NCBI GenBank assembly: GCA_002633005.1
Contig: NMRA01000221.1
Location: 598,033-635,668 of the forward strand
Direction: 5' to 3'
DNA: 37,636 nucleotides
DNA from: Phoronis australis
Lineage: Eukaryota > Animalia > Phoronida
Part shown: positions 1 through 37,636 of the stretch, piece by piece
How positions within the stretch are numbered: position 1 is the stretch's first letter
Layout of the letters: each line of letters starts with the position of its first letter
Made by a program: the position numbers and the translations under genes
The notes under the pieces: generated by a model
Told to the model about the DNA's origin: nothing
Databases searched by the model: none
Seen by the model: only the letters and a program-made list of their open reading frames with translations

Positions 1-1075
1 GTACAGTGAATCGTTTCGTTGTTTTGTTTGACGGATTGAATGCCAAAAATTTTAAACTCATGTGGAATACATTGATTTAGTTTGTCGTTGTGATTACAAC
101 AACAGCAAGCCATGAAGGCATTTCTCAATAGTCAGTGCAGTATGCTGATGCATTTTTCAACATCAAACACAATCGTATCAATGTTATTTTCCAAGCAATC
201 GGAATGCCTGAACGTTACTTCTTTCTGTTAGCCAATGAGAAGCCATGTTGATGCTCAATCCACAGCACCACCCTGTGTAGTACTAGGAATTAAGAAGCGC
301 AGTCTGTGACACGGCAAGAGATGAATAGGGGTAAACCGTGTGGAAACGTAAAAAATTACACGACAATTTGTAACTTAAATAGTGGGTCATTCTAAAGCTT
401 GGCTTCAAATAGAGGCACTGTCCAGCCAAACGCAGCCACAGTAAAAGGCATAAAGTATTCGTCTCACGCTCCAGATAACTGTTAGTTCCGAAATGCTATT
501 TGTAAAATCTCAACTTGACGACGGAAGTATAAAGTTTCTGAGAATATACCCACAAAGTTTAAATTAATGAAATAATATTAGTTTGAATTATGGACCATTG
601 CAAAACTTTGATTTTCCAACAATGACGTTGCGAAACTTTTTCCGTAATATCGAATTGGGAGCTGACATTTTCCGTGAAACAGACCGCAGAACTCGGCATC
701 TATAATAAATGTCTTGTCCAGCTTACCCAGCAACCCGGCGGTGCCGACAAAAGGGCTGTCACTTTTAGATTCTTTTCATGTATATTAATTGAATAGCTTT
801 GAGTATATGTCGTATACGGATTTATATTTTGGGCAGATTAAATAATGAAATTTACAAAAATAATTTGGAACAAGCGTATTACAACGTCCAACAAAAAATT
901 TTCAGATATTTATTATCATTGATAAACAAGTACATTTTAGTACTCGTAAGTATATATAACAAACGTGTAGATATTATGTATATTTTTGTGACATCTCTGC
1001 TTGTAAATGTACTGTTTGGCTAGTAACAATAAAATGTTAAATAGAAAATCATGTGTCTCGTAAATTTTAACGCGT

Positions 1076-1137
1076 TTACATGAGAGACAGCTGGGAAGCT
1101 GAATGAGACACTTTTGAAGCAGTTTTCTGAATTCCTT
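1076..1137 (-). CDS. Aquaporin putative last exon (EGIQKTASKVSHSASQLSLM*)
   Basis: Acceptor tttttag, phase 1 matching the donor ACAG|GTACGC at 1625/1624, open to TAA at 1078-1076. Alternative: read-through of exon 7 to TGA at 1604-1602. Confidence 0.55.
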
Positions 1138-4100
1138 CTAAAAATCTTGTACAGGGCGACATTCCCAAACAATGTGTCATAGTGTCTCTGGAGCTTTATT
1201 ACAAAGAAACATAAATTAGAATCCTGAACTTGGATTTTGACTAAAAAGTATTTGTTGCATTAATATGTTGTAATATTCTAAAGTGGAACCATTTAATGTT
1301 GGGATCCTTTGCAATTTCGTAAGACAAGGCGTATATTCTCTTTCAATCTAAACTATCTCCTAACTCTATTTCTCATTTACACTCTGATAGAGAAGGTTCC
1401 TTAATGTTGTTAAAGATGAAGCAACAAATATGTCTTTAACCCTTCACATCTTTCCGTAGGTGAGTAATTGCTAAAGGCATGCAAGAATATTAGACACTAA
1501 CACTTTTAAAATACTTTGAAATAGACTTTTTTGAAACCTTCTCAGAATAGAAACAACAACATCATATTCTACAAAGTTTGTTTTTGCATCGAACACATTT
1601 ATCATATGATATTGAAAAGCGTACCTGTAACACCTAGCAACTCCTGTTTCTTTTTTTCTTCTTTCGCTTTTTTCCTAACTTCCCATGCGAAGACAAATTC
1701 GTAGGTCAAAGTCGCAGTCACTCCACCCAGAAGGTCGCCAACCCACCATATCTGCAAGCGTACACAAAATCTCCTGGTTCATTCAAAGTAATCATATCAA
1801 AAGCGTCTGAAGATGAGACCACGTGTGTTTTCGAGACGCAACCAATAGCAACGTCAAAGAAGAAAGAAATTGGGAGACGGTTTTTAAATCGTCAAAGTAA
1901 ATTCTCCACTCCGACATTTTGGGACTTGGTGCAGCGGCGATAGTGGTGGTAAACGTGCTGCCCTTTCCACGGAGCGCAACTTTAGCCATAATGCATGTAG
2001 CGCAACATTGAGCACGACAGCGCAGAGCAGGCGTCTATCCACAAAACATTATCCACGCACTGCAAGAATTCGTGCCAAGCACATTTTTAATGCAAATTTC
2101 TGCCTGTGTCTAATTGTAGTTTAAATTCCGGTGCAAAATTTTTAATTGCGTGTGGTAAGACCTCTTAGTGCGTGACATGTATATGTACTTTGCGGGGAAC
2201 AGTAAGGACTTTGATCCATAGCAAATGTTGTATGGTTGATTGCAGACGTTCGAAAAATGGTACACGAAATAGTCTGCATTAGTGTTTCGGTACTGTTTCG
2301 AGAAAGTATTTAAAATTTGTTTTGTTTTTTAGAAAGCGGTTCTAAAAAATGAATGCAAATTACTGAAGTGCATAGCAAGCCCCGTTGTAATTTACATATA
2401 GGGGCTTGTTTATTGAAAAATTACTGAAGACTCGAGTCAGAAATTTGGTGTTGCGCTCCCATTTCGCAACGTTTTGCATTGTAATCGTTCACACGTCACA
2501 GCCGAGAAATAAAGAATACACTTTTCATTGGTAATTAGCTGCGCGGGTACTCTCAGATACTTTGTGCACTTTTCCTGAAATGAGTTTTACTTTTAAGTCA
2601 AAAATTTAAAATCTTTTTATGAAACAGACCTTTAATTATGATCAAACGTTTTCTTTATTTTAAGAAAGATCATCCTAATAATAATGATTGTCTAAATTAT
2701 CTTTATCTCTCTTCCCAATACGTCACCTCTACTGCGTTATTTCAGAACAAATTATTTGCGGCAATAAAATCTGAATATGTAGTCCCAATTCATTTTGCCG
2801 GCGTTGGAGAAAGCAGGGTCAGACATGAGCCATTGCACTCAGCAGAATATCTAAATTCTTCTTGCCGTTGGCCCTAGAATCCTAGATGATAAGGTCATGA
2901 CAATCGAATCGACTGGCGTTATAAGTTCTAAGTAGTAGAAACTTTCATCAAATTCATGGTTCGCAATTTCGGGTTGTGAGTCAATATAACAACGGAGAAT
3001 TCGGATATCCCAGCAATGGCAATTTTTGGAACTTCAACTGATTGAAGAGAACGGAAAGAGATTCTTTTCCAAAATCATTTCGTGCTTAGTATCCGTGACG
3101 TCTAGATCAAGACTAGTTGGCAAATATGTTACATCAGTTTTTAAGTCGTAGCTACGGTTACACTTAACAATTTGTGTTCTTTTTGGGTTTGAGAAACCAG
3201 CCATATAGACCACTCACTGTTACGCAGTTGATCTCCGTTTGTTTTTTAGTCAAAATAGATGGTATTTTGGGTCGTAGAAAGAGTTGGCATTCTTTGTTGC
3301 TTTCGACAAGAGTACAAATCGCTTGGTCAGGGCGAGCACTGATCACGAATGATAACACCGAACTGTTCATTATTTGCAAGACCAACAGAAACTTCTCATC
3401 TGAGAAATGAAAAAACTGATACCATTTTTACAGCGGTGAGTGGTCTAAACCAGGCAAAGTTAAGTTTCTTTAATATGATACAGACTTATAGCTATATTAA
3501 ACAATACATTATCCGTGTAATAATATACTGGAATGGTAATAATCAATAAATGTAAAAGTTAAATTTTGGTGCGATTTCAACACCAAATGTAGTTATATTT
3601 ACATTCGCGTCTCTGCTGCCAGATGGGCTTACAAGGTTGAACACTTTCAATCGCGTGATGTGAACATTGTGCAAGGGTTACGTTACGGGCAGAACCAATG
3701 ACATAAATCACACATAGCTCATTGACCAAACCAGAGTCGATCAGTTGTGTTGGACTGAACATTGATCATAAAAATATGTTTGTAATATCGAGCAAATTGA
3801 AAAAGTTCAAGTCGCCTTTGTACACTGTACGTTTACGATATTTCTTTTGGAGGTTCTAGCTGGGCCTGAATGTGCCTACTGTGCAATTTTTGAAACATAA
3901 GTGTTCTCCTCATGTCTTCTCATGCTCGGTTCCGGACATCTCGTGTCTGCCGCGACATTTCGCTTGTATTCACGCCAGTGCAATATTGCAATTTACGGCA
4001 CGTAGCCGAGCTAGTGTTTCAATACTTACCCACTGCTTCGTTCCACCTCGCAGCGCCCCCAGTCCAACCGCGAAGGACGGATTCATGAAGCACCCCGTGT

Positions 4101-5105
4101 ACGGTCCCTGAAATAATAAACAAATGACAAGACCGTGTGAACACTCCATTTGCCGTCTGCTTTTTACTTGAAATCGAACATATTTCCTATTCTACCCTTG
4201 TTAGAACTCAAGATATCAGTGTCTGATAGCCTAGGTTCCGTTACGTAACGGCTTACGTGCCAACCTCCTAATAATAGTTTGCACGTGATAACCCTGCCAT
4301 CAATGCTAAAACTTTGAGTCTGACCTCAAAATTTATAATTTTTACTTGCAATCTCGAGTTTCATTCACTCTAATCTGTAGCAAACTTGGACTAGAAACTC
4401 ATGTGCATAAATGTACTGAAGCACACGCCGACTAACAGCCAATAATCTTGACTGTTCGCACAAAACTAAAGCGGAAATGTAAATTTTTTTGAGTTCGATT
4501 TCCAGCACAAAGATAAAACCTCAGGCCCTAAACTTGATAATCTCGCAAGGACAGTGCGAACACGTGTGTGGTTGGGGCAGCCGGTGTGACATAAAAATCC
4601 GAATTACGTCTAACCTAGATATACATAAGATTAATACCAACCAATATTCTATTTTTTTCTGAAATATCGCATTGATGTTTGACATGAGTCAGGCTATGAG
4701 AATGGCCGATACAAGGCGGCGAAAACTGACGTCATATCCTTTCAAATGAAACAATGACTGTATCTTTAAACTCCTGACATAATTTCCCAAGATACTGGGT
4801 TCCATCGTACCTTGTGGTTATATAAATAATGTCCATAAGTTGTAACACCTATGTATTTTATTAAATTTTACAACGTTTCATAGTACATTAGTTTCCATGA
4901 CAATTCCTTCTGTAATTGCGCTCTTATTTATGCAACCTTATATTCGTGTTTAATGTTATTGTTCTTGTTTCATGTACAGTATCTTACACGATAGCGTTTA
5001 TGATTTTTAAATTCATTTGCCATTGATGACTGATGTATAGTCAAAGTACCGCTACTGTTTTATTATGAAATGTTTTGTACAGAGTTTTATTATATATTTA
5101 CTCAC

Positions 5106-5168
<63 letters not shown>

Positions 5169-5309
5169 TGTTCGTGATGCCACTTACACTGGGCGATCTA
5201 CTATATCAACTACCATCCGAATAAAAGACACTTGTGTAGACACTACGAAAGTTTGTTGTACAAACTAATTAAAGCCATGAACAGCTTACTTTTCAATATG
5301 TATACATAC

Positions 5310-5391
<82 letters not shown>

Positions 5392-8300
5392 GACAAAATA
5401 TCTTTAAACAGTGGTCCAGGTACCTGGATTAAATTATACCCATATAATATTCTGACGGACTGGCAAAATTGGTCCGTTTCATGCAACTATTTTGGTTTTA
5501 ACTTTAACGGAAATAATAAAGCTGTCACGTTGCTCTTTTTGAACAATGCGGTCGACGTCGTACCAACATTCAAGATTTAAAAGGGCCCAAGATGTTATGG
5601 AGATCTATGAAGGTATTTACTTACGAAAGCCATAATGGCGGCCGCAACATAAAATCCAATAATAATCGCGGCGGTGTATGGCGTCTTGTAACGTATGTCC
5701 AGCGAACCTAGGGCTACCCAGACCAACAGAAAGGTGGCTATGAACTCGACGAATACTGCTTGTCCATCAGTTACTCCGATTCCAATGTGTTTCTCAAGTA
5801 TCACTATCTGGTCGGAATAGCGTTCAGTCAAAATGCCCCTAGGACAGACACGGAGACTTTACGATGAGTGACTCTCAGGAGTTCGAAAACAGAATAGTGT
5901 TCAGTCAAAATGCCTCTAGGACAGACACAGAGACTTTACAATGGGTGACTCTCAGGAGTTCGAAAACAGAATAGTGTTCAGTCAAAATGCCCCTGGGGCA
6001 GATACGGAGACTTTACGATGAGCGACTCTCAGGAGTTTGAAAACAGAATCCAGTAAAACGATAAAAATACATTTTATAACTATTTTTCCGTTATTTTTTA
6101 AATTTACCAAGTGTCGACTGAAAAAAGATACTTAACACTTTGAAAGCAATGGGACATGTAGTAATAACGCGATTTTGCAATTTATCGGAAAACCAAGAAT
6201 AGACAACTTACTCCCACAAGAAGCAAGCGGTTATCCCTCCAAGGATTTCTACTACCACGTAGACTGCACCTAGAATACAAATTTCGCAACTTTTCCAAAC
6301 ACCTGGAGAACGCTTTACCTTAAACTTTTACAGTGGGTGATGCGTTTTAAAATTATTGTAATGACAAGAACAATTTTACGTCATTTGGTTGACAAGGGGA
6401 AATCATTCCATTCAATAACAAATAATCTCCGCATATGAGTATTGCGATGCTGAATCAATATATTCACGAATTGTCAAATGTGACGTTTTGTTTTTGAGCA
6501 AACTGAATGCTTTCAACTTGTGTAAAACTCTGCAACGGGAATACATCAATTTTGTTGTCCATCTTGGTTTTACGTAGTGTGTGAAATTTTAACTAAAATT
6601 AAACTCGCAGTGATGGTTTGGGTGGTTGTAATCGCATAATTAAGGACACAGTTAATAAACAAACTGCTTCAAACTATCAGACATACCCTTTAGTACCGAC
6701 GTTTCTCCGAGTATAGCAAAAACGGTGACGTACCCTTTAGTATCGATATTTCTCCGAGTATAGCAAAAACTGTAGCAAAGACGGGGTTCATGAACCCAGC
6801 TCCGAGATGGCCAAACGTTTCGAACAGAACACAGACGAAGAAGCCACCGGCTAGAGCATGTCGCAACACTGAAATGATCAAGACAGTCAAAGTCGTCCTT
6901 GAGGTCAATCATGGTCTTCATATGTGAAGGAAAATTTGACAAAATTTTAGAGTTTTGTTTACTTGTGGCACTGCGCAGTAAAAGCTTATAAACTTTTGCA
7001 GGTGAAATCAAAAGGCGCGAGATTTTTAGGCAAGCAAGGACAAACACAACTTGTAAATGGTATGGAAATGTTGATACTAGTTTAACACAAATCAGTGTAC
7101 CAACAGATGAGAGATAATACGGCTCCGGACACTCATTTGGGCGATCCAGGTTCAAATTCTGTCCAATATGACAATCAGTACAGCATTTCATGCAAAAGTG
7201 TCTCCTACTAAGTCTTGGAAGTAGACTTAGAATGTTTATGGAGGATGGGAGCTTTGGACCGAGCTCTATGAGACCCGAACTCAGGCACGATTTGGATTCA
7301 GAATTGAACTTTAAAGTGGCATAGAACGCGAAAAACAGATTAAACTACACCATTTATTAACGATTTTGAATCTCTGTTTATGCCAAAGCATTTTTCTTTC
7401 AGTTTCGTATTTCAAAAAACGTTATCTGTTCGTCACATCGTCGATTCTCCTACAAGGCAAAGCACGTCTCCTTATTTGGTAAGGCAAGACATAGACGAAG
7501 CACACTCCGCTTAAATGGAAAATATTACCTTTGACCTTTGACGTAAACAAAACAATGACGATTTTACATTCTTTGAGAACATGCGCATTATTAGGGGCGG
7601 AGAATTTGGAAACTGTATTGGGATGAAATAGTTTTTATTTCGTCTGTGTTTCGATTTTTTCTGGAAATGCTTGCAGTATCCAAAGTGAACAAATCTCACG
7701 TTAGCATTTCCAAGAACTAGACTCGCCATGATCTCTTTTTGAAGTTTCGCTTTCCAGGCCTCTTTAACCAATCACTCTGCTGATAATTCGAGTTCAGTGT
7801 TGTAACTTTATTCGAAGTCTTACGTATAATTGGTTAATTTTTGAGTCTAGTTTTCGAGTACAGAGGTTGGATACCTGGCCTGGAATAGGAAAAACGATTA
7901 GATTTTTAAAATAAAATGCTAAAACAAAAATGATGACGCGAGTATTGCTGGTGTCAGCCATATTGCTTGCACGTCTCTGGTCGTTACCTGGTGATCCGTC
8001 TTGTTTGTTCCCCATATGAACAGCGGAGTTGATGCATGTCGAAACAAGAAAAAACGTAGCCAAGAACTCTGCAAAAGCTTCCTTCCAAAATGCGAGCGTC
8101 TTCACTTCTTTCTTTACGCTTTCAACGAACTCACCCGGCCTAAGATGGAATAATTGAATCAAAAAGTAAGTTGGAGAGACACGTGACTTACAGATGTATT
8201 TGCATGATCCTAAGTATGCTAATGTATAGCGAGAACTAAACAACATTGATATTTCAACATAATCTATGCTAAACAAAGTATTCATTTGGGCAATCAGGTG

Positions 8301-9260
8301 ACAGTTTTTTGTTCAGTGTAAAGAATTTTTGTAATTATTGGCCTTATGATCACCCATGTTCCCCTTTATGGTAACTTGTGCCTAATAATCGGGAGTTCAT
8401 GGTAATGGTTAAATTAAGTGTTTTTGCTGAATAATAGTTGAAAAAGGATTGATTAAAATTCACTTCATTTTATTAACATTTAACTTGATTTAGTGGAGCG
8501 CAAAGTTTCATCAATGTGAACATGACTATTTGAGTGAACTTGTCAAGTTTCCACGTGTATTCCATGTTCGCGCATACGCCATATCGAGATTAAGAAAGTT
8601 CACGGACAGCAAATGTAGCAAGAGTCGCACATTCGTCCAGACTCACATTTACAGAGAAGAAAATTACGTTTGATTTACACCACTCTCAGCTAGGACAAAG
8701 TTGTTCTCAACTGGTGTTTACTGAGAGGAGAAGTGGTCTTACAGAGAACTGTCAGTTAATTTTTACTCCCGGATCAGATCATGCTTGGTGAATACTGAAG
8801 TTGACACCTCCTGACAGTTCAGCAAGTATATAATCTTGTCTTAAGTCATAGCGAACTGTCCAGAACTACACATATTTTACTAAGGAAAAACTTCAAAACG
8901 GTAGATGACTAAATCAAAAGTTGGATTTTGGTGACGGAAGGTGAGTTTATAATTGACCGTAGGACGCCTACTATATTTCAATGAATATGTCCAATGAAAA
9001 CCACAGTCGCTTGAATCTAACTATTCCTTCCATCCATCAGCACCCACACTATCTACATGAATTGAAACGTATGTTTTCAATTCTATAATGTATCATAACA
9101 AATTTTTGGGGGAGAGAGCAGAGGATTCCTCCTAATGCCGTCAACATTCCGTTTTCAAGCCTTACGCGAACATATGATCACCCCTTCCTTTACGACATCT
9201 TAGATCCGCCTGCTTGTTGACATTTGAACGTTTATCGCGGAAACTGTAAACTTACTGCAT
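1076..9260 (-). CDS. Aquaporin (MIP family), spliced gene model with 8 coding exons, 276 aa, atypical NPV/NPS motifs
   Basis: Exons 9260-9256, 8139-7988, 6868-6734, 6269-6212, 5838-5625, 4107-4030, 1751-1625, 1137-1076. All junctions are GT-AG and phase-compatible; total 831 nt = 276 aa + stop. MIP hallmarks: TM1 AEFLATFFLV, loop B GHLGAGFMNPV, TM4 VEFIATFLLV, loop E GPYTGCFMNPS, TM6 WIWWVGDLLGG. First and last exons are less certain than the six core exons. Confidence 0.9.
1625..1751 (-). CDS. Aquaporin exon 7 (TM6 and charged C-tail)
   Basis: ttgcag|ATA TGG TGG GTT GGC GAC CTT CTG GGT GGA translates as IWWVGDLLGGVTATLTYEFVFAWEVRKKAKEEKKKQELLGVT, matching the MIP WxxWVGPxxGG motif. Confidence 0.85.
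4030..4107 (-). CDS. Aquaporin exon 6 (loop E, second NP motif)
   Basis: tttcag|GGA...TGG|gtaagt, 78 nt, GPYTGCFMNPSFAVGLGALRGGTKQW. Confidence 0.88.
5115..5171. repeat. (TG)n microsatellite
   Basis: Directly visible dinucleotide run in an aquaporin intron. Confidence 0.97.
5302..5388. repeat. (TACA)n followed by (TA)n microsatellite
   Basis: Directly visible compound microsatellite. Confidence 0.97.
5625..5838 (-). CDS. Aquaporin exon 5 (loop C, TM4, TM5)
   Basis: tcctag|G GGC ATT ... GCT TTC|gtaagt, 214 nt, GILTERYSDQIVILEKHIGIGVTDGQAVFVEFIATFLLVWVALGSLDIRYKTPYTAAIIIGFYVAAAIMAF. Confidence 0.92.
5815..6049. repeat. Tandem repeat, 3 x 77 bp, spanning the exon 5 splice acceptor
   Basis: Unit starts GAATAG at 5815, 5892, 5969 (partial at 6046); copies differ by a few substitutions. 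Confidence 0.95.
6212..6269 (-). CDS. Aquaporin exon 4 (TM3)
   Basis: ttctag|GT GCA GTC ... TGG GA|gtaagt, 58 nt, GAVYVVVEILGGITACFLW; phases fit both neighbours. Confidence 0.85.
6684..6770. repeat. Tandem duplication (period 47 bp) spanning the exon 3 splice donor
   Basis: taccctttagta(c/t)cga(cg/ta)tttctccgagtatagcaaaaac at 6684 and 6731. Confidence 0.93.
6734..6868 (-). CDS. Aquaporin exon 3 (TM2, loop B, first NP motif)
   Basis: tttcag|TG TTG CGA ... AAG G|gtacgt, 135 nt, VLRHALAGGFFVCVLFETFGHLGAGFMNPVFATVFAILGEISILK. Confidence 0.9.
7988..8139 (-). CDS. Aquaporin exon 2 (TM1)
   Basis: tcttag|G CCG GGT ... CCA G|gtaacg, 152 nt, PGEFVESVKKEVKTLAFWKEAFAEFLATFFLVSTCINSAVHMGNKQDGSP. Confidence 0.9.
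9256..9260 (-). CDS. Aquaporin putative exon 1 coding part (ATG CA)
   Basis: TGA AAG ATG CA|GTAAGT: consensus donor, phase 2 matching exon 2, A at -3, in-frame stop just upstream. Confidence 0.6.
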
Positions 9261-10594
9261 CTTTCACAGTTTCCCGTGTGATTAAAACGTCAGCAATGTC
9301 AGGTTTCAGTTATTTCCTCCACTTCAGCGTATCTCGGGCGTTAAAGCATAACGCAAGCACAGTCTTTGTACGCTCCCTGTTTGATAAGTCGTAACGTCTT
9401 AGTGCTGGCACCTCTCACAACACATTTTTCAATAAAGTTATGACGTCACCTATTGTCTATTTGTGCGATTTGATCTTTTTAGATTTGAAACTGACAGAAA
9501 AAATAAGAAAACGAACAACCTGGGATTTTGAAATTTTCGAATATTGAAATTTACCCCATACCTTTTGTCAGAAGAAAAATAGAAACAGTAAAGTGTTACT
9601 GTATGTGAGGGCGTGTAACGACATATGGAAGAAAAAAGTGAGAGTTTTTAGCCTAATCGTTTGGCTCTATGGTCTTTGTAAATATAAAATTGTTCATTTG
9701 ACGTTGTACGTTCTATTACATTCAGCATGTACGTCATAGACAGCAGCGGCTGGTTCCACTAAAAGTCTTGAAGAGCTTTTAAAAAATCACCAATTTTGTT
9801 TTCAACCCCCCCCCCCCCCAAGGAAACAACGGCAGTCAAATTAGAACATCCGCAAACACTATCTGTCGATATGTTACTATTAGCCGAGTTCGAGTTACGC
9901 GTACTGATTGGTCAAAACATACCACATCATTTGCCATCCTATCCTGTGTTAAGAAAGGCGAGGTGGTGCGTTTGTAGTGGTTGTGACAATTCGTATTTGA
10001 CCACGCTATAGCCGACTCTGTCCATTTCCCGCGGTTCACTGGAGAAGCGAGGATGTGGCACAAGTTAGCACGAGAAATTCGCGTTGGTGGACATGTTAAA
10101 CTGGCGTTAGGTGCGTTCATGCGTCACACTCATGTGATCTGAGAAACTTTCAATAGAAGTCACCTTTATTCTATTATTTCGTTTTTGGCAAATGAAATTC
10201 ACGATTATGATTTGCAGTAGTGATGCTGACATTGCAGTCATTTGTCAAAACAAAGTAAATGGTGGTTTAAAGTTTTGCGTAAGTTCTTGCCGAAGTTTAG
10301 GCTTACGAAAATTCTTAGGTGTTCCTCAGTGCGCATGATCGTAAATAGACATGCGTCTAGTCTTATTTCACAAACGTATAATATAGCTCTGGAATTATCT
10401 ATTTAAAAAGGGAGCGAAATTAAAAACTACAATTTTTCGTGAGTAAGACTTAAAACTTACTTTAAACTGGTGATGTTTCACTGCTCCACCGCAATCATCA
10501 GAAAGATGACGCCTTCGTAGCATGTTTCGGCTTTTAACTTGAACACCTTCCAACGCTAGACCCGCGAAGTTGACCGGTCTCCGGTTTGACGAGG

Positions 10595-11330
10595 ATTTCT
10601 CCATTTCTCAAGCACTCATGTTTTAGCTCGCTCTATTTCAAAGTTTTCCTTTCCGGGGCCTTCCTGCATCCTAGTTTCCCATGGCACTGTAAAGTCCACC
10701 AAGACCACCACCACAAAATAATGTCAGGTCTTAAAGGTGTTGAAGCTACATGGATAGGGAATCAGCCTTCATGCACCAATTATTTGCATAGATATGATCC
10801 CTACTGCGTTACTAATACTTCTCTTGCAGACAGCTCACGTAAAATCGGGGAATTTCTAAACTACTTTGCGCTTGGTTCTTCTCTTCAAATCCAGTGCGTG
10901 TGCAATCTCTTTGAGGACCTTATTGTGCCTCCAAGTACACTTCCACTCTGCCAGGGCTACCGTGCAACTGGACAGGACATGTTGTAGGGTCTCCACTTTG
11001 CCAAAACGGCTACATCTGTCGGCGTCCTCCTTCTTCCGTAACTTCAAGTTGCACCTCGTTGGTAGGGTGTTATACACTTATTGCAGTAAAAATCTCCGTG
11101 TGGAGAAGGTCTGTTGCCCTGGTTCTCCTCGCTAGCACTCCTTCCTAGGTGGTCCGTTTCCCTTTGTTCCTTCATGCTGAGCCTAGCGCTTTTCTTTTTC
11201 CTCTTCACGAATCTCCTTGAGTAGCATATATCGTCTCTCCTTTCCCTTTGTCTCCTTCCATCTAGTGGATGGTACAAAGCCCAGACCTTGTCAACCGCAC
11301 CGCATTATGCCAACTATGTCTTGCTCCGTG
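10595..11330 (-). mobile_element. Degenerate non-LTR retrotransposon fragment with CCHC knuckle and restriction-like endonuclease (HERO/NeSL-like, R2 group)
   Basis: Across frameshifts and stops: GLGFVPSTRWKE..KERRYMLLKEIREEE, YNTLPT, C..GKVETLQHVLSSC..AL....TWRHNKVL, LRPDIILW, VVLVDFTVPWETRMQE. Confidence 0.8.
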
Positions 11331-12293
11331 TACTGTCACTTAAGGGTCTTACTTTCTGCCTGCTGATCCCTGAATAAGTTGGCAATTTGGTTACCACCCT
11401 TTAATCAACTACTTTCACTTGCTCACATCTGATTACTGAGTCTCCTTCTTGCTTATGCTGTTTTTCTCGTAATTTGTATTTCCTTTGATGCCCAAATTCT
11501 TTCTTGATTCACTGTATTTTACCTGTGTGCATTTTACACACACACTGCTTATGTTTTTTGTTCTCAATATTTTAAACAAAGACACTTCACAATTTGAATT
11601 TGACAAACTAAAGTCGGTCATGGTAGTCGACGCCTCGCGTACGTTGTCGGCGCGCACACACCCGCTAGGTATCGCCACGGTCCATGACACAATAAAAGCG
11701 GGGGCCAATGACATTAGTCTTGTCAACGTCTTTCATAATAACTATCATGGGTAGTGGGACTGTCTATCATTTTCTGATGCGTAAAATGGAAGCAATTCAC
11801 AGAGACGTTCATATAGCAAAGACTGCAGGGGCTTCCGGGAAATAATCTGGGGAGGACTTGCGGTTGGGGGCTTCATATCCTCTTTTTCACAATTGGAGAT
11901 GCTGGAGTTTTGGCTATAGTCGGCGTATCTTTATTTACAGAAATGAGTTACATTTGGATTATGAAGTGTGAAGGTTACTCAAATCCTTTTGCGTCATAGC
12001 TTCATATGTTTTATTATCATGCTTATCAAATTGTAGTTTAAGGAGGAACGCTTTTATGGTACTCAGTCGCCATAGTAACAATTACGCATGTCTGCTTTCA
12101 TACTTAGCACGTGCTTGGTTCAGCCTGTATATCTGAAATTTTGCAAAGTACATTCTAAATTACTTATTGTGGCAAAATTTTGATACGATCATTTTATTTT
12201 GCATATTACTTTGTACCGAGATCACTTTTTAATGTAAGCCTTAGATACAATGAAATTTTGAAACCCGTGCGTCCAATATTTTTAAGAGATCTC

Positions 12294-12541
12294 GGGCCCG
12301 TTCCAACAAAACTGACTTAGCTAAGACAAATCTTAAATTTTTGTAAATTTCAAAATAAAAGTTAAATTTGCCTCAAAAACAATTCAAGAAAGAGATCTTA
12401 AATTTGTTTTAAGTGTTTGACATAAGTTTTGTCTTAATTTTGACTTACTTGCATAATGTGGAAGTTTCAAAGTTTGTAAGTTAACACAAATCTTAAACTT
12501 AAGTCAAAAATGAACTTAAGTCAGTTTCTTGGAACGGGCCC
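12294..12541. mobile_element. MITE with ~26-bp TIRs (PIF/Harbinger-like)
   Basis: gggcccgttccaacaaaactgactta ... taagtcagtttcttggaacgggccc; CTC on both flanks (possible 3-bp TSD); internally repetitive. Superfamily assignment is inference. Confidence 0.85.
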
Positions 12542-14396
12542 CTCATCTTTCTCTCTTATTGAAGTGTGACAAGTGATAAAATCAGATTTCGGTGGAATCG
12601 CTTAAACGATTAGCATCTTGTAAAAATGGCAAAACTCAGTAAAGTGATTATGTATTTTGTGTTATGATTATCAGGTAATAAAGTGACACTTAGCAGCTGA
12701 CCGGAGGGGGGAGGGCACGGGTTAAACCTCTGGGGTTGCAGCACAGGTTAGATTCATTCGAAAACATGCATGAAAATAATAATAGTTTTTGGCCAAGTTA
12801 GAAGTCAGAAATGGAAAACAAAAACGACATTAGAATGCAGCATGTAAAAAGCGTTTCGATGTTAATCAAAAGTCATCCTCAGGTACAATAGTAAACAGAA
12901 AACAAAGTATCGTAACAGAATATTAGATTGATAATGAACGTCGTTTTCAAACATGCATGTGCCATCGTTTCCGTGATGAAAACGTTTTGGCCAAATTTCA
13001 CGAAATTCCGTCAAAGAAATCTAGTTATAGAAACTGTCACCAGAGGTCAGCACTAGTCGAAGTAATCGACTGATTTGATCGTCATAGAAACATATTTTCA
13101 AAAACTAATGAAGCCTCTTGATGAGGTTTATGAGATACAGCTGCATACTGCCCGTAATCAGGCACTGTAAAACACTCGTTGGTATGTCTTTTTTATCAGA
13201 TGTTACTCAAAAACAAGCAAAGAGCCCATTTTCATTTTTTTATTTTCTTAGTCAGACAGCAAACTGGTGAAAAATATCATATATCATTAGAAATCACCAC
13301 CATCCGGCCAGCTGGCCCAATAGCACATCAAAATGACTAAAAATCAATTGGAGAAAAACAACTTCACTAACTGAACCTTTTTACATACGGGCTATTTTGA
13401 GCCAAGATATTCATGATGCTCTAACGTAAAAAATGGCCCAAAATATTGAACATGTGTCACTTGGATGTATGTACGCACTATGTTTTCCGAGATCTATGTC
13501 GGTGAGCCTGGAGTCGACCTTTTGGTTCGTCTCGTGGATTGGCAGTTAATAGCCCTTGCCTCCTTACAAAAGGATCCCTTTCCGAGCTAATCGTCTCCGA
13601 AAGATTCCATTTTTGCAACAGTGCAAAACACTGTGCAAAAGGATTTGTTATGCGAAACACATTGTGCGAAAGTTTGTGTGGATCCCTTTGAATCGTATTT
13701 GTCCTCTAAAGGCGAGATTTCCATGCAGGCTTTTTAAAAAGATGAAGTGCGCCAGTTTCCCTGCCATACACTTCGTCAGATGTTGAGTCCCTGTCCTCCC
13801 CCGGGAAATATTTTCACGTTGAAACTTATCCAGGGATAATGTTGCTTGGTTTACATGTTCAAAGAGTTCGTGTGTTGTACATGTATGGGATTTAGGCTTC
13901 ATGAACACAACAGAAAAGGCTGTTCAAATGTGTGTCAAATATTTCACAGCTCTGCCGGCGCTAAATTGCACAATATAATAATGATCTTTATTTCAGCATC
14001 ACATTGACAGCAATACCAAGATCCTGGTAATGTCTATTATTTTTATTGTATCAGAATCAGATGACATGTAGTGATTATGCAAAATTCCTGACAACCGCAC
14101 TTGTTTATGTCAGACTTGAACACATGACCTTTTAGGTTAATGAAGTGGCGAGGTTGCGCATCGTCTAGAATAATACTCCCCAATTTTTTAATGAAATTGT
14201 TAGAAATAGAAACTTTAAGGCACTCTTGGGTTCAGATTCTACGTATGTTTTACGAACAACAGCATCCTTCATTCAACAAGCAATGGCAATTAGGAGCGAA
14301 GTTGTGAGTATTTGATGAATTGGTGAGAGTATAGTGTTTGTATGTTAATATGTTGAACCGTGGGCCGATGGCCCTATGAGTTTTGAAATAAACGAT

Positions 14397-14430
<34 letters not shown>
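14397..14430. repeat. (TTG)n microsatellite
   Basis: Directly visible trinucleotide run. Confidence 0.95.
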
Positions 14431-14431
<1 letters not shown>

Positions 14432-16636
14432 AATTGAAATCGCACCCACTTGAAAGAACACGTTTCTTTCGTGAGGAATAACAATTGAAATAAAAACCCC
14501 CTCAGTTTCAAATGATGCACAGGTGCCATAAAACCCAGACCTCAGCAAAAGTTTTCAAATAAGACATAACTGATATATTTTAACATCAATTGCGCAAGGA
14601 CCTGTTACGAATAATTTTTGTCCGCTGTGAAAATTGAAATTAGTTTCCTATTCATGTTTTTGTATTACCTTCTTTAAGTGTGATAAATACTTTCATTTTT
14701 CCATTCCAGGAACTCAGTAGTCATTATTTGTCTGCTTGTCAATAACTCACCTGGGATTTTTTTTTTATTCATAAATGCTTTTAACATCCAGTGGCATGTT
14801 TACCTAGCATCAAATTACCTATGCAGTAAGATAATATTCACCTTACCTTTTTTGCATAAAAATCGCCCAGGTGAACAAACAGTGTATCCTCGCATGCAAT
14901 CACATTGAGTCTAAAGTGAGAGACCAAACAAAGATATATTTCTTGCCGAATTGTCTTGATCTTCACAATCAACGTGGAACTGTAGAAAACGTAATACGAC
15001 GTCCAAATGTACGTGTAGATTTTGTAAATGGACTGAAGATAATTTAACCGCAATACTAGAAACTCAGTGCAGAAGCTCTAATCAGCTGTCTCAGGTACGA
15101 CTTACGATTTCTACGGCGTTACTGAGCGCTACACAGTATTGATAGATTTCGGCCAAAGTTTATATTTGGGTGACGGTCTCGACTCGTTCTTTCGCACAAT
15201 ATAAGTGAGTAATGGCCTTGACGGCTCGATATTGCGAGCGAATAGGCGCATATGCCTAAATCGAATTTGTTGTAGCCAGTCATGTTATAATTATGGCCAA
15301 GACAACTTTCATATTATTATTCTGTTAAGATATCACGCGCTTTATTTTACGTTTTTGCTACTGCCTGAGAGATGGGTGAGAGAGATATGTTTACTAACTT
15401 ATGCAACAAAATGCTATATATTGATTCAGTCAAAACCCGCTTCGTTGAGGACCACTGTGGTTTGAAGCGTGTTTCGTCACGAACACTCATATAATATTTT
15501 CGATTCCGCGCTGTAGCTGGTATCAGGGCGAACACTAATAAACCATAACCTAAATTTTGGGGGGAAATTTACTCCTTGGTTTTAGTTTGGTACTCCATGC
15601 ATAATGTCGTGTATGCGTGCATAATTATGTGTTTGGGGCTCAGTAGTAGCATATACGGTATACTTCAGAATTTTGAAGACTGGTACAATTTTTAAAGCGT
15701 GAGTGATAATCATGATATTTGAATAGTTTGTTGTATTTATGCATTTTGAGGAAACACCTGGAACGCACCAAAATTTTTTCGTGTTTTGAAATAGTCGTAA
15801 TCCAGTCCGGCATGTTGAATGTTTTCGTTACTCGGATATTGTACTCGTGGCATTTGACAAATATCTACTGCCTATGCGTGCACGCATCAGGGTAGAATAA
15901 ACGATAGTATTAAAGATGCGATAAACCAGGAAATTCTGTTAAAAACTAGTTCGGTTCTTGCCCCGTGTCCCTATAAGCTCGGGTCTGGCATTTTCCTTTA
16001 GTCACGGTTACAAAACCCATTACGAAAGTTTGCGAACATCGTACAAACAATTTTTGGTATTGCATGCGAACGAACTCGTGAGGTGGCCCTTCATAAGCCG
16101 ACGTTGGTATTTTTCCGGACGCTTAGCAAAGCCCCTCGACGCAGCGCGGCCTCAAATGCTTTTCAAACACCTTAGACCTACACCGGATATGTGTGGATAA
16201 GTTACAGTCAGGAAGAGATTTCAGAACCAACAAAACCTGACGGCAAACGTAAAAATGTCTAAAACTATTTTTGTTTGCCCATTTGTCTTAAGCCCTAAGA
16301 ACGGGAGATTTGTATGATGTTCACGCATGGCGTCACAATTAAAAGGCGTCCCTCAAACGCTCCTAAGGTGAAACTATCTCACCTGTGCAACTGAAGCGTC
16401 CTTTGGGGTGTTAGACAAATTAGCAGGGTCCTCATTCCACTACCTGCAAATTGTTCGCCAAACCTTGCGAAGGCTCCCAGTTGGGTACAAGACAGATGCA
16501 TTGGCTTAGCGAGAATTTGAAAACAAAATTTTCGGTAACAACAATGCGAGTCCTTGCAACTTTCTTGGGTGCAACCCCTTGCGAATGTTTTAAGAAATGT
16601 TGTAGATTCCATCGTAAAGGCGTTTTCGAGTTGTCG

Positions 16637-17310
16637 CTACGTTGATCTGTCCAGTGAAGTGGGATGTAATGTCAGGGGGTGAAATGCCACCTCAGTGTGC
16701 TTTAAAGGGTGACGCCACTGGCCTATGTTGTCCACGTGGTGGTAACCTCGAGTATATGTCCTAAACTGCTCTCCTGTACAGTACAGAGAGAATTGCAGTG
16801 CGGGATTCATGGGGGAGGCAAATAAAAGAATTGCTCTTGGTGCTCCTTCGAAATAAACCCATACCCCCTTATCAAAGTAGACCCCCCTGAGAGGAAGAGC
16901 GCAGCATTGTGTTATGATGTGCAATTGAACAAAGCTGGCAATCGTACATATGCCGAATGCGACAATATATGCCGTAAATGTGGAAACGCTTAAACAATTT
17001 GAGCACCACAACACAATGCTGTGGTATTCGACTGGCAAAAAATACCCTTTTCGCGGAAATCTTGTCTGTCCAGCTGAAACGTTAGTGTTTTAGCTAGTAT
17101 TTTGAAACTGTTAGTAGGGTTTTCGCCATCTGACGTGAACCCAGTGTCTAGTAAGTGAAGACATGGGCTAATCAAAATAGCGATGAGGATCATTTCCGGG
17201 AGATGAAGTGTCAGTATTTTTGTGATTGTAGAACTACGGTGAATAGGATATTTTGGAAGAACAGCTGCGACGAATTCGTCAATTTTCTCATTAAAACCAA
17301 AGACAGTCGA
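16637..17310 (-). pseudogene. Possible frameshifted remnant of a class A GPCR (TM5-TM7/helix 8)
   Basis: Frame A: KILTLHLPEMILIAILIS (TM5-like Pro). Frame B: YIVAFGICTIASFV (FxxCxxP-like) and MNPALQFSLYCTGEQFR (resembles NSAINFxLYCxxGxxFR of invertebrate peptide receptors). Motif resemblance only. Confidence 0.35.
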
Positions 17311-18499
17311 TTAAAAATTGGTTTTGGCGTTATTTACTAATACATTTGTGATAGTTTTAACACCATTTGACTGGCAAATACAAATAGGTCGACCAATCTG
17401 CTTCTGATTGTACATGTTTTTCTTCTCACATTCTACACAATAGGCCTATAAGTCCGCATACATGCACAAGTATGTGTACCCATTTTGCACGTTGCACACA
17501 CTACTTGCAAATTTCTAGGCACTCTTTATTTTCCGTTCTTCATTACACGCTCAGCGCCTCTGCTGTTGTACTCATCTTTTCTGGACACTGTTATTGATTT
17601 CTACTCAAATGAATATCATTTTTGTTAACTGCAGTTTTATGTCGAGTCACGCAAGAGAATACACAAACTTCGTTATGGCAAAGTTAAGTACCGTTCTCAC
17701 TACGAGTTAATTTAAATCAAGTTACACCTGTAACGAGATACGTATTTTCACTTGTCCTTGTCTTTGTAAAGTGTTGCGCTTTCGTGTTCACGGTACACCA
17801 GGCTTGGTAGCGATATCTATGAATTGTCTATGATTCTAAGTGTCGAATAAATGCTGCTAAACTTAAACGAATGCTTTTTCACAACAAATCACCAGGGGAC
17901 ACACTGAATGTATTTTTGTTTGGTGTATTTTCATTAACGAGACGATGTTTTAATTAGACCAAAATGTGTCTTTAGTTGATGTTTGTCGCGCTTGTAAGGT
18001 AACACCCAAAGAATACTCAGAGGAAACTATTTGAAGTTTTTTGTAATAATACCTGGCCAAAGCAAGTTCAACCGAGCGACAAACTCATTTTTGTGCTACC
18101 ATTTCAATAGACTGAATTTGAACAATGCATAAAAACCACAATGAAACTAGTATTCATGTGCTTTACTTTGTTGTAGCCTTCAGGAGCATGAAACAGATAA
18201 AGGCGCTAAATGAATGTTTTATTGCTTTGACTTGCAATGAATGCATTGCTAGGTAGACTGAGAAAATGTCCCTCATATATTACTTGTGATGAATGCCGAG
18301 TAAGCATATTTGATGTTCAGAAATTGAACTAAGTTAGTTTGAGCCGGCTCAGTGCATTCGATGTGCCACGTTGCCTTTTGTATAAGGAATCAGACAAGAA
18401 ATGCTGAAATATTTCTGAAAACTATGATGGAATCTATGATTGCCATAACAAATTTGCCGTGGCAGACGGCTTCCCAAACTTGGCAGCAGTCGAAGAGCT

Positions 18500-18902
18500 G
18501 GGCCCGGTCTCTAATCTTTGTACTCGAAACGAACTCGAAACTATTTTTGGCAATTTCTCTGCTCCTTTTGTGCGAACTTAAGATAATTGGCTATCAGACT
18601 GTGCTCGAATATATTATAGTTTATGCATTGGAGTTTTTAGTTCAAGTTTGCCCTTAAGGACCCTTATATTCGTGCTACAAACTCAAGTAAAAACTCGAAA
18701 TTTCGAGTTCAAACTCAAACTTATTGCTTTAATATTGGGTTTACAAACTGTTAACTAAGGGCAATAAATTATCTGCGTAAGTTATTGTGTACTCCAGCAT
18801 AGAATAATAAACACTTATCTTGAGTTTGCCCAAAAGTTGAGTAGAAAATGCCAAACCTAATTTCGAGTTCCATTTCGAGTAAAAAGATTGGAGACCGGGC
18901 CC
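18500..18902. mobile_element. MITE with ~42-bp imperfect TIRs (PIF/Harbinger-like)
   Basis: gggcccggtctctaatctttgtactcgaaacgaactcgaaa ... tttcgagttccatttcgagtaaaaagattggagaccgggccc; CTG/CAG at the termini; internal repeats of actcgaaa. Confidence 0.88.
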
Positions 18903-21369
18903 AGAACTGATATTCACGTCATAAAATACATGTCATTTTCGCAAACTAGTCGAAACCATTGCGCAGTTTGACCATTCACGTTCAGGTCTTCAGCTGGCAT
19001 GCAGACAACTAACTAAAAATCTGTTTAAATCAATGGAAAATATTAACGTTTAACTTAGTTGTCGTTGTCCTGCTTCAGCGTCGAGTTCTACACATAACTG
19101 TTCAGGCCAACGCTTCACTGGGGGATCGAAATCTGCTAATTAGTTTTAACGTTGTGCAAATGAGGGCCCTTGACACATCAAACCCAATTAACATCCGGTC
19201 CGTCCTACAAACTGAAATCTCAAAGAAACGCCCAAAAACTGACGGCAGGCCGACTTTGATTAAAGTTCAACAATTTCCATTATTATAAGTATTCATGTAC
19301 CACTTATAGATTAGTTTGAAGTCACGTGACAAAACTTTTAAATACTTAGGGACGCTTGATATGCTACAGGGTATTAAGATAACGTCAGATCCAAGGGTAA
19401 ATTTGTTTCCACTGCCCGCCGCCATACCAGCACTAGTACTAGCACTAGTTTCACTATTGATTATCACCCAGTTCACTTTCCTGGTATCGCTCTTGTAGTG
19501 TGGATGGGCCTGGTCCCCTTGAAAATTGCAAGGGCTCCAAAATCGCAGTTTAGAGGCGTCAAATCAGAAAATGTACTGCTTCAAACTGTGTACATAACGT
19601 TTCACTATTCGTTATTTTGGCTCTAACAAAGTTTGTAGTCTTTTCCTTACATGACGGAGAGCGCTGTTTTGTAGTTTTTACGACGCGCCCTGTCACGAAT
19701 GTCGTTGTTGCCTAGTGCCTTGTGGATCCGACACAGGATCTTCAACTGTCAGATGTCAAGTGGTCTAAAAATCAGAAGCTACAATTTGCGGATTTAGATC
19801 TATCACTACCGCGGGAAAAATTGCCCTGTGTAAACTTCGAATGAACAAATGAATTATCCCATATGTAATTGGAGAAGAAATGGGTGACTAAACATGTTCC
19901 GTCAAAATTATGCCATTAAATTGTTGGATTTGTGCCAAGGCGTTCTTTTTGGTTTCCAGGAGGATAAAAAACATATCGGTTCCTTTTCTTTATTTGTGTT
20001 TTGTTAGCCATAACATGTACGCTGTCCAAACAAAATTGACAGATCACATTCACGAATGCTGCAAATAAAGCTGTAGATGAGGGGTGCATTTTCTCACATG
20101 GACCCGGCTACAAAAAACTGTCTACACCGCTTTTGTGGAAGTCCCTTCCACACGGTGCGCTAGTGGGACGTAGACGCACAAATACGGAGTGCACCACGTG
20201 TTTCCTTTTTAACTCGGCTAAGACTTAGATAACTCAATCTTGACACGCTGGTTTATACACAGGTATACACTGCGAAGTGACGAGTTTCATCACATAGCTA
20301 AGGAAGCGTAGAAAAAAGTGGCTAAACCAAGAATACAGACCATTTTGTAATCATTATAAGTTTTACCTATATGTAGGTGGTGCTACCGCCCTTCGTTTAC
20401 CACTAACAGATATTTGATTACCATGCATTGTTTAGATTATTACATTATAATTTGTGGGACAGTGCATTAGTACGCCTAACAAGTAGTGACACATCTGAAT
20501 ATCTTCTTTGCTTGCAATACTCGGCGAAAACTCACGATGTCTTGCTTTTCTAGCAAGAAACAAGGTCTACGGAACGCACGCCAGGAATCAAATGTTGACC
20601 AAGTGTCCCGCGGAACTTCAACAGTATAAGGTGATAAATTGAAGATTTTGTAACTGTATCCTTGTCATTCTTGCTTCAATTCAGCTATTTAGTTGACCTG
20701 AACATTCGGTTCATAAGCAAACATTGAACGCTGCAGCTGTCGGCGATAGTTCACGAAAATGTTCGTGTAATTACGAGGACTTTGAAGCGAACAAGTAAAC
20801 AAAAGTAAAGCGAACGTGTATGTGAAAAAATAGTTATTACTTATTTGAGATTAAAATGACTGGTTAAAATATTATTGTAGTTATTGATTTTAGAGTAATT
20901 ACATTAGAAAGTTATGTTTTAACCTAGCCGACATTCAAGCTCTTGACCTTTTAGTCACCCGACACAAATTACGCATGCTAACGGACTCGATGATTTCTCG
21001 TTATAGCTACATGAACATTATGGAATCGCTACGAAATAATCTTAAAAATAATTATAACAGAGATGCTGCACTCTAAAAGTACCCATCTCACTCAGAATTA
21101 GTTCACAGAGTATGTTTACGAACAGAGCTCAGTAAAGAATTCAGCCCGTCTCAAATCAAAGCCAAGCCTAAAGAAGATATTTAGGCATTGATTCCCAGCT
21201 ATTGCTTGAAAAAAGTGTTGTTTTAGTAAATTTGGCAATTACATGTTTTATAAAAATGATCTGATAATGGAAGAGTATGTTAAATGTTCATACACTAAAA
21301 AGCATTTAGCTGCTTTTGCTGTTTCTTATCTAGATCTGTAAATCCTTCATGAAAATGAAAGATGTTCAG

Positions 21370-21478
21370 GAACCTCAAGAGCGTTTGTGTACGCCATGTT
21401 CTAAAAGAGTAGGTGAAGAATGAAATTTATTTTTACTCGATTGCCCTGCATATGCTGATTTGAGAGAAAATTATTGAA
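21370..21478 (+). mobile_element. Degenerate 3' end of a LINE ORF2 (C-terminal zinc knuckle)
   Basis: EPQERLCTPCSKRVGEE*NLFLLDCPAYADLRENY matches the ERLCxxC....EDExHFLLxCPxYxxLR pattern of L2/RTE-X-like ORF2 C-termini; the true extent is probably larger. Confidence 0.65.
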
Positions 21479-21836
21479 TTTTCCCTAGGCTTGTAAATCA
21501 GGAAAGTTTTATAATTATGTCTGAACATGAGGTTTGGAAATTAGCCAGTTATCAATTGTGTTCCAAAAAGGCTTACCAACTGACGTGCTATTTTTGTGGT
21601 TGAACTTGCTGATAACGCGTCATATTCGGGCTGTGAATAAGCACAAGGGATGGTTGCCAATGAAATTATATTTAACGATTTTTTCTCTGAAAATGCTAAC
21701 CAAACACAACTCGCACAATTGTGATGGCAATTTTAATAAAGGACTTCGTTAATTTTGCATGCTTTGGCTGTCCACGCCACGTAAACCAACCGAGATTATC
21801 TTTACACACTTAGCCTGACGTTCAAAATTCGTTTGT

Positions 21837-22683
21837 NNNNNNNNNNNNNNNNNNNNNNNNNNNNNNNNNNNNNNNNNNNNNNNNNNNNNNNNNNNNNNNN
21901 NNNNNNNNNNNNNNNNNNNNNNNNNNNNNNNNNNNNNNNNNNNNNNNNNNNNNNNNNNNNNNNNNNNNNNNNNNNNNNNNNNNNNNNNNNNNNNNNNNNN
22001 NNNNNNNNNNNNNNNNNNNNNNNNNNNNNNNNNNNNNNNNNNNNNNNNNNNNNNNNNNNNNNNNNNNNNNNNNNNNNNNNNNNNNNNNNNNNNNNNNNNN
22101 NNNNNNNNNNNNNNNNNNNNNNNNNNNNNNNNNNNNNNNNNNNNNNNNNNNNNNNNNNNNNNNNNNNNNNNNNNNNNNNNNNNNNNNNNNNNNNNNNNNN
22201 NNNNNNNNNNNNNNNNNNNNNNNNNNNNNNNNNNNNNNNNNNNNNNNNNNNNNNNNNNNNNNNNNNNNNNNNNNNNNNNNNNNNNNNNNNNNNNNNNNNN
22301 NNNNNNNNNNNNNNNNNNNNNNNNNNNNNNNNNNNNNNNNNNNNNNNNNNNNNNNNNNNNNNNNNNNNNNNNNNNNNNNNNNNNNNNNNNNNNNNNNNNN
22401 NNNNNNNNNNNNNNNNNNNNNNNNNNNNNNNNNNNNNNNNNNNNNNNNNNNNNNNNNNNNNNNNNNNNNNNNNNNNNNNNNNNNNNNNNNNNNNNNNNNN
22501 NNNNNNNNNNNNNNNNNNNNNNNNNNNNNNNNNNNNNNNNNNNNNNNNNNNNNNNNNNNNNNNNNNNNNNNNNNNNNNNNNNNNNNNNNNNNNNNNNNNN
22601 NNNNNNNNNNNNNNNNNNNNNNNNNNNNNNNNNNNNNNNNNNNNNNNNNNNNNNNNNNNNNNNNNNNNNNNNNNNNNNNNNNN
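21837..22683. other. Assembly gap (N run)
   Basis: 847 Ns. Confidence 1.
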
Positions 22684-23364
22684 TTCAGCCTCATCACAAG
22701 CAGCTTCTGCCTGTTTTCTTGCCGCCTCTACTTGTTTTTCCAACTCAGCAATAGCTTTCTCTTCATTAACTTTGACTTGACGAGTGATCTCTGCCAGGAA
22801 ATCACTGTATACACGTTTTATCTCATTCTTACAAGCATTTTGTTGCTGGGCATAACTTTGTGCAACTTGCTGTCGTTTATCGCGCAACATTTCCCAGTGC
22901 TGCGTAACATCTCGCCAAGGTTTCAACAAATCACCCATCACCTCAATGGCGTTTTTTGCAGCAACGTCTAAAGCTTTCAGTTTGTGTTGATTATGACTTG
23001 AAGTTACACAATGTAAACATATGGCCACATCGCACTGTTCACAGTGCAGTTCCAAAACTCGGCCTCCATGAGCTGAACAATGCATTTTATTCATGCTGTC
23101 ATTATTCAAAACAATGTCACAGATACCGGCATGAAAAAAGTTATGTTGGAAGCCAGTGGCACCTTCTCTTGGAACAGGAAATTGTGTTTTGCACAGCGGA
23201 CATGGAAATTCACCACTTTGCCCCTGTTCTGTCATGTGACTGTTCAAGCAGTCTTCGCAGAATGAGTGAAGACATGGCAAAACCCTCTGATCACTGGATC
23301 GCTCAAAACACACGGGGCACTCCACCAGTCGACGCAGCTGGGCAACTGGATCGTTCGACGCCAT
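22684..23364 (-). CDS. TRIM/RBCC E3 ubiquitin ligase (TRIM2/3/45/56-like), first coding exon, truncated by the gap
   Basis: Acceptor ctgcag|GAC ATG GCG (exon starts 23367). RING C3HC4 CPVC..LPCLHSFCEDC..CPLC, B-box2 CSAH..CEQCDVAICLHC..HNQH, then coiled coil; frame open into the Ns. Confidence 0.92.
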
Positions 23365-24062
23365 GTCCTGCAGACAGAAAATAATTATAATCACTCGAGA
23401 CATATTTCAGCATCATACCCGTGTTTTTCAATGAACTAACCTTTGATAACCCATAGACATTAAACTGGGGCTTATCATTATCAAAGGTCATTCACTTCGT
23501 TGTACATGGAAGTAAAACAGTTCTAGACAAGTTAATGCAAATTCAAAGGCTGCAGTTTTTTATCAGAGCAAAATGTTGACTATTGTTTGCATTAGTTCTT
23601 ATTAACATGTAACAACAACCAACATAAGGATATATATAGGACCTTATTGACAATTAGCCAAATATCTGTACACTGTAAATCTATAGAGCGAAAGTATATA
23701 TTTCTGAAAGGCAAATTTAAATAGAACTCAATAGTTGACTTGATACCACTAATCTGCCATTAATAAACACAAGTGATTATGCTTTTATCGTAAAATTTAG
23801 AAAAAGAAAAGTACAAAACGAGATCAATTCCATGACCTATTTAATGACCTATTTACGTATAAATGCTATAAAATAAAATCTCAACATTCTTGTCATAGTT
23901 TTGTCTTAATTATCGTTTCCTTTTCATATTATGCAACCTTCATTTTTTCATAAAAAAATAATTGCAGGCGGTCTGATACACGTTGTACCAGACATGTGCA
24001 GGCCTCGCATGTGGGCCCATTGCAGTGATCGCCTGGAAACATTTTTGTGCTTTATTAATATA

Positions 24063-24175
24063 TGGTTAAAACCGAGCTGAGGAGCTAGAAACCTGGCTCA
24101 AGGGTTTAGCAGTGTGACATGGTGGGATTTGAGTAAAGAAAGCGGGCACTTATCAACCAGGCCACACTGCCTCCT
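24063..24175 (-). mobile_element. Degenerate tRNA-derived SINE head (CORE/V-like)
   Basis: Minus strand GGAGGCAGTGTGGCCTGGTTG (A-box-like), TCAAATCCC (partial B box), CCCTTGAGCCAGG (resembles the CORE/V CCTTGRGCAAG motif). Confidence 0.5.
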
Positions 24176-24870
24176 CATTTTTTCATAAACATCAATCCTG
24201 CTTTTTGGTAATCCCTAATGCAAAAGTGGAACATTTTAAACCAACATCTAACAATATTTTGTAGTACAGTGCATAAAGCGTAATATTTTTAAGTTGAATG
24301 TAACCTCGTTCAGCCACTCTGAGGTAGTGTATGATGTTCCAGGGGATATGACATCACATCTTCTGGCGCGAGCAGTTGGGCAACTGAGAACGAAGGGTTG
24401 TTCAAAAAAGTTTGATTGTGCGAGTATTTGTTTGAGTTGGAAGGAAATACAGACATCTCCTAAGTTACTAATACCAACATAATCAATATGAGACATAATT
24501 TGCCAAAAAGCTTCCGGCGTATGGAGGGCCTTTGGGATGCCTACGTCTCCACTGTGGCCAGCTGAGAAGGTGGTACCAAGGAGTGTAACTCAGCTGGTAC
24601 TGTCTAAGGCTAGCCTAGACACAAACTTACAGCAAGCCCCACAAGACAACTAGCTGTATGAAGACAAACAGCTTTACATCAAGTTTAGTTAGCTTGTAGC
24701 AAGGCTTAGTAAGTAAGAAAATAAATGAATTGTTTATTACATATTGTTACGGAAAAATAGGACAAGAAAACATTAACATTAACACATTCCACATTAAACT
24801 ACAATACCTTGAACTATGTACAAAGACAAAACATATGAAATTTGTACAATGAAAACAAACCTTTATTTCA

Positions 24871-25089
24871 TTAATCAATTTGAAAAGACACTGTTATACA
24901 CCAAGTGCAACTAAGAAAGGGACATTCTATTTCCAAAAAAACTTGACAGCATTCTAGTGATTCTACAACTTTATACCAGGCAGTACAACACCGAGGGACA
25001 ACGTAACATTTCATGTCTACGCCATCATGTAGGCCTACGCGTTGTTCTACAAAGTTCGTCCGCTGATTCCACAGTCTCTGCCATGACAT
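24871..25089 (-). CDS. Hypothetical 72-aa Cys-rich small ORF
   Basis: ATG-initiated ORF with 8 Cys in the C-terminal 45 aa; AATAAA 3 nt after the stop (24867-24862); no recognised family. Confidence 0.25.
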   Translation of the reverse strand: MSWQRLWNQRTNFVEQRVGLHDGVDMKCYVVPRCCTAWYKVVESLECCQVFLEIECPFLSCTWCITVSFQID

Positions 25090-25757
25090 ATGATTGGGGC
25101 TTAAAAAGGTGTCGCGGATTCTTTACTTCAAAAAAGTATATTCTTAATCTTTACAAACTTTCATTTTAGATGCATGATAGCGTAAAACTTACTGAAACAA
25201 AACGACTGTAGTTTCCCGCTCAACGCTGAACAGACTTCGGTCGACACGTCCGACTGCTGTGAAGTAACTTCGTGATCTGCGCCAAGATACTGTGTAACTA
25301 CAATATCTTTGTCTGCGCTTACAGGGTCACGCGCGTTTATTTATGGCAACATAGACTATAGATTATAGACAACAGATTCGCAACTCCGGCATATTCTTAC
25401 GAGCTGAGTTGACCTCTAATGACCTATCTGCTGCAGTTTCCGGTCAGTTTTAATTTGACGAGAAATACCTGCATCTACTTTACTGTCCAAAACAGCGAAA
25501 AAAACATTAATTTATATTATTTTCGGTATTGAAACGCTTTTAAAAGTCTTTTAATAGTAGAAGTGTTGGTATTGTGAGTACTTTTGGCAATGCTACTGGT
25601 AATTAATTTCAAAATTCAAACTTCGGTTCCGACCCTTTATGTCGTCTGCTTGCCCAATAGCAGCATAGTTATCGGACAGTTTTTGATTTACGGTTCACAT
25701 AGCCGCCTACTGAGAAAACTACGAAAGCGTGTTGATAAATCAACATTCTCAAGTGAG

Positions 25758-25768
25758 CAGTTCTTCTG
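25758..25768 (-). promoter_or_regulatory. Histone downstream element (HDE)-like purine-rich motif
   Basis: CAGAAGAACTG begins 13 nt after the distal stem-loop, the position expected for U7 snRNA pairing; resembles AAAGAGCTG / CAAGAAAGA. Confidence 0.6.
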
Positions 25769-25781
25769 GGAAGTGTTGAGT

Positions 25782-25797
25782 GGCCCTTAAAAGGGCC
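25782..25797 (-). terminator. Histone mRNA 3' stem-loop (distal copy)
   Basis: CCAAC-GGCCCT-TTTA-AGGGCC-ACTCA: 6-bp stem, 4-nt loop, canonical flanks. Confidence 0.9.
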
Positions 25798-25822
25798 GTT
25801 GGTTGTAGGTATAGCGTGAAAT

Positions 25823-25838
25823 GGTTCTTAAAAGAACC
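25823..25838 (-). terminator. Histone mRNA 3' stem-loop (proximal copy)
   Basis: TCAAC-GGTTCT-TTTA-AGAACC-ATTTC, 10 nt after the TGA of the PHD ORF. Confidence 0.85.
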
Positions 25839-25848
25839 GTTGAATAAT

Positions 25849-26166
25849 TCAACATAAATCACACAGTATACCATGCTCACTCAAGTACTGAAGGTCCTCT
25901 TCATTCAAGTTTTCATCTGGAAAGGTTGGATGAAAACAGAGGAGATGACAATATCGATGACAGTTGTAACACCTTAGATAGATATTACCGTTCACCAACG
26001 TTGTCACGAACCCTGCATCGTTCAGTTCTTGTTCCTGTATCCACAAATAATCCTGAACTGTAGGAAAAAAATGACAAACAACACAACGAATCAAATTTCG
26101 AAAATCATCGCCTTCGTACGATTCCGTGTTGCTGTCACCAGACTGATGTTCTTCTCCAACGTCCAT
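25849..26166 (-). CDS. Small intronless acidic PHD-type (C4HC3) zinc-finger protein, 105 aa, with a histone-type 3' end
   Basis: ACGATGG strong Kozak context; C28-x2-C31-x34-C66-x2-C69-x4-H74-x2-C77-x24-C102-x2-C105-stop; directly followed by two histone stem-loops on the same strand. Confidence 0.8.
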   Translation of the reverse strand: MDVGEEHQSGDSNTESYEGDDFRNLIRCVVCHFFPTVQDYLWIQEQELNDAGFVTTLVNGNIYLRCYNCHRYCHLLCFHPTFPDENLNEEDLQYLSEHGILCDLC

Positions 26167-26325
26167 CGTAAAAAATCGACGTTGCAAGTGATGGAAACTT
26201 GTCTACGCTCTCGTCCTTTGTTTCTAACCTTTAACCCATTTTTTAATAAAGGGGTGTACTGTTTTTGGCTCATGTTGATAGTGCATAATCTATGATTTTA
26301 CAATGTATTAATAGTGTTAAATGCA

Positions 26326-26491
26326 TATATATGAACTGGTCTCATTGAGGTGCACAGCAAATAAATTAACTATAACAAATTAAAGTTTTGAAAATATAAA
26401 GAGCAGTAACAGACTCCCTAAAAATTAGGCTTGTTTTCGAAAGGTTTGCGCCATTGGTGATCCGATTGGTTCAATCGCTTGCGGCGGGAAA
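26326..26491 (-). promoter_or_regulatory. Candidate promoter of the PHD gene: TATA-like, two CCAAT boxes, E2F site
   Basis: TATATA 26326-26331; CCAAT (minus) at 26453-26457 and 26465-26469; TTTCCCGC (minus) at 26484-26491. Confidence 0.45.
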
Positions 26492-26663
26492 ATTGATAGA
26501 CCCAGTTATTGTGCGCGTGTACACTGTATCAATGCTTTGTATCTTATTCTTATTTGTCTAATCTGTTGATACAGTAAATTTCCTTATTTATGCCCATCCT
26601 GATTTAACCCCGACTTGAGCTCCTTGGGTTTTACCATATTGGGGCTGTCCAGGGACTCACGTG

Positions 26664-26807
26664 CATGCGCGCACCCAGTCTTCAAAATGGGGGGCTCGAA
26701 TTCCTGACGTTATGGAACTGTTGTTAACAAGAGAGCGGGCAGACCTTTTTGCCCACTTCGCCAAATGGGGGGGGCTCGAACCCCCCCCCCTCTGAGTGGC
26801 GCGCATG
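26664..26807. mobile_element. MITE, 144 bp, 5-bp TSD (ACGTG)
   Basis: acgtg|catgcgcgcacccag ... ctgagtggcgcgcatg|acgtg. Confidence 0.85.
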
Positions 26808-27086
26808 ACGTGGTGCTTACTCGAATGAGTTTCATTTTAGCGGCTATTTCCAATTGTGTAGGTGAAGTAAATTAACAAAGTGGATGATTATCATCACCGG
26901 TATTTCATCATTAGTATTTTTGTCGGCCTCTCAAGTTTTCCGTGGCTAGGGATTGTCACATCTGTAAGGTAGACGTGTTTCAGTGAACCTCCATGTTTGT
27001 GGCGTTATTTATACCTGACCAAACTTTGAAAAAGAAGCCCGCGTTTAAACCAGGAGCTGCATTGGGTGCAATTTGTGTAGACGTTT

Positions 27087-27243
27087 CATGCGCGCACCCA
27101 GCCTCTAATACGGGGGCTCGAATCTCTGGCAAAGTGGACCTTTTGCTAACAAAAAGCGTGAGAACTAAAATAAAAAACGGGGTGCTGCCGTATTGTGGAC
27201 TTTCGTCTCTTTCTCTTGGACTTTTCCCCTGGGTGCGCGCATG
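27087..27243. mobile_element. MITE, 157 bp, same family, 5-bp TSD (CGTTT)
   Basis: cgttt|catgcgcgcacccag ... ctgggtgcgcgcatg|cgttt; perfect 15-bp TIR; first ~80 bp similar to the 26664 copy. Confidence 0.9.
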
Positions 27244-28017
27244 CGTTTGTCTACGTTGCTAGTTTTTATAAAGGTGGGCCTGTCTGTAGCCAACTACGGT
27301 AAATTCATAAAAGGTCACGTGCAGTGCAACTCAAGTTCATTACAAATTAAAAATCCGAACTTTCAAACCGTTTGATCTGAGTTGACATCTCAAATCAAAA
27401 TTATGAAAATGCCACATAAAAGTATGAAATTGAAAATTAGCACACGTCAGCTTCACGTCCCTACCACCCCCTTTATCTTGCTTGCTACCTCTTAGGGTTC
27501 ATTTCCCTTGCTTCCGAGGTTTTTCGTTATTCTGGTATTTTCATAGACTGCAGCGTACTTGGCTAAGATGGTTCAAGTTTTGTGCGGCATACAGTCGACA
27601 TAAATAATTGAGTATGTAACCTGCTGTTGAATTGCGGGATAGATTTTGACAGGTCCAGGTATTTATTTCTGAAGTATTAATGTAATCTTTATTTATGTTA
27701 AAGGTTTTACTAGCGTCCTATTTATTTGTACACGAATGTGAATTTGTTGAAATCGCTGATCCAAATCCTGGCCAAATCTGCGCATTATGCTGAGACCAAC
27801 CGTCTGATCAGGGCCACCTAAGAGTAATTTGGTTAATTCGCTCACTAGACTATGGCTGAAGGTCCTCGTAAGGACAAGAGTTCACCAGTCACTACCATTG
27901 GAAGAAATTTAGCGGACATTTTTCGTCAAAAAGTTTACCAGATAGTTTTCATCAAAACGGAGAAAAGAAAAATGGATTTGTGAAGACAGGATTAAGTAGT
28001 AGGCCTACCAGAGCCTC

Positions 28018-28214
28018 TTAAAAAACACCCATCTTCGAAGTGTCGTGAACAAATGTATGAGTTTTTTTTTGGAAGAAAAACTTCCATTCACGTCGACGCA
28101 AGAACATAACTTTTTCTCCCAAAGCGGATTTTGTGGTCTTCGTACACTATGGAAGCTAACGCCTCTGCATTTCGCCTGCGTAGCCGAACAACCGGCCACA
28201 CAGCAACCGACCAT
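28018..28214 (-). pseudogene. Frameshifted THAP (C2CH) zinc-finger coding remnant, probably from a DNA transposon
   Basis: MVGCCVAGCS..GVSFH....W in one frame; FLPKKNSYICSRHFEDGCF in a second frame. Confidence 0.75.
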
Positions 28215-28870
28215 GATTAGCAGACGACGTACTTGCCGGAAATTACACCAGATAATTGAGCCAGGTGTCGCCAGTGAATAATGACGTAAAGGCTTGTGCG
28301 TAAGACCACAGATTTCGTCCATTGAAAGTAAACGGAGTTGGCGGTCCATGTACTATGATGGCAATGACTCTTTTTGTCCTGGCGATTTTCCAAATGGGTC
28401 ATCAAAGAAAGTACGCTGGAGTAAGAACTCATTGGTCGCAACCGCAACGTACGCGAGATTCAGTTGTACCAACAATAACCACAACAGAAATCCGAGTCAA
28501 TTTGTTTGCTACAGAGGCTTCTAACAGTAGTCAAATTCAGAAACTGGTTAGCCCACTGAACATCCCTTCAGAAATCAAGCTCACCCGGGTTATTGCAACG
28601 CCGTCAGGTGTTGCCCTCTGACGGTCGCTACGGTATATGTACGTCGTTAGGTGACGATCATACTGTTTCGTCAGTTCACGGGTTAAAGGTAGCCCAAGAA
28701 AGGAAAGCAATTATTAAAAAACTGTAATACCCTCTTGGTATTGTTTTCGATGGCAAAAATTACCGTAGTATAATGTCGTGTTTTTCTTCAAAAACCCGCT
28801 ATGGGAAGTAACCTGACTGGATGAAGGTACTGTAAGAGACATTGAAGTGATCACGTACAAAATGAACCCC

Positions 28871-28941
28871 CTCGCTGGTTCCTTGCGTGCTTAGCCCAGC
28901 CAGCTACCGCCCCACCTAGCGGCACGCAGGGAACCAGCGAG
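28871..28941. mobile_element. 71-bp hairpin MITE with 20-bp TIRs and a 10-bp TSD
   Basis: aatgaacccc|ctcgctggttccttgcgtgc ... gcacgcagggaaccagcgag|aatgaacccc (1 mismatch in the TIR). Confidence 0.9.
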
Positions 28942-30711
28942 AATGAACCCCGTGCACTCCTGAGAGGCGTACTGGTACGAATGAAAAACGGCGTTCTTCT
29001 TAGTTTTGATGGTCACCAGCAGTTTCACAGGCTTGCGCCCCTCCCTCTGCATGTAGTCACTAATATTGACTAAAATTCAAGTCCCCTGACTGGCCGTCTG
29101 CCTGTCTGCCTGCTCAGTCCTTGGTGCCCTTGTACGCCAGGCCGCCAATCCGTGCACAACGCCTTACCCGAGAAAATCTCTGGGAAATGATAGATGGGAC
29201 AACAATACCAACAAGAACACTGAGCTAGAATGTCCAAATCCATGACAGAACAGAAAATTAACCACAAATTATATGCAACAGCCGACCAGTCAGCTCAGTG
29301 GTTTTATGATCAACTGAAATTATTCTTATGTTCTCAAATTTACAAAACGCAACTTTCAGTACTTATATTTCAAAACTGCCAATTTCAATATGAGCTAAAA
29401 ACAGATACATGTAAGGTCCAATGTCGGCAAGTTACAGACTAACGTGAGAAATCTTGAGCGTTCCTAAAAATGGATTACCGTATTCTCGGTCATCTTCACA
29501 TTCTTCATCACTTTCATGTGCCCTGGCCGCTTAGCAAAGGTTTTCAGTGCCCGTGGGCAATAATACCATAATGCAAACCTCAGTTTGTCCATCATTATAA
29601 AAGATTTGTGATTCAGTTTCTATTTTAAACCTACACTGAAATCTCCGTTACAAACGAGAACTAAATAGTGTCTGCATTTAACAGGGAGATTTCTTGTGTG
29701 CCAACTTGCTCTCTGACACAGCGCCGCCCATGCTGAAAAGTTGTACATGTCACAGCACTGTGAAAGAGTGTAGTGTACAACATAGTCTCTCCAGGCAGTC
29801 GGTAAAAGCAGTTCAAAGCTGGTCGTAAACAATACTGACGAAAATCTTTTTGATTCGCTCATGCTCTAGCCGTTTCCATCGACAAATCGCATAAAATTTT
29901 AGACTTGCCTAAAGTGCCGGATTAGTCATGCCAAGTTGATTAGGCATCCCCATCACTTTCCTACAGAGTGTAGTGTGGTGCCCGGAGGATAGGCAATCCA
30001 TGACTGTAAAATGCTGCAGCTTACTACGGCCTCGCAAGAAACAGGAGCCTCGTCACAGAGATTGACTTGGTTTTAAAAACAAGGGCCCCGGCCTCGGATT
30101 AGAGGTGAGGCAGTATTAGTCCGGACATTGCAACAGTTTCGAATACATAGGCTTATGTGTCTTGGGAGCAAAGAAAATATGTATATAAGTCCTTTAATGA
30201 CTTCAAGAAATACCAAGAAAATTTCTAGTAATGCTGTAGTTTTCAGATTTTAAATTGTTATTTGCTGCGAGACCCATTAGTTTCCATTACCGGTCTGTTA
30301 GTGGTCCGCTGCTTAGTAACTCGCCTCGTTCGTCTAGTTGAACTCGCAAGAAGTGTTCGTCAACACTGAACGTAAAGTCTGCGATTAAGAAAAACATAGG
30401 TGCAAGTTCTGGAAAATCACCCAGGCCAGTTTCGAATATTTTTATCAAAAGCTTAATACAATTAGAAGCACACGGATTAATAAAATCATTTGCCGGCTGG
30501 GAAGGTCGGTAGGAAGTTTCCCCCTCCCGTGTAAGACTTTTTTGGTGGTTTTTAGTAGCTGATTACGTTTTTCTGGCGAATTTTTTTCAATATTTATTTT
30601 TGATTATGTACCGAGGGGTGTTTGAACCCCCTGTAGGTCCGCCTCTGAACGACGTACATGGTAGGCTCACATCGTCTCTGCTATGTGTCTGTTATACACA
30701 GTTGTACTTAC

Positions 30712-30985
30712 AGATGGACAACAACAAAAAAATTGTTGCAGCTACTGGTACTACTAAGTGCAATAATAATTAAGTTGATAATCCTTTTAAATTTCGTCCT
30801 CCGTCTGTTTTTCATTCAAATCTTCAGAGGCTGGTTGCGCCCATCTTTGCGCGGCTGCCCGAGACAGAATGTTGCCCCCCCATATCGTATCCTAGGTCCG
30901 CCACTGAGATGGACAACAACAAAAAATTGTTGCAGCTACTATTACTACTAAGTATAATAATATTTAATTGAGCAATCATTTTGAA
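30712..30985. repeat. Direct duplication of ~70 bp, 195 bp apart
   Basis: agatggacaacaacaaaaaa(a)ttgttgcagctact..tactactaagt at 30712 and 30907. Confidence 0.85.
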
Positions 30986-31666
30986 TTTGCTTCTGGTTTT
31001 AAGTGCTTCACGTGGCGTCGGGCCTGGTACCCGGCCAACTTGACCGAGTGGTGTTTGTGTAGATGACAGAATGGTGCAGACGATACGAGGAGGCTTTATA
31101 TTATTCATCAGCATTGAATGCGCGTGCTGGTAACAAATGATCTAAAAGTGAATGTCCACCCCTAAAAATAGGCATAGATGCCTAGCTCTATAAGTAGCAA
31201 CGAGAGAGCTTCTAAAAATCGACCAAGAAACATAACAGCAGTGAAAACGTTTATCTGCTATTTTGATATACTTGCTGACAGAGCACAGTCAAGTGCAGGC
31301 ATTTTCAAATTCCAAATTGAAAGTGATGGTCAAATATATTGTCAAGCCAATGTCCACTCTGATTGTGAATTGGTGGATTTGCGTGCATGCGTGTACACGT
31401 GTGTGCGTTTTCATTATTTTAAATTCAGTAGATGTCGGCGGTAAGTTCACTTTAGGCAGTCCGTTGCCCAAAATCAGACATTTAACTACCGTGTTTTCTT
31501 GCACTGAAAACAACCTTGCGAGCATGTTACCATTATTAGGAAACAGTAGGTCTAGGCATAGTAAAAACTTTGGTCAGTGAAGAAACAATCAGTGCCAATG
31601 CTGCACAGGCTTGCAAGCTTCATACGAGCAACAAACTTGATGGAAAAGTCTTATAAGGTTACACGT

Positions 31667-31758
31667 CACTACTTCGAAGGTTCAATACTCCGAAGTTTCA
31701 CTACTCCGAAGGTGCCCGTCTTCGAATGCCCACTGCTTCGAATGTCCACAATTACGAA
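31667..31758. repeat. Degenerate 16-bp-period tandem array (6 units)
   Basis: CGAA recurs at 31675, 31691, 31707, 31723, 31739, 31755; consensus approx. cactactccgaaggtt. Confidence 0.8.
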
Positions 31759-32357
31759 ACAAAAACTCCGACAGTGCAGTACTCTGATTGTCTGCTAATC
31801 AGTCGGAACTGGCATGAATAAAGTATTGTATATTTGTGTCCATTTAGGCCTAATAACTATTTAAAGGGTTTGCAAAAGTTGAATAGTTCTTAAAATTTTG
31901 GTTACATTGTTGAGCTCAGTTTCAGTGACTGAAAATAGTGATTATTTTAATCTTACTACAAACTGCAAGCAGGGACACCATCGGGCAAGAACTGCCACGA
32001 CCAACGGCGGTTTTACTCAGGCGACGCACCACAGGGGGCTAGGGATGGTAGCCCCACTTTTTTCAGTGGTGCGCCGCACGTTTTAAATTTGAAAAGACTG
32101 AACGGGACTCTTTGACTTCGTGAAGACAGGCAAGGACAGTGTAACCTACTAAACTACTTTTAAGTTTCGACCCGGTCGTGCACGAGGTTCCGGTGGCAGA
32201 ACTGGAGGCGCAGCTGCCCAATCACGCTGTGAAATGATGCGATGACACGAATTCGATGAATGAATCGCGGTTGATTAATATTCCTACTTCATGTTCCGTA
32301 TTCGCAAGATATGCGTACAATTTTGCAGGCACATTAAAGTCTAGGTTTTGTTTTGGG

Positions 32358-32515
32358 CAGTGGTGGATTTAGAGGAGGGCACGCCCCCCCCCCGGCCCCC
32401 TAAAATTCTCCCAGATTCAATTTGGCAGTTCGGGAAAGCGAATGTCTGAGTGTGGTAAAATCCTAGCTAATACTCTGCCCTGCACCACCCCCCACCCCCG
32501 AACTCAAAATCCTAC
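32358..32515 (+). mobile_element. Fragment of a GC-rich non-autonomous DNA element (CAGTGGCGGATYTAG-type terminus)
   Basis: cagtggtggatttagaggagggcacgcccc; complementary-type ends also at 30633-30647 (taggtccgcctctg), 30892-30906 (ctaggtccgccactg) and ~9200-9212 (tagatccgcc). Confidence 0.5.
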
Positions 32516-35334
32516 TCATGGTACTTCATCTAAAATAACGACGAAGTGTCGTTTATTTTTTGCATGTAAAAGTATAAACATTATACTTGGGTTCGAAATT
32601 TTATTTTTTTGGAGTAATGAACGTTTGGAATAGTAACCTCTTCCCATTTCCAGCGACGTAAGCAACTTAACTAACACACAAAATACAACCAAGGTAAACA
32701 GTTTCAAGTCATTCATCCACTAAATAATTTATTTTCGTCCGAGAATTTAATGAAGTGTAATCACCCACTCGCCTGATTTAAACGTTGGACAGGGATAGCG
32801 CAATGCTGGCCTGAAGGCGATGCCAACATGCGGCATTTTCTAATCCCCCGGCCAATTTGGGTTAGCCAGTCCTTCAAACATGAAGCGTTTTTTTCCTGGA
32901 GTTCCATACATGGTTTTCACGTTTTGTTGGTAATGGAAATTGAGTACTGTTGAGGCAGCGAACATTATGAGACATACATGTATGATCAGAGTGAAAGAGC
33001 TAACTTAATCCCGGCTGTTTTCGTTTTTTTTTTAGCCAACAAAATAGGGCAAAGCAAGTTTAGGCCATGTCATATTCTGTACGCGCCACAATATCACAAC
33101 AGTTGAGTAATCGTCCAATATAAAGGAAGTACTATAAGACTGTGAAAAGTAAACTCGAGTGATGTCCTTGTGTTGTCTTAAATTCAACCGCGGAGTAGGC
33201 CTGCCACATAACGATCAACCGTGGTTTAAAAACTACCGAGTGCCTCCTAATGATCAATCCTGGGTTAGCCGTTGGGTGTCACCTAACTACGGGTGTCGAC
33301 TTTCCGACAGATCGGACTACCGCTGTGCCCGTTGCCAGCGGCAACTTTTTTACTATTTTTGCCACGTCGGGGTTCCTTGACGGATGTCCATGATATTTGG
33401 TGAATAAGGTTTCATATAGTCATAGGTTTCATTAAACAGAAAACGACTCCGTCCCGTTTTCGGACAGACACGACGAACTCTGCGCCATCTAGTGAGCATT
33501 TTATTAACTTACGAGGTTGAAGATCTGCCAAACCAGTCGAACGACAGTATGAAAATGGCAGTTGTGTTCCTGCTAACAACATCGTGTCTGACATTGATGT
33601 TCGGACAGAAAATAAAGTTTGATTTTATTCAATCAACTAAGAAACAATACAAGAAGCAGTTATACACAATAGCAAAATATTGACATAGCTTTTTAGACCA
33701 GCGATTACAACGTGAACAAAATTTAAACATCACTGTAAACCCGAACATTTGAACATCTAGCTGGCTTGTTCATGAATCCAAGGGAACATATTCTCAAACA
33801 GTTCCCAGCATGCATCATTTGGCAAGTACACTGTATATTGCTTATCACAGACGGTTTCGTTATCAACACCAGTTATTGAGAGTAATCTAATGATCCACGC
33901 CATCTTTGAAAACCATACTTTAAGTTCATTATTTGGGGTGTAACCTGGTGTGTAGTGTTGTCTCATACCTCGACTTTGTGTTCCTAATTACTTAACACTA
34001 TGAGCTGAATGTAACCAGAATATTGACCATGTCTAACTAAATATACTCCAGTTTGAAATTTTGTAACTTTGTATTGGCCAAATAAGAGCTCAGTTGGGCT
34101 TTAACAGCTAATTAAAACCAGCCATGAAGATCTTGGTACAAGTAACAATATTTCCCAAATTAACACAATTTTCTGCAAGACAACATCCAGATACGCTTCA
34201 ACAAAAGGAAGCTGCTTTGCATGAATTCGGCACAACACAGCACATACTGTAAGCTAAATTATTTTTTTTCGTGGGATAAATTACAAACTTCGTTTAAATA
34301 GTGGCTGAACGTAGTCAAATTATTGAAAATTGTACTAATTTCGTGACTAAAAGCGAAGCAGATGGTAATACGATAATGCAACAGGGGTACAAGGCATTGT
34401 GGTCATTTGCAATGCAAATAAAACACTGTGTGACAGTGAGGGTCTTCCATTTCAGATACAAATATTTTTACAAGTTACGACAAAAGCACTCGGGTTTAAA
34501 GCACAAAATTAATTGGCATTCAACCTCAAATTTTTGAATGACATAATTTTAACAGTGATGGGCTGCAATTGGCCACTTGTCTACTGATTATCCAATCACG
34601 CGAGTTCATTAAGTATGGCAAATAAATTATTTCCCTTAGACGACATTCATATAACACAAATTGACCATCATGTTGAAAATTACTTATTTACGGAATTTCA
34701 ACACAACTAAATGTCTTCCAGGGTTTTATGCTAAGGTAGCATTTCTGAAAGTTTATAATCTTCCAAATTTTTAGCTAAAATTTGACTACGAAGCATTTAA
34801 TCTACTGTATCTTGGAGTATTTTGCAGCATATTTCATCCTCACTGAAGATTTTCAAAATGATACCCACCCCGAAAGTTAGGTAGATGCAGCACCATCTAT
34901 TGTTTTGTGTCCTGCCATGGGGTTGAACTCTGTTTTGGGTAACACAACTCTTTAAGACATTGACTTAGTGTTCCTAATACCACATGACAATGGACATGGA
35001 CCGAATGTAATTCAACGATTGCTTAAATGGAGAGACTCACCAAGGCTAACTTGATTAATTTCAGTATGAAGTCTGTAACTTTGCCTTATGCTACTAAAAG
35101 CAGCAAATTGATTGAAAAAGTAACCCCATCTGGTGACATCTCACCGTCACACACTTTCACTGGCAAGTGCTCAAAAACACGGGAATGAGATCGAAAAAGG
35201 TTAGCACACAGTTAACTTTCTCACAAGACGTGCACCTAACAAACGTAAATACAAAAGAAGACAAGAGCAGCACAGAATCAAGCAACACAATGAATGGACG
35301 AAGATGAAATATGAGAGCAGTAACAGAATTAATT

Positions 35335-35633
35335 TCATGAATATTTACAATCACAGTTACAACCTCAAAATGTTTAATGCGAATCTTCAAGATCAAGACT
35401 CATGTCTTAGAATGTATTTTGCGAATATTCACCATCAAGATTATGATTTGCATTATTTTGCGCATATTCAAAAATGCAATCTCAGCTTTACATTTCTTCT
35501 TGAATATTGCCAATCAAGAAAGTGAACTTACATTCCACAAGACTGTAACCTATGATTATAGTCTTTGAATATTTAAAATTAAGATTGTGAACTCGCATAA
35601 TATTCAGTGAATATTCAGTATCATGACTGGCCC
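35335..35633. mobile_element. Probable truncated MITE with recurring GAATATTC-like motifs ending in ...CATGACTGGCCC
   Basis: One GGGCC-type terminus and internally repetitive organisation like the 12294 and 18500 elements; no partner TIR found. Confidence 0.35.
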
Positions 35634-36089
35634 TAACATTGGGAAGCGTGCATACAGGATTAACTCAACAATGACTACCATTGTACCCTCAACATGTATA
35701 ACATTCTACAAAGGACAATTGTGAGAATGAATATGCACGTGAAATTTTGGTGAAGCTGCCATCACTATTCATATTACATCAAAAGGCAACAACAAAGACC
35801 ATTTCAAAAATAACACCAAGGGGTAGCTGAGAAACTTTCATGACCCTGTAGGCTCAACTATCCCGATGATCACGGCAACTGAGCTCCCTGCGGTTGATCA
35901 TAGTTCTTTCCCCGTCTCCATGGTTACGCGCCTCTTCAGTGGACCCCTTTACATAGAATAGACAAGCAATGACACCTCAACATCAGTTTGCTGATGGCCA
36001 CAGTCAATTTGAATGTGTCTCCCGTTGTGCTCTCTCACTCTCCACCACTCTGGTTTTGAAATTGGTTTTTGTTGCCGCTCGCATCGCCG

Positions 36090-36310
36090 TCATAAGTCCG
36101 ACGCCACCGCGTGCAAATTACGCAGCGCTGCACTCTTTGTTGCTCTCATTGGCCCGTGTGTGCTGTTCTTGCTGAACCTGGCCAGTATTGCATGAAGTTG
36201 AGGCTCAACAACACCCAACAGAGGGCGCTTCTGGGGAAGACTTTGCCAGCAGGCTTGCATAAGTTCCCAGCACTCCTCGTCAAAGTGAACCAACTTTTCG
36301 GGACGAACCC
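36090..36310 (-). CDS. DSTYK: Dual serine/threonine and tyrosine protein kinase, last coding exon
   Basis: ttttag|GG GTT CGT CCC: GVRPEKLVHFDEECWELMQACWQSLPQKRPLLGVVEPQL...*, closely matching the DSTYK kinase C-lobe ([26 protein letters not shown]). Confidence 0.93.
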
Positions 36311-36750
36311 CTAAAATAAAGAGGATGCAGCACATAACTGTGACACGTCACACAAGAAAATACATAATTCTTAAACGCTCCATCTTTAAAACAAGAGCTA
36401 CACTGTGCAGATAGAAGCGATGATCACTATAATTTTATACATCCACTCTTAATGGGACAATGCTGGTGAACTTAATAAATAACAACCTCTAGGCTCTAGG
36501 GGAATGACAGAATTTGACTTGTCTGAACAGTTTAATGTACAAAAACTGCACGTAGCCTAACTCTGTTCAAAAGTTGAGACAGGATCCAACTAATATTTAT
36601 TTACTGTACATCTGCGCGGTCCTTTCTCACCACAAAATCATTTACAACAGACATAGATGTGACGATAAGTATCTCAAGTAGCTAGCTAGCTCAAGCCATT
36701 TGATGGATATGACAATCCTCCATTTACCCACTGTCCCCACGTCCACCCAC

Positions 36751-36921
36751 CTCTCTTGACTGCAGTCCACAGCTGGTCCTTACTGGCGCACTGCTCAAAG
36801 GAGTATGGCAGTTTTACACTGCCTGCGCAAACATACCAAAACAGGATGCCAAAGGCATAGACGTCTACGCTGTTGTCATAGCTACCACTGAAGAGCTCTG
36901 GTGCCATGTGAATAGGTGTAC
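36751..36921 (-). CDS. DSTYK: Dual serine/threonine and tyrosine protein kinase, penultimate exon
   Basis: tttcag|GT ACA CCT ATT CAC ATG ... AGA G|gtgggt, 171 nt: [39 protein letters not shown], characteristic of DSTYK; the rest of the gene lies beyond the window. Confidence 0.95.
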
Positions 36922-37081
36922 CTGAAATTAAGAATTAATTAAATAACTATAAAGATAGCTCAAATTGGTAAATCACTGAATAATAAACTTTAAAATGACA
37001 AACAAAGAAAGAAATACTAAGTGTCTCTTAAGCTGCAGATGTCAAGTTTCAATGTAAGGTCTTAGATCATACCCTAAAAGT

Positions 37082-37636
37082 AACAATGATAGCATTGATG
37101 CCAAACTATTAAAACTGGCGTCTCAACAAATAACTGAGCCTCTTACCAACATCATGAATTTAAGTTTAAAAACGGCCACAATTCCTAGAGAATGGAAGAT
37201 GGCAGTTGTTACTCCTGTTTTTAAAGATGGTGAAAAGTCAAGTTGCGAAAATTATAGACCAATATCGGTCCTCCCTGCAGTGTCCAAAATTCTTGAAAGG
37301 TGTGTTCAAAAGCAGCTTCACCAGTTTCTGGAGCAAAATTCCCTTCTCTCGGCAGCACAGTCTGGTTTCCGCCCCTTGCATTCCACTCTTACTACAAATA
37401 TTCATGCTACTGAGTTTATCTTTAATAATATGGATCAGGGGAAGCTAACTGGTGCTGTCTTTGTTGACATTAAGAAAGCCTTTGACACTGTGGACCATGG
37501 TATCCTATTGCAGAAACTAGAGTCATATGGAGTTAATGATAACGAACTCCTTTGGTTTAGAAACTACTTATACGACCGTAAACAGGCCACCAAATACGGT
37601 GGTATACTTTCTGACTACTCAACAGTAATCACGGGG
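37082..37636 (+). mobile_element. L2/CR1-group (Crack-like) LINE reverse transcriptase, 5'-truncated, in a DSTYK intron, antisense
   Basis: 185 open codons to the window edge: IPREWKMAVVTPVFK, NYRPISVLPAVSKILE, QSGFRPLHST, AVFVDIKKAFDTVDHGILLQKLESYG. Confidence 0.95.

Follow-up and report, generated by a model that had tools for sequence, protein, structure and literature searches.

A candidate histone-type 3′ end on a predicted PHD-finger gene within a P-like DNA transposon of Phoronis australis

The ORF, its 3′ signal and its surroundings

The window, meaning the whole stretch of 37,636 nucleotides of Phoronis australis DNA analyzed here, contains an ORF of 105 aa on the minus strand (26166..25849). 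Its coding sequence is uninterrupted, and the term intronless is used here for the coding sequence only, not for the 5′ end of the gene. The predicted product has an acidic S-x-T-E-S N-terminus and a C4HC3 finger with a predicted PHD fold. Two histone-type stem-loops follow on the same strand, 25 nt apart. The proximal loop (25823..25838, minus strand) lies 10 nt past the stop codon and the distal loop (25782..25797, minus strand) 51 nt past it. An ACTCA pentamer stands directly past the distal stem (25777..25781, minus strand), with cleavage predicted after 25777, and a purine-rich candidate histone downstream element, CAGAAGAACTG (25758..25768, minus strand), begins 13 nt past ACTCA.

These elements had been listed in a first-pass annotation, which read them as an SLBP/U7 processing signal on a non-histone gene, and all of them are present. 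A search with the 16-nt loop pattern found 2 exact matches in the whole window and none in 300 simulated windows. The Rfam Histone3 model (RF00032), which the annotation had proposed as a check, was applied to the window. The distal loop passed the gathering score of 34 (36 bits, E 4.9e-7, at 25802-25756), but the proximal loop fell under it (22.8 bits, E 0.044, at 25843-25811). Folding of the 102-nt 3′ region gave a structure that contains both hairpins (z −3.0).

In the portions of a preprint that concern histone mRNAs, the 3′ element is placed 25–60 nt past the stop codon and cleavage five nucleotides past the loop (bioRxiv 10.64898/2026.10.14.759114). The 26-nt distal element begins 46 nt past the stop codon, inside this range, and the proximal loop, at 10 nt, is outside it. 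GAAGA at 25766 could pair with the conserved U7 snRNA box, given as UCUUU in PMC5054213, with one G-U pair; the box is a general one and not that of this species' U7. A sequence check downstream of the proximal loop found no U7-type element behind it. Judged by sequence and spacing, the distal loop and its downstream element fit the histone signal. Features shared with the metazoan replication-dependent histone mRNA end (RF00032, SLBP, U7) are the 16-nt loop with its diagnostic second G-C pair and loop U, a pentamer ending in CA, the purine-rich element, the stop-codon distance and the uninterrupted coding sequence. Unlike that end, the signal described here belongs to a non-histone gene, has tandem loops, lies inside a transposon and is known from sequence alone.

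A profile scan of the ORF and of 23400-30000, translated in all six frames without stopping at stop codons, gave no match to a histone family. As the six-frame scan also failed to pick up the weak signals of PHD and THAP, only well-preserved remnants are excluded by it, and it is to this extent, and for 23400-30000, that the earlier statement that no histone coding sequence was recognized in the window was upheld.

On the 5′ side, a motif search identified a candidate cell-cycle promoter at 26453..26491 (minus strand), about 300 nt upstream of the ORF. It consists of an E2F-like site, TTTCCCGC (26491), and two CCAAT boxes (26469 and 26457), named by their likeness to the consensus motifs. The rough joint chance of the E2F/CCAAT combination, 0.001, was calculated after the motifs had been seen. 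Five ATGs separate the ORF start from the CCAAT boxes, a TATA-like stretch lies at 26248, and the start-codon region differs in other copies. Four relatives of the protein (P0004, P0013, P0018 and P0032) are N-extended, and their residues before the conserved start resemble a translated splice acceptor. These protein records give a hint that relatives may possess a 5′ intron.

Several other genes and repeats were noted in the window. A TRIM-type gene with RING, B-box and coiled coil occupies 21837-25272 (minus strand). RNA reads place its non-coding first exon at about 25193-25272 and a splice from 25192 to 23366; in alternative forms, 23367 is spliced either to 25236-25237 or to a site beyond the window. 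The TRIM coding region enters an 847-nt N gap (21837-22683), and a very high-copy repeat lies within the TRIM intron at 23960-24201. A 20-nt inverted repeat (95%) forms a hairpin at 28871-28950 and is likely a small mobile element; the RNA reads across it include strand-switch joints. Exons of an aquaporin (MIP) gene lie at 7794-8285 (minus strand) and those of a protein kinase gene at 36090-36907 (minus strand).

A family of small predicted PHD proteins

The first protein search returned 2 relatives of the ORF product. An unindexed search returned 8 matches, one of which (P0008, 958 aa) is a repeat protein and was dropped as a chance match. In the profile search, 31/609 candidates were assigned to an unnamed family (31 clusters) of stand-alone PHD-fold proteins, mostly of 94–114 aa, with an acidic S-D-T-E-S motif at the start. 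All eight C4HC3 zinc ligands are present in the window protein, with the spacing C-x2-C-x34-C-x2-C-x4-H-x2-C-x24-C-x2-C, and each is kept in 28–30/30 aligned rows. Aromatic residues at positions 63 and 72 are also conserved. No longer fused forms were found at E≤1 among 10 candidates, which is weak evidence that the proteins stand alone. The genome of the zebra mussel, Dreissena polymorpha, contains two copies, DPMN_056048 and DPMN_041554, on contigs of 77 and 87.5 Mb, which agree at 88/99 of their leading residues. In one cluster, the five members are 96–109/110 identical and lie on five contigs from one or more assemblies.

The PHD assignment was examined by profile and by structure. The Pfam PHD model matched the window protein weakly (E 0.16), and PHD_NSD was matched by 7/10 aligned members (best E 3.2e-7). 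A structure model built from the 30-sequence alignment reached a pLDDT of 82, compared with 51 from the single sequence. The best Foldseek match of the model was MLL3 PHD6 (probability 0.96, E 0.051), and in a wide structural comparison the top rows were nearly all PHD entries (best Z 4.6). A sequence search of solved structures gave none at E≤0.001 (best E 0.033), and protein atlas searches yielded PHD clusters as leads only, under 0.9. A PHD fold is likely for the modeled protein, which may bind histone tails or chromatin. The earlier call of a non-histone ORF was confirmed: the ORF has no histone family match and encodes a real, selected product with a predicted PHD fold.

The best structural matches are MLL1 PHD3, MLL3/MLL4 PHD6 and Pygopus, which share the C4HC3 ligands and the conserved aromatics 63 and 72. 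Compared with these PHD fingers, the window protein has about 20% identity, a longer first loop with an extra helix, a stand-alone form and the acidic S-D-T-E-S N-terminus. A PHD finger on the second gene of a transposon is also described for invertebrate RAG-like transposons, in which RAG2L has a C-terminal PHD finger; that of sea urchin binds methylated H3K4 (both described in PMC7204232). Unlike RAG2L as described there, the protein studied here has no kelch propeller and another zinc-ligand spacing, and it is accompanied by a THAP remnant instead of a RAG1-like gene. A RAG2-like origin was rejected on the size of the members (about 94–114 aa), the lack of a kelch domain and the different PHD ligand spacing, again relative to the account in PMC7204232.

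The first-pass annotation had named a host, a virus or a transposon as possible sources of the gene. Searches of viral contigs with the protein found no viral relatives and one with the tandem loops found no match, no viral fold matched the model at E≤0.001, and a viral origin was rejected on these grounds. The transposon part of the proposal stood, on the element ends, the target duplication and the multiple copies described below. A metagenome search with the single protein as query gave 3 loci, one bacterial (L001) and two (L002 and L003) judged spurious as short weak matches and lacking a loop. A search of genome contigs gave just 2 short, weak matches in bacterial records. In a tree of 42 rows, from which the N-extended records and P0007 were excluded, the window protein shared a long branch with P0001 and P0002; no conclusion on origin or on the order of events was drawn from this tree.

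The enclosing transposon and its copies

The ORF and its 3′ signal, together the cassette, lie inside a 3008-bp DNA transposon copy at 25350..28357 (minus strand), identified from its ends, target duplication and reads. The 7-bp direct repeat ATGGCAA is found immediately outside the element on the left (25343..25349, plus strand) and on the right (28358..28364, plus strand). An exact 7-mer at one fixed pair of ends is expected by chance at about 6e-5. The left end, which is the 3′ end of the element, carries a terminal inverted repeat, CATAGACTATAG (25350..25361, plus strand), whose 12 nt are the reverse complement of the opposite end in other copies. The repeat at the 5′ end (28346..28357, minus strand) is shorter than in other copies, with 5 nt matching the left end. 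The element begins with CATAG at 25350 and finishes with CTATG at 28357, giving CAT..ATG ends. The ends of P-type elements generally begin with CA.

Breakpoints into unlike flanks were seen in three RNA runs at 25358 (115–147 reads per run) and at 28356 (182–214 reads). One further end pair equals 25350-28357 in combined score, but it lacks read support. A search for an inner element enclosing the PHD cassette found 11 end pairs, with read support for 25350-28357 only. Reads also revealed shorter element copies, with joints from 25384-25386 or 25589 to 28192-28198. These internally deleted copies keep only 25350-25589 and 28192-28357 and outnumber the interior in RNA reads. A second CATAGAC-type end occurs inside the element at 27542, with a partial inverted match outside it at 28409-28422; no duplication was found for this pair.

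Near the 5′ end is a putative frameshifted THAP-domain remnant (27995..28214, minus strand), likely the start of a lost transposase gene. It consists of two Pfam pieces in different frames, positions 1–36 (E 0.083) and 49–61 (E 0.0076), which are collinear and both under the curated cut-off. THAP domains are also present in other transposon groups. A profile search of the three minus frames of 26200-28350 found no P-type DDE catalytic domain. The interior also holds one or more nested high-copy short repeats, likely a later insertion, at 26663..27244 (strand not assigned), with inverted arms at 26663-26678 and 27229-27244. Reads show a depth peak, loose ends and joints from 26772 to 27226. The nested repeat has G-rich internal repeats and is covered by hundreds of RNA reads with loose ends; a target duplication around 26663-27244 was looked for and none was found.

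In PMC4168063 Galileo is given a 7-bp and P an 8-bp target duplication, and the THAP domain is described as typical of P-superfamily elements. The window element resembles the P superfamily (P element, Galileo, 1360; THAP9) in its 7-bp duplication, as in Galileo, and in what is probably the remnant of an N-terminal THAP domain with the C2CH signature (features as described in PMC4168063). It also shares with them short terminal inverted repeats, internally deleted copies and insertion beside a transcription start. It differs in that the window copy has no catalytic domain and in its extra stand-alone PHD gene with promoter-like and histone-type 3′ signals. Because the 7-bp duplication and the THAP remnant are both P-superfamily features, the multicopy 3.0-kb element that holds the cassette was filed as a non-autonomous DNA transposon most like the P superfamily. 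Given its damaged end, the lack of a transposase and the nested insertion, the window copy is probably immobile. Nothing in the literature search described a stand-alone PHD gene on a P-like element; repeat catalogues such as Repbase may list this element family.

Copies of the cassette were compared over 25690-26200. One run of the same organism contributed 74 contigs, of which 22 were less than 90% alike; another organism, the second, contributed 8. Copies of the element are numerous and fall into two or more divergence classes. Copy differences were taken from the best-supported 40 of 74 rows, with each change scored singly, so the result reflects differences between subfamilies. Among these best 40 rows, 38 fell in the ORF, with 25/38 at third codon positions; 20 were synonymous, 16 replacing and 2 stop-making. 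Depending on the assumed transition bias, these ORF changes correspond to an omega of about 0.2–0.35, consistent with purifying selection among copies. Only 1 of the same best 40 rows fell in 25690-25871, at 25778, outside both loops. Summed contig depth over the 3′ signal was 272–625 (from 25708 on), as high as over the ORF.

One of the second organism's contigs spans 25730-25856, shows 2 differences and leaves the window sequence at 25730; a divergent contig from the first organism leaves it there too. Since both depart at this position, likeness lasts through the downstream element; it stops about 28 nt beyond. Two divergent contigs require 26 and 18 gaps, and one divergent contig aligned only from 25806, between the loops. 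Because the comparison uses the best 40 of 74 rows and the divergent contigs are gapped or partial, conservation of the 3′ signal among copies is regarded as indicative. Broken copies are many, including an in-frame stop at codon 42 (7 contigs) and a frameshift at 26072 (4 contigs). Under the second organism's label (run X6), 25730-26200 is represented by near-identical pieces (2 differences in 110–127 nt) and by pieces about 89% identical, which may reflect close kinship, mislabeling or horizontal transfer. Runs X7 and X8 reach only part of the ORF and are uninformative on the loops.

RNA reads and competing explanations

Three RNA runs (X9, X10 and X11) were searched, with about 18–19% of each run read. 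Strand orientation was taken from the TRIM exons, where first mates on the plus strand correspond to minus-strand RNA. The libraries are listed as unspecified; unique intron bins near zero suggest that they were poly(A)-selected. Sense/antisense depth over the ORF bin was 39/19.4 in X9, 26.7/9.2 in X10 and 3.2/6.5 in X11, and downstream of the loops it was 26.7/15.9, 23.4/13.3 and 4.1/5.8, respectively. The antisense share of the reads ranges from one quarter to two thirds. Reads on both strands continue through the loops at similar depth downstream, and no pile-up of ends was seen at 25777 in the three apparently poly(A)-selected runs. The RNA end predicted earlier at about 25777 was therefore not seen in these runs, in which most reads are unlike the window copy and appear to come from other copies. 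For example, a 2-nt deletion at 25703 is present in 40/45 reads. The read pattern is what copies within other transcripts would give. The RNA data do not support a loop-ended RNA, a kind of RNA that poly(A)-selected libraries would deplete.

We put at roughly 55% the probability that the cassette is an accessory gene of the transposon, timed to S phase through the host histone 3′-end pathway. Besides a transposase, active elements of the family would have encoded the small predicted PHD protein in a second gene, one having a promoter of the cell-cycle type and a 3′ end of the histone type. G1/S transcription would be driven from the E2F-like and CCAAT sites. SLBP would bind the distal loop, U7 would pair with the GAAGA element, and the RNA would be cut after 25777, a route of processing that would limit the PHD mRNA to S phase. 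The PHD protein would bind a histone tail and help the transposase to find replicating chromatin or promoter chromatin, or to jump at a time suited to it. Jumps timed to replication would be how a cut-and-paste element gains copies. The S-phase motive is taken from the precedent of Drosophila P elements, which are described in PMC5443660 as amplifying by S-phase jumps with a preference for replication origins, as inferred there from insertion sites.

Counted in favor of an S-phase-timed accessory gene are the element with its ends and many copies, the selection on the coding sequence, the few differences in the 3′ signal, its histone-like spacing and the protein family. The position of the element is counted in favor as well: the insertion lies upstream of the host TRIM gene transcript, about 80 bp from its 5′ end (RNA read ends 25268-25272). 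Several observations were counted against it. There is no RNA end at 25777, sense reads pass the loops and antisense reads are substantial. Broken copies exist, five ATGs lie upstream, start codons differ and the single-protein PHD match is weak, and no catalytic domain firmly links the element to the P superfamily. A broader reading, that a widespread invertebrate family of P-like transposons encodes a stand-alone PHD reader with an mRNA built like a histone message, is possible and is advanced tentatively.

The passage of sense reads through the loops would also be expected if the PHD gene is real and the loops are a piece of histone 3′ end that was captured during gap repair and duplicated. 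The loops would then be passengers, a terminator or a decay signal, and the mRNA would be polyadenylated downstream. P-type elements produce rearranged copies by gap repair, ATTAAA is found at 25555 and 25454 within the 3′ end of the element, and the proximal loop is without a downstream element. We nevertheless consider such a capture unlikely. The distal signal appears to have all its parts and stands at the proper distance from the ORF stop, the 3′ signal differs less among copies (best 40 of 74 rows) than the selected coding sequence, and no well-preserved histone coding remnant was found in 23400-30000. The traversing reads, moreover, come from apparently poly(A)-selected libraries, in which loop-ended RNA would be depleted.

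It is rather improbable that P-like ends picked up the PHD-plus-loop cassette from outside, as a gene of the host or a mobile unit in its own right, working through SLBP/U7 in either case and playing no part in transposition. Some copies depart at 25730, which implies more than one downstream flank, the short copies of the element lack the cassette, and the protein family is conserved across distant animals. Against this, the THAP frame begins in the shared end and extends into the interior, read depth is unbroken from the cassette to the element end, and no inner end pair around the cassette has read support. The relatives are, in addition, near-identical, dispersed and often broken copies, as is typical of transposon genes.

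It is very improbable that the loops have nothing to do with the ORF and stem either from a histone gene since deleted or from chance. The first of these origins had been named in the first-pass annotation as a finding that would refute it, and the case for either draws on the loops being defined by sequence rather than by function. Both are largely refuted by two exact loops versus 0/300 simulated windows, by the 10 nt from stop to first loop, which leave no space for a lost gene, by the lack of a well-preserved histone remnant in six frames of 23400-30000 and by a cassette that moves as one unit in many copies and in the second organism.

The earlier SLBP/U7 reading is, overall, partly supported and is moved into a transposon setting. 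Histone mRNAs are described as the sole animal mRNAs ended by SLBP and U7 (PMC4604434 and PMC5054213). The former calls them the only known non-polyadenylated cellular mRNAs and, in its account of HeLa cells, reports no real non-histone SLBP target (PMC4604434). Both 3′-end routes are used by some histone mRNAs, according to PMC9756948. Our literature search, with Repbase-type catalogues and most subscription journals outside its scope, did not turn up any gene of a DNA transposon described as ending in a histone-type 3′ signal. As a selected transposon gene with what appears, from its sequence, to be a complete histone-type signal, the gene is a candidate non-histone protein-coding client of SLBP/U7.

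The transposon PHD gene offers a direct test of the histone exclusivity of the SLBP/U7 ending and points to a specific means by which a cut-and-paste element could link itself to S phase. If the broader, family-wide reading is correct, sequencing based on poly(A) would fail to show the PHD RNA of the element. Most records of the PHD family have no annotation, and poly(A) transcriptomes would miss the family. On the family-wide reading, the element would plug into the machinery of the host histone locus, making a chromatin-targeting cofactor solely during DNA replication.
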